Assembly: GCA_025558095.1 (NCBI GenBank)
Contig: JAIVFI010000029.1
Span: 372,001-436,000, forward strand
Direction: 5' to 3'
Length of the DNA: 64,000 bases
From: Hyaloraphidium curvatum SAG 235-1
Lineage: Eukaryota; Fungi; Monoblepharomycota
In this document: in pieces, positions 1 through 64,000 of the stretch
How positions within the stretch are numbered: the stretch's first letter is position 1
Layout: the number at the start of each line of letters is the position of its first letter
The notes under the pieces: model-generated
What the model was told of the DNA's origin: nothing
Databases searched by the model: none
Seen by the model: only the letters and a program-made list of their open reading frames with translations
Translations under genes and position numbers: made by a program

Positions 1-3000
1 GAAGCAAACTGCTGCTCTTTTGCGATTGGCAGATCCACTTTCGGTGGCGCACTCGCTGGACTGGCGTTCGCCAACGGGGTAGGGCCTGCAAAAGAAACAG
101 AAGATGTCTGCGATGGCAGTTTCCCCGCCTCGGAAGGAGATGACGAAGAAGGGACGGTCTGAACCGCCGGGGGCGAAGACGAAAAGTCCTTGCTTTGAAG
201 CAGAGCTTTCGGTATGGGGACTTGCTGAGCACCTCCAGGCGGGCGAGGCGCGAAAGGCAGCTGGCCGACAGGCGGTCGTTGCGCGGGATTCAAGCCCATC
301 GGGCGAGGCGACGTGCTCGGAGGAGACGTGGCCAGCCTGTTGATGGGAACCTGCTGCACGCGCAGTTGGGCGGCTCCTGGAGACATCGCCTGCGGAGGGC
401 GCGCGGCCTCGCGTCCAGGCGTGGCAGCGGCGATGGGCACCGGCTGAGTGCCTCGATTTCGCGCGCCGCCAAAAGACCCATTCGTTGTGCCGACGCCGCG
501 GCCGGGAATGTCGATCGGCTCGTGGGGCCGCAAAAGAGACGTCGTTGGGGCGTGCTCAGCCGCATTCGCGTCCTCCGCATCCGATTCGGCCGCTTCCGAC
601 GTAAGCAACTCGCTCGTCGGACTCGCGAACCCCGATCCGGTTTCTCTGGATCCCATGATGGGGGAGAAGCGTCCGACGGAACCCGGAGTGGTGCTCAGAG
701 TATCTCGCCGCGACCTCACGTCCGAACCTCGTGATTCTTCCACGCTCGATTGGTCCCATCTGTCCGGCTCCGTCGAGGTCGAATCCAGCCTCCTAGCAGG
801 TGTCCGTGGCGGGCTACCCCACGATTCCCCGGTGGGATTGGAGGTAAGATTCGGCCCTTCTGCCAAACGAAGAACCTTGTCAGCAACCCGGCCGAGCGTT
901 GATCGTCGCAACGGTGGAGCTCACCAAGTCCAATGTCCTGTCCCGAAACTGGACGCGAAGCGTTCGAGCTGGGCTTCGACGGGGCTTCGGGGACCGGTAC
1001 CGCACTCAGCCCCGACGACGATACCGCGCCGTTCGTCGGGGCCGCTAGAAAGGGCTGATTAGGTGGCCTTACTAGGTCGTCGAAGATTCGAAGGCGGGAC
1101 CTTCCGGAACCCTGGGACGGATCCGCGTTCCCCGGCGGGAGAGCGCCCGGGAGTGTTCCTTGGAGTCCGGGCGCCGGCCTAGGAGCCTGCGAGCCCATGC
1201 CCATAGCCATGATGGCCGGGTCGCGGAACGGAATATGTCCGCCGGGGCCTCCAAATGACCCGTTTGCGGCCCCGTCCGGATGCTTGCTCATGCCCGGCGG
1301 CCTCGCCGAAGTGAGCCGTGCGTTCATCAGGAACTGGTTGAGAAACTCGTCCGCGCTGGTCGCATTCTCGAACTGGCTCGGCATCGGTCGCGCGACGCCG
1401 GGCGGGCCCTGGTTCGGCCCCGGCTGGTGTCCCACCATCTGGAAGTACCGCTGCTGCGACATGGCGACACGGTTCGCGTAGGCTTGCTGCTCGAAAAGCG
1501 TGCCGTTGACTGGGAATGCGAATGCGCGATCCGGTCCGGCCTCACTCCGTTGGTCTACGCGCGGCAGCTGAAGCGGATGAAGCCGGGGTCAGAAAGAACA
1601 CCGAGCCCTCGAACAGCAACAACAAACCTGGAGAGCGGGACTCTCCGTAGCCGGCGGCTGCTGGGGGCTTTCCGAGAAAAAGCGCTCAAATCTGCTTCCG
1701 CCCCCGCCTCTTCGAGGCAAGGATGTGTTCGACTCCCCAGCCGGCGCTGGTGGAAGCGCGCTACGTCCGGAAACATCGCTTTGCGAGGCAGATTGCCGCA
1801 TCCCTGCAGCCTCTTCGCGAAATGGATCAAAGTCCGCGTTGGCATCTCTGCCGGCAGAAGGCACAGAAGCGGATGGAAAACCGGGCGGCCGTCCGTTGGG
1901 CAAAGCAGGTCCCATGGACTGGTAGTACAGCCCCGGCATCGGTGGCGCGCTGGTCGCCGCGGGCATGAGCAGACCAGAAGGCATATCCAGCCCGCCAGGG
2001 GCAGCAAGCGGACCGCGGAACGCCGCCAATGGGTCATTGTCCTCGAACGGATTGAAAGAGCCGTTGTAGCGCGGATGCAGCTCGGTGGAAAACGGAGACG
2101 TGGCGACAGCGCTCGACTCGAGTCCGAAATTGGAGAGACTGGAGAGGATGGCCGGAGAAAACTCGGAAAGAACCTCGCCCGCTTGGGGAGCAGTTCCTTC
2201 TCGCGCAGGAGTAGGTTTCGCAGCTTGCTCTGCCGCAGTTGTCACTGCAGGGGGCGGTGCCGATGGCGCTCCTTGAGGTGGTGCTTCCGGCACTTGCGCT
2301 CGCGAGGGCTGTGCAGCATGCCGTGCGCGAGGAAACTCGTCCCGCGCACTCGACTCCGCGTTGGCGTTCCCCGCGTTCCGCGATTGCTCCTGCTTTGCCG
2401 ACGAACGACCTCCAGCTTCTCCCTGGCCACCTCTCCGTTTGTCCCTGTCGCGCTCCCGCTCTTTCGGCTGCGGTGCAGCAACGGGAGGCGGCGGATGGTC
2501 CTCCTGCGTTGGGGTGACCTTTCCCGTGCCGGACACCGAGCCCGTCCGCTGCGGTTTCGCCCAAGTAGCAGAAGCCGGAAGGGCGGGCTTTTCCTCCTTC
2601 TTCTCCCATGTTTCCGTGCGGGGAAAGGGCGCCTGTCGCGAAACTCCCTTGAAAGGATGGCTGGGGACAACGTCAGCGAACCAGCGCGGAGCACGGCAAG
2701 CAGATGATCCCACCTGGCGATTACCTCATTCGCATCCGCGTCGGCTAAATTGACAAGCATTAGGCCCGCAGCCTTATGAGCTGGGAACCATACTCACCGT
2801 TGACGGCACGCAGCATTCGTCCCTCGTAGATGCTCCCATCTACGACATCGATCGCCTTCGCAGCGTCTTCACGTCGATTAAACGTGATGTAGACGCCCAG
2901 ATTCTGATTGCTCGGCGTGGGTCCAGCTCCACTTGGTCCGCTTGCCCTTCGCGAAATGACGATCTTCTTGATGGGACCGAACTGGCCGAAATACTCATGC

Positions 3001-3545
3001 TGACGAAGTATCTGGAGGTTTGCCGTCAAAATCGAGGGCCCAGGCGGTTCCGACTAATCAACCGCACCTCTTCGCTCGCCAGCCTCGGATGGAGACCGAT
3101 GACGTAGACCAGGTTCTTGGGAGCCACACGAGCAGTCGCGACGTGCTTCTTCGCAACCGCCTCCTGCTCCTTCTTTTCCCGCTCCTTGGCCTTCTTCGCA
3201 GCCTTGAGCTTCGCAACCCTTCGCAGCACGTGAGACCGCGGCCCAAGCGGGACAAGACAGGCCGGAGACCCACTCTTCTGCGGTCATGGGCCTGAACTCC
3301 ACTTGGTTCTCCGAATACTGCCGGCGACAGGCCGGACATAGCCCGTTGAGATTCTCCTTTATGTGATGCCAGCAAAACCGGCAGATCTGGCAGGCAGGCT
3401 CCGCGTGAGCAACGGCGCTGCGGGCAAAGGAGAGAAGACCGTCGCCCACCTGGTACCCGCAAGGACACGGCTTGAAGTACCGGTCCGTGATATCGATCTC
3501 TTCCATGCACAGAGGGCATTCCAGATCTTCCCAGTCGGAATCCAT
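1..3545 (-). CDS. NOT4: CCR4-NOT E3 ubiquitin ligase Not4/CNOT4 (multi-exon; 3' end runs off the window)
   Basis: N-terminal C4C4 RING (CPLCMEEIDITDRYFKPCPCGYQ|ICRFCWHHIKENLNGLCPACRRQY), coiled coil, RRM (NLVYVIGL...EYFGQFGPIKKIVI...VYITF), then a long low-complexity tail whose frame is still open at base 1. Confidence 0.93.
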
Positions 3546-3843
3546 CTTGATATATCGGCGCGGTGGCCTCGCAGAAACGCGCTTTTAAAGCGGTGCGGGG
3601 TGCCGACGAAAAGTTGCCCTTCGACCGCAGATGCGGCACGAAAGCGCGATGGATTATACTGCGTGCTAAGACGCGCGGAGACGCGTTCAGCAGATGCCGC
3701 TTCTGCCCGCGAAACGGGGAGAAGACGGGCAAAGTGTTGTTGCGGTCGTCGGGGCTCTCGCTGTCAGTCAAGTTCGCTCATCACATCTACGTCGCCGAAT
3801 CCATGCGGCGCGCTCTCAACGACCACAGCATCTACATCATCCG

Positions 3844-5241
3844 TCACTGTCGATTATCGCTCTTCCTCAAGGGACGCTTCGGCCTCGTCCACCGGCCACC
3901 TTGGCGCAGCTTCTTCAGATCGATCGGAACCCAGTTCTTGTTCTTCCAAGCCTCGATCACAAAGATCGTCTTCATGGAAAACTCGTAACTGCAGGATACA
4001 CGGTGGAGCAATCAGCGACGGCGAACGAGCACGGGCTCGTGCCAAACCCACGTCACGTTCATCTGCGTTCTGACGTACCGCATGGACTCGTTGTCCAGCG
4101 CCACGTCGTGGAACGCAAAAACCGTCGGCCGATCCTCCCGCAGGAATCTCTGCCAGTTGTTCATGTTGGCGGCAATCTCGCGCAGCCCGTGCGCCGAATC
4201 CGTCCAGACGAGCTGGTAATCCAGATCCGGCACCGTTTTGCCGGCGATAATGTAGACATAGTCCGAAAGTCCTGCCCGCGCAACACCACCGACGAGCTCA
4301 GCAAGCAAGCCGCCGGGCTGCTCGTAGATCTTGTCCAGCATCTTGCTGTACTCCTCCACCGTCGAGGATCCCGCTCGCGTGCCGTCCACCATAAAGTCAA
4401 CGAGCGGCTTCTTCTGCTTCCCGGGCCGATATTGCCACCGGTAGGGGATGCTATTGTAGGGAAACTTGCCCGTGGCGAAAGATTTGGCGCCTTCCGAGAC
4501 GGTTAGGCAGGAACGATGGACAGGATAGAGGCCATACCGATCGGAAAGATGTCGCTGGTGATGAAAGTCTTCTTCACCTTCGAATCCTTGACGCCTTGGG
4601 CAATGCAGCACGTGCTTCGGCCCCGGAAAGACCCCTGTTCGTAGATTGGGCCGTTTGTCTTCCTGGCGAGGTGGTAGAGGATGCAGCACTCTTCCCAAGT
4701 CAGCCACCCCTCTGATACGAAGATATAAAGATGCGCAGGCGAAAGCACCGTCGGTCGGTCAGCTGGGACACAGCGCTTGGGGCCCAGACGATTGCGAACC
4801 TGGCAAGACCCCTGACCGGTGAATGTAGCAGTAGTCCGGATCCTGGCTCTTGACCAGAAACTCGGTATGACTCTCATTCAGCGGAATGTGCGGCGCAAGC
4901 GGTTCTGCCGGCGCTTGTGCCGAAGCTGGAGTCTGCGGCGCGGTTGCCTGGTCCGCCCCCGGTGCTGTTCCCACTCCTCCAGCGGCCCCATCGCCGCCTT
5001 GATCCTGTCCTAAGGATTGTTCCTACAACGCATGGTGGTCAACTGGCCGCTACAGGTAGCTCAACGCCGTCCAGATCATTACTGGGACACGAGGTTCGAT
5101 GGGGAGCGATGGGGGCAGAAGAATAGGTAGCGGTATCGGAGGACACCGCGGATCTCGCAAGGCAAAGAAGCCGAGCACGAGGAGTACGGCCAAGCCGAGC
5201 AGCCACGGCTTGTAGTCCGTTCGCGGGCGATTTCGGTCCAT
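3844..5241 (-). CDS. Type II membrane SAM-dependent methyltransferase (Methyltransf_24-like), multi-exon
   Basis: N-terminal TM (WLLGLAVLLVLGFFAL); EGWLTWEECCILYHLA..IYEQGSFRGRST; VWTDSAH; FAFHDV; the 5' exon junctions are uncertain. Confidence 0.7.
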
Positions 5242-5330
5242 GTTTTGTCGACGGACTGTTTGCGCGGGCGGAGGGCGGGGCAAAGTCATCATTTCTTCCC
5301 TTCTCCACTCTATACGGGCCTTCCGGGGCG

Positions 5331-6832
5331 TTAGCTGTCATCCTTTTTCTTTCCCTTGAAGTAGGCAACCTGCAGGTTGCGAATCAGCGAGAGGGGCGCA
5401 ACGATCGCCAGGCGAACCTCACCTCGTAACAGCAATGGATGCGATAGCCCAGATCCCAATCCACTGCCGTCGACATGCCGTTCGTGTGGACGTAGAAGAG
5501 GCGGAAGCCCCACACGTCCTCCAGCTCGGCAAGAATCCGGTACCACTGCTTTAGGACCTCGATCCGCGCCTCCTTGCTCGCGAAAGGCCCGAGCCCGTCC
5601 CAAAGATGGATCTCGAACAGCAGCTGCTCCACATGCTCCAAGACACCGGAGTCCAGGGCCTCCCGCAGCACCGCCCATTCGAAGCCCTCGACATCAATCT
5701 AAGAACGGACTAAAGATGAGCAAATGCTCGCAGGGCGAGCGGCATCGCATACTGACCTTGAGAAGGGAGATGTGCCGATGCTTCAGCGACCTCATGTGGC
5801 TCGACAGCGTCTTGACGGTCCACTTCGCGACCTTGCCCGACCGCATCCCCTTCCCGTCGATCAGCTCATCCTTGCTCGAGATGCCCAGGTTCCAGTACCA
5901 GTGGTGGTCGGAGCGCTTCGCCGACTCCATTTCCATGCTGGGATCGAATGAGTGAGAATCGCAGCCCGTCTTGGCATGGAACTGCTCGTCGAAGCTCCAG
6001 TCCCAATCCACGCCGAACGTGTACTGGACGCAGTTGCCCTTGGCCCCTTCGTTCAGCTTGTCCAGCGAGGTATCGAGTCGGCTGTACGAGTCGCTCAGGC
6101 GGTTCTTTCTCCAGTATGGGGCATCGAAACACACGGGCCAGGTGCCTTCGCCGGCAAAGGCCTTGACCCCACCGAGCATGACCTGGTGGTCGCAGTCGTA
6201 GGTCATCTGCGGCACAGCACGAGATCAGCTCCATGTAGGGCACGGGAAACGAGGAAACCCACCCTGTTGAAGCGCAGCATGATCTGAAGGATGAGCGTCC
6301 GAACGGCATCCTCTTGATCCGGGTGGATGATGAGCTGGCCAGGCTTTGTCCCAGCCACGGATTGCGAAGAGACACCCGCAACGCCAGAGCCTTGGAGGCT
6401 CTTTAGAGGATTTCGATCGTCGTCGTCGTCATGCTCGTAGCGGTCCTCGTACCAGTCCTCGACCTCCTCGCGGATGTAATTCGCCGAGAGCAGCAGCACG
6501 AGGAACACGGCGGCAAGGATCGTCAGCCGCGTATTGCGGCGAGCAAAAGTGACGCCTGCGGCAATCGCGTTCTGGACGGCGACCGGCAGCGAGGCGTGGA
6601 GGGAGCGGAACGCGACGGCGACGGCGTTGACCGCCGACCGAGCAGTTGGGGAACGCGTCCGCGATGAGCCCGTCGGAAGCAGCGGAATCGCATGCTCTCC
6701 GTTCGCCTCTCGGTCCCTCGGCCCAAAGTCCGGCTCGCGGGGCGAGGCGACAGCAGGTTCCACTGGTGCGCCCCCAGGAGCTCCCTGAAGCTGCGGCCCC
6801 GAATCGCCCGTCGTGTCCAACGGGGTTGCCAT
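5331..6832 (-). CDS. METTL24-like/FkbM-type methyltransferase, type II membrane, multi-exon
   Basis: TM segment, then GEGTWPVC, CVQYTFGVDWDWSFD, GCDSHSFDPSM, ISLLK|IDVEGFEW, VEQLLFEIH, CCYEV. Confidence 0.8.
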
Positions 6833-7014
6833 CTCCGCTTCCTTCGGGCCAAATCCTCACTCAGAGACGGCCGTGCCGACTCAGAGTGCGGGTTATGGCA
6901 GCAGAAGCTGGAGGTGTCGTTGGCTTTTCGCCGCAGTGCGGCGGCGTCGCCTTCCGCCTGCCCGCAAGACTTTGCGCCTATGAGAAGTAAGATGGACGAA
7001 TCCTACATCATTAG

Positions 7015-8714
7015 CTAAACCACCAGCCTGCGGCCCGCCGCTGCTATCTCGTCCAGCTGCGCGATCGCCCGGCGAACGCTTTCCGGCAACGGCGACTGTG
7101 CCGATCCGCTGCTGACGGAGGAAAGGTAGCGGGCGAGCACGTCCGCTGCCTCGCCGGCAACTCTGCGGTACTGCTCTGGGTCCGTGGCTGGAATGAAAGT
7201 GGCGGTCTTGGGGGAGTCGGGAGCAGCCCCGGAGGTTTCGAGGAGCGGATGCTCGACAAAGTCCTCGGCGGCCCTCATGAGCCTCGCCACGAAGGGCGAG
7301 ATGAGCTTGGGATCGGAGTGGTAGGCACTCAGGAGGATGCCCATGCCAGCAGAGAACATCCCGATCTGGCCACGCCATCAGAAAAGAGGGAAAGGGTTCG
7401 GCGCGCTGCTTACCTCGAAGAAAGGAAGGTAAGGCACCCAACCCTTGCCGTAGGAAATCAGGTACCAGCTCTCGACGGCGCGCGGGAGCGTGTACAACGC
7501 TAGCTCCGTCCGACGGCTCTTCTCCTCCAGGAAGATGGAGAGCGAAGCGAACGCACCAGCAATCCAATAAAGAGCCTTTGCGTCGCGTTCGATGAAAATC
7601 TTGTTCCGAATCAAATAGCGTACCATGCACACGAACTCCTGGTAACCAGACACGAAGGCGCCAAGGAAGACAGACGAGCGTATCGTCGATTGCGCGATTC
7701 TCCGCAGCATGTGCGCCGGCCTCTTCAAGACGGTCCCGAACCTGAACACCACCGTCGGCACCGTGGTCAAGATGCCGTACACCGGCAGGATCAGCTTGAA
7801 GACTTTCGTAAACACGTTCACCCCGTGAACGGCGCACGAATCGGTGTGAGAATGCAGGAGACAGCAGTCAACGACCTGGAGCGGCTGCCCGAGGCGGGAG
7901 ATGGTTTCCAGGGCCAGAGCCGAGGGATGGTACGGCTTGACCAGCGCCGCGAGATCCGCGGGAACGGGGTCGCCGTCCAGCTGCGCCCGGACGGTCTTCA
8001 GAATTGGTTCCGGGATGGGCCCCGTGTCCCGAATGAAGCTGTAGAAGGTCGGCGGCAGCGCCTCGGGGTGCCTCACGTAGCTGAAACGCCGTTAGCTTCG
8101 CGGAAAATCACTCTGGCGGGATCCCACCTGTACATGATTTGGGCAGAGCAAACGATGAAGAGGAAGGCGTCCCCGTTGGGGAACGAGAACCGGTTGGCGG
8201 CCTTCAGGGTGTTGTAGGCGGCCTGTAGCCCGCGTACGAGGACCTGCTGCGCGATCCCGACCCGCCGCTCCTTCGACTCGAAGACCAGCGCGAGGCCCGC
8301 GATCGTACCCGCCGCGAACCCGGCTCTCTCCGGCGGCAGCTTCCAGAGCGCCGTGGAGAGGTCGTAAACCGACTTCCAGAGGAACGAAAAGGTGCCAAAG
8401 AACCACGCCGTCCTCAGCGCGTCGCTGCTCCCAAACGTCGTCCGGATGGCCTGGATCAAGGAGGCCTTGCCCCGCAGGATCCGCAAGAGCCGGAGCAGGA
8501 AGTCCACGCCGCCGCGCAGGAAGTACCCCAGGATGGCCCCGCGGGCCCCGACCCGCGCGCCGTGCATGAGCGCCGCTTTGAGCACGGGCGCCACGTCCCG
8601 CCACGCACGCCGCAACGCGCCGCCGTGTCCGCGCGCAACGCTCGCCGGCGGCGCCTGTGCCCCGTCCGCTGCGCCGGCCTTGGCCTCGAGTCGGCCGCCC
8701 GCATCGGATTCCAT
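7015..8714 (-). CDS. Transmembrane protein 135 (TMEM135/PMP52-like)
   Basis: Multi-TM protein; FIVCSAQIMY, RHPEALPPTFYSFI, CCLLHSHTDSC, IFLEEKSRRTELALYTLPRAVES. Confidence 0.85.
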
Positions 8715-9324
8715 GTTCTACGCGGGCTGGCGTGAGGTTCCGCGCTTGGTCGAGTGTTTGTGGCTGAACGCGCTGAACGCGCGCCGCGGCCGCATGGCCA
8801 TGCATCAGCAGCGCCCGCGACCACTGCATTCATGTACGGACGACGTTGCATGGGTCCTTTAAATCTCATGCGAGACCAAGATCGCGTTGCTCCTCTTCAC
8901 GTGCCGGATATAATGCCTGACGAGCACTACGTCCCGTCGATCCACGCAGGGGTCGGACAACAGCCATGGCGGCTCGCCTAGCCGTATTGATTCGTGGCGT
9001 CGCTTTCCGCTTCCTCTTTCGCAACCATGGCAATCGCCACATACGCCGCGGGCTCGATTGTTTGTCTCACCCTATGAAAGCGAACTGCGCCGCCGCCGAG
9101 ATCTCAACCGACCCAGATCTCAATCTCAACACCTCAAATCTCAACGCTGCCACGCAATACAAAAGGGAGCTCCGGTACTTTCACTGGTCAAGCAAAAGAT
9201 GACCTTCGAGAACAAAGGCAAGACCGTCGCGTGTTGCGCTAGGTGACCGGCTCACACCCCGCCCCTCTCCGCAGGGGATGCCGACGGGCGCCTGCACTGT
9301 CCCGGGATCCTACGCCCCGGCCAG

Positions 9325-9639
9325 ATGGTCAGGAGCCGCAACGGTCAAACCGAGCTCCGCCAGCAGCACGATGGGAATGCGGTCTTATACGACGTCTCCG
9401 GCGGCGTTGAACGTGTTCGGTGGCACACAGGGACGCACGGCCACCCCAACTCCGAGCTAGTTGTCCAGCACGACCAGGTCTTCTACGTCCGAGACATCGA
9501 GACGAAGCGTACTCTGTTCACTTCGAACACGGACCAGCAAGAGGATGCCAGCACCCACATTCGCGTGACTGATGACGGTACGCTCGAGCTGTGGAACTCC
9601 GACCACCGCAGATACGCCGTGCCAGGTCCGTTACCCTGA
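9325..9639 (+). CDS. Small bulb-type (GNA-like) mannose-binding lectin domain protein; 5' exon unresolved
   Basis: LRPGQMVRSRNG..LRQQHDGNAVLY matches QxDxNxVxY; WHTGT; two further degenerate subdomains (VVQHD, VTDDGTLELW). Confidence 0.65.
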   Translation: MVRSRNGQTELRQQHDGNAVLYDVSGGVERVRWHTGTHGHPNSELVVQHDQVFYVRDIETKRTLFTSNTDQQEDASTHIRVTDDGTLELWNSDHRRYAVPGPLP

Positions 9640-9804
9640 GAGCATGGCGCATGAGGATCTCCCTAACAGGGAAACTCACTGCAGCCGCGCCGCAACGCCA
9701 GCCCCAGTGGTACTACATTTGCGGGCCTCACGGGGAAATCGTCGGAATAGGCCACTCGTGATTGTGTGGAGAGTCTCTTGCTTAACTTGATGGTTCTCGC
9801 CTAG

Positions 9805-11565
9805 CTAACGCTCTGCATCCGCGGCGTCCCGTTCGCCGCCCGCATCCACGGAGATCGCGTCCGCCGGGCCCTCCTCCGCTGCATCCGAGTCTCCCGACTC
9901 GCCAGGTTCCTCGCCGCCTGCCTGGTCACCCTCCTCTTCGGCTCCCTTGCCCTCGTCTTTGCTGGCGCTTTCTTCGGCGTCCTCGGCTCCCTCTGCCGAG
10001 TCCTCCGCGGCGCCGCCGGCACCGTCTGCGGCGTCCTTCTGTGTCCGATCATCATTTGCAGCGGCCTTCACATGCCAATTGTCGTTGTTGACGACGACCA
10101 CCGTTGCCGGCACCGCCGCAAGCGCCACCCTGAGAGCGGCGATCCTGTTCACGGTGGCGTTGGCAGTCCTGTTCTCCCAATTGTACCCCTTGGGCAGCCC
10201 CTTTACGGGCACGCCGTCCCATTCCGGCACCTTGGGGCGCGGGTACTCCTTCCCCTCCTCCTTCCACCCTTTGACCACCTCCGGCTTCGGATCGTGGCTG
10301 CCGTCCCGGTTCGGTACCCCGCCGCGGCAGTCCTGCACCTTTGCCCAGTTGCACGTCCTGTACACCTCGGGCCCGCCCGTCCGCGCCATCGCGACCCTCT
10401 GCGCGTTCTCCGCCGACGCGTTGCTCGCCCGGACCCCCGGCACCGGCACCGCCGCGTCCTCCCGCACGTCGCCCCGGGGGAGGTACGGCCACCGCCGCGC
10501 GACGGCCTCGGCGATGCCCTCGTGGTACCGGAACTGGTGCACGAAGCTGACCACCTCGCCCAGCATGTTGAGCGGGCGGCCCCACCGGTCCATGGCCCAG
10601 AAGAGCTCGGTGCCGACGGTGGCGCCTGGCCCGGTCTCGGTGGGGTAGACGAACGCGCGCGGGAGCTTCCTCGAGTAGTGCAGGTGCTGCAGGACGAGCT
10701 GGTCGTTGCAGTGAGACGCATTGAGCGTGCCGACCATCCTGTCCAGCAGCGCGTGCACGGCGTCGGCGGTGCCCAGCACGGTGCCGGCGCAGATGCGGCT
10801 CTCGGTGGCCATGAGCTCCCACAGGTCCCCGAGCCTGCCGTCGCAGTCGGCCATCCAGTTGCGGTGCGCCTCGCACATGCCGATCGTCAGCGTCCTGTTC
10901 TCGGCGAACAGCGCCAGCCCGGACGGCTCGGGTAGCGGGATCGCGAACGGGTCCCGGAAAAAGGCCACGTCCAGGTCCGACACGAACACGCGGCCGTACT
11001 TTACCGCGGCCTTTTCGCGCCGCATCCAGGCGATGTACTGCGCGAAGCGCTCGATCACGACCTCGCGGCCCTCGGCGAGGGTCCAGCCGACCAGGTGCAC
11101 GGGCGCGAACTCGCGCGCCAGCACGGCGAGCTCGGCGTCGCCGGGGTCCGTGGTGAGCAGCAGCACCTCTGCGCGCGAGCCCGTGTCACGCAGCGAGAAG
11201 AGGAACGTCGAGATGGTCGCGCGGTCGAAGCCGTTTGCCTCGGACGTCACGACGAGGTTCGGTTTACCGGACGGGTGCTCGCCCGACGTCCGCGATCCGT
11301 CCTTCCTGCCCTCCACGGGGCACGCGGCGCACGCGGGGCATTTTGGCGGCGGCGGGCACTTTGGTGCCGGGCACGCCGGGCACGCCGGGCACTCGCGGCA
11401 CGGTTCGCAGCTCAGCGGCGCGGCGGGGACCGCGGGTGCGGGCGGACGCGTCTCTGCCCGCGCCTCCCGCGTTTCAGCAAGGGGTGACGCCGGAGCCAGC
11501 ATCAGCGCCGCAATGAGCACCGCCGCGAGGCCCAGCAGCACGAGGAGGCCCCGCGGAATCGCCAT
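9805..11565 (-). CDS. Type II membrane putative glycosyltransferase (GT-A fold), intronless
   Basis: Signal anchor, CPxC-rich stem, ERF..Y, VFVSDLDVAFFRDPF (DxD), ICAGTVLG, NDQ, VHQF. Confidence 0.65.
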   Translation of the reverse strand: MAIPRGLLVLLGLAAVLIAALMLAPASPLAETREARAETRPPAPAVPAAPLSCEPCRECPACPACPAPKCPPPPKCPACAACPVEGRKDGSRTSGEHPSGKPNLVVTSEANGFDRATISTFLFSLRDTGSRAEVLLLTTDPGDAELAVLAREFAPVHLVGWTLAEGREVVIERFAQYIAWMRREKAAVKYGRVFVSDLDVAFFRDPFAIPLPEPSGLALFAENRTLTIGMCEAHRNWMADCDGRLGDLWELMATESRICAGTVLGTADAVHALLDRMVGTLNASHCNDQLVLQHLHYSRKLPRAFVYPTETGPGATVGTELFWAMDRWGRPLNMLGEVVSFVHQFRYHEGIAEAVARRWPYLPRGDVREDAAVPVPGVRASNASAENAQRVAMARTGGPEVYRTCNWAKVQDCRGGVPNRDGSHDPKPEVVKGWKEEGKEYPRPKVPEWDGVPVKGLPKGYNWENRTANATVNRIAALRVALAAVPATVVVVNNDNWHVKAAANDDRTQKDAADGAGGAAEDSAEGAEDAEESASKDEGKGAEEEGDQAGGEEPGESGDSDAAEEGPADAISVDAGGERDAADAER

Positions 11566-11668
11566 TACGGGCAGTTCGGGAGGGCGCGTCGATCAAGCAC
11601 GACTCATCACTCGAGATTGGTCGGTGCCGGGTCAGTATCATCCTGTTTCGTTGACCAGTTCTCGCAGC

Positions 11669-14255
11669 CTACAGGTCCCACAAGTACTCCTCCTTGCCGA
11701 TCGAGCCGTACTCGAGCAGCAGCAGGAACATGTAGCTCTGCATGTCCTCGTACCGCAGCCTCCTCCTCGCCAGCTCCCTCGCCCTCTCCCCCACCCTCTT
11801 TGCCTCGAACCGCCCCTCGTCCGTCCCGCTGGCCCACCGTATCGTCCTCTCGAGATCGGAGAGGTCCATCCGCACGGGGATCCAGTGCTCGTAGGCGCGG
11901 AACCAGCCCGAGAACCACTCCCGGAAGACGCCGGCGTGGAGCACGAGCGAGTTGGACCAGAGGAACTGCTGGAAGCGCTGCGACCACGCATTGCCGTCCA
12001 GGTCGATGAGGTACTTGACCCCCCAATGCCTAAACGCGGGAGCGTGAGAAAAGGGGGGGCGGCGCGCTCCCGCCGCGCGGCACCCACTTGGACCAGTACT
12101 CCTGCTCCGGCACCGTCAGGTTCTCGGTCCCGCGCTTGTACTCCTTGACCAGCAGGCCCTCGTAGTACCTGTGCGCGAGATCGCACACGCTGGGCTCGAA
12201 CCCCTCGTCCCACCCCTCCGGATCCCCCAGCACGTCCTTGGCCGCCGGATCCTCCCTCGCGCTCCCGGGCGACTCGTCGCACTGCTTCACCCCCGTCAGG
12301 AAGATGTCGAAGTACACGCTCCCCGGCGCGCCCTCCCCGTCCCACATCGCCTTGCCCTCGGGCACGGGGATCGACACCCTCCTGCCGGCCCAGTTCTTGA
12401 TCAGCCGCTGCCGGTGGAACCGCCGCCAGTCGCGGCCGCCGGCGATCCACCCGCCCGTGGTGGTGCCGCGCCAGTAGACCCGCTCGGCCTTGCGCTCCCA
12501 CGCGGGCTGCGCGTCCCAGCCCCAGGGGTAGGAGCCGTAGGTGAGCGCGGCGTAGGAGGGGAGGGTGATGTCGGCGAAGCACTGGCGGGGCTTGGCGCCC
12601 CCGAATATGGGGAGCAGCACGCGGTGCGGCGTGTCTCTCGGGTAGTGCGGGAAGGGGAAGGGTTTGTGCCCGCGGAGCTTCTCGGCGGCGGCCCAGTACT
12701 CGGGCGTCGAAGCGTTGAGCATCGGCACCCGCCGCGGGGTGAGGTCCACGAAGGCCAGGGTGGTCGGGCCGAGGAAGAACCCGTGGTCGTCGACGCCGTC
12801 GACGCAGCCCATGGCCTTGGCCTCTGCGGTCCAGTCCTGCCACGCCGGCTCCAGCCCCGAAACCAGGTCGCGGAACACGTCGTCGCTGGTCCTGTTGGCC
12901 AGCGTGTCCAGCAGCGCGGCCTCGTCGTCGGACATGGGCGGCCCCTCGAGGAAGTCGTCCAGGCGGGCAAACATCCGCGGCTCGTCGTAGAAGTTGAAGG
13001 GCACGTCCATGTCGGGCAGGGCGTAGGCAAAGGGGTCGATGAGGGGCGGGTACACCTCCTTCATCCAGTCGAGGATGGGCGGCTCGTCGTCCGTCGCGTT
13101 GGACGGCTGCGCCATGCGGCCCTGCGGGGGGGTATCGAAGGCGTCGGCGGTGGCGTTGGGCGCCGACGGCGAGCGCGGCGGCCGGTCGTTGTTGTTGAAG
13201 GGCGAGTAGTCGGCGTCGGGCGGGGAAGCAAACACGGGCTCGGCCGCGTCGGGGGCCTCCTCCTCGCCGTCCGGCGTGTCCGGCGGGACGGGATCCGCCA
13301 GGATGGGATCCCGCGGCTCGGAATCAGGCGGCGCGGGGGGTATACCGTCGTCCGGCGGCGGCTCGGGGTCGACGGGCGCGCGCTTGCGCAGGCGGGGCGC
13401 CGCCTTCTCGTCCTTTTCCTCCCCGTCCCTTCTCCGCTTCCCCTTCTTGCCCTTTTTCATGGGCTTTTCCCCGCGCTTGGCCGCCTCCCGCGCCGCGCGC
13501 GCCTCGATCTCGAATTCCGAGGTGTAGTCCATGATGGTCTTGCCGCCGCGGATCTTTATGCCGTAGATGTGCGGGTACCGGTCGATGATGCCCGCGGCGG
13601 CCTTTTTGAGGGCCTCGGGCCTGCCGGCGTAGAACCGCCTGTACGGCTCCAAATCCTCGTCGATGAGGCCGTAGTCGTCCACCTCGCAGTTCCTGTCCGC
13701 CGCCCAGCGGACAAACTCGTCGTAGCCCTTTGGCGGCAGCCTGCCCCCGTGCGCCGCCACGTAGCGTGCCGTGTGCAGGCGCGTCAGGGCGCGGTAGTAC
13801 GTTTCGGAGCCGCGCGGGGGCAGCGGGTCCGGCGCGTCAGCGGCGATCAGCGCGTGCAGCCGCGCGTGAGCGAGCCGGCGCAGGCCGGCGACCGGCGGTT
13901 TGTAGACGCCCAGCAGGCCCTTTTGCGGGTGCGGCGGGTCGACCTCGTGCGGGTCGAGGAAGAGCAGCTCGAAGTCGCGCAGCGGGGCCGGCGACAGCGC
14001 GACCGAGGCCGACAGCGCGGCGAGCGCGGCGCGCAGCCCGGCGGGCCTCCTCTGCCAGCCGGCGCCGTCGTGCGCGATGCCCCGGCCGGCGGAGGACAGG
14101 TCGCGCAGCACTGCGCCGCACAGCAATAGGGCGAGGGCGGCACACCCCGTCAGCAGCGTCCGCACGACCTTGCGCGTGAGGCCGAGCGGGCGGCGCGGGC
14201 ACACGCGGCGGCGCACGCGGCCCTCGGCCCCCGGCAGCACGCCGTCGTCGGCCAT
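11669..14255 (-). CDS. GT90/CAP10-like glycosyltransferase (xylosyltransferase family)
   Basis: GRLPPKGYDEFV, LPDMDVPFNFYDEPR, WERK..VYWRGTTTGG, HRQRL; after an intron (~12030-12088) KYLIDLDGNAWSQRF, YEDMQSYMFLLLLEY. Confidence 0.9.
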
Positions 14256-14408
14256 CCCCGGCAGGCGGCCCACAAACTCCCAATGTAGGTCCTAGAGGGC
14301 TCCCCTCTCCCGCCCAGGCCTCCGCATGCCCCGTCAATCTACAACGTGGACGTGCGGACCAATCCCTTCTCCTGCCGCAGCGGCGTCTGCGGGTGTCGCC
14401 CGACGACG

Positions 14409-16628
14409 ATGGCGCCGTTCGGGCGGCTGCTGGCCTTCGCGGTCCTCGCGGCGGCGGCGCTGTTTTTCGCGTGGGCGCGCTTCGGCGACTCGGCCGTCGA
14501 CCGGACGCGCACGCGGCTCAGCGACGCGCTGCGGACCACAGAGGACGCGGCTCGCGCGGGGGGCGACTCGCCGGACGACGATGGGGACCGGACAGATGCC
14601 GCGGCCGGCGATGGGAGCGGCGACGGGGCGCCCGCACAGTGCCCGGAGTGCCCGCCGCCGCCTCCGCCCCCGCCGTGCCCGCCGCCCGCCGCTCCAAACG
14701 CGACCGCTCCCCCCCAACAACCACCGGAGCAGCGTGCAGAGGCACCGCTGGACGTGCTCGTCGACCACTACCTGCACAAGACGGGCCCGCCCTACTCCTC
14801 GTCGAAGAACACGTTCGAGTACGACGACGCGCCGCCCGTGTCGCCGTGGTGGGAGTACGCACAGGCGCGGACAGAGTTCCCCAACTGCGACCGCGTCGGC
14901 CTGCGCGCCAACGACGCCGCCGGCCAGGGCGAGGAGGAGGACTGGGAGCAGCCGCGCCGCGCCGAGATCGAGCGGCGCCGCGCCGCAAACGAGCCCATGC
15001 CGTTCCGCGGCAACGACGACACCATGCTGCCCAACCTGTACGACGTGTTCATGTGGCACAACGAGCTCGACTTTCTGGAGGTCCGCCTCAACGAGCTCGA
15101 GCCCGTGGTCAACGGGTTCGCCGTCGCCGACGCCAATCTCACCTTCACCCTCCGACCCAAGACCTCCCTCCTCACCCCCGCGCTCCTCACCGACCCGCGC
15201 TTCTCCTCCTTTGCCGACCGCATCGTGCACCTCTCCCTGGACATCTCCAACGTCTCCTCGGACGACACGTGGGAGCGCGAACGCCACACCCGCCGCGAAT
15301 CCCTCCGCAGCGCCGTGGAACGCTTCCGCCCCCTCCCCGGCGACCTCTTCATCACCGGCGACGGCGACGAATTCGTCCGCTCCTCCACCCTGAACCGCCT
15401 ACGCCGCTGCAAGGGCTGGAAGTCCCCGCGCACCCTGCGCTCCTCCTTCTTCTACTTCTCCTTCGAATCCCGCGCCGACTTCGACTGGCCCGGCCCCTCC
15501 CTGCACCGCCACCCCGCGCTGCCCCCCTGGCCCGACGGCGAGAGCATGCGCGTGGGCGTGGACCGCTCCCCCGCCGGCGAGCGCGCGGCGGGGTGGCACT
15601 GCTCGTGGTGCCTGGGCTCCGTGGCCGCGCTGGCGGACAAGATGCGGAGCTATTCGCACACGGAGCACGATACACCGCATTTCACGGACCCCAGGCACAT
15701 CGTCTCGTCCATCCTGCTGCGGAGGGATCCGTTCGACAGGGACGGGCACAACTACCTCCCCCTGCGCGTGCCCGTCGACGCCTCGGACGCCCGCGGGGCC
15801 GACGAGAGGCTGGTCGACATGCCGTCGTACCTCGCGCTCAGGAGGCCGCCGCACCTGGTGCACTTCTGGGACCGGTGGGCGTGGGCGCGCAACGAGGGGT
15901 ACGACCCGGCGGAGATCGTGAGGAGCGACCACGGGGAGTTTGCAGAGTTCGAGAGGGGGGAGAAGGAGCGGGAGCGGAGGGAGGATGCGGAGAGGAGGGC
16001 GGCGGAGGAGAAGGATAAGAGGGAGAAGGAGGAGGCGGAGAAGGCGGCCAAGGCGGGCGAGGAGCGCGGTGGGGGGGAGGGGGGGAAGGAGGGCGGGGAG
16101 GCGGACGGCGCAAAGGAGGAGGAGGCGCCGCAGGACGGGGCGGAGGCGGGTCACGTGGACGTTGCGCCGCCGGTCGACGACGGGAAGCCGGCGGAGGAGG
16201 GGCCGGTGGACGCAGTTGCCGGCGACGGGCGAGGTGAAGGGGGCGGCGACGAGGCACCCGAACACGGCGATCGGGCAGAGGACGGCGATCGGAGGGACGA
16301 GCGGACGCCGGAGGACGGAGATGCGGGCGCGGACGCGGAAGGTGCTCAGCAGGAGGGCGCGCCTCGGCCGGCGGGAGACAAGGACGCGGAGGACGAGGCG
16401 GCGTCGACGGCGGCGGCGGAGGCGTTGGCGTCGACCGCGGCGATCGCGGCCAAGACGGCCGCGGTGGCTCCGACAGCCTTCGCGAGAACGCGCCCGCGGG
16501 GACTGTCGCGGGCAACGGGGTCGGGGATCGTCGGCAAGACGAGCCCGTCTGGCACGCAGAAGGTGCGGCCAAAGAGGACTGCGGTCGCCGGGAAGGCGAG
16601 CAAGAAGAGCACGATACCAACCGCGTAA
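14409..16628 (+). CDS. GT17 (MGAT3-like beta-1,4-GlcNAc transferase) family protein with acidic tail
   Basis: LYDVFMWHNELDFLEVRLNEL, ANLTFT..PK, DLFITGDGDE, FFYFSF, AGWHCSWC, KMRSYSHTE. Confidence 0.9.
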   Translation: MAPFGRLLAFAVLAAAALFFAWARFGDSAVDRTRTRLSDALRTTEDAARAGGDSPDDDGDRTDAAAGDGSGDGAPAQCPECPPPPPPPPCPPPAAPNATAPPQQPPEQRAEAPLDVLVDHYLHKTGPPYSSSKNTFEYDDAPPVSPWWEYAQARTEFPNCDRVGLRANDAAGQGEEEDWEQPRRAEIERRRAANEPMPFRGNDDTMLPNLYDVFMWHNELDFLEVRLNELEPVVNGFAVADANLTFTLRPKTSLLTPALLTDPRFSSFADRIVHLSLDISNVSSDDTWERERHTRRESLRSAVERFRPLPGDLFITGDGDEFVRSSTLNRLRRCKGWKSPRTLRSSFFYFSFESRADFDWPGPSLHRHPALPPWPDGESMRVGVDRSPAGERAAGWHCSWCLGSVAALADKMRSYSHTEHDTPHFTDPRHIVSSILLRRDPFDRDGHNYLPLRVPVDASDARGADERLVDMPSYLALRRPPHLVHFWDRWAWARNEGYDPAEIVRSDHGEFAEFERGEKERERREDAERRAAEEKDKREKEEAEKAAKAGEERGGGEGGKEGGEADGAKEEEAPQDGAEAGHVDVAPPVDDGKPAEEGPVDAVAGDGRGEGGGDEAPEHGDRAEDGDRRDERTPEDGDAGADAEGAQQEGAPRPAGDKDAEDEAASTAAAEALASTAAIAAKTAAVAPTAFARTRPRGLSRATGSGIVGKTSPSGTQKVRPKRTAVAGKASKKSTIPTA

Positions 16629-16707
16629 CGGTATACCATCAATTACATCATCAATCAATCACTGCATTCCATTGCTTTCCCGACGGCAGCTCGGTGGACG
16701 GCGTCGG

Positions 16708-16798
16708 CGCGCGCGGCGCTCAGGGGTTCGGCACCGCCGGGCCCCGGGAGCTCCGTCCCGCAGCTTTGGCCCGGCGCGCTTCATGCGGCGCCACGCGC
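16708..16798 (-). promoter_or_regulatory. SECIS element (type II) in the 3' UTR of the AhpC/PRXL2C-like gene
   Basis: Minus strand reads CGCGTGGCGC-CGC-ATGAA-GCGCGCCGGGCC-AAA-GCTG-CGGGA-CGGAGC-TCCCG-G-GGCCCGGCGGTGC-CGAA-CCCCTGA-GCGCCGCGCG. This gives helix I, an AUGA/GA core, a 12-bp helix II, unpaired AAA and an apical mini-stem. Confidence 0.9.
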
Positions 16799-16825
16799 TG
16801 CCTCAGCCGTCCACCGCGCCCCGCC

Positions 16826-17751
16826 CTACTTCCTGCTCCCGCGGTGCGCCTCGGCCGCGGCCTGCTCCTCGGGCGTCATCTCGTCCCACCACTTGAAGAC
16901 GCCGGCCTCCTTCCAGTCCTTGATCCCCACGGCCTCGAGGAGCACCGGAATCGGCGCATGATCCGCGTTGAACCTGCCGCCCCGTCAGCCTCTTCCCGAC
17001 CGCGCGCGCGCCTCGCCCACCTGTCAAAGTGCACGAACGAGCACTCCCTCTTCCCCGGCCCCAGCACAAACGCCCCGCCCTGCTGCCTCGGATCCCCCTG
17101 CACCCCCTCCGTCACCCCCTTGAAGAACCCCAACGCCCACGCCGCCGGCACGGTCGTCCTCACGTGCCGCGAGGCAACCTTCCACTCGAGCTTGCTGTCG
17201 AAGACGAAGTTGAAGTCCAGCGCCTTGTACAGCTCGCGGGACGGGTCCGAGTACATGGGGAGGGAGAAGCCGGTGGAGGCGACGAACTTGCGAACGGCCC
17301 ATGCAGGGGCGGGGGTGACGACGATCTGTGGTCCGACGAGAGTGGTGGAGCGGCTGCGGGAGGCGAATCGCGGCAGAGAACCCACGATGGAGACGTGCCG
17401 CTCCCTCAGGATTACTTTGTCGACCCGGTCGAGGTCGAGAAAGTAATCCCTGGTGGGTGGCGAGAGGGCCAGCCGAACCAGAACAATGGGGAAGGAGAAG
17501 ACACCCCGTCAGCGCCCTCCCATCGCCCCGATTTCCGCCCATTCCCACCGGCACACGTATCACAGGAGATTCCGACCGAAGATTACGATCGATTTCACGC
17601 CGGGTTTGGTGTAGAGGTTGCCGAAACGGACCGGTGCGCCGGAGGGCTGTCCGTCCGCGCTCGGCTCCCCCGCGAACGGGTCGATGAGGGGGAGGTCCTC
17701 GACCTGCTCGAAAGGGAAGAGGGAGGGGTCGGAGAATTGGTGGCTCGCCAT
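16826..17751 (-). CDS. Selenoprotein: peroxiredoxin-like 2C/AAED1-type (AhpC-TSA) thioredoxin-fold protein with UxxC
   Basis: Exons 17751-17549, 17449-17386, 17325-17021 and 16973-16826. Spliced product: IVIFGRNLL(TGA 17562-17560)YVCRDYFLDL...YSDPSRELYKALDF...GDPRQQGGAFVLGPG..FVHFDRFNADH. SECIS lies downstream. Confidence 0.88.
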
Positions 17752-17870
17752 GGCGGCGGGCCGAGGAGCCGAGCTTGATGGAAGCCCGATGATCGCCGGC
17801 CCCGGCCTCCATCAATCGCCGGCCCGCCGCCGCACCGCACCGCGCTCCGAGGAGCGCGCCTCTGGCGAGC

Positions 17871-19550
17871 ATGGATGCCGCTGCCGCGCTCCCGCAGGCC
17901 TTCTGGTGCGAGTTCCGCGCACACAAACTGTTCTTGACTGCCTCGAGCGAGAAGTTCGCCACCATGTTCTCGTCTGGCATGAAGGAGGCGCGTAGCAGCG
18001 TCGACGAGCCGGTCACGCTACTGGATGTGACTGCTCGCGACGTCACACTCTTCCTAAAGTGGGCATACGAGCGAGCGCTACCGTCTGATCTCGACGCTCT
18101 CGTTGGTCTCCGCCGAATTGGACACATGTGGATGGCGCAGGCCCTGGAAGTGGCCTGCACGCGCGAAATCATGCGCCAGCTCGCGGTACCGTCCATCACT
18201 CCGTCGCTTGAGATACTGTTGTCCCTGGAAGCCCTGTACGACGCGAGTATTCTGTCGGAGGATTGCATCTGGGAATATGTGACGAGATGGGCTGCATGCA
18301 ACGTGCAGGGGACATTCAATTCGCCAAAGTGGCCGAAGCTTGGAGGCCATGCAATTACCACGCTGATGCGGCAGCATCATCTATTCGCTCTTGACGTTCC
18401 AACCCACGCTCTAAAGGCTATTGCTTGCTGGGTGGCCGGGATTCCGTACGATATGTCGAAGCCTTCGTTCGTCATAAGGCAGGGCCAACCCCTGCCACCA
18501 GAGCTCTCTGCTTTGATCACCGCTGGTGGCACTGAATTCGACGTCCTCGAAAGCCGTCGCACCATTGCGCGTGCTGCTCTTCAGCGCGACATGGTTCCGC
18601 TTCTTTGCCAACTTGACTACACAGACATGGCGGCGTTTCTGGCTGCACCACGGTTGCTGGACGACAACTTGATCAGGAATCTGCTCGTGTCGAAGCTGAC
18701 GAGCGCCGCAGACCCCTCCTCCAGTCAAGAGAAGTTGTATCGGTGTGTTCTTGTCGATCATCGAAGTTTGCTTGCCAACACAAACTCTGGAATCGATTAC
18801 TCGGAGCTAGTCATGGAAACGAGTGCGGGGAAGCGCACGTCTCTCCGTTTCTCAGACCAAAAGGCCGGCGATAGGCTCTACTCCCAGGATTGGTCACCTT
18901 TGGAACGTGCACTAGTCGGCTCCTTGTGTCAGCCTTGCTTCATTCCAGGCAGAGGTGGGAACACTATCACCCGCCACCTTCTGGCGCGCGCTGTCCTGGA
19001 GAGGCCGGGAATCCTCTGCTTTGGCATCGTTTTGCGCGCTTTGCATCCTCAATCCAATAGCCTAAGGCCGGATGACGCTATCTTGGCTGTCTTCTTTGGA
19101 CAGGACGGTAGACCTGGCATTGTCATGATGTGCGATCCCAAATCCAGGTCGAGCGTGGTGCTCACCGATGTTGAGGGCGCCTGGAAAAAGGACTTGTTTC
19201 TTGCTTCGTCTGTCTTGCCTTCTCCTCCACAAACACCCCGTGCTGCACGTTCGGCAGGGACGAACGTGCAAGGTGCTACTGCTCCTTGGGATGCGAGCAA
19301 CAAGGAGAGGATGTGTTCCTCACCAGGGGACGTGATTGAGTGGCTGGTGCATGTCCCCGGCGACGGAACGTTGGGAGCTATTGTCAAACTGAACTACAAC
19401 GGGAAGCTTGCATTCAGTGGGACGGTTATGGTTGCTAATGGACGCACACAGGATGTTCAACTGATCTTGACTCGTTTGACCACGAACCTCAAACAACCCC
19501 CTCCCGTTGGGCAGCTGCGCTTTGTGGAAGCAGAAGCGTACCGTACCTGA
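17871..19550 (+). CDS. BTB/POZ (BACK-like) domain protein, intronless
   Basis: EFRAHKLFLTASSEKFATMFSSGMKEA..VTLLDV...FLKWAY; the first BTB strand appears to be missing. Confidence 0.75.
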   Translation: MDAAAALPQAFWCEFRAHKLFLTASSEKFATMFSSGMKEARSSVDEPVTLLDVTARDVTLFLKWAYERALPSDLDALVGLRRIGHMWMAQALEVACTREIMRQLAVPSITPSLEILLSLEALYDASILSEDCIWEYVTRWAACNVQGTFNSPKWPKLGGHAITTLMRQHHLFALDVPTHALKAIACWVAGIPYDMSKPSFVIRQGQPLPPELSALITAGGTEFDVLESRRTIARAALQRDMVPLLCQLDYTDMAAFLAAPRLLDDNLIRNLLVSKLTSAADPSSSQEKLYRCVLVDHRSLLANTNSGIDYSELVMETSAGKRTSLRFSDQKAGDRLYSQDWSPLERALVGSLCQPCFIPGRGGNTITRHLLARAVLERPGILCFGIVLRALHPQSNSLRPDDAILAVFFGQDGRPGIVMMCDPKSRSSVVLTDVEGAWKKDLFLASSVLPSPPQTPRAARSAGTNVQGATAPWDASNKERMCSSPGDVIEWLVHVPGDGTLGAIVKLNYNGKLAFSGTVMVANGRTQDVQLILTRLTTNLKQPPPVGQLRFVEAEAYRT

Positions 19551-19595
19551 CATGTGTATCGCTTGTGTCTATCACCGAGATGCCTACAAATCTCC

Positions 19596-21950
19596 TCACA
19601 GTTTCGCCTTGCCGCCCACTATACTCCCGTAAACCTGCCTATCCAGCGGGACGTACCCGTCGTCCCCGAGGAACCAGAGCGGGTCCTTGACCACCGAGGG
19701 ATCAAAGCCATCGTTCTGCAATTCGAGTTTTCTGTGCTTGAATGTGACCGTTTGCGCCTCGTCCATGGTCTCCTTCAACCGAATGAATCGGGGCACGGCG
19801 TAGGGCGGCAACTTCCGGCGCATGTCTCGGCCGAGGTCGCGCATTGCCTCCGGAATCCGCTCGGGCCGAGCACGGAGGTCGGCGCGCAGGACGATCGCCG
19901 CCATGCCAGCGCGACCGTCGAGGTTGTTGGGCACCTGAAGACCGATAATGTCAGCCAAGATCGAGACTCCGTTCCCCGTCCTCCTGACCTGCACACCGTA
20001 GACATTTGCCTCCTCGACCATCCCGCTTTCCATCAAAGTGTCCCGCACCTCGAACGTGGAAACGTTCTCCCCTTTCCAGCGGTACGTATCGCCGATGCGG
20101 TCGACAAAGTTGACCCATCCGCGCCAGTCCCGGACGAGCAAATCCCCCGTCCTGATCCAGGTGTCGCCCTTGGCCAGCACGTCCTTCACGATCTTCTTCT
20201 TCGAAGCGTCGGGGTTGCCGTAGTACCTAAACGGAAGAACGGTCAGACGAGGAGGCATTCTGCAGGCTTCAAGCAGCTCACCCGTCCCAGTTGCTCTCCT
20301 TGCCCGGCAGCGGCAGCATCCTCCCCAGCATCTCGCCCGGCTCGCCCGCCCCGACCTCGATACAGAACCCGTCGGGCCCGCGGACGAGCTCCTCGGTCAG
20401 GAGATCGATCTTGAACAGCCGGGGGCGCGTTTCCTTGGCCATGTAGCGATAAAGTGGACCCCAGTACCCGACCATGCCGGGTTTGTTCCACACGTTGAGC
20501 GTGAAGGAGGTGCCGTTGCCCTCAGTCGACCCGTAGAGCTCCGCGATCTCAAACGGCCCGAACCGCTTCTGGAAGATCTCCCAGACGTCGGCGCGGATGC
20601 CGTTGCCGAGGCAGGATCGGATCTTGTGCTTGCGGTCGTACGGTGACGGCGGCGAGAGGGCGATGTACTGCGGCAGCAAGGATCAGAGGCGGGAAGACCG
20701 TGATGACGTTCCAGGGTTAGAACTTACGCGAATCAGTTCACCGACGTAGTGGAACTGCAAAAGCATGTCAACGGAGCGTCAAGGTCTGGTTTCCCGGCCA
20801 CGCACCGTCGTTCCGCCCGTCTCCGTCGCGTACTTGGTGAACTGGCTCGCCGAAAACTTCCGCGTGCAGATGAACGGCGTCCCCAGGATCCAAGAGAGCT
20901 GCGACCGAGATGGATCAGAGCCCATATCGAGCCGGTGCAGGAAGCTCGGAAACGGACCTGCAGCATGATGAACGCGCCCGAGTGGAACAGCGGCGCCACG
21001 ACGAACGGCCGGTCCTGGGGGCCGACGATCCCCTGGGCGATCCAGATGAGGTAGCCGCCGAGCATTCGCCCCATGCTGTTGACTGCGGCCTTTGGGAGAC
21101 CGGTGGTGCTGCCAGATAGATGTCAGAACCGCGACGAAGGACGGGATCACGTGTGGCCCACCCCGATGTGTAGATCAGGCACCCGATGCTGTCCATCGTC
21201 AGGTGCGCCCTCATCTCCTTCGGAATGTCCGTCGCCGGCACCAGTCCCCTCAGCTCAGACGATGGCAGCAGCGTGCATGGGAACGGGACCTCCCCCTTTG
21301 CGATGGGAGAGGCCGAGTAGCACACGAGGTTGGTGCCTTTGGCCAGCAGCTCCTCGTGGACCTCGGCGACGATGTCCGCGAGCCTGGGCTCGAAGAAGAG
21401 CACCTTGGAGCCCGAGATGGAGAAGGAATGGCTGAAGGTCTTTCCGCGCTGGTTGTAGTTCTGGAAGGCGACGCCGCAGCCGATCTTCCAGGCGCCGAGG
21501 AGGAAGAAGACAAACTGTGGGAAGAGTTCGTCAGGAGGGCGGTCTTCAGCGCGCCCGACCTGCAGATCGCCCCACCTCGGGCGTGTTCTGGTACAGGGAC
21601 GCGACCAGGTCCCCCGGCTTAACCCCGATCTTGAGCAGGTAGTGCGCGATCCTGCTGCTCTCCTCGTCCGTCTCCCTCCACGTGTACCTCACGATCCCCT
21701 CGGGCCCGGACCCCGGGTTCTCCTGGAAACACAGGTACTCCTCGTCCGGCTTGGCCTTGGCGTGGAGGAGGAACCGCTCGACGTTGGAGATGCGGCCGGC
21801 GGCGAGCTCCCGCTCCACGAAGGCCTGCGAGAACTTGGCCGCGTTGAGGGTGCGGAGGTCGCGGCGGATGCCGAGGACCTGGTCGTCCAGGACGTAGGCG
21901 CCCGCGAGGGCCGCGGCGGCGCCCAGGGCCGCTGTGGCGAGGTCGGGCAT
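19596..21950 (-). CDS. Fatty acid transport protein / very-long-chain acyl-CoA synthetase (FATP/Fat1-like), PTS1 AKL
   Basis: IYTSG|TTGLPK, PLFHS, ELYGSTEGN, WIRTGDLL, FVDRIGDTYRWKGENVSTFEV, PYAVPRF; ends GKAKL. Confidence 0.93.
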
Positions 21951-22867
21951 GTTGGAAAGGGGCGGGAGGCGTGCAGAGGGGCCGACAAAGTGCGGGCGGG
22001 TTGGGGGCAAGCGGAGAGGCCGACGAAGCGCTTCGGCGCGGAGAGAGAACTAAAGGGCTCGGAAGACGCGCGCCTGGATGTCGATTCGCGCTGCAAGAGC
22101 CGGGAAGGGGACGGGAGACGCGCGGTCGGATTCAGCAGTGCCGACAACCGCCTTTGCCACCGCAATCAAAGCTCGTCCCCCGTTTGCCTCCAAGTCGCCC
22201 CACCAGATTTATACCAAGCAGCAGCATGGGCTGCTTGCACCTCTTTCCGTGAAGATCAAGTCACGTTTGCGAGGCGGCGGTCGGGACGATGGATTTGGAT
22301 TGGTCGCCAGAAGAGTGCCACATCGCGGACGCCACATCCCTGTCGCCCGCGAGATCTCTCGCAGCCACCATGTAAGTAGTCCGCTGCAGCAGGAATTGTC
22401 GTGGAATGTGAAATCGGTGTATCGGAGGCCGACTTCGCGCCCTACAGCGTAACTATGTAAGATTCGGTGGTCTGTTCGGCAGGCATCCCGATTGGTAGAC
22501 CGCTACAGTACGCGAATCGTGCACCGGAGCTCGTCTGCCTGCCGATCATTTCCGATCCGGGGTCCGATGGCCGCCCCGGCGCGTACAGCGGGGCGTGCTC
22601 GGGGACGGCCATTTTGGGTCCTCATCATGCAGTGCACGTGGTCACGGCGCCCCCCATTCACGGAACGCCGAAGCACTCCGCCCGACCTCCCCGCACGCAC
22701 GCCGTCGGGGTCCGCCGACGGCCGGGCGCGCTCAGCGCACCGTGCGAAAGACGGCGCGGGCGCGAGAAGGCCGGATCAGCGCGGGGCAGCTGTGCCGTGC
22801 GGGCCCGAACGCGCGTCCCCGCGGCTGATCTCGCGGGCGGATCTCTCGCTCGGCCGACCGCCGCGCG

Positions 22868-24334
22868 ATGGCCTCGCACGGGGCCCGTTGGGACGCCCCG
22901 CGTTCCGCCTTTTATTCGGCGGACGGCGGGGCGGGCGCGTCTCCCGGCCTCGGGCTCGCCGCGCACCCGCCGCTGCCCGCACCCGACCCGTCCGGCCTGC
23001 CGCCCGCGCTGGGCGACGAGGCGCTCTTCGCCTTCGCACCACTGCACCTCTCGCCAAAGGCGTTGCTGCCGGTCGGCCACCAGCCGCCCCAGGCTCGCTC
23101 CCCCGCGTCGCTGGCATCCATCTCGCCGACCCTCTCCGCGGTCTCGGCTTCGCCCGGCTTCGGTGCGACCCGGACTTTGTTGCCGTCGCCCGGCCTCGGA
23201 CCTTCACCGGGCCTGGCCCCGTCTCCGCACATCGGCTCCTCCCCCTCGCTCGCCCCATCCCGAACGGGATCATCGGCCTCGAGCGCGACCCTCTACTCCC
23301 CCGTCACCTCGGCCACCCCGGCCCCGCGGATCCCCGGCGGTAGCAACATCGTCGCCAACAATGCAGCCGCCGGTAACGGGTGCCGCTTCTTCTCCGAGGG
23401 GCAGTGCAAGTTCGGCGAGGCGTGCCGCTTCGCGCACTCGCTGCCTGCCTACCGGCCCCACGACCCGCACGACCGCCCTCCCACCTACCCCGGCGCCCGT
23501 CCGCAATACCAGATGCCCATGGCGGCCGCGATGCCGCGCCACGCCCAGCCCCCGCCGGCGCTGGTCGCCGCGCAGCGCGCCGCCGACGAGCGGAACAGGC
23601 ACATGTTCGGCAAGCCCCCGCCGCAGCAGATCTACTTTGGGCGCAAGATCCAGAAGACCTGCCGCTTTTGGATGCGGGGCACCTGCAGGTCCGTCGATCG
23701 ATGTGCTGCACGCGTGGTTCCGATCTGATCTTTCCCCGCGATCGGCAGATTCGGCGACACCTGCCGCTACCTCCACGAGCACTCCCCCTCCGAGCCCGCG
23801 CGCATGACCCCCCGCGCCTTCCTCGCCCGTGAGGGCGGCATCGACCACTTCGTTCAGAGCCTGGACGAGCGCGAGAAGGAGCGCCTCCGCCGGCTCCTTG
23901 CTGCCGACGGCGCACAGGACTACCCCCAGCCCGAGCACGAGTACTCCCTCCGCCCCCTCCGCGGGCACGAACAACCCGAGCACGACTACCAGCTGCGCGC
24001 CCAGCGCGCCTCCGACGAGGCGTACCTCCGCGCCCTGGACGCCGATGCCGAGGCCCTCCTACAGCGCGCCGGCGCGGCCGAGTACCTCCAGCAGCGGGCC
24101 GAGGCCGCCGAGTACCTCCGCGCGCTGGACGCAGAGTACCTCCGTCCAGGGGAGGGCTACCTCGCACGGCAGGAGCTTCCCCCGCGCCGGCCCTCTTCGG
24201 ATGACCTGGAGCTTCCCGCGTCGTTCGCCGGGCTCGCCTTGTCTTCGGACGAGGCGGGCTCCGAGGGCTCGTCGCCGCTGCCGCCGGCCGAGGAGGGGCA
24301 CTGGGAGTGGACGCCCGAAGGGTGGGGCCGCTGA
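22868..24334 (+). CDS. Tandem CCCH zinc-finger protein
   Basis: CRFFSEGQCKFGEACRFAH and CRFWMRGTC|RFGDTCRYLH (intron ~23689-23748). Confidence 0.8.
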
Positions 24335-24930
24335 GGCGCCGCGGTTGGATACGGCACCGAGAGCAAGAGCACGACACCATAGAGATCATGTAGCCTGGGA
24401 CGAAAGCGTGTAGCGCATTTTCTTTGTACGTTTTGTAGGAATTGAAGATCTTGTTTGAAGAAGCCCGGGAGACTGATCGTGAAGGCGCAGGCCGACATAC
24501 GGGTCCGGCCGGGCGAAATTGCATTCACGGACAACTTGGCAATGCAGATGGTACGCTTTTGGAGGGATCGTGTCCCAATTCGCGGCTGACGCCTCCAAGG
24601 AGAACCGATATAAACCAACTTGAGCCATAGAAACGATCTACTAAAACGAAATGCACACAGACATCACACAGTCATCACGGCTCTGCTCTCCTTTGGGTTT
24701 TGTCGACCTCCGGCCCGCAGCCGGGAAGCCTCACTTTCGGCCGTCTCGATCGCATCTCGGAATCTCTGTCCCGTGTCGGTGCGGAGTCCGTGGGCGAGCT
24801 CGGAGCTCGCTGCTCGGAGCCCGACGAGAGGAAAGGGGGAAAGGAGGAGGTGGATCGCGGGCAGGGGCGCTGGGCCACGAGCGCAGAGTCCGAGAGGCTG
24901 GCCCCGTCGCGGCCCACGTCTGTCAGCGGT

Positions 24931-25790
24931 TCACTGCGCGCCAGCCTTGATCTTGGCCACGCGTTTGCATTCGACTTGTGCAGTGGCAAGTCCTCGGCCT
25001 GGCACGTGGGCGAGCAGTGAAAGGCATGCTTGCACCTCCCGCACCTGCGCAGGACAACCCCGTCCGGGGCAGGCTTCCTGCAGCAGCGCATGCACCCAGG
25101 CGCCCAGTCTTTGGCTCCGGTGGCGAAGGCCTTGAGCTCGCGCTTCAGCATCTTCTCGAGCTGCGGCGTGCAGTGCCCGCAGACCGGCACCGCCACGAGG
25201 TATCCTTGGCCGAGGGAGGGGTCGACGAGGGTGTACTTGACGTTGGTCGACGGGCTGGGGCAGAGCACGCAGTTGCGCCGCCTTTTGGCCAGCTTTTCGT
25301 CCATCGCCGCGCAGTACTTGAGGGTCCAGTTGTGGAAGAAGGCAGAAAGCACGTCCTCCGGCGAAGCAGCGACGTTCGAGCCCGTCCTGAGGTCTCTCGC
25401 GTCCGGAACCATCAACGTGACAAGCTCCGGCTCGATCGCGAACAAAATGCCGTCCGCACTGCTGGTTACCGCAGTCGCGATTGACCAGCTGAGCTTGTGC
25501 CGAGGGACCGAAGCGTTCTCGAAGGGCGCGATCGGCGTCCACGTCCGTTTGCCGTTGGCGTCCTCCCACGAAGCCAGCGCCATGGTCCTCTCGGCCATGA
25601 TCTCGGCGGCCAGCTCGCACTCGCCGGCGCCGCCACAGTGCGGTACCACCGACGCGCAGACGGAGACCTTGTAGCTTCTCAGGAGACAAGAGACATTGTC
25701 GACGATGTGGAACTCGGTGCCGAACCGGCCGACGGCGTAGCGCACTTCGCCGGTGGCCGATGGGGCCCCAGCAAGAGCTTTCGAGAAGCG
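24931..25790 (-). pseudogene. MYND zinc-finger protein with a frameshift in the last Zn ligand (pseudogene or sequence error)
   Basis: CMRC...LRRCGRCKHAFHCSPTCQAEDLPLHK, then the frame changes; ECKRVAKIKAGAQ* lies in another frame. Confidence 0.6.
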
Positions 25791-26658
25791 GCTGCACTGG
25801 AACTGTAAAAGATGGGAGATGGCATGCGCGTCTTTGGATCAAGCTTTCAAGTACGGGCGATGGCGTCGATGACCGCCCGCACGAGAGGAGCCTCGCTGCC
25901 GGCGGCGGCGAGGTGCGCAGCGACCGTGACCTCGGCGTCGGAGCCGACGAAGTTCTGGAAAACACCGCCCCCGCCTTCGACCCTCGGCTGCCAAATTCTG
26001 CGCGGTGGGCTCCTCGGGGGCGGGGGAAGCGCGGGCCGAGGCGGGAGCGGGGAGCGCGGCAGCGGCGCCGTCCACGGGGGTGCGAGACATCGCGGCGGCG
26101 GGAGAGGAGAGGACGGCGAGAATGCGATGCAGAGAGCGCCGGCGACGGCACCGGCGGGCACGCAGGGGGCCGGAGATTCGAAGGCTCGACGCGGTCGCGT
26201 TCAACAGGATAACACTCCGGTAGCGTCGGAGTCTATCCCCGGCCTGCTTCGCGATGGCGCGCTCGATCGGCCGTGCCGCGGCGGGCAGATGGAACTTGAT
26301 GCTGCGATGCCGCGATCACATGTGCGCGCACATCGTCTTCAAAGACCTCGGAAGCGGACGACCCCACGACGGGCGAAAGGCGGCCCGGACATTGCATTCG
26401 GTCGCGATAGCGGGCTCGGCGTGGTGCCGCGTGACGGGCCCTGCGGAGCGGTGTTTGGCAGGGCCGCGTACCGGCGCTGGTGGACGGGGGACGCGGACTT
26501 CGGACGGCATTCTGGAGCACGGGCTCGCGCGGCTCGGAAGCTCCGTCTCGCCGTTCTTTGAGATATTTTGAGGCCTTGGTCCACTGCGGGGTCTACTTGA
26601 GTTGGTTGGGCCGAATCAAGGGCGCATTGGTAGCTTGGACTGCGAAGCACCATCGGCC

Positions 26659-28016
26659 ATGGAGAACCGCAGGGACAAGACGGCGGGGCACGCCGGAGGC
26701 GTTTCTACCGCGAACGGTGCAGCTTCTGCAGCGACGAAGCAGAGGCTCATCTCGTGGGTGTCCTTCCGAGCCGCGACGGTGCGCCGCGATGGTGCAGGAG
26801 CTAAACAGTCGTGCAGCCCGGCCTGACAGTCGTCGGAAACGACCCTTCGTTCGTGCACAAGACCAGCGTGCGAGTGCTCGACGACGGCAGGGTGTTCATC
26901 GGAGCCACGTCGATTGGTCGGTTGTGCTTCTGATTTGGCAATAGCTTTGTTTGGTCTGACCTTTTCGCGGCAGCTTCGGATCCGCAGGCATGCATCGTCG
27001 CCACCCAGAACCACTCGTTCCAGTTCTTTTGCGTCGGGGTGTACAGGATGATCATGCATGTCCCCAGCGCCGACGATTGGAACGTGCTGCACGGAGCGCT
27101 GAAGAAGCTGGGGTTCAACGTCGTCGTCATCGGCGGATCGAACCCGTCGAATGCGGCATCGAGCTCCGCAGCGGGGGCGCCGGCGACGAGCACGGGGACC
27201 AGCGGCGTTGCAGATTCCTCCAGCGGAGCGGCCCCGTCGAAGATAGCCCAGAAGGCCAAGCGGGATGAGCCAACTAGCGCCATCAGTCTCGCCCGCTCGC
27301 AGAACCGGACGTCGAGTACCTCGCAGGACTTGGAAGAGAACCCGCCGCCAGACGCTTCGAATGTGCACCATGGCAACCTCGGTGCCCTCGTCGCGGAAGA
27401 CCCCCTGTCGCAGCCGAAGCGGAAACCCCGTCGCACCCGAGAAGTGGACAGCCTCCGTTCCGGCACAACGTCAGGGCCAAAACAGCTGCCAAAACTCGCA
27501 GCAGCCTCGGATGCGGTAGCTCGGGCTCTTGTGGAAGGCGCGTCGCTGCCCACGAGGGTGCGAAGCGGTGACGAGAGTGCTGCTTCGGCCGTTCCGCCGC
27601 TGTGCATGACCCGTCGCGAGGACGGCCTGCCGCTGCGGGCACTTCGTGATGCAGAACCTGGGGAGACGGTGACCATCTGCATTGACGGGCTCATGGAAGC
27701 CTTCGGCCCTGCTGTGGAATGTTACGACGCCTACGACGAGATCGGCATCCAGAGATCTGTGCCGTGGGAGAACGTCAAGAGCGAAGCTGGACAGGGCCAG
27801 TTGGTGGAGCGAATTGCAACGCATGCCTCCGAGGCCATCGGCCGCCTTCCTTGCGTGAAGAAGTCATACTACGATGGGACGAAAACGTTCTTTTGCTTTG
27901 GACATGGAGTGAAGAAGAAGGGGGTCGTAACGACTCTCCACGAGACGGGCATCGCAGTTGGCACCGGACCGATTCCCGAGGACCCTTTGCCCGAGCCGCA
28001 GCGGTCTCTTCGTTGA
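26659..28016 (+). CDS. Hypothetical protein: putative PH-like N-terminal domain, low-complexity linker and conserved C-terminal domain X
   Basis: Two probable introns 5' of ORF 27039; the C-terminal ~150 aa closely match the minus-strand copy at 31595-32063. Confidence 0.55.
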
Positions 28017-28425
28017 ACGCACTGAACGCCTGCGTGGACATTTCATCGGGGTTTAGCGATGTTTGTGGCTGGTTTTGAGGCCTTGATCACCCGCCCGCTA
28101 CGACGGCAACCCACCCCAACTTTGTTCGTGGGAGCGCCAAAGCTGTGCAACGTTGGAAGACGGATGTGACCATGGCAATGCGGCAGCCAATGTTTTGAGA
28201 ACGGAGGCCTGGATGGAAGAGACGGTGCCGGACCGTCAGGGTCAAGACATCCTCGTCTACACCAGGCATGAAGAGGGATGGGACGAAGGACGACCCACAA
28301 TTGTCACTAGGTTCGAGGCAACATCATCGTGGATCATCGTAGCGAAACCGGTGTAGCGCAGGATCTTCGTGCAAGCGCCTCCGATACCAGAATCCGTCCG
28401 CCGTGCTCCGCATCGCTCCGCCAAC

Positions 28426-29283
28426 ATGCCCCGCCTTCTAATCACCGGAGCCTCCGGCCAAGTGGGAAGCGCGGTCCTCGACGCGCTCGCGTCATCGGCA
28501 CCGCCGGACGTCGAGGTCCTGCGCGCCGGACGCGCCGCCGGACCGGGAACGCGCGTTCTCGACTTTGAGGACGCGTCGACGTGGCCGCCGGCCCTGGAAG
28601 GCGTGTCGGGTGTCTTTCTTCTCCGACCGCCGCATCTGGCGGACGTTCCCAAGATCTTTGCTCCCTTCATTCGGGCCTGCGAGGATGCCGGGGTGGAGCA
28701 CGTGGTGTTCCTCTCTGTGCAGGGCGCGGAGAACAGCCCGCGGATCCCGCACCACGGGATCGAGGAGGCCCTCAGGAGCAGCAATCTGAAATGGACTTTC
28801 GTGCGGCCGGCTTACTTTGATGAGAACTTGACGTCGCAGTTCCGCAATGAGATTCGGGACGAGAGCTCGATCACGTTGCCGTCAGGCCGCGCGTTGTTCA
28901 ACTGGGTGGACGCTGCTGATGTCGGCGCCATGGCGGCGTACGCGTTGCTCCACCCCGGCGAGTCGGCGGCAAAAGCATGGATCGTATCAGGCCCGGAGAA
29001 CCTGGATTTTAGCGAGGTATGCCGGAGATTGTCGGCTGTCCTCGGACGGACGGTCTCGTTCCACAACGTGAACCCCGTGTGGTACGCGTGGCGGCTTTGG
29101 CGCAAAGGGACGTCGTTGAGCTTCATTCAGGTGATGCTGATGCTCCACTTTCTGCCGCGCTTCTTCCCCGAGCCCGAAATCTCGGACGATTTCTTGCGTG
29201 TGCTGGGGCGAGCCCCTAACCCCCTCGATCGGTTCCTGGAGGAGAACAAGGGTCTGTGGATGGATCAACGCGTGGATCATTGA
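28426..29283 (+). CDS. NmrA-like/atypical SDR NAD(P)-binding protein, intronless
   Basis: LLITGASGQVG, GVSGVFLLRPP, HVVFLSVQGA, IPHHGIE, WTFVRPAYFDENL, WVDAADVG. Confidence 0.9.
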   Translation: MPRLLITGASGQVGSAVLDALASSAPPDVEVLRAGRAAGPGTRVLDFEDASTWPPALEGVSGVFLLRPPHLADVPKIFAPFIRACEDAGVEHVVFLSVQGAENSPRIPHHGIEEALRSSNLKWTFVRPAYFDENLTSQFRNEIRDESSITLPSGRALFNWVDAADVGAMAAYALLHPGESAAKAWIVSGPENLDFSEVCRRLSAVLGRTVSFHNVNPVWYAWRLWRKGTSLSFIQVMLMLHFLPRFFPEPEISDDFLRVLGRAPNPLDRFLEENKGLWMDQRVDH

Positions 29284-29299
29284 CCATCCAGCGGAGACT

Positions 29300-29870
29300 C
29301 AGCTCGAGGTGAGCCGGGTCCTTAGCACGGATGTTTCGGTCGAGGCCGGACGGCTCTCCAATCCGCCACATAGCGTGCTTTAATACTTGGGACATCTTTG
29401 GACACATGGCGCCGTCGGGAAATCGCCCGGCGGCAACCTTTCCGTGTACGTGCTGCTCGACTTTGACGGCCCATGTTCGACGGGAGCCCCGACTTGGATG
29501 CCATCTGCCGTTTCACTTCATTCGAGCCTGCAGTCGGATTCATCACATCGCAGCGCGCCGCGACGGGGAATCGGCGGAGCGGTTGCCCTTGCCGCGGAGG
29601 TGAGGCTCGACTTGATGGCTCATGTTGGAGCGGCACCCTGACCTTGCTGTCATCAGCTATTCCACTTGATTTGACGCCTGCAGTTGGAGTCGGCACATGG
29701 GAGCTCGGCGCGGGGGAGAATCGGTGGAGCGGCAGCGCTTGCCGCGGAGGGAGCCAGGACCTTAGCAGTTTCGATCGAGGCCTGACGGCTCTCCGATCCT
29801 CCACGTGGTGTGCTTCAATACTTGGGACATCTTTGGACACATGGCGGCGCCGCGCCGGCGGGAAACCGCC
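29300..29870. repeat. Degenerate ~150-bp tandem array with A-B-B'-A' order
   Basis: 30-nt exact direct repeat at 29382-29411 and 29817-29846; B units start GCTCGACTT at 29455 and 29605. Confidence 0.75.
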
Positions 29871-29973
29871 TGATCCGCCGGCGATCTCGGACGACTTTGC
29901 TCGCATCATGGGCAGGCTTCCACGGACTTTGGATCAGTTCCTCGAGGCTAATAGGACAGCATGGACGGCATAG
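29869..29973 (+). pseudogene. Orphan C-terminal fragment of a second NmrA paralog
   Basis: PDPPAISDDFARIMGRLPRTLDQFLEANRTAW* aligns with PEPEISDDFLRVLGRAPNPLDRFLEENKGLW of the upstream gene. Confidence 0.7.
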
Positions 29974-30083
29974 AGACTAGAAATATCTCTGTCCCAATTT
30001 GCTACGAAAACAATGCTGAGCTGAACGAACGAGACCCGGCGTCCACGAGGATCCGGAGCCATTTCATATCCCGATACAGCTCA

Positions 30084-31361
30084 AATCCGCGGAAGCCAAT
30101 CGCATCGTCGGTTCCATAGCACGCCGAAACGAAGAACGATGTGACTAAACCGGACCGATGGCCCGCAGCATGCCAAGCTGCAGAAGCTATCGGAGGACCA
30201 AGTTCCAGTGCCGTCCTGTTGCCTCTCCAACGCGAATCCGCCGAAGCCGATCGCATCGTCGGTCCCATAGCACGCCGAAACGAAGAACGATGTGACTAAA
30301 CCGGACCGGTGGCCCGCAGCATGCCAAGCTGCAGAAGCTATCGGAGGACCAAGTTCCAGTGCCGTCCTGTTGCCTCTCCAACGCGAATCCGCCGAAGCCG
30401 ATCGCATCGTCGGTCCCATAGCACGCCGAAACGAAGAACGATGTGACTAAACCGGACCGATGGCCCGCAGCATGCCAAGCTGCAGAAGCTCTTGGAGGAC
30501 CAAGTTCCAGTGCCGTCCTGTTGCCTCTCCAACGCGAATCCGCCGAAGCCGATCGCATCGTCGGTCCCATAGCACGCCGAAACGAAGAACGATGTGACTA
30601 AACCGGACCGATGGCCCGCAGCATGCCAAGCTGCAGAAGCTATCGGAGGACCAAGTTCCAGTGCCGTCCTGTTGCCTCTCCAACGCGAATCCGCCGAAGC
30701 CGATCGCATCGTCGGTCCCATAGCACGCCGAAACGAAGAACGATGTGACTAAACCGGACCGATGGCCCGCAGCATGCCAAGCTGCAGAAGCTATCGGAGG
30801 ACCAAGTTCCAGTGCCGTCCTGTTGCCTCTCCAACGCGAATCCGCCGAAGCCGATCGCATCGTCGGTCCCATAGCACGCCGAAACGAAGAACGATGTGAC
30901 TAAACTGGACCGATGGCCCGCAGCATGCCAAGCTGCAGAAGCTCTTGGAGGACCAAGTTCCAGTGCCGTCCTGTTGCCTCTCCAACGCGAATCCGCCGAA
31001 GCCGATCGCATCGTCGGTCCCATAGCACGCCGAAACGAAGAACGATGTGACTAAACTGGACCGATGGCCCGCAGCATGCCAAGCTGCAGAAGCTCTTGGA
31101 GGACCAAGTTCCAGTTCCGTCTTGTTGCCTCTCCAACGCGAATCCGCGGAAGCCAATCGCATGGTCGGTCCCATAGCACGCCGAAAAGTAGGCCGGTGTG
31201 ACTGAACCGGACCGAGGACCCGTCGCATGCTGAGCTGCAGAAGCTATCGGGAGGCCAAGTTCCAGTGCCGTCCTGTTGTGCCTCCAACGCGAATCCGCGG
31301 AAACCAATCACATCGTCGGTTCCATAGCACGCCGAAACGAAGAAACGTGTGCATGACTAAA
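30084..31361. repeat. 151-bp tandem repeat, ~8.5 copies
   Basis: Units start AATCCGC at 30084, 30235, 30386, 30537, 30688, 30839, 30990, 31141 and 31292; the central copies are nearly identical. Confidence 0.97.
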
Positions 31362-31572
31362 CTTCTTTGCTATCAGGGCAAGGCGTTGCCTGTCGAAGTT
31401 CCGCGGCCGGCGCGATTCGACGCGATCGTACACTATTAGCCTTCTATTAGTCGTAGCCTCCCTCACATCATGAAGGAGACGACGATCCCGGGGCGATGTA
31501 TGCTTCTTCCCCACTTCCTGCGAAATCAAGGAGTTTTATCTGCTTCGTGCCGGAGTACATCCGCTGTCCATC

Positions 31573-34500
31573 TTAAACCGAACCTCCCTGAAGTGTGGTA
31601 ACAACCCCCTTCCTCTTCACCCCATGCCCGAAGCAGAAGAAGGTCTTCGTTCCATCGTAGTAGGACTTCTCCACGCAAGGAAGGCGGCCGATGGACTCGG
31701 CAGCATGCGTTGCCATTCGCTTTACCAGTTGGCCCTGTCCAGCTTCGCTCTTGACGTTCTTCCAAGGCAGCGATGACTCGGCTTTCTCGATTCTGATCTC
31801 GTCGTAGGCGTCGTAGAAGTCCACCGCAGGACCGAAAGCTTCCATAAGCCCGTCGATGCAAATGATCACCGTCTCCCCTGGTTCAGCTTCCCGAAGTGCT
31901 CTCAGTGGTGGGAGACCATCCTCGCGACAGGTCATGCACAGCGGTGGGGAAAGACAGTTCTGGATACGTCTTCGTGCTGCTCATCGCTTTGTGCTTCTCT
32001 GGACAGCGCCGTGCCTTCCACAAGAGTCCGAGCCAGGGCATCCGAAGCTGCTGCAAGTTTAGGAACCGGTTTTTTCCATGACTTGGCACCGGAATCACCA
32101 AAGATCTTCTTGTCTGCTGCAGCTCCGATGCGCGAAGGAAGCCGAAGCAGGTCGTCCTCGAGAGGATGATCGGCATCGAAGACCAAATGCATCTTTGGTT
32201 TCCGCGGTGCCCCTTTTCGCAGGTAACCAGCAACATCGTCCTCCGTCTTCACAACCTGGCGGCGGCGCGAGGTCACTTTGGGCAGCGGTAGAAGGTCCTC
32301 GGTGTCAAGCTCCGCGGGGTCCAAGTTCGTCGCCCGAGCGCTGCCGGTTCTTTTCGCAACCCCTCCGCGTCGTCCAGCGGTTCGGCCTCCTCGCACAGGC
32401 TTCAAAGACGCCGGTCCCGCGCTGGCCGCCCCTTTCCCAGGTTGCACCTCAGATTTCGGATCCGCACTGCCAGCGGCACCGAAGGTCGTCGGCGACAACG
32501 CGCTCTGGAGCACACCGCGACCGTGCACCTCCAGTCCTCCATCACCCGCAGTCAAATCCTCCGCATGCACTCCGTCGGTACCGTCGCACACAAAGCGATC
32601 GTCGAAAGAGTCGATTGCTGGCGCAGCTGCTGGTCTGGACAATGAAACGGTCAGCTCACGCCACTAACTTGACCATGACTAGACACACCGCACGAGCGCC
32701 ACTGCTTCGCGAGACTCTTCGACCTCAACTGGCTCTATCGCAGCTTTGAGCTGCCCGACCGCCTGACCGCGAGCCCGACGGCGCTGGTCTTGGACAAACT
32801 TGGGCAGCAGCTTCTCCTCCTCCTCCGTAATGGTGTTGTCTTTGGCGGCGACGCCGTAGAGGAAGGGATGCTGGAGCGCCTCCTCAGCGCTGAGCCGCTT
32901 CCACGGAAACAGATGCATTAGACCCTGTCGTTGAAGATCAGCATCAAGCCGACCTTTTCGGCAGCGGCTCGTTCCGACCTCCAAAAGCCCTCGTACGCCG
33001 CACGACGAGTCGTAGCCGCGCTCAAGCAGGAGTGCGTCGATGGCGGGAGGCTGCCCGCGAAGGCTCTCGAGGCAAGCAAACACTTCGAGTTGGAAGATTG
33101 GGTCCCTTTTCTTCAGCGAGTCTATCACGTAATCCTCGGCATCGCCGACAGGGGCACCGAACAGGCGGAAACAGTCCTTCAGAACATGTAGATCGGGGTC
33201 ACCTAGACATGGAAGTTTTGGTATCCCGACAGTCGTTGAAATGAGTGAAGCGTCTCACCTTGAACGAAACGCATATATCTCTTGCTTTCGTTGTTTTGGC
33301 TTCCTTCCTCTCTGTCCCTTTCTAGCATCCTCTCGTGTTCGTCTCTGAAATACTGGCCGACCTTGTACCCCGTGAGTAGGCGCACCAAAATTGTACCGGC
33401 GACATTGATGTCCGAGGCCGGCCCGTGGTCCGGGCAGAGCATCGCGGTCTCGAAAGACCGAAAGTACGCTGTGCCGATCTATGGGGATGTTGTGTCAGAA
33501 CCGGCGCCTGCCAGCGAGAGGAAGCCAACTCACCATCACAGTGCGCGTATCGGAATGAACGTCGGTTCTTCGAGCTAGGCCGAAGTCGCACACTCGAGCC
33601 CGACCATCGTGTATGAGGATGTTTCTGACAGCAAGTGGTCATTTTCGGTCATCCAATCCGGCGCTGCTCGGACTCACCTGGGCTTCAAGTCTCGGTGGGT
33701 CAACTTGCTCGCATGGACGGCGCCGATACCGAGAAGAATTTGCGACATCAGTTCCTGCAGCGCAGCGTCATTACTGTGTGATAGATGGCGAACACCCAAC
33801 ACCCTTACTTTCGCCAAGTCCGGAGGCAACCCCGACGGGAAATCTTTCAGGTAGATCTCCAGGTCGATCCCCTCGTTGCGCATGATGATCCATGCGTCAT
33901 CACTCAGCAGCTCGAACTCGTAAAGCGCCTGTACGTGTATGCTATCGTACGCACTGTCGACAATGCATCCATTTATCTTCTTGCCGATGACCTCCATGAA
34001 CCTGCAATTTGCAAAGCTATCAGTGAGGCACCATGCGAAGCTGCAATCCACGCACCGAACCAAATGAGGGTGCCCGGGGGGCAGGAAACGCACAACGATA
34101 GGCTCGCGCAAAACGCAGACCACGTCTCGATTCTGAAGGTGGGCTCTTTCGGGCGCCAGTGGCCCAAAGTAGCCCAGCTCTCCAGCAGTGCTCTTCAGCC
34201 TTTTCGCAACGAAGATGGATCCCTTGGGATGGCCCGCAATCGGAACGCGGCTCGCGACTTCGTAAACTGCGCCGTACGAGCCTTCACCGATCTCGCGCAG
34301 AATTTCGTAACGGTCTTCAAAGCCCACGTAGGTCCCGCGCGGGTGCGCTCGGGCAGGGCTCCCCGCGTTTGCATTCTCGAGGTGCCCCTCGACCGCAGCC
34401 GGAAGCGGGGGCAGGTCCAGGGGCTCCAAGATGCTCTGAACGCATTGCTGACGGTCGCCCCTCACTTTGGTGCCCGAGGAAATCACATTCGCAGACCGGG

Positions 34501-35194
34501 AAGCGGACGGCGCCGGTTCAAGTTGTCCGGGGCGAGGAACGTGGACGCCGAGTTCCATAGTAGCCTGCAGGTGCGCCGGAAGAGCGGGAAGGGGGTTCGA
34601 AAGCCAGGAATCGCGACGAGGCGGACCGTCACGATTGGCAACGGGGAGCTGCGACACAGGCCCTGGCGCTACCGGCACGTGCGGCGGCGGAGCAAGGTTC
34701 GGCGGCGGAGGAGAGGGGCTAGCTCCGGCGGCTAGCGCAGCAGAGCCAGGCGAAGCCGGCATCACGATACTCTGACTCGGTCGTCCAAAGGGCATCGCCG
34801 GCTGCCCTTGACGCTGCTGCGGCGAATGTGCCGTCGAGCTTGTCGGCGCCGCGACGAGCGCAGGATCGAGCTTGTCCGAAACAACGCTGTCCCAATAGCT
34901 CCTGTCCAGCCCAGCAGGCACAAAGGCACCGTTTCGGTGCTCATCCGACTGCAAGACCACCGGCGCGCTGTGAAAGCGGTCCGCGATGGGCACCGTTGGC
35001 GTCGCCGGCGGAGCGCCGGGCCCCGGCGACCCCGTGCCGTCAAGCTGCGCAGCGAACGACGACGACATCGCCGATGCTGGAGCCGCTGTCCGGTCGCTCC
35101 TGGTGGAACGCGGGTGTTGCGCTTCAGACTGTTGTTTACGGTCGTTGAGGCGAGGACGGAACACAAGAATGTCTCCCGAATCTCCTGCTTCCAT
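31573..35194 (-). CDS. CMGC-like Ser/Thr protein kinase with a long tail ending in domain X (frameshift near 31950)
   Basis: IGEGSYGAVY, VAKRL, HRDLKPR|NILI, VCDFGLAR, GTAYFRSFE, RLSAEEALQHPFL; a probable 54-nt intron joins it to ORF 31932-32642. Confidence 0.75.
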
Positions 35195-35248
35195 CTCCCC
35201 ATGAAGGATAAAACGTCAATTCAGCAGTCAACAGAATAAAGAGCTAAG

Positions 35249-36360
35249 CTAAACAGAGTTGGCCTTGATGTCCGCGGCCCGGAACCTATGCCTGATGAGC
35301 TGGTTCTTCACTTTCACGAGGTCGATCGCGCTGTTCTCCGCGAGGACCTCGACCGCCCTGTTGCTGCCGTCCCTGAAAGTAATGATCCAGAAACCGTTGA
35401 AGCGATGGATCTCAAAAGGTACCGATGTCGTCGCTATGAGGAAGAGTCAAGGCCAATCGCGATGCGAGATCAAGAAACTTACATGCGACCACGCGGCTCT
35501 GCCGGTCGAGGACGGAGAGAACGCCTAGCTTGGACAGAACGAGCGTTGCACCGTCGTCGACCTTGCTTCCTGAAATCCATGCAGTTGCGGTGCTGGTGAA
35601 CCGTTAGCACGAAAAGGTGGTCGAAGTCGAAGCAACCGTATACCCACAACTGGAACGCAGGAACGTTGTGCGATGCTTGGGTTTGCGTGAAGGAAGAGCC
35701 GGGCGGCATGGCAGTCTGCATTTCTTGGTCGCGCGCAAAGTTCGCGCCGTTGGTCTCCACTTGTGCGTACGCGAACTGCTGGTTGGTGTACTGAGGGACG
35801 TACCCTTGCTGCTGGTACTGAGGAGCTTGGTGATGAGCTTGCGCGAGGTACGGAACCGGGCTGTTGCCGAGCTGTCAATGGAAAGGGGTGACTTCAGCGA
35901 ATGAGCGAACAGGCAACCGCGCACCGGCACTTACACCGATCGGAGAAGAAAGGCCGGGCATCGAAAGGTTGTACGCCGAGGGAGCCGGAGTGGGAAGGGT
36001 CGGATGCCCCGCGTTTTGCGGTATGCCGAACCTGGTAGGAGACGTGCTGCTCACCGGCAATGAGCGCCCGCTGGGGGCGAGATGAAGCGTCCCAAACCTT
36101 TGTTGCGGGTACAGAGACTGAGAAGCAATGGCGGGAAAGAGAGGCGGCTTGGTGGTGTTGGCGAGGTAGCCAGTGGGTGCGACGAGCGGGGGGAGGGCAG
36201 CGGCGTTCATCGGCGCGGAGTGCGCGGACGGGTGGCCGCGCGCGCCAGCGGACGACGCCGGGCCGAGGAGCGCTGGGGTCGAGTTGGCGCGCTGCCACGG
36301 CCGCGCGGTGTCCTCGTCCATTGATGTCCGTTCCCACGGGCGCGCCGTGTCCTCGTCCAT
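35249..36360 (-). CDS. Hypothetical protein: Pro/Gln-rich N-terminus and putative PH-like domain (3 introns)
   Basis: Clean GT..AG splicing gives ...FQFTATAWISGSKVDDGATLVLSKLGVLSVLD...FWIITFRDGSNRAVEVLAENSAIDLVKVKNQLIRH (beta strands then a helix). Confidence 0.55.
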
Positions 36361-37003
36361 GGCCCTGCCTGGGGAGGGGTGTGAATTCAGGGCAGCATCG
36401 CGCGCGCGGGCGCCGCTCCCGCACCTTCCAAGTCCAGACGCCGCGCGCTGGCGTGCTTTGGCCCTTCTCAACCTCCGTCAGCGCCGTGGCAGAGAGCGCG
36501 CGTCGACGCGAGGGTGGTGCGCGGGAGCCGAGGACGCGGTGTTGGGGCCGGCACGTGATGATGCCGCCCGCCCAACAGCCTCCCATCCCTCGTCCGACCG
36601 CGCATCGCTCCCCATCATCCCCAAAGAGGCGCGAATCCGAACGCGGCGTCGGTCATCGACGCGTCGTTCCCAATCCCTCCCCGCTTCAAATCTCGGCAAA
36701 CGCGCCAAGGTGCCGCGGTCTTTGGGAACCGCCTCATCGTTCTCTGCCGGAGAACCCCGCCGATTACGATCGGAGAGTTCCACGCGAGACGGAGCTTCCG
36801 CGGAGCGACTTTTGAGACGGCGCGGCGGTCTAGTATAGAGGGCCTTGCCGCCCGCCCGCGAACTGCTTGGGGCCCTCCGCTGGAACCCCTCGCCCGGCTC
36901 TACGGCATTTCAACATTGCGGCGAGCATACGTCTCATTCCTCTGGACGCCCCGCTCTTCCTCCGCCGGCACCTCGCGCTCCGAAACTTGAAAGACCCTGA
37001 AAC

Positions 37004-37720
37004 ATGGAGACCCTCATCGACGGGATCCGCGCCGACCCCTCCAGGAAGGCGCTGATCGTGATCGACGTCCAGAACGACTTCCTCCCCGGCGGCCCGATGG
37101 CCGTCCCCGACGGCGACGCCGTGATCCCGGCGGTCCACGCGCTCCTCGAGGACGCTTCGCTGTGGGACGGTGGCGTCTTCGCCTCGCAGGACTGGCACCC
37201 CGCGGACCACGTCTCCTTCTACGACAACAACGAGGGCGCGGTGCCGTTCACGCCCAGGGAGATCGAGGGCATCGGGGAGCAGATGATGTGGACGCGGCAC
37301 TGCGTCCAGGGTTCCAAGGGCGCGGAGCTCGCGGAGGCGCTGAAGCTTCCAAAGGACACGGTGGTGGTGCTCAAGGGGAAGCACCCGAGGGTCGACTCGT
37401 ACTCGGCATTCGGCGACGGGAAGGACAAGACGCTGGAAAAGACGGAGCTCGAGGAGCTGCTGCAGAAGCGAGGCGTCGAGCACCTCTACGTCTGCGGGCT
37501 CGCCACGGACTACTGCGTTGCCTTCACCGGTGGGTGCCATCGGCGTTATCACCTCGGAACGCTGACCGATCGCGGTCCGGACGATGACGCAGCCAAGGAC
37601 GCCGTCAAATCGGGTTTGAAGGCTTCCGTCATCCTGCCGGCGTCTCGGGGGATCGCACAGGATACGATCGACTCGGCACTCGAGGAGATGAAGGGCATGG
37701 GGATCGCGCTGCTGGCTTAA
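37004..37720 (+). CDS. PNC1: Nicotinamidase/pyrazinamidase
   Basis: ALIVIDVQNDFLPGG, SQDWHP..HVSF, WTRHCVQGSKGAEL, KG..DSYSAF, CGLATDYCV; one intron. Confidence 0.93.
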   Translation: METLIDGIRADPSRKALIVIDVQNDFLPGGPMAVPDGDAVIPAVHALLEDASLWDGGVFASQDWHPADHVSFYDNNEGAVPFTPREIEGIGEQMMWTRHCVQGSKGAELAEALKLPKDTVVVLKGKHPRVDSYSAFGDGKDKTLEKTELEELLQKRGVEHLYVCGLATDYCVAFTGGCHRRYHLGTLTDRGPDDDAAKDAVKSGLKASVILPASRGIAQDTIDSALEEMKGMGIALLA

Positions 37721-38025
37721 CGGTGCTCGCGATCTTGTTTCACTCGGCGGTGCCAATGTGGCGACGAATGGCGGATGGACCCCCCTGCTAGCTATTCTAT
37801 CTTTGTATTTATTGTTCCGTATCTCCAATTGATCTTTTTGGCCTTGAGCTTGAGCAGCTGCTGGCTTTGCCCCGCATTTGCCGCTTGGGCGCGGACTTCC
37901 GCTCCCGCGCGCGCCACCGACGCCGCTGAAGCTCCACCGGCGCAGACTTCCGCTCCGCCGTCACTGGCCGTCGCAGCGTACCGCCGCGTCCCAAACAGAC
38001 CCAAAGCTCCAACACTCCCGACACA

Positions 38026-39716
38026 ATGAGCGCCGCCGGCGTCGTCATCAAAGGCGACCCTTATCCCGACGTGCTCACGCCGGAGGCCGTCGCCTTTGTC
38101 GCAGGCCTGGAGCGCAAGTTCGGCCCGGCCTGCAGGAAGCTCCTCGAGGACCGGGTGGAGAGGCAGAAGAAGATTGACGCGGGAGAGCTGATGCTCGGAT
38201 TCCTCCCGGAGACGAAGCACATCCGCGACGGCGATTGGAAGGTCGCCCCTCCGTCTCCGGGGCTGCTCAACCGCCGGGTGGAGATTACCGGGCCGACAGA
38301 CGCGAAAATGTCGATCAATGCCCTCAATTCTGGGGCCAGCGGCTGGATGTCGGACTTCGAGGACTCGAACACGCCGACCTGGGCCAATCTCTGCGTCGGG
38401 CAGCGCAACCTCATGGCCGCCGTTCGCCGGACCTTGACGTTCGACGCTCCGGACGGCAAGGAGTACCGTCTCAAAGAGCAGACCGCGACGTTGCTCAACA
38501 GGCCGCGGGGCCTGCACCTCCCCGAGAAGCACTTTGTCGTGGACGGCACCCCCATGGTCGGCGCGCTCTTCGATTTCGGCGTTTTCTGCTTCCACAACGC
38601 CAAGCTCCTCTCGGACCAGGGCAAGGGGCCCTTCTTCTACCTTCCGAAGCTGGAGTCGCACCATGAGAGCGGATGGTGGGACTCGGTGCTCAGCTACACT
38701 GAAGAAGCCCTCGGCATCCCGCACGGGACGATGAAGGCGACCGTGCTCCTCGAAACCTTCCCCGCCGCGTTCGAGATGGACGAGATCCTCTACTCGATGC
38801 GCGACCACTCGCCGTCGCTCAACGCGGGCAGATGGGACTATCTGTTCTCCGCAATAAAAACCTTCAAACACCGCAAGGAGTTCCTCCTGCCCGACCGGAA
38901 CAGCGTCACCATGGTCGTGCCCTTCATGAAAGCCTACACGGAGCTCCTGGTCAAGACGTGCCACAAGAGGGGCGCCCACGCCATGGGCGGGATGGCCGCG
39001 GTGAGCATCCGACGTCGCGGGACGTTCTGTGAAGGCACTGACTTCGATTACAGTTCATTCCGAGCCGGAGGGACCAGGAACTGAACAAGGTGGCCATGGC
39101 TCGCATCCACGCCGACAAGAAGCGCGAGGCCGAGGCGGGCTACGACGGCACCTGTAAGTCGGGTAATGTTGAGTTACGGACGCCTAGTTGACCTGTCTTC
39201 GCAGGGGTCGCCCATCCCGACCTCGTGCCGATCGCCATGGAAGAGTTTAACAAGGTCCTGGGCACGAAGGACCACCAGATCGACCGCCAGCGCGACGACG
39301 TGCACGTCACGGCCGAGGAGCTCCTGGACTTTAGCTCTGCGGGCACATCGTACACCGAGGCGGGCCTCCGGAACAGCATCAATGTGACGATCCAATACCT
39401 CTCGAGCTGGCTTCGGGGGAACGGAGCGGCGGCTATCTTCAATCTGATGGAAGATGTCGCTACCGCGGAGATATCGCGAAGTCAAGTGTGGCACTGGATT
39501 CGGCACGGTGTCGTCCTTGAGAACGGGAAGACGGTGACAGCCGAGTATGTCAAAGAGTTGAGGGAGGAGGAGCTGGCGTCGATCCGCAAGCACGTTGGCG
39601 AGGAGTTCTGGGCCAAGAGCAGGGTGGAGGATGCCTTGGCAATCTTCGACAAGATCTGCCTGGCGCCGGAATTCGTTGACTTTTTGACCATTCCAGCCTA
39701 CGACTACATCAACTGA
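38026..39716 (+). CDS. Malate synthase A
   Basis: RRVEITGP, SDFEDS, RPRG, FDFG, YLPKLE, LNAGRWDY, GGMAA, LMEDVATAEISRSQVWHW; two introns. Confidence 0.96.
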
Positions 39717-39803
39717 GTGGACCGGAGCCAATCGTATGGAAGACATTTGAAACGAGCTGTGCTAGCAACGAAATCATAGAACAGTAGACCGCCCAAAAGC
39801 ACG

Positions 39804-41998
39804 TCATTTCTTCCTCGCTCTGCTGCGCTTCGGGGACGCGCCGACCTCCAGCCCCGCGCCTGCAAGCTCGGGCCTCTCCTCCACCTGTTTGCCGACTTCG
39901 AGCGCCACCATCAGATCCCGCACCGTTTCCCTCAGCTCCCCGAGCTCCGTGTCCTTTGCCGCAACCTCCGTCTTGAGCTTCGCAAGGCCCTCGCGAAGAT
40001 TCGCCGCCATGGCCTTTTCCTCCTCCAAAGACGTTTGCGCTTCGCGGAGCCTCACGGTGGATTGCTCCAGCACCTTCCGCATGCCCTGGCGGTCCCGCTC
40101 GGCGCCATCGAGCTTCTTCTTTGTTTCCTCGAGCTCCGACGCCAGTCGGTTCCGGTCCGTTTTGGTCGTTTCGAGGTCCTCACGCACGCTCAGCAGCCCG
40201 GCTTCCCATCGCTCTTCCGCCTCGCGCAGCTTCCCTTCGAAGTACCTCCTCTGCGATTCCATCTCCCTGGCCACGGAATGAGCCCATTCGAGACCCAGCG
40301 CGTCAACTTTCTCCCTCGCCACGAGGTCGGAAGGTCGGTCGGCGCCACCATCCGGCGGTGGCCGGTCAAGCGAGTACTCCAGCAGAGGATCCGAAGGCGA
40401 GGGAATGGGAACGACTGAGCCATCCTTGTCTCGCACGAGTCGGTGGACGTAACCGTCTCCACGGTAGTCCCTGCAAACGCGGCATGGAAGTCAAAACAAT
40501 GTCCAAGCAGGACCAGCACAAAGCGAGCCTACCATACTCTTCCCTCGCCGATCTCCAGAGCAAACCGGTGCGACGTAGACTCGTGATGCCGTTGCGCACA
40601 GCCGTTCACATAGCGACCGCAACCGACGTGTCCGCAAATCAGGCAGATCCAGAGGTCCCGAGACGCACCGCAGTCGCACTGCTGCGGATCCGGGTCGTCC
40701 GAGGGATGCGTGGGATGGCGACAAACCGGGCATCGAGGGACGGGTGCAAGGCAGGGAGGGTGGAAGGTGTGGAGGCAGAGGGTAGTAAGGAGACCTGACG
40801 TCGGCGGGTCGAGGCGGTCGAGGCACTGATGGCGCAGACTTTAGATTTCATCACGCCACGGATCGACCGCAACGCTTACCACAGGGCACGTGGGCAGTTC
40901 CACACCGTTTCCCTGGTCCAGGCGAAACAGCTTCTCGACCGGTTCGAGCCGCACATTGTCCGCGTTCTTCCTCTCCACAAACATAACCCCGGCCAGCCTC
41001 ACGACGTTCCAGTTTCCACCTCCGGTCCATCTCTTTCCCTCGGCGCGCTTTTTGAACTCTTCCAAAGCACCCTCGCTCTTGAAGCGCAGCACGCAGGTGT
41101 ACCGGGACGGTTGCGAGTCGCGAATGAGGCGAATATGGGTGATCCCTCTGGGATTCGGAAGCAAAGCCAGCAAATCGCCCGCAGAGACGTAGGAAGGGAT
41201 AGCTAAAAGAGCCAGAGCGTGTTCCTCGGGTCCAGGAGGTCCGGTCGGGACGGGCATCGAGTCCGGCAGCGACGGCGGCGTGTTTCGGAAGAGATGGAGA
41301 ACGCCATGGGCGTAACGGAGGGTTCCAGAAACATAAGGAGCAAAATGAGAGCCGGTCGGAGGTTCTTCTCGACGCGAAAGATGGGCCGGAGCCGGGAGAG
41401 GGGGGAACTCGTCCTGCGGGTCAGGTTCGGGCGACGCCGACGAGTCCGCCCTGCGATGAGACCGCACTGTTTGCCATTGTTCCGCAGGAACAGGAACAGC
41501 GGTAGACTCGGGACTGTCCATGACTGGCTGGTTTGAAGGTCCGGTTCCCAGATCTCCAAAGTCGAACCAGTTGACTTCAACGGGTCCGAAGCGCCAGTCC
41601 TGGGCAACGTTCTCCCTCAGTGCTTCGTCCGATTGATAGGATTCACGATCCTCGTTCGGTTGAATCTGCTCGAGAGCGCCGTCTGACGGCGCGAGTGCAC
41701 CACCGGGCAACCTTTCGAAGAGCGAAGTCCGTGCCCCGGCTTTCGAGGGCTCGAGCGAGGTCCCAGACGCCGGATCAGGCGGTAAAGGTGTAGACGGCGG
41801 CGAAGGTGGCCGAAAATCCTCCTCCGGCTGCGGTTGTTCGTGCGCGTGACCGTCGGGAGCCGAGGGCACGAACTCGGCCGCGTCGGGATTCAGGCGCGGT
41901 CTCGGGAGCGCCGCTTTCCCGGTGTTCGACGGCGTATCCGAAAGCTCGGTTGCTTTTGCGCTGAAAAGCTCCAGCACTATGGTATAGACACCGCTCAT
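39804..41998 (-). CDS. ETP1: BRAP2/ETP1 RING + ZnF-UBP E3 ligase
   Basis: BRAP2 region (LAIPSYV..HIRLIRD), ELPTCPV|CLDRLD..C.HTFH..C..CPVC, LWICLICGHVGCGRY, C-terminal coiled coil (ESQRRYFE). Confidence 0.88.
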
Positions 41999-42138
41999 GG
42001 CATCTTGGACTCTTGAAGCGGTGACTGCGCGGTACGTAATCACCTCCCTGCTTTCCTGTTCGAGCGAAGATCACCCGAAGGAGAGAAGAAGGAATGTCTA
42101 TTTGCCGACGAAGAGCCAAGATAGTAGCTAGCTGCATC

Positions 42139-43526
42139 CTACGGCTTCTTGATGCCCACGATCATCTTGCCCTGGTTGCCTCCGCGGAGCAGATCTGCGA
42201 AAGTGTCGCCTGCCTGTTGCCGAGGAAGACGACCCATTCAGCCGGGCACCAACTCAACCATGCAACCCATGTCCACCTTGTCGATGCCCCAGCGGATGTC
42301 CTCGCGGTACTTGATCTCGCCGTTCCTGATCCACTGCGTCATGTCGCGAGCAAAGTCGGCCCCACATTCCTTGCGGTGGTCCGAGACGATGAAACCCTTG
42401 ATGGCAAGGCGCTTCGTGAGCACACGGTGCTGCACGAGTGAGATGGCAACGTGATTAGCTCGTCTCCAGGCCGAAGCCAGTCAGAAGACGCACAAAGTTC
42501 TTCGGCCCGCGCCAGGCAGGGCCTTCAGACGAGTAGACATCGTCGTACTGCGAAATGAGCCCGCAGACCGAAATCCGACCGTGGTTGTTCAGGACCTCCA
42601 TGGCTGCCTCCAATGTCTCCCCGCCGACGTTCTCTGGATGGTCCAAAAGACAGTCATTGGGCGCTAAGTATGGAACTGCACGAGAGCGCACCAAAGTAGA
42701 AATCAATCCCGTTGGGGCAAAGCTGGGCCAGTGCCGCTTCGATCGAGCCTCCGGGAGGATTCTTGTAGTTGAATGCTGCTGAAGATAATGAGCAGTAACA
42801 CAGGGGATTGTTCGGGCTGGAACCAACCTGCGTCGTATCCGCATTCCTTCAGGATGAAGTCGATTTTCTCGTCGCTGCCGGCCGATCCGACAACTCTGCA
42901 TCCCCGGCGCTTGGCAATCTGCCCGCAAATCTGGCCAACCGCTCCTGCAGCCCCGGAAATGAAAACCGTCTCTCCTTCCGCTGGCGGCGCGAGCTCCCTC
43001 AGCCGCAGCAGCCCAACGTACGCCGTCTCTGAGGGCATGCCCAGCGCTCCGAGGTAGTAGCTGAGCGGCACGCCCGGGATCTCCTCCACTTTGCGGAACC
43101 CGGCAGCGGGCGCGATCGTGTACTCCTCCCAACCGATGCTTCCCTGCACAACGTCACCCGCTTTAAAGCTGGGGGAGGAGGACTGGAGCACGCGCGAGAC
43201 GCCGCCTCCTTGGAGCACTGTGTTGAGTTCGAAGGGTACGAAGTAGGACTTGGCTTCGGCCGACCTCATTCGCAGCCGCTGCCAGGGGACAACGAATCAG
43301 AGAGGTTCCCGACAACCGCCGCCGAGAACACGCTCACCATGTACGGATCGACGCTCAAGTACAGGTTTTCGAGCAGCAGGCTCTCTTCGGGCAGCGGCTT
43401 CGTGGTGTCGATTGTCTCCCGGCGGACGTCAAATGTCGAAGGCCCGGGGTTCCCCTTCGGGATTTCCACGTAGTAGACGCGCGTGTTCGGCAGCGATGCC
43501 GATCCGGAACTGTCCGATGAGGCCAT
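42139..43526 (-). CDS. NADP-dependent alkenal/one oxidoreductase (PTGR1/CurA-like MDR)
   Basis: LYLSVDPYM, YLGALGMP..TAYVGL, VFISGAAGAVGQ, VVGSAGSDEK, ENVGG, ISVCGLISQY. Confidence 0.92.
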
Positions 43527-43693
43527 TTTGGGTGGAACGTGGCGCGAACGCGTTCGGTGCGATGGTTCCGTGTTGGATGTTTGGTCGCCCGATCGCGGAG
43601 CAGCTCCCTGAAGCATAGTTCGAATCGTCGGCTTTTGACAACTACAGAAACATCGACGTATCAACGGTTAACACTATCTCACTCCACGGTTCT

Positions 43694-44966
43694 TCAATCC
43701 GCCAGCACCCAGGGGTTCGCCTTGAGCCACGCGTCGCGGTCTTTGAACCCCGTCTCGCTGCCCTTCTCGATCTTGACCCGGATCCAGTCCTTGGCCGTCG
43801 GCCACTCCTCGTTCTCCTCGCGTTGGATCAGCGTGTTCCCCGATGGGCCCGAAGGGATCGAGCGGGGAACGGGGGAGAGCCGCTGCGAGTCCTCCGGCCG
43901 GGTAAAGAATACCACCGAATACCGGGTCTCCATCTCCTGGGGCGGCGGCGGCCGGACGACGCGGTGAAGCGTTGATTTCAAGTACCCATCGGTCCACTGC
44001 GAAGGAATGGAGGTCAGATGGGCAAGTGCAACGAAAAAGCTGCATCAGGCAACTTACGAAGCTGATTGCGTCGCCGAGGTTGATGATGATCGAACCATGC
44101 TCGAGCGGCTTGACGTACTCGAAGCGTGCGACACCGTCGTCGCCGGTTCGCCACACCTGCAGGCCCCCGACCGGCTGGCTGTACACGAGCGTGATCGAGC
44201 CGTGGTCCGTGTGCCCGCCCATCCGGATCTGCGTTCCCGCCGCTTCTTCCTCTGCGGCCGTGCGGGGAGGATACCTGGAGACGATCACAAGCTCAGGGGA
44301 CAGCAGACCAAGGCAAAAGGCCAATGCCCACCTCAGCCATCGGATGTGGTCGCCGCTCGGCTCCGAGTAGCGGTGGCGACGTTCGAAATACTCCAAACCG
44401 CCCTCGCTTTCCGGGATTCCGAAGTTGAACGCAAACACCCGAAGCAGCTGACGTGCGATGGCGTGCGAGCGCACGGAAAAGTCCTTGACGTATTCCCTCA
44501 CGGTCCGGAACAGCGGCAGGTCCCGCGCCCATTCCTCGTCGGGGTTCTCGTCGGGCAGATCAAAGAAGGGGAACCACTTTTCCGGCCACGTGGCGTCCGT
44601 GAACTTTGGGATATTCAAGCGCTCGTGGCCGTCCTTTTTCTTGGTCAGCGGGTGGACCTCCTGCTGTCCGATAGCTTTGTAGCCCATGTAATCGGGAATC
44701 GACAGCTTCTCGTCCTCGGGGACCTCGCGGAAGAAGCGCGCGGCGAGGCCGAAGTGCTTCTTGATCTCGGCGGCCGAAATCGGCGGGTTCTCGAGCACGA
44801 AGAAGCCGATGGTCGTCGTGGCCTTGTCGACCTGCTCGGCGAAGGCGCGGAAGTCGGCGGGATCGCCCGAGGCGAGCAGACGGTAGTCGATCCTGGCCAA
44901 CGGCGCCCAACGCGGTTCCGCGGGCTCGGAGGACGACGAGGGCTCCGAAGACGACGCGTCGGGCAT
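43694..44966 (-). CDS. 2-oxoglutarate/Fe(II) dioxygenase (DIOX_N/IPNS-like)
   Basis: IGFFVLEN, RYPP, GHTDHGSITL..SQPVGGLQV, INLGD, STLHRV, RYSVVFF. Confidence 0.9.
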
Positions 44967-45429
44967 TGTGGCGGCGTTTGGAGAGTCCGTCCGTATCGGC
45001 CAGCAACTCGAAGGAGCGCCCGCGCAAGTCGACCGCAACGTTCTCCGGCCAGTCCAACTGAGCTGCAAGAGAGCACGGTGTATCGCCGCGCACGCTCAGC
45101 ACCGGCTGTTGGGGCGCAAGGGACTGATCGAATGTGGGTTTGGGTTAGTTGAATAAAGCAAGGCTCGAAAGGCGCGAGTCGGACGAGGCAACACGTATCT
45201 TTGGAAGATTTAAACAGCACTTTACACGGTTGAAACGCGAAGTTAAAGTTTAGGCTCGTGAAGTGTTTGTTGAAAGAACGGAAAAGAAGTTGTGTACGCG
45301 TAGTTGTCGAATGAGATCAAGTAGTCTTGTTCTTCTTGGCAGCGCCCGTTGCGGTTTGGTTCGGCTTGCGCTTGCCCTTGCCCTTGACAGGCGTGGATGG
45401 AGGGCTCGGAAGAGTCTGACAGGTAGCAG

Positions 45430-46230
45430 TCAGCTGAAGTTCAGGCCCAAACGAATGAGACCGTACCTCAGCAGCGTGGTTAAATGATGTCTGGGCGACA
45501 GCTCGGCCAGGATGTCATCGCCAACCAGCTGAAGACAGACCTCGCGCGATAAGGGCAAATCAGAATCCGCTCCGCCAACGTGAGCACCTTGAGGCACTCT
45601 GGCTCCACGCCCCTCCAGAAGCCGTTCGAATATCCGAAAGGAGGGAGCAAGAAAGGATCGGAACTTTCGAGGGGAATTCGGCACTCGGGGCAAAGAGCCC
45701 AGCGTCCGTCCGCCTGGCGGCCCAGTGGCTCAATGAGCATGCCCATGATGAGCCCCTGCCGCTCCTCGTCGTTTGGGAAGTCCTGCAAGTACACCAGATC
45801 CGCCACAGACTGCGGGATCCGTAGCTTTCCGGTCGCCGACAGCCATTCCAGCGTCACGAACTCGGACTCGGTCCGATGGTGAAAGTGTCCGCAACAGACG
45901 CAGACGGCCTGGTTGATGGCGTCCGTCGACACGAGGTTCAGGTAGTCGCGCACGTGTACGCGCGCATCCGCGGCCGTCTGCGGGGGTGCCGGGAAGGTGG
46001 GCGCCCACGGCGTATCGAGGTCGAAGTTGTGCTGCACGTAGGCCTAAAGCTTCGCCAGAAACTCCGCATCGTACGCCGTCCGGCCCGGGAACTGGGCCTG
46101 TGCTTCCTGAACTCGTCGAGGAACGTGATCCAGGCGGCGCTGCAGGTTGTACGCATCGGCCGCTCCGACGGGTCTAGTGAGAGTGGCTGTATGCCTTGCG
46201 ACGTTAGTCGCATTTTTGAGTAGTAGTAGA
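45430..46230 (-). mobile_element. Decayed Helitron fragment (DUF6570-like region upstream of Rep)
   Basis: CVCC...LCPEC...PPFGYSNGFWRGVEPECLKVLTLAERILI; in-frame TAG at 46044-46046; no Rep or helicase follows. Confidence 0.7.
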
Positions 46231-46312
46231 AGTTTGGGAGACGCCGCTTCGCCACGGGGCAAGTTCGGATCCTTGATCTCTCTCCGTGGACATCGTCCCT
46301 GAAGCCGCATCG

Positions 46313-47403
46313 ATGGGCCGGCTTGACCATCTCCTCGACGAAAGGAGTCGCAGATACGTCGCGGCGGCAAAGGCGATTCGCGCGCCGCCGCTCGAAGACA
46401 TTGCCGCGCGGCGGGCAGCCAGTTCCGCGTTGTTCCGCGCGAAAGGACTGCCAGACTTGTCGGCGGTAGACTTGTCAGAGATCAAAGTAAAAGGCTACGC
46501 GGACACCGACCCCGACGTGGGCTTGCTGGTTCTTCGGCCCAAGGGTCTCCCAAAGGAAGGAAACCCCGCTATCCTCTTTGTCCACGGCGGCGGCAAGATG
46601 ATCACTGACGCTCGCGACTGGCTTGGGGTCGCTGCAGAATACGCTGTTGCAGTCGGTGGTGCGGTCGTCTTCTCGGTGGACTTTCGCAATGCGCCGGAGC
46701 ACCCGCATCCTTCCGCGATGCACGACTGCTTCGCGGGACTGAGGCACATAAGCGAAAACGCTCGATCACTGGGGATCGACAACACGCGCATCGCCATCTT
46801 TGGGCAATCTGGCGGCGGCGGGCTCACCGCCAGCACGGTCCTCATGGCCAAAAGAGAACGCCTCAGCCCGCCGCTTGTCGCGCAGTTTGCAATCTACCCC
46901 ATGATCGACGACCGGAACGAAACGCAGAGCAGCAAGGACGTCGTTGACTTCGGAGTATGGGATCGTGCGACAAACGTCCATGGTGGGAGACTCGCTGATC
47001 GACGAAGGTCGTGCCTGACGGCTCCACGAAGCCTGGAAATCCTACCTCGGCGGCAAGCCCGCCGACATCTACGCCGCTCCCGCCCGCGCCACCGTTCAGG
47101 ACCTGGAGGGCCTCCCATGGACTTACGTGGATGTGTCGGATCTCGACCTGTACCGGGATGAATCCATCGTATTCGCGGCGAAACTGCTCGAAGCAGGCGT
47201 CGGCGTTGAGCTTCATGTCTTCTCCGGCAGCATTCATGCTTGGGATGTGGGTTATCTGTCAGCCTCTTTGTCCGAGCTGGGTTCTCACTTGCATCGAACA
47301 GCTAGCTTTTCCAAATGCAGAAACAGCGATCGCCGTCAAGAAGCTTCGAGTGGACGCGCTCAAGCGGGTGCTCAAGATCGAAGCAGCGAAGGCAAAACTG
47401 TAA
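46313..47403 (+). CDS. Alpha/beta hydrolase (HSL/Abhydrolase_3 esterase), PTS1 AKL
   Basis: HGGG, VDFRNAPEHPHP, GQSGGG, YPMIDDR, DLYRDE, GSIHAWD; ends KAKL. Confidence 0.9.
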
Positions 47404-47425
47404 TTTGATTCTCACCAATAAGCGC

Positions 47426-48053
47426 GGACCGGAGAGCGCGGGCGGAGGAGGGATGGCGCGGAGGTAGCCGGCAGTGGCCCTCGGCCACGCACCGTGCGGA
47501 TCGAGGCGAATGATAGGGACGCGCGCGCGACCCCCGGTCCACCCCGTCCACTTTTCATTCCCCCTGTCGACTTCGACTCGAACTCTGCTAGCCGGCCAGA
47601 TAGCTGGCCGGCGTCGCGTTTTCGCCCACCCGGGTTCAGGATGAACCCCATCCCCACCCCCGTTCGAGCCGAAAGCTGGTGTTAGGGCACACCTCTAGTC
47701 TGGCCACCCCTCGCTTATCCCACACCTAATCGGCCAGATTATAGGTGATAATCTGGCTTCGTCAGTGTTGGGGATAAGCGAGGGAAGCCGAGACAATTGG
47801 TGCGTCCAAACCGCCCAGCCCACGTCTGCACGATCGTATAGGGTGGGAAAGGGCCCCACTGGGGACCTGGGCGGGCGAAACCGAATGGACCTGAGGGCAG
47901 GTCCGTACGTCACCAGTCGCCGTGTGGGGTGGCGAATTGGATGGTGACGTCGGGGAGCGGCGGATCACGCGCGCGGGCGTCTCTAATACGTCGCTTGGGA
48001 GGCGCCCCGTCGATCGGCTAGGCCTCCTGCCTAGCTATCCCCGCTCTGTCTAG
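47426..48053. ncRNA. Candidate structured non-coding element of unknown family
   Basis: About 12 inverted-repeat stems, including perfect 15-, 10-, 9-, 9- and 7-bp stems, in an intergenic gap with no credible ORF. Confidence 0.45.
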
Positions 48054-48389
48054 CGATCCGACCGCAGATGCTGCCGCGCTTATACGATAGAGGCCACACC
48101 TGTCGAGCGCATCCGAGGCGAACACCGGTCTCCATCCGTATAGCAGTTGTCTGCAGGCGGCGACTGTTTCCCAAATCACGGAGCGGCACTCGGGTCGGCG
48201 GAGTCCGGCCGCATTATTGCGTGATCGCCATGGCGTCGGAGTTGGGGCCGCCACCAGCCGCGGCGGGCAAAACACACGCTCGAAAACTGCCACGAGCTTT
48301 GGGGCCTTCGTGTGCGCAAGAGCCACATAGAAGGTCTGCAGAGGCACATGTGACGGACTGCCTGGCCCTTTGGTGGAGCTTGCGGCGCG

Positions 48390-50016
48390 ATGGCCGGGGA
48401 TTCGGCCCCAAACGGCCGTCGGCTCTCCGCCAACGACCTCCGCCGCGCTCTGACCTTCCTCGGCGCCGTGGTTTCATTGCTGGCCTCCGGCACGGGGTAC
48501 CTCGCCGGGATGTGGACGGTGCAGTACGCCTCCAGGGTGGGCTATACGCAGCTCCAGATGGCCTCGGTGAACGCGGCGGGTACCGTGGTCTCGTCGATTC
48601 TCGCGCTCCCACTCGGCCGACTGGGCGATGTGCTCGAGAGACCGCAGCCGCTGCTTTTCTTTGGAGGCACCGCCATTTTGTGCGGGTACCTGCTCCTCGG
48701 CGGGACTTATTTGGGGACGGTGGCACACGTAGGGCCGGCGACGTCCGCGCTGTACATTTCCCTTGGTGAGCCTTTCTTCCTCCAGCCGGCACGAGTCACC
48801 GTTCTGACATCGAGCGCTTTATCTTGCAGCCGCTACGGGCAAAGTGGCCACCGTGCACGCCGCACTCTTCACCAACGTGCGCAACTTCCGGGAACGCCTC
48901 CGTGGGCTGGCCACCGGCGTGCCCGTCAGCGCCGTGGGCCTGTCGGCCTTTGTTTTTGCCACCATCGCGCGGACTTTCTTCATGGTGCCCGTGAGCAAGG
49001 ACGGGGTGGCCCACGGGGCCGCGCCCGAGATGAAACTCGACGTGGGCGGGTTCCTTGTCGGGATCGGGGTCATCGCGGGGCTGGCCAACGCTTTTGGCGC
49101 GGCGACGGTGCATTGGGTCCCTTTGGACCCGGAGGATGAGAAAATCGGGGACGAGGAGCAGCGACCGCTGCTGCGGGGCGCCGATCGCCCCGAATACACC
49201 TCCGCAGACCTTGCGGCTGCGCGGTCGACGATCGAGGACGACACGTCGCCCCCACCGGCGCGCCGCATCATCACCTCCTTATCGTCTTGGGACACCTGGC
49301 TCTGGCTGTACGCCAAGCTGGCCCTCTCGGGCTCGGGCAGCATGTTCATAGCCAACGTCGGCTCCGTCGCCCTCGCGCTGTTCCCAGACGGGACGCTGCC
49401 GGAGAATCCCGATCTGCAGGCGGTGCAGGCGAAAGCCGTGGCTGCCATTTCCCTGGGCAGCTGCGCGGGGAGGGTCGTGGCCGGGATGCTGTACGACGGG
49501 CTGTTTGGCGCGGTCGGGGGCAGGAGGACGACGCTGTTCCTCTTCCTGGCTTGTTGGATGGCGGTGCTGCAGGCATGGTTCCTGGGCAGCCTGGGGTCGT
49601 GGACGCCGGGCTCGCTGGTCGTTTTCGCGGGGCTGATGGGGACGGCTTACGGCGGGATCCAGAGTGAGTGGGCGCGCTCGCGATCGGGGGCAAATCTATC
49701 TTAGCTGTTCCGCGGCGCAGTGAGCGGCCCCGTCGTTAACTCCGAGCTCTTTGGCACCTCGTACCAGGCCGAGAACTACGGGTCTGTGGTGTTCGTCGAG
49801 GCGATCGGCAACTTTGCGTTCAACAGCCTTTTCGGGCGCGTGTGGGACGCCGCGAGGCGGGGCCTGCCGGACGGCTCGCCGCTGATCGTCTGCCGCGGAG
49901 AGGGCTGCCTGAAGAGGACTTTTGCCGTCACGGTGGCGATGACTGCGGCTGCAGCGGCCAGTGTTGCCGCGCTGAGGTGGAGGATGGTGGCGGCGGACAG
50001 GCGGGGAGTGACTTGA
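48390..50016 (+). CDS. MFS transporter (Nodulin-like/Mch1-like)
   Basis: ~12 TM; LASGTGY, PLGRLGD, TNVRNF..RGLATGVPVSAVGLSAFVF, GRVVAG..YD, ELFG. Confidence 0.85.
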
Positions 50017-50142
50017 CTTCTCCGTCCTTGGCAACATAGCTCTGACCACGTAGATGCATTCCATGTCCAATAGTAACACCCTTTGCGACAGGCAGTTCTT
50101 CCCAGTTCCGAGCAATCCCAAGCTTAGCAGTCCATGCAAGCC

Positions 50143-52194
50143 TTACTTTCCGGCCACCTTTTCCGGCACCTTGGCGCCCTCCTCGGCGGCGGCCGCCTCG
50201 GCCTGCGCCTTGCGCGTGCGCTTGGTGCGCCAGACCAGCAGCCCGGCGATCCCGGCCGCGAGCACGACCGCGCTGCATCGCCCAATCCAAGGTTAGCAAT
50301 GACATCCATGCAACAGCGGCGAACAACCCACCCGATGATGGCCCCCACGATGGCGCCCACGGGCACCGACGACGACACCTGGACCTGCGCCGGAACGGCG
50401 GTCGGCGCGCTGGCGGAGGTCTGCGCCGGCACCGCGGTCCGCGTCGACGTCGGCGCCGGACCCGCCGGCTCCGGATCGTCCGCCGGCGTCCCCGTGTCCA
50501 CCTCGAACTTTGCGCGCACCTCCCTCGTCGCGCCCGGGCGCACCTCGGCGCGGAGGCGGAGCGGCTGCCTCCGGTACAGCATGCCGTCGTCGGGGAGCTC
50601 CGCCGCGACGTCCACGTAGCGGTGGAGCAGCCGTCGCCGCGCGCCGCCCGTGGCGCCGTTGGCGTCGTACGTGAGCCGGGTGCGGACGTACAGGGTGAAG
50701 GCGTTCCCGCCCGTGCCGATGTCGCCGGTCTGCAGCAGCCCGGCGTTGGGCTGGTCCACCGCCGCCGAGTTGGCGTTGAAGGTGATGGTGCTCGTCGCCG
50801 TCGCCACGGGGGTTCCGAACGTCTGGCTGAACCCGCCCGAGGCCGCAAAGGAAATCGCCGTGCCGAAGGGCGTCAGCGTGCCCGCGGCCACGGCGCTGCG
50901 GTTGGCCCATGCGGGGTCCGCGGCGTGCTTCGTGCTGGCGATGAATGCGTTGGAGATGAGGATGCTGGCGAGGCGGAGCTGGGGCGAGTTGATGGCAAGG
51001 GGGATGGAGACGGTACCGCCGACACCGACGGGCCCGGTGGGGGACGTGAGGCCGGCGGTGACCCCGGTGATGGCGGTGTTGAGCGCGTCGTCGCACACGG
51101 GGAAGGTGCCGACGTTGACGTCGAAGGCGTCCGAGGAGGCAGTGCAGCCTTCACCGCACTGGGTGTTGAATGCGATGCGGTACACGCCGGCGACGGAGCA
51201 AGTAGCCTCCTGCACAGTGAATGCAAACGTGCCGCGCTGGGTGCACGACTGACCGACCGGGACGCCGGTGGTGTCGCAGCCCTGCGGCGTGGCGACGATG
51301 GCCGGGTTGCCCTGCAGCGTGACCCCCGCGACTGCCGTGGTGGCGTTCGCAAACGTGTAGATATACGGATTGGGATTGGTCATCTGGTAGTCGAACGTCA
51401 GAGACTTGACGCCAGCCGTGTTGGAGTAGGTGAGCTGGTTGACGAAGAAGGTGCCGCGGCCCGAGTCGGCGCCGACGTCAAAGCCCGCCGAGGCGTTGAT
51501 GGAAGTCGGGAAGGAGATGACGACGGGGCGGGTGATGGTCTGGTTGCGGGTGGCCGCGGGCGAGGCAACCTGGTCGGTGTAGGTGATTGCGAGCGACGAC
51601 GTAAAGGGCGTGACGCCGTCGGCCTCGGTGCCGTTCGTCCAGCCGCAGGCCGAGGCCGAGCCCCAAGGCGCCGTCATGGTGAGCGACGCGGTGCACGTGC
51701 TCGAGGTGCCAGTGAAAGTGCCGACGGACGGGCCGACCACGCACGCGGCGTTGGCGCCGTTGCCGAGCACCAGCATCATCGAACTGGCGCGACATCGAGG
51801 GTAATCGGGATGGCGGGGAATTGGGCAGGGGCGGGGGTGCCGGGGAGAGGAAAAAACGTGACAGGGAGGTCGGAGAGGGATCGGGGCGGGGCGGGCATCG
51901 CCAGTTAGCCGGGCAGGGGGATGCAGGCGGTGCCAGTTACCGGAACACAGTCGTCGAGCCGTCCCAGTAGGTGAGCGTCTGCACGGTGAAGACGACGCTC
52001 TCGCTCGCGGCGTCGTAGCGCGAGTCCGTCAGCGTGGGCGCCGGCGCCGCGGAGAGGTCGGTCCCCGAGGAGATTGGGCGGGCGACGCACGAGGCATCGG
52101 GCAGCTGCGCGGCGCCCCGCGCCACCAACGCCGCCGCCGCGCACGCAAAGAGCACCGCCGCGCGGAAGCCGAACACGCTCCGCCGCCGCGGCAT
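50143..52194 (-). CDS. Type I membrane/cell-surface protein, Thr/Cys-rich ectodomain
   Basis: Signal peptide, beta-rich Cys-containing ectodomain, RRRLL motif, spliced TM (VGAIVGAIIG|..VVLAAGIAGLLVW) and a basic tail. Confidence 0.7.
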
Positions 52195-52850
52195 CGCGAT
52201 GTGGGCGGGGGAGGTGAGAAAGCGAGTGTCCGTTGAACCCGCGACGAGGCGCAGCCATAGTCAGCCCCGTTCGATGCCCCGACTCCCCTGTGGACCCGCC
52301 GAGACTAGTCGGCGATTCGGGTCGGCATGCCATCGACGTCTGTACTTGCGTCTTTCTTGTTAGCAGATCGGCATCACCTTCAGCTCCTTCGTATCTATCC
52401 GCGGCGAGGCCATGCTGATCGTCCCACACTTTGTCGCTCAGGACGGACAAGTGCCCGAATTGTAGTGTGATTCGTGAATCTCTATCTCCGACAAAGCTCT
52501 TTTCGTACCTTGCAGATCGGCTGTCCGCTCTTCGGGATCCCCAGGGCGGGGGACAAGGACTACCTTGAGAGGGCACCACGGCACATGAATCGATCGAGCC
52601 CGGATCGACCTTATCTCGATGAAGTAAGATGAGGCCCGGCTACCGAAGCCGTTTCTCTTTTAACGTCTCGTTTGCACGAGGAAGGGGGCGACGGGATCGC
52701 CACCGACCGCCACCGCTCCTCGCCGATCGCCGCGTCCGGGAGACGTTTCCCAAACACAATATACACGAAAGCGAAGCCCTGGCCCCCGAAATTTACCCTT
52801 CCATCTCGTAGCAGGAGACAACACAAACCGCGCTCGTGCTCGAAGCAACG

Positions 52851-53612
52851 ATGGCGGCCCAGAACCCCCGGAAAATCCAAGTCATGCTGGTCGTAGGAGG
52901 CCTCTATCATGATATGGACTTCTCCCGGCTCGAGATTCTGAAGCTGCTCGCCGAAGACCCGCACGTCCGCACTCGCGTCTTCGAAGACTACGCCAACACC
53001 GAGGCCCTGGCCAAGTCGGACGCCCTCATCACGTACACGTGCGACGTCGTGCCCACCGTGGAGCAGCAGGAGGCCCTGCGCGCCTTTGTCGAACGCGGCG
53101 GGCGGTGGCTCGCGCTCCACGCCACCTCCGCGATCCTCGAGTTCCTGCCGAGCGGCCTCGTGGACACGCCCAAGAAGGCTCCGCACCTGATGGACACTCT
53201 CGGGGCCCGCTTCGTCGCACACCCTCCCATTGCGCCGTACCCCGTCCACATAGTCGACCCCGAGCACCCTCTCGTCAAGGGCCTCAAGGAGTTCGAGGCC
53301 AAGGACGAGCTGTACCTGCTCGAGCCCACGGGAAAGATCGAGGTGCTCCTCGACACGGAGTTCGAGGGCGACGCGACGGGGTACGCCGTGACCCCCTGGG
53401 CAAAGGCCAGGCACCCGGTGCTGTACCTCCACCCGCTCGGCAAGGGTGCCGTGTGCTACTTCACCTTGGGGCACTGCCGCGGGCACTTTGACATGCAGCC
53501 GATCATCGAGTACATGGACACGCTGGAGAAGGGGTCGTGGGCGCTGCCCGAGTTCTACGAGATCCTCAGGCGGGGGATCGCGTGGGCAAAGGACGCCGAA
53601 GTTTCCAAGTGA
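52851..53612 (+). CDS. ThuA-like (class I glutamine amidotransferase-like) protein, intronless
   Basis: GGLYHD, AFVERGGRWLALHA, GARFVAHPP, HPLVKG, DELY, GKGAVCYFTLGH. Confidence 0.85.
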   Translation: MAAQNPRKIQVMLVVGGLYHDMDFSRLEILKLLAEDPHVRTRVFEDYANTEALAKSDALITYTCDVVPTVEQQEALRAFVERGGRWLALHATSAILEFLPSGLVDTPKKAPHLMDTLGARFVAHPPIAPYPVHIVDPEHPLVKGLKEFEAKDELYLLEPTGKIEVLLDTEFEGDATGYAVTPWAKARHPVLYLHPLGKGAVCYFTLGHCRGHFDMQPIIEYMDTLEKGSWALPEFYEILRRGIAWAKDAEVSK

Positions 53613-53790
53613 GGACAATCTTTCGCGGCCGAAGGCCGGGAGCTGCAGAAAGTGGAACGGACGTACAGGATCAATATCGACACAGCTGTGGGGCGCATAT
53701 TTACAGTGTCGGCCATCGCTTTGCAGTCCAGGCGTCTGCGGCTGGCCGCGGGGATCCTCGGGTCCGATTCCGAAGGCATCGATCGGCGGA

Positions 53791-54660
53791 TCAGGCAGCC
53801 ACCACCGGGTTGGCTTCCTCGGCCACCGCCACCTCCACCTTCTTGCCCTCCTCCACGGCCTTGGCATCCGCCTCTTTCGTCGCTTTAGCCTCGTCCACGG
53901 CCCGCACCGCCGGCCATCCGCCTTCCTCCTGCTGCAGGATCCACCACTGCAGCCAGACGAAGCTCGCCGCCCAGAACACCTCCCACAGGTTGCCGAACCA
54001 GAACCCGTAGGCATCGGATGCCGGCACAGCGGCAAAGAGGGGGAGCAAGAGACACTGGGCGACCAGGAAGGGGAGGAAGCGGGCGCGCTTCCACAGGCAG
54101 GCGCCCAGGAAGATGTACAGCAGGCTCCCGATGAAGATGAACACGATACCGGCGTCGAACGGTGCGCCGGGCCCTGCCTCGGCGGTGACGCCGCCGTCGG
54201 GGGTGGCGGCTAGCTCCAGGTTCCGGCAGATTCGCACGGAAGCTAACCACACGCCGAACACCGAGAGGCCGCCGCAGGCCGCGACCACCGCCGGGCGGAG
54301 GGACCGCGCGATCCATATCCGCTTCGGCCCGCCGGCCACGCGGAGGGAAGCGTCGAGTGCGACCGCGATGTGCAGCGGCGCGACAAGCTCGTGAAAAACA
54401 TACGTCGCGCAGCCAAGCCCGTAGAGGGTGCCGGGGTCCGAGTAGAAGAAGGACGAGAGGGCGACCTTCAGGTTGTCGTAAACGAGGCCCACTTGGATGA
54501 GGGCAAGGAAGTAGAGGTCCAGGGGAAGGCGGGGACCGGAGCCGTCGCCGCAGCGCCGCAGCGAAGGCAGGTGCCGCCGGGCGATGAGGTACCCGTAGAG
54601 TCCGAGGAGAAGGATCTGCGCGGCGCCGTAGGTGTAGTAAACAGCGTAGCTAGCAAGCAT
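53791..54660 (-). CDS. Multi-pass (~7 TM) membrane protein
   Basis: Intronless 289-aa ORF with regularly spaced hydrophobic segments; LVYDN and HE motifs. Confidence 0.65.
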   Translation of the reverse strand: MLASYAVYYTYGAAQILLLGLYGYLIARRHLPSLRRCGDGSGPRLPLDLYFLALIQVGLVYDNLKVALSSFFYSDPGTLYGLGCATYVFHELVAPLHIAVALDASLRVAGGPKRIWIARSLRPAVVAACGGLSVFGVWLASVRICRNLELAATPDGGVTAEAGPGAPFDAGIVFIFIGSLLYIFLGACLWKRARFLPFLVAQCLLLPLFAAVPASDAYGFWFGNLWEVFWAASFVWLQWWILQQEEGGWPAVRAVDEAKATKEADAKAVEEGKKVEVAVAEEANPVVAA

Positions 54661-55133
54661 GGTTGCGATTCGAGGTGTTGTTGCCGGTGTGAATCATTAT
54701 TGATGGCGCAGCGGTGTTTGGCTCCGGGCACCGCCACCAAGGGTCCAGGACGCTTTCGGCAAAATCTCGCGCCGTCCATCAATTGGGAGGCCATTGCGTT
54801 GCCCTGATGCTGTTTCTGGCGTATACATCGCACGATGGACGTCGATTCCAAATTCCATCAACGAGGATTGCCGGACTCGTTCTGCCCCGGCCCCACTTGC
54901 TCAGTCAGCATCAAGCTCAAGTGTCGAGAATGATTATTGCGCAGAGATCACTGCTTCTCATGCAAGTTGATTTGGCAAGTTGTCCGTGATCGGAGAAAGT
55001 GCACGATGAGGTGTGCGGGCCACGTCAGCCGGAGTGGCCGTCGCGCACCGTCACCGCTCCGCTCAGCAAGCAACACGGAGCATCTTCCACCTATCAACCG
55101 CACCGCACATTGCACCGCGCTCACCAGTTCATC

Positions 55134-56245
55134 ATGTCCTACAACGACTCCGGCGTGTACCGCAACCCCGTCCCGCCTTCCGGCTACGGCGCGCAGCCGG
55201 TCGTCTACGAGCAGGCGGGGGGAATGAACCTCCCCGGCATGCAGCAGGGCTGTGGGTGCCTCCGCTGCCATTCTCTGCGGCATATCTGAATGCTCTCGCT
55301 GTCTCCAGACGGAGGACGCCAGTCGAACTCGTTCTTCCACAAGATGGGCCTGAATGATTACTACGACACGCCCCCGCACAGCGGCCGCGAAGAAAGGGCG
55401 GACGACAGTCCCTCGAGCTCGGACGACGACGACGACGAGGACAACGGGATCTTTGACGGGGTGCTCGGAAAGAGTAGGTGTTTGGGGCGGGACGAATCAA
55501 GGTCGTTCTGACTGACGACTTCTCTTCCTACCGCCTGGTCCGCACAGTCTTCGGCGGCGGCGGCAACCAGCAACAGTACCAGCAGCAGCAGGACCAGGGC
55601 GGCATCTCGGGCGCCATCTCGGGCCTGATCGGCAAGGTCACCGGTCACGGCGGCTCCTCGCAGGGCGGCATGGGTATGGGCATGGGGCAGATCGACCCGG
55701 CCTGGGCGATGCAGCAGAGGCAGAGCATCTACGGCGGGGGAATCAGGAGTGGAGCGGTTCGTGGAGACAGATGTCAACGTGTTCCCGAGCTGATCTTCGG
55801 TCCCTCGCGAACAGGCCAACTTCGGGCTCGACGCGATCGCAGCCGCCGCTGGCGCCGAAGCCATGCGCATGTTCTCTTCGCGCGGAGGCGGACAAGGGCA
55901 AGACCCGGGCCTGGCGCAGAAGACGCTCGCCGGGCTGGCCGTGGCCGAGGCGGGGCGCATGGTGAAGCGCTACTTCGAAGGTTCGGAGGCGCGGACATCG
56001 GCGATCTCTGAATGCGATCTCTGATGCTCGTCGATTTCGAGCAGATGCCCAACCAGCAAGGGATGTCCAAGCGCCAGATGAAGGAGCAGGCGGCGGCAAT
56101 GGCCGCGCAGACCTCGCTCGGCATGTTCCAGCGGGGCAGCATGGGCGGCATGGGAGGCGGGATGCCGATGCAGTGGTACGGCGGCGGCCAGGGCTACGGC
56201 GGCAGCATGGGCGTGCAGCAGCAGGGGTACGGGAGGGGCTACTAG
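55134..56245 (+). CDS. Gly/Gln-rich fungal protein (beta-flanking-protein-like), multi-exon
   Basis: AAAAGAEAMRMF, LAGLAVAEAGRM|FEQ, KEQAAAMAAQ; several GT-AG introns. Confidence 0.5.
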
Positions 56246-56464
56246 AACACACCGGGCATTCTTGTCAGCTAGATCCTTCTTTTCTTTTCATTTCAACTAC
56301 AATGCGTCCCACTCGGTTACTCCTGAAGCGAAGCGGATTCGGTCCGAAGCGGATAGTTGAAACGAGCCAATCATCGCGACCAGCGTCCCAACTCCCTTGC
56401 CGAATCTTTCGCCGTGCGTTCGCGGCCTGACGTGAAACGCCTTGAGTGCCGACTTTTTGGCATT

Positions 56465-57770
56465 ATGGTCAGGCGCAACCCGCGGCGCGGCGCGTCGGCG
56501 GCCGCCCAGAAGCGTAAACTTGACGCGGAGCCGCGCGACGAGACCGCCCTTCCCGCCGAAGTGCTCCTGCACGTGATGAAGACGCTGCTCGCCAGCAACA
56601 AACAGTGCACGCTGCTCTACATGTTGCTGGCATCCAAATCCTGCCTGGCCTTGGGAGTCCCGGTTCTGTACCGCGACATCGACTTTCTACCCGCGCCGCC
56701 GTACATCCACGGAAAGCAGCTCACCGAACACCTCTCGGCGAAGGCTTTGCACGCCGCTGCATCTGACGCGCTCAGCACGGACAAGTGGTCGCGCACGCGG
56801 TCGCTGGCCATCCCCTGCTACCTCCCTGGAGACACGCGGACGCAGGCCGTGGCTGCAATCCTGCGCTCATGCTCGGCGCTCGAAAAGCTCACGGTGGAAA
56901 TCGAAGGTCCTGTGGCGGCCGAGATCCGCGACGCGATCTCGGGGCTCGCCTCCGTGAGGGCGTTCAAGCTTTGGCTCCAGCAGGACCCTGACTATACGTC
57001 GCGCCGGTTCTTTGCCGAAGGGCCGGTGCTGCCTCCCAACGCTGAGTACCTTTTCCTCGGACAGGCCTACTCCCAGGAAAGGGACTACGACATGTTGGAA
57101 CCCGCCAATTTGTCGGACAGCGAAGCCGACACCATCCTCCACGCGATCGGCACGGCCGAAAAGCTGAAGGGCTGGAGCCTCGATGCCACGGGCATCATGT
57201 ACGGCATTGCCGAACGGCTGGCAGACCACCGCCGCGCCGCGGCGAAGCTCGTCGGCGTGCTCGGGATCGTCGACCCCGAGGTCTTTGATCCTGCGTTCGA
57301 GCTGCCGGAGTTTCAGCCCGCATACCTGAGCTACTCGGCGAGCACCCTGCCGTACGGGGATGCCGATGAAATGGACCCGCCCCTCGGACGGATCTCCAAG
57401 CTGGAGAAGCTCGAGATGCTCCTCGTCGAAAACCTGCGTAGCGCGAAGCTGATCTCTTTTGAGCCCCCGAAAGGAATGCGAGCTCTCGGTCTGCCGCTCT
57501 TCGAGTACAGTGTTGGGGAAGAAGATCTGGGAAAGCTCAAGAAGCTCCTTTCCGATTGGTCGCGCCAGGGTCTGCGGGTCATAATGTGGGAGAACAGGTC
57601 CCCGGAAGGCCAAGAAGCGCTGGAGGCTGCCGTATGGGAAGAAGCGGAATGCGTCACGAGATATTCTTGCAGCGACGACGACCGATTGTTTCGAGGACAT
57701 CTGGCGCATCGTCCCCGAGTGGAGCCGGTTCATTTGAAAGCTAGCAACAGCAAGGATGTACAATGCAGAG
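56465..57770 (+). CDS. F-box-like/LRR-like protein; true 3' end uncertain
   Basis: LPAEVLLHVM...LLASKSCLALGVPVLYRDI, then Leu-rich segments; the ORF continues antisense into the next gene. Confidence 0.6.
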
Positions 57771-57835
57771 TAATTGGCTCATTGCCAGGAAGACGAAAGA
57801 GGGAAAGTCAAGGTCCGTCCGAGCTCTGTGCGCAC

Positions 57836-59002
57836 CTAAGCCACCGCGAGCATCGAAACGGCGTCCCGGAAGCCCCCGATCCCGCCCATCAAGTCCATCA
57901 CCCTCTCTGTGCCCCAGATCGGGTCCTCGAACCCCCGCACGTTCATCCCCAGCGTGCACGCGACAACTTCCCTCCCTCCCTCGCACGCGAGCACCACCGG
58001 CGCGAACCCCTCCACCCCGAACATGTGCAGCGCGTCCACGTGCACCGCCTCGGGGTCCACCAGCGCGTCGGGCCTCGTCCAGGTGCCGTCCGGCCCGCGC
58101 ACGGGGTGGTCCGGCGTGAGCAGGGCCGCGCCCAGGTCGCACATGCCCATCCTGCGGCCGACCAGCTGCGTCCACGTGGCGGTGACCGCCGCCGCCCGGC
58201 GGGTTCCGGTGGCCTCGCAGCGCACGAGGACCAGGTCGCCGGCGCGGATGTCGCGGGCGGAGACGGTGGTGCGGCCGTCGGGCAGGAGGATGGGGGCGGA
58301 GCCGTCGAGGCAGATGGGGCCGCTCTCCGCGAATCCGCTGCTGAAAGCGATCTCGAACACGGCCAGGCGGTCGTTGCAGGTCCGGATGTAGTCGGCCATG
58401 ATGTCCAGCGCGTTCCGGTTCGGGGCGGCCGGGTACGGGCGGAAGCTCTTCTCCTTGGGGCTGAGCCCCCAGGCCGCCGCCTTGGTGGCCTCGAGCACGT
58501 CGCCCGCGGCTTTGCAGATGGAGGTGATGTGGTAGTCCGCCGGCGTGCATCGGAACTTCTTCCCTTCGAAGGCCAGGCTGGCCTTTTCCGAGGACCACGG
58601 GAAACGGGTAAAGAACGTCAATGACGACAGGATAGAGAACTCGACGGGGATCAGTGGCGCCTCGAGTTTGGGCAGGTGGTCCGCCAGCGGCCGGAGGTGC
58701 TCGGCAGTGCCCTGGTACCACCGTTGCCGCAGGCCCGGCGGGTCCCGAAAGCCGTCCGGGGGGAAAAGTACCAAGCGGTACTGGCGGCCGACGGCCCGCT
58801 GGAACACCCCGGTGACCTTTGCCGGGTAAAACGCGTCGTCGATGCGTGCCGCGACGCGGTCATCAACCTTGAAATCGGCCTCGTCCGCCGGGGGCGGCGG
58901 CGGCGGGGCAGCCTCGCGCGCCTTCTTCCCGCCCCGCCCGCCCTTCTTCCAGCCGCGCCGGGCAGGTCCGCCCGCGCTCGGCCTCGAGTCTTTCCCGGGC
59001 AT
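57836..59002 (-). CDS. Tudor-like N-terminal domain + Vint (Hint-family) domain protein
   Basis: FKVDDRVAARIDDAFYPAKVTGV; CLDGSAPILLPDG..IRAGDLV..LLTPDHPV..W.RP..CTLG..WGT. Confidence 0.75.
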   Translation of the reverse strand: MPGKDSRPSAGGPARRGWKKGGRGGKKAREAAPPPPPPADEADFKVDDRVAARIDDAFYPAKVTGVFQRAVGRQYRLVLFPPDGFRDPPGLRQRWYQGTAEHLRPLADHLPKLEAPLIPVEFSILSSLTFFTRFPWSSEKASLAFEGKKFRCTPADYHITSICKAAGDVLEATKAAAWGLSPKEKSFRPYPAAPNRNALDIMADYIRTCNDRLAVFEIAFSSGFAESGPICLDGSAPILLPDGRTTVSARDIRAGDLVLVRCEATGTRRAAAVTATWTQLVGRRMGMCDLGAALLTPDHPVRGPDGTWTRPDALVDPEAVHVDALHMFGVEGFAPVVLACEGGREVVACTLGMNVRGFEDPIWGTERVMDLMGGIGGFRDAVSMLAVA

Positions 59003-59270
59003 GACTCTTTCGGCTTTCACGAGGCTGCGAGTGCCGCGCGAGTCTTCAACGCCCCGCGTGCGTGTGGCAAAGTCGTTCCGGCCGGCGCGCTCCGAATCCA
59101 ATATAATCAAGCTGGCGGATCTTCAAGCCGACGCGCGATGAATCGTGTCATTCGCAATCTCAGCCTGTCCAGGACGATGGAAGGAGCAGGCGATCGGGGA
59201 GGGCGACGCGCTCGGGCCCTGACGGAACTCCGCCGCGCGGGCCCGAGCACCGCGTCCGAACAGCAACTCC

Positions 59271-60928
59271 ATGCGGCCGCGCGACCTCGGCGGCACGCTG
59301 CTGCTGCTCGCGGCGGGCGCCGTCTGCGCGTCGGCCGGGCTGTCTGCCGCGGTGCGCGAGGCCGTCAACGCACACCGGCAGGCCATCGGCATGCCGCGGC
59401 TCTGCGCGTCGTCCGGCGCGCGCGCCTTCCCGCGCGGCCCCGACGGCGAGCGCATCGAGGTGCTGCGGACATGGCAGACGTGGTCGCGCATAGACGTGCG
59501 CCTCGCCGGGATCGGTGCTTCAGAGATCGGCGCTGCCGCAGGGGGCGTCGCCGGAGCCGTCCTGGCCTCGTGCCTCGCAAACTTCTGTGGGCCTTTCTCC
59601 GCTGCCGCTGCCGCTCTCGACGGAATCTCATTCTTGCTTTCATGGCAGCCACCGCTCTCCCTCTGACCGCCCCGATCCTGACCCACATTCATGTGACGCC
59701 CCTCTCGTCCTCCCTTGACTTTGCGATCGAGCTCGGCGAGCCGGCACCCTGGGAGAGCATCCCCTGCGGTCCCTCCGTCGAGGAGCTCGCTCCGGAGGAG
59801 CAGCCTGCTGCAGCTCCCGAGGGCCTGGTGGTGCGCGTCGGCGGCGGCGGACTGGGCCTGTTCCGGAAGGAGGCCGAGCAGTCGATGCGGCTTCCTCCCG
59901 AAGGATCCGGGCAGGGCCGAGGGCCGCTCTCGAAGACGACGGCGGCGATGGTCGCCAGTCGGACACCTCCGGTCGGATTGCCGTCTTTCACGTCGTCGGC
60001 AACCGCCACTCGGAGTTCTTCGTCGAGTTCCTATTGGACGAAAGCTTCTAGCAGTTCCGCCAGCCGGACGGCCTCTACCGCTGCGTCGTGGACCGTGCCG
60101 GCCAGCACGTCATCTTCTACTTCCTTGGCGGTTTCCCTGCTGATCGCCACCTCCTCGAGTTCGTGTTCGCGGTCCTCAGCAGAGGCATCTCGGACACATC
60201 ACACCTCGCTCCCTTCATCATCTTCTTCGTCGGACATTTCTTCGTCGACTTCGCTTGAATCCTCGACCACCTGCACAATTGCTTCATCGTGGACATCTTC
60301 GAGCACAGCTTCCCCTTCGTCCTCCTCCGCGACCACCCCCCCGACTTCCTCCTCTTCCTCCTCTTCGTCCTCCCTCCATCCCACCTCGACCTCCGCGACG
60401 TCATCCTCCCCTGCCCCCGGGCACCTCGGATCCCCCAGCCGGACGGCCGCGATCACCTCCACGGGTGAGCCCCCGCCCGCGAGCCCCGCCCGATCCGAGT
60501 CACCGACCCCGTCCTCGAGACCCGGGATGACGATCCTGGCCACGGCGCCGTCGCCGACATCCACCGTTCGCCGCGAGAGCTCGACGACGACGGGGCCGAT
60601 CGCGGGCCTGACGAGCTCGGCATCCAGCACGGCTCGAACATCCTCGTCGACAATCCGCACGGCGACGACCACCACCTGGACCGCGAGCCCGACATCGACC
60701 TCGAGCGCCACGAGCACGGTCGTGACCTCCACCGCCCCCGCGAGGACCATCACGCCCTCGCCATCTACAGCCCTGCAACCGGCGTTCCCCGCGACCCGCT
60801 CGGGGCCAGCGGTCACCCCGCTGGGCCGCCGGGGGAGCTTCTTCGTGGCGGCGGAGGAGGAGCCATGTGCGCTGGTGGCGGATCGGGGAGGGGAGGCGGG
60901 GACATCATGGGAGCAGGAGGAAGTCTGA
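59271..60928 (+). CDS. Secreted Ser/Thr-rich protein; exon structure unresolved
   Basis: Signal peptide (LLLLAAGAVCASA), VNAHRQAIGMPRL, long S/T-rich tract. Confidence 0.45.
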
Positions 60929-61394
60929 TTGTCCGATCGTCGAGGCGCAAAAGGTGCATGCACTTTCCGACACTGGTGTCGGGCATCAACGAATAAAGGC
61001 TAGCCACGAATGAAGTGTATCTTGGCACGCCGACAGTCTACAGAGCCACTAGTTGTTGGCAAGTTTCCGCTGGCCGATTTGCGAACGCGCTACTCCCGCC
61101 TGAGCCGCCGATACCCCGGTCGACCTAGAACTCCGCAATGATCCAAGCTTGGCGGACTTCGCAACATCGGACGAAGACCCTGGGAGGTCAGGGGCCCAAT
61201 CGTCCGTGCATAGCGATAGTGTTGTTGACGTATCCATCGCGCCGCCTCACACCTCCGCTTGCTAGCTCCCAGTTATGCTCGAAATGAAGGCTGGAGATTC
61301 TTGAACCACCATGCAAGACCGAAACCACGACGCGATTGGAGCCCTTAGGCTGTGGACGCCCTGCACCCCACAGATCCTCGCTGACCGCAGCTCA

Positions 61395-63066
61395 TCACCC
61401 CGGGCACACGGTCTCCAGCGTCGCCGCGACACCGAACCCCCTAAGCAACCCCCAAGCCGCAAATGCGACCGTGGCCAGAGACACCAGCAGACCCCTAAAG
61501 GAGCCGAACCCCACCGCGACGCCGAGGAAACGGCGCCTCGCGTCGTGGGTTTCGCCAGCGTAGAGCTCCAGCGCAGCCGCGTGGGCTGCCAGGTGCTGCA
61601 GCAGGATGCCGTCTGGTGCGACCGAGGATGGGAGTGTGGCGGCAACGAGGAGGTTCCGGGTCTCGACGAGCGCCGAGGAGTACAATTCGCCGAGGGAGGC
61701 GATCTCGGAGTTGGCGACGGCGGTGTGCCAAAGGTCGCGGAGGAGGTGATAGACGAAGAGCGCAAGGGCGGCGAGCATCCACGCCGGGATGCAGGCGCCG
61801 ATGATCTGGGCGGGGGTGGGTAGCTAGGGCAAAGGTCAAGAGCGGCCAGATTGACCTACGACGCTGGCGGCTATCAGGAGGATCGCGAGGCCCAGAAAGA
61901 AGGGGTAGACAAGGGGGAGAGCGTTAGATTGGACGGCCTGCTGCCACCGCGGCCGGAGCTCAGCGTGGAGCTGCATGTACGGCTCCTCGGGCGAACCCCA
62001 CAGCTCCTGCGGGCTGACGAACGGATGCTCGGCGATGACGGCTCGACGTGCGCGGTCCATAAAGGCGGCCAGGGCGCGACGCACGAGCCGCCGGCGAACG
62101 CGGCCTTCCAGGCGTAGCATCGTGTTTTCCGGCGTCGGGTAGGCGAACGGGTCGAGCGCGAACAGCACAAACAGTATACCTGAAACGCAGCGCGGTGCCC
62201 GAAGGTCTCAGCGGCGCCGGCAACTTCGAAGCCCCGGCATCGTCCGTGAACTCACAGAAGCATATCCCGAGGAAGACGCTCCACGCGTGAGTCCAGACCT
62301 GCGGGAGGGAGAACAGCGGCGTCCACCCCAGGAAGATCCACAACGCCAGCCCGAGGGTCGCCCACACGGCCAACTCGGCCAAACTGTGGCGCAAAGCGTT
62401 GACAAGTAGAGCACCGGAGCACCGTGCTGCGGAACACGTGCACTCGACGTCGCCATCCACGTGTCCGAGGGAGGTTTCGGAGTCCCGCACACAGCGCGTC
62501 CAAGCCGGCAAGATGGAATACTCCGACAGCATAATCTCGTGAATGGCATTCCGCCATGGCCAGGGCCAGAAGTTCATCTTCAGAAAGATGCGCGCGGCCG
62601 TGGCCGTGGTCGGTAAGATGTGTGGGAAGTTACGCGTGCCGTTCACTATCTGGCCTGCGAACCACGTCGCGGGCCACGCGAAGCAGTACAACGCCACAAG
62701 CGCGTAGCCGCCAATGAGTTGGCGCGCCGCGAAAGTGCCGCCGCCGAAGGCGAGCGCGCACGCGCAGAAGGCCGCGAAGATGGCACAGGAAACGGAGCAG
62801 CGCACCAAAAGCGTCGCCGTATACCACCACAGGGTCAATCGCCATTTGGCGAGCGTGCGCAGGGCCGGGTACGGCGCCAGGGCAGCCATCAGCGCGTCCT
62901 CCTTGCACGGTGCGTCAACGGCTGGGTTCGATGGCCTGCCGCGGTCCCATGGGCCCGTTGGCGGCAGAGGGCGCGGGAACGCCGCAGCGAGGTCCTCGGG
63001 GCGAAAGAAGCCGGCCTTCTTGGTGGCTCCGTCGGCCACAGGGTCGGGCATCGGGACGGAATCCAT
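61395..63066 (-). CDS. Multi-pass membrane protein, multi-exon
   Basis: Hydrophobic segments across ORFs 61960-63207, 61836-62168 and 61395-61778, joined by plausible introns; CTCSAARC motif. Confidence 0.55.
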
Positions 63067-63347
63067 TCTTGCAAGAACTGGCTGACGACGGCCAGCCGCG
63101 TGGCTCCACCTTCGAGAAATCCGGGACGATCCGCCCTTGGAGTTCCTAGCGACATTGAACGAAGACGAACAAGTCTGACAGTCAATGTGTCGTTGCATCC
63201 ATCCCAATCAACCCCACGTTTTGTCTTCGGTGTGGCGCATCCTCATGGCGAAGAGCACCATCGGCGCGCGGTGCTCGAGGTGCGTTCGATCGAGTTTCTG
63301 GAACTTCACGCTACCGTCCCCCGCGTCCCACCTCCCTCCCTCCAGCG

Positions 63348-64000
63348 ATGGACGCGTTCTCCGCCCCGAAGATCGCGCGCACGCCCTCCGCCGACATCGA
63401 ATACTTCGACGTCGCGCTCCCCGGCGCGCCGACCGCCCCCCCGCTCGTCCTCCTCCACGGCTTCCCCGACCACGCCGCGTGCTGGAAACCGCTCTGCGCG
63501 CTGCTCCCCGCCGCCGGCCTGCCCTTCCCGCGCGCCGTCGTGCCCAATCTGCGCGGCACCGGCGGGTCCGTGCTCCGCGATGGGGTGCCGCGGTCGGGGC
63601 AGCAGGCCGCGCTGGCGTCGGACCTAATCGCCCTTATGGACGCCCTGGGCATCGACAAAGCCTACCTGTGCGGGATGGACTGGGGCGGCCGTGCGGCCTG
63701 TATCGTTGCCGCCGCCCGCCCGGAAAGGGTCGCGGGGCTGCTGACCATGGGCTCGGGGTACAACCTCCAGGCCGGCATCGCCAGATCGCCCGACGTCGGC
63801 GCCAACCCAGCCGCGTTCGACGTGGGGATGGAGAAGCGCTGGTGGTACCAGTACTTCCTGCACTCGGAGCGCGGGCGCAACGCGCTGCGCCATCCGGAGA
63901 CGAGGAGAAAGTTCTGCGGGGAGCTGTGGAGTTCCTGGTCGCCGAAGTGGCGGTTCTCCGCCGCCGATCTGGACGCGGCCAACGCGGCTTGGGGAAACCC
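63348..64000 (+). CDS. Epoxide hydrolase-like alpha/beta hydrolase (runs off the window)
   Basis: VLLHGFPD, PNLRGTG, GQQAALASDLIALMDALGI, GMDWGGRAAC, WWYQY. Confidence 0.85.
   Translation, partial: MDAFSAPKIARTPSADIEYFDVALPGAPTAPPLVLLHGFPDHAACWKPLCALLPAAGLPFPRAVVPNLRGTGGSVLRDGVPRSGQQAALASDLIALMDALGIDKAYLCGMDWGGRAACIVAAARPERVAGLLTMGSGYNLQAGIARSPDVGANPAAFDVGMEKRWWYQYFLHSERGRNALRHPETRRKFCGELWSSWSPKWRFSAADLDAANAAWGN

What the first reader, a model, noticed from the sequence alone, without database searches (positions are those of the whole stretch)
16708..17751. Hidden fungal selenoprotein: PRXL2C/AAED1-like AhpC with UGA-Sec (UxxC) and a SECIS
Seen in sequence: the ORF that stops at 17560 does so at a TGA followed by TAC GTG TGC CG|GT. 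Splicing three ordinary introns gives RNLL-U-YV-C-RDYFLDL...YSDPSRELY...GDPRQQGG.FVLGPG, ending at TAG 16826. A full type II SECIS starts about 30 nt after that stop. Established: PRXL2C/AAED1 proteins have RHFLCxxC at this position. Most fungi lack selenocysteine, but some early-branching fungi (e.g. Gonapodya) have been reported to use it, including AhpC-type proteins. Inference: this organism recodes UGA as Sec, and automatic annotation would truncate or mis-splice this gene.
Basis: partly seen in the sequence, partly recalled or inferred. Interest (0 to 1): 0.92.

Follow-up and report, generated by a model that had tools for sequence, protein, structure and literature searches.

The report
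Mis-annotated fungal PRXL2C-like selenoprotein gene
This is very probably a real selenoprotein gene of the early-branching fungus Hyaloraphidium curvatum, a thioredoxin-fold redox enzyme whose first active-site cysteine is replaced by UGA-encoded selenocysteine; the public annotation splices that active site away, but the family is already known as a selenoprotein, also in the related fungus Gonapodya prolifera.

Summary
Confirmed. The minus strand holds a four-exon gene (17751-16826, 239 codons) with an in-frame TGA at 17562-17560, in RNLL-U-YV-C-R. Spliced RNA contigs show all three introns and keep the TGA exonic and unchanged. The TGA aligns to the first Cys of the vertebrate PRXL2C CxxC. 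It is conserved in Gonapodya prolifera, Gonapodya sp. JEL0774, Synchytrium microbalum and four environmental relatives, 7 of 8 3' regions carrying a SECIS-like core. A canonical SECIS descriptor hits once in the 64 kb window, 41 nt after this stop. The genome is Hyaloraphidium curvatum and encodes tRNA-Sec, SecS, Sec-SPS, PSTK, eEFSec and SBP2. The public protein KAI9010704.1 uses a false donor and lacks U-Y-V-C-R. Weak points: Rfam misses this SECIS, RNA cover over it is thin, and Sec insertion is not shown at protein level. It is a new member of the known eukaryotic AhpC-like selenoprotein family, already reported in G. prolifera, and not a true peroxiredoxin AhpC. The scan had already noted other selenoprotein genes elsewhere in this genome.

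The parts
17549..17751 (-). Exon 1 (203 nt): start codon, N-terminal strands, RNLL-U-YV-C
   Evidence: 50% identical to the same stretch of the G. prolifera locus; aligns to PRXL2C up to RHFL
17560..17562 (-). In-frame UGA, codon 64, inferred selenocysteine (first position of UxxC)
   Evidence: exonic and unchanged in RNA contigs; TGA in all relatives examined; aligns to Cys of PRXL2C
17450..17548 (-). Intron 1, GT-AG, 99 nt
   Evidence: skip of 99 nt in run X1, depth 2043 against 84 for the unspliced contig; same position in both Gonapodya loci
17386..17449 (-). Exon 2 (64 nt), helix after the redox box
   Evidence: 52-67% identical to relatives
17326..17385 (-). Intron 2, GT-AG, 60 nt
   Evidence: skip of 60 nt in run X1
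17021..17325 (-). Exon 3 (305 nt), AhpC-TSA_2 core with GDPRQQGG
   Evidence: Pfam PF13911 E = 6e-16; 65-80% identical to its three closest relatives, two Gonapodya and one sequencing-run contig
16974..17020 (-). Intron 3, GT-AG, 47 nt, CTGAC branch motif
16826..16973 (-). Exon 4 coding part (148 nt), ends at TAG
   Evidence: 61-71% identical to close relatives
16708..16797 (-). Type II SECIS in the short gap between this gene and the convergent glycosyltransferase gene
17558..17563 (-). False splice donor (GTGATA, overlapping the TGA) that accounts for the public gene model
   Evidence: P0044 reads RNLL-DYF, five residues short; the 114-nt skip is not among the joints in RNA contigs

Best explanation
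A four-exon gene of Hyaloraphidium curvatum for a 239-residue thioredoxin-fold oxidoreductase of the PRXL2C/AAED1-related (AhpC-like) family. Shown: gene structure, transcription and splicing, exonic UGA, SECIS-like hairpin, full Sec machinery in the genome, conservation of the UGA. Inferred from established eukaryotic Sec biology: SBP2 binds the tandem G.A core of the 3' UTR SECIS and eEFSec delivers Sec-tRNA(Sec), so UGA 64 is read as selenocysteine while other UGAs stay stops. Inferred chemistry: Sec64 is the attacking nucleophile of a U-x-x-C box at the start of the helix after the first core strand; it reduces a peroxide, endoperoxide or disulfide, forms a selenenylsulfide with Cys67 and is re-reduced by the thioredoxin system, by analogy with PRXL2B. 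The substrate is not known.
For: Spliced contigs confirm the three introns and show no other letters at the TGA. TGA at the same column in G. prolifera, Gonapodya sp. JEL0774, S. microbalum and four environmental relatives, Cys there in vertebrate PRXL2C. Coding conservation on both sides of the TGA. SECIS unique in the window; SECIS-like cores within 160 nt of the stop in 7 of 8 loci, with shuffle frequencies of 0-3.5% each and compensatory changes in the first pairs of helix II. tRNA-Sec 78 bits, anticodon TCA; SecS; SPS with its own TGA and SECIS; PSTK; eEFSec; SBP2. Neighbouring ORFs end at TGA, so there is no general recoding. Best structural match is human PRXL2B, whose first CXXC Cys is placed at the peroxide of its substrate (PMC12938796).
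Against: No protein-level evidence of Sec. The deep RNA contig stops at 16833, and only a thin contig (depth 69, 16430-16770) covers part of the SECIS, so its presence in this mRNA is not shown directly. Rfam misses the SECIS, the fold z-score is -0.88, the leave-one-out model gives E = 0.14. PSTK and SBP2 were identified from exon pieces below family cut-offs. My SECIS rules were written after seeing the sequences. The substrate is an analogy only.
Confidence: 0.95

Rival explanations
1. The public annotation is right: an intron from the GTGATA donor at 17563 removes the TGA, giving a 234-residue protein without a redox box.
For: The donor is in frame (114 nt) and the record KAI9010704.1 exists.
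Against: RNA contigs show only the 99-nt skip; the three real donors are all GTGGG; the removed residues are conserved and match the CxxC of PRXL2C; relatives are annotated around the TGA in different ways, as expected of artefacts.
Confidence: 0.015
2. A transcribed pseudogene or relic: the UGA is a true premature stop and the SECIS no longer works.
For: No protein evidence; thin RNA cover over the SECIS; weak covariance-model scores.
Against: The same TGA is kept in all relatives examined, with conserved downstream coding sequence; machinery genes are present; transcript contigs are deep.
Confidence: 0.02
3. The UGA is read as another residue (Cys or Trp) by general recoding, leaky readthrough or A-to-I editing.
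For: Such mechanisms exist in other eukaryotes (own knowledge); contigs drop rare variants.
Against: Neighbouring ORFs end at TGA; the Sec-type tRNA has the TCA anticodon; no variant letters in contigs; a SECIS is present and the homologous residue is a redox Cys.
Confidence: 0.015

Closest known systems
Gonapodya prolifera AhpC selenoprotein genes (Mariotti et al., bioRxiv 10.1101/314781)
   Same: Likely ortholog: RNLL-U-YV-C-R with TGA, intron 1 at the same place, 65% identity in exon 3. The G. prolifera locus L015 has a SECIS without the apical adenines, as that paper describes for its AhpC genes. That L015 is one of those genes is my inference; the figures were not readable.
   Different: Different genus; canonical apical AAA and a long type II apical part; two more introns; mis-spliced rather than truncated in the public annotation.
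Eukaryotic AhpC-like selenoproteins of choanoflagellates, sponges and Emiliania (PMC3753652)
   Same: Thioredoxin fold, UxxC box with CxxC in vertebrates, 3' UTR SECIS.
   Different: Belongs to a fungal and environmental-eukaryote group with RNLL-U that separates from metazoan PRXL2C at 100/100 support in an unrooted tree; the published members were not aligned here.
Vertebrate PRXL2C/AAED1
   Same: PF13911; RHFLCxxC aligns to RNLLUxxC; shared Y-x-D-P and QGDP-x-QQGG motifs.
   Different: Cys instead of Sec; about 33-37% identity in exon 3.
Human PRXL2B, prostamide/prostaglandin F synthase (PDB 9USA)
   Same: Best structural match (E = 1.6e-8); CXXC box at the same place.
   Different: Paralog at about 22% identity; its substrate PGH2 is not known in this fungus.
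True peroxiredoxins (bacterial AhpC, Prx1, BCP/PrxQ)
   Same: Same fold.
   Different: No PxxxT/SxxC motif, no AhpC family hit in NCBIfam, 8-16% identity.

Membership tests
Eukaryotic selenoprotein | In-frame UGA that is exonic in the mRNA | tested here: met
Eukaryotic selenoprotein | UGA aligns to a redox Cys in homologs | tested here: met
   (P0023, named PRXL2C)
Eukaryotic selenoprotein | UGA conserved in orthologs | tested here: met
   seven distinct relatives, all TGA
Eukaryotic selenoprotein | SECIS downstream of the stop (AUGA/GA core, helix II, apical AA) | tested here: met
   Rfam negative, own model only E = 0.14 (101)
Eukaryotic selenoprotein | SECIS lies inside the mature mRNA | tested here: inconclusive
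   deep contig ends at 16833, before the stop codon; only a thin contig covers part of the hairpin
Eukaryotic selenoprotein | Sec machinery in the genome (tRNA-Sec, SecS, SPS, PSTK, eEFSec, SBP2) | tested here: met
   PSTK and SBP2 from exon pieces
Eukaryotic selenoprotein | Selenium found in the protein | not testable with these tools
   needs 75Se or mass spectrometry
AhpC-like / PRXL2C-related (PF13911) | AhpC-TSA_2 domain above cut-off | tested here: met
   59 bits against cut-off 27 on exon 3
AhpC-like / PRXL2C-related (PF13911) | Thioredoxin fold with U/CxxC after the first core strand | tested here: met
   model of P0044, pLDDT 86: strand 53-58, helix from 63; fold matches. The model lacks the five active-site residues.
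AhpC-like / PRXL2C-related (PF13911) | Closer to PRXL2C than to PRXL2A/B | tested here: inconclusive
   all named vertebrate hits are PRXL2C and PRXL2B scores only E = 0.03, but no rooted tree with PRXL2A/B was built
True peroxiredoxin (AhpC/Prx1, BCP) | PxxxT/SxxC peroxidatic motif | tested here: not met
   sequence reads RNLLUYVC; motif definition from own knowledge
True peroxiredoxin (AhpC/Prx1, BCP) | Match to curated AhpC/Prx models | tested here: not met
   NCBIfam gives only NF040769 below cut-off; PF00578 15 bits against 26; both scans used P0044, which lacks the active-site residues
SelenoU / PRXL2A type | RRPG-U/C-xx-C-REEA box | tested here: not met
   this gene has RNLL-U; three other genes of the genome carry the RRPG box; motif assignment from own knowledge

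The most novel reading that the evidence does not exclude
Beyond the single gene: H. curvatum carries a fungal selenoproteome larger than the seven families in the published list I could read, mostly with canonical SECIS elements, and the Sec form of this PRXL2C-like enzyme extends to Synchytrium microbalum. That would make this fungus a practical system for a direct demonstration of Sec insertion in a fungus and for finding the function of the Sec form of a poorly characterised human gene family.
Probability: 0.5. Interest if true: 0.55.

Novelty: new member of a known kind. Interest (0 to 1): 0.36.

Why it matters
It corrects a public gene model that deletes the whole active site, adds transcript support for an exonic UGA in a fungal selenoprotein gene (the fungal reports I read rest on genome searches), and shows that the Sec form of this family is kept across Monoblepharidomycota and in Synchytrium. 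The canonical SECIS makes it a good test gene for Sec insertion in fungi. It overturns nothing: Sec use in early-diverging fungi and the AhpC-like selenoprotein family are both published.

Tried and rejected
Rfam scan of the region and RF00031 across the genome: this SECIS not found. Fold z-score: not significant. MAFFT alignments of SECIS elements: poor, not used as evidence. A two-sequence covariance model did not single the element out; the seven-sequence model ranks it first but weakly, finds only 2 of the 9 related loci and does not list it in the genome-wide search, which scored 150 candidates. Exons 1, 2 and 4 alone give no Pfam hit. TIGR00475 top hits were IF2, EF-Tu, EF1A, eRF3 and eIF5B types; eEFSec was found with PF21208. 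Papers naming Hyaloraphidium with selenoproteins: only Amses et al. 2022, whose figure and supplement could not be read; the journal version of Mariotti et al. is not held. The SBP2 search gave no information on S. microbalum. An in-frame N-terminal extension was excluded by an upstream stop. Searches used exon borders one base off, corrected.

Full report
Observation. On the minus strand an ATG at 17751 (gccgccATGG) opens 63 codons that end at TGA 17562-17560, followed by TAC GTG TGC CG and a GT donor. Four exons (17751-17549, 17449-17386, 17325-17021, 16973-16826) have compatible phases, total 720 nt and end at TAG; the introns are GT-AG, of 99, 60 and 47 nt, all starting GTGGG. The tree and the structure model used P0044, the database's own record of this gene, which lacks five active-site residues.

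Transcripts. Run X1 holds spliced contigs with skips of 99, 60 and 47 nt at these places, at depths of about 1900-2040, against 84 for the contig that retains intron 1. The intron 1 joint has 28 letters on its shorter side, which reaches past the TGA, and two further contigs cover the TGA without other letters. The alternative 114-nt intron that would remove the TGA is not among the joints. Contigs show presence, not level, and drop rare forms; X1 may also be the source isolate. The deep contig ends at 16833, just before the stop codon, and the SECIS is covered only partly and thinly. I take this as a technical drop at a GC-rich hairpin (inference), so inclusion of the SECIS in the mRNA is not shown.

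Organism and annotation. Exon 3 is 100% identical to KAI9010704.1 (DFJ74DRAFT_710939) of Hyaloraphidium curvatum.

Protein family. Exon 3 matches PF13911 AhpC-TSA_2 at E = 6e-16. The named vertebrate hits are all PRXL2C, and tblastn of buffalo PRXL2C against the window puts RHFL-C-YI-C-K on RNLL-stop-YV-C-R. The model of P0044 (pLDDT 86) has a thioredoxin fold with the gap at the start of the helix after the first core strand; its best match is human PRXL2B, then BCP and other peroxiredoxins. It lacks the PxxxT/SxxC motif and matches no curated AhpC model, so 'AhpC' is a family label here, not membership of the true peroxiredoxins.

Conservation. The same column is TGA in G. prolifera, Gonapodya sp. 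JEL0774, S. microbalum, a sequencing-run contig and three other environmental relatives. Their database proteins start after the TGA or splice round it. These sequences form one group, 100/100, apart from metazoan PRXL2C (midpoint root for drawing only, no claim on direction).

SECIS. Helix I begins 28 nt after the stop; the AUGA core lies 41 nt after it, followed by a 12-bp helix II, unpaired AAA, an apical mini-stem and the 3' GA. A canonical descriptor finds it as the only hit in 128 kb; shuffles give 0.2 loose and 0 strict hits. Seven of eight 3' regions (this gene and seven relatives) have such a core within 160 nt of the stop, with shuffle frequencies of 0-3.5% and none on the antisense strand; the first two pairs of helix II are intact in all seven, with G-C, C-G and A-U forms. 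These rules were written after seeing the sequences. Independent models are weaker: Rfam misses it and a model from seven other SECIS-like elements of this genome ranks it first in the window at E = 0.14, paying for the long apical part.

Machinery. The genome has tRNA-Sec (78 bits, anticodon TCA), SecS, SPS with KG-TGA-GCK and a canonical SECIS, PSTK, eEFSec and SBP2 (two exon pieces whose best PDB hit is SBP2). Two neighbouring ORFs end at TGA, so recoding is site-specific.

Mechanism. Shown: structure, splicing, exonic UGA, hairpin, machinery, conservation. Inferred from established eukaryotic Sec biology: SECIS-, SBP2- and eEFSec-dependent insertion of Sec at codon 64 (about 95%). Inferred by analogy with PRXL2B, whose first CXXC cysteine is placed at the endoperoxide of its substrate (PMC12938796): Sec64 attacks a peroxide or disulfide, Cys67 resolves it, and the thioredoxin system recycles the enzyme (about 75% for this chemistry; substrate open). 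Rivals (public splice form, relic, other recoding) total about 5%.

Comparison with what is known. AhpC-like UxxC selenoproteins are described in choanoflagellates, sponges and Emiliania (PMC3753652). Mariotti et al. reported Sec machinery in early fungi and AhpC selenoprotein genes in G. prolifera, two with SECIS elements lacking the apical adenines (10.1101/314781), which fits locus L015. Amses et al. 2022 report Sec in 11 early-diverging fungal genomes and include Hyaloraphidium in their data set; whether it is among the 11 I could not read (PMC9457484). I found no paper describing this gene, in a library that lacks most subscription journals. Earlier notes of this scan list other selenoprotein genes elsewhere in this genome; they are unchecked AI notes and were not used as support.

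Verdict. Real, well supported, and a new member of a known kind. Interest 0.36: a clean annotation fix with transcript support and a wider range for the Sec form, but neither the family nor Sec use in this fungal lineage is new.

Noticed in passing
G000 C20:265954, C23:427627, C27:502613 (loci L023, L024, L025): The three other AhpC-TSA_2 hits in the genome all have an in-frame TGA in RRPG-U-xx-C-REEA (PRXL2A/SelenoU-like) and a SECIS-like 3' element.
   Followed up: partly
L038 (G000 C30:527668-527729 and upstream): The best Rfam SECIS_1 hit (36 bits) lies behind a PRXL2A-like gene that seems to have Cys, not Sec, in its box (RRAG-C-CL-C-REDA after splicing): a possible fossil SECIS or a missed UGA.
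   Followed up: partly
L039, L040, L041, L042 (G000 C3:1.123 Mb, C3:598 kb, C41:19 kb, C22:279 kb): Upstream of other SECIS_1 hits lie deiodinase-like, SelenoK-like, SelenoW-like and SelenoH-like genes, judged by eye from translations. SelenoK and SelenoW types are not in the 2018 fungal list.
   Followed up: partly
L033:1495-2797 (G000 C31:198 kb): The SBP2 L7Ae domain runs on in frame into ankyrin repeats; the public record is named only 'ankyrin repeat-containing domain protein', and a metagenomic relative shares the arrangement.
   Followed up: partly
L016 (Synchytrium microbalum GCA_006535985.1): The ortholog has RNLL-TGA-LVCR and a SECIS-like element 34 nt after the stop; its Sec machinery was not checked.
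   Followed up: partly
window 18031-18081: A spliced 51-nt GT-AG intron on the minus strand lies inside the plus-strand BTB ORF (17871-19550), in a 4169-nt contig that also holds exon 1: an antisense, long 5' UTR or read-through transcript.
   Followed up: no
window 17871-19550: BTB/POZ ORF of 559 codons without a break, in a stretch of about 57% GC between flanks of 64-69%; it starts about 120 nt from this gene's ATG, head to head.
   Followed up: no
L005/L006 (G000 C2:991909): SPS is itself a selenoprotein gene here, with a canonical SECIS.
   Followed up: yes
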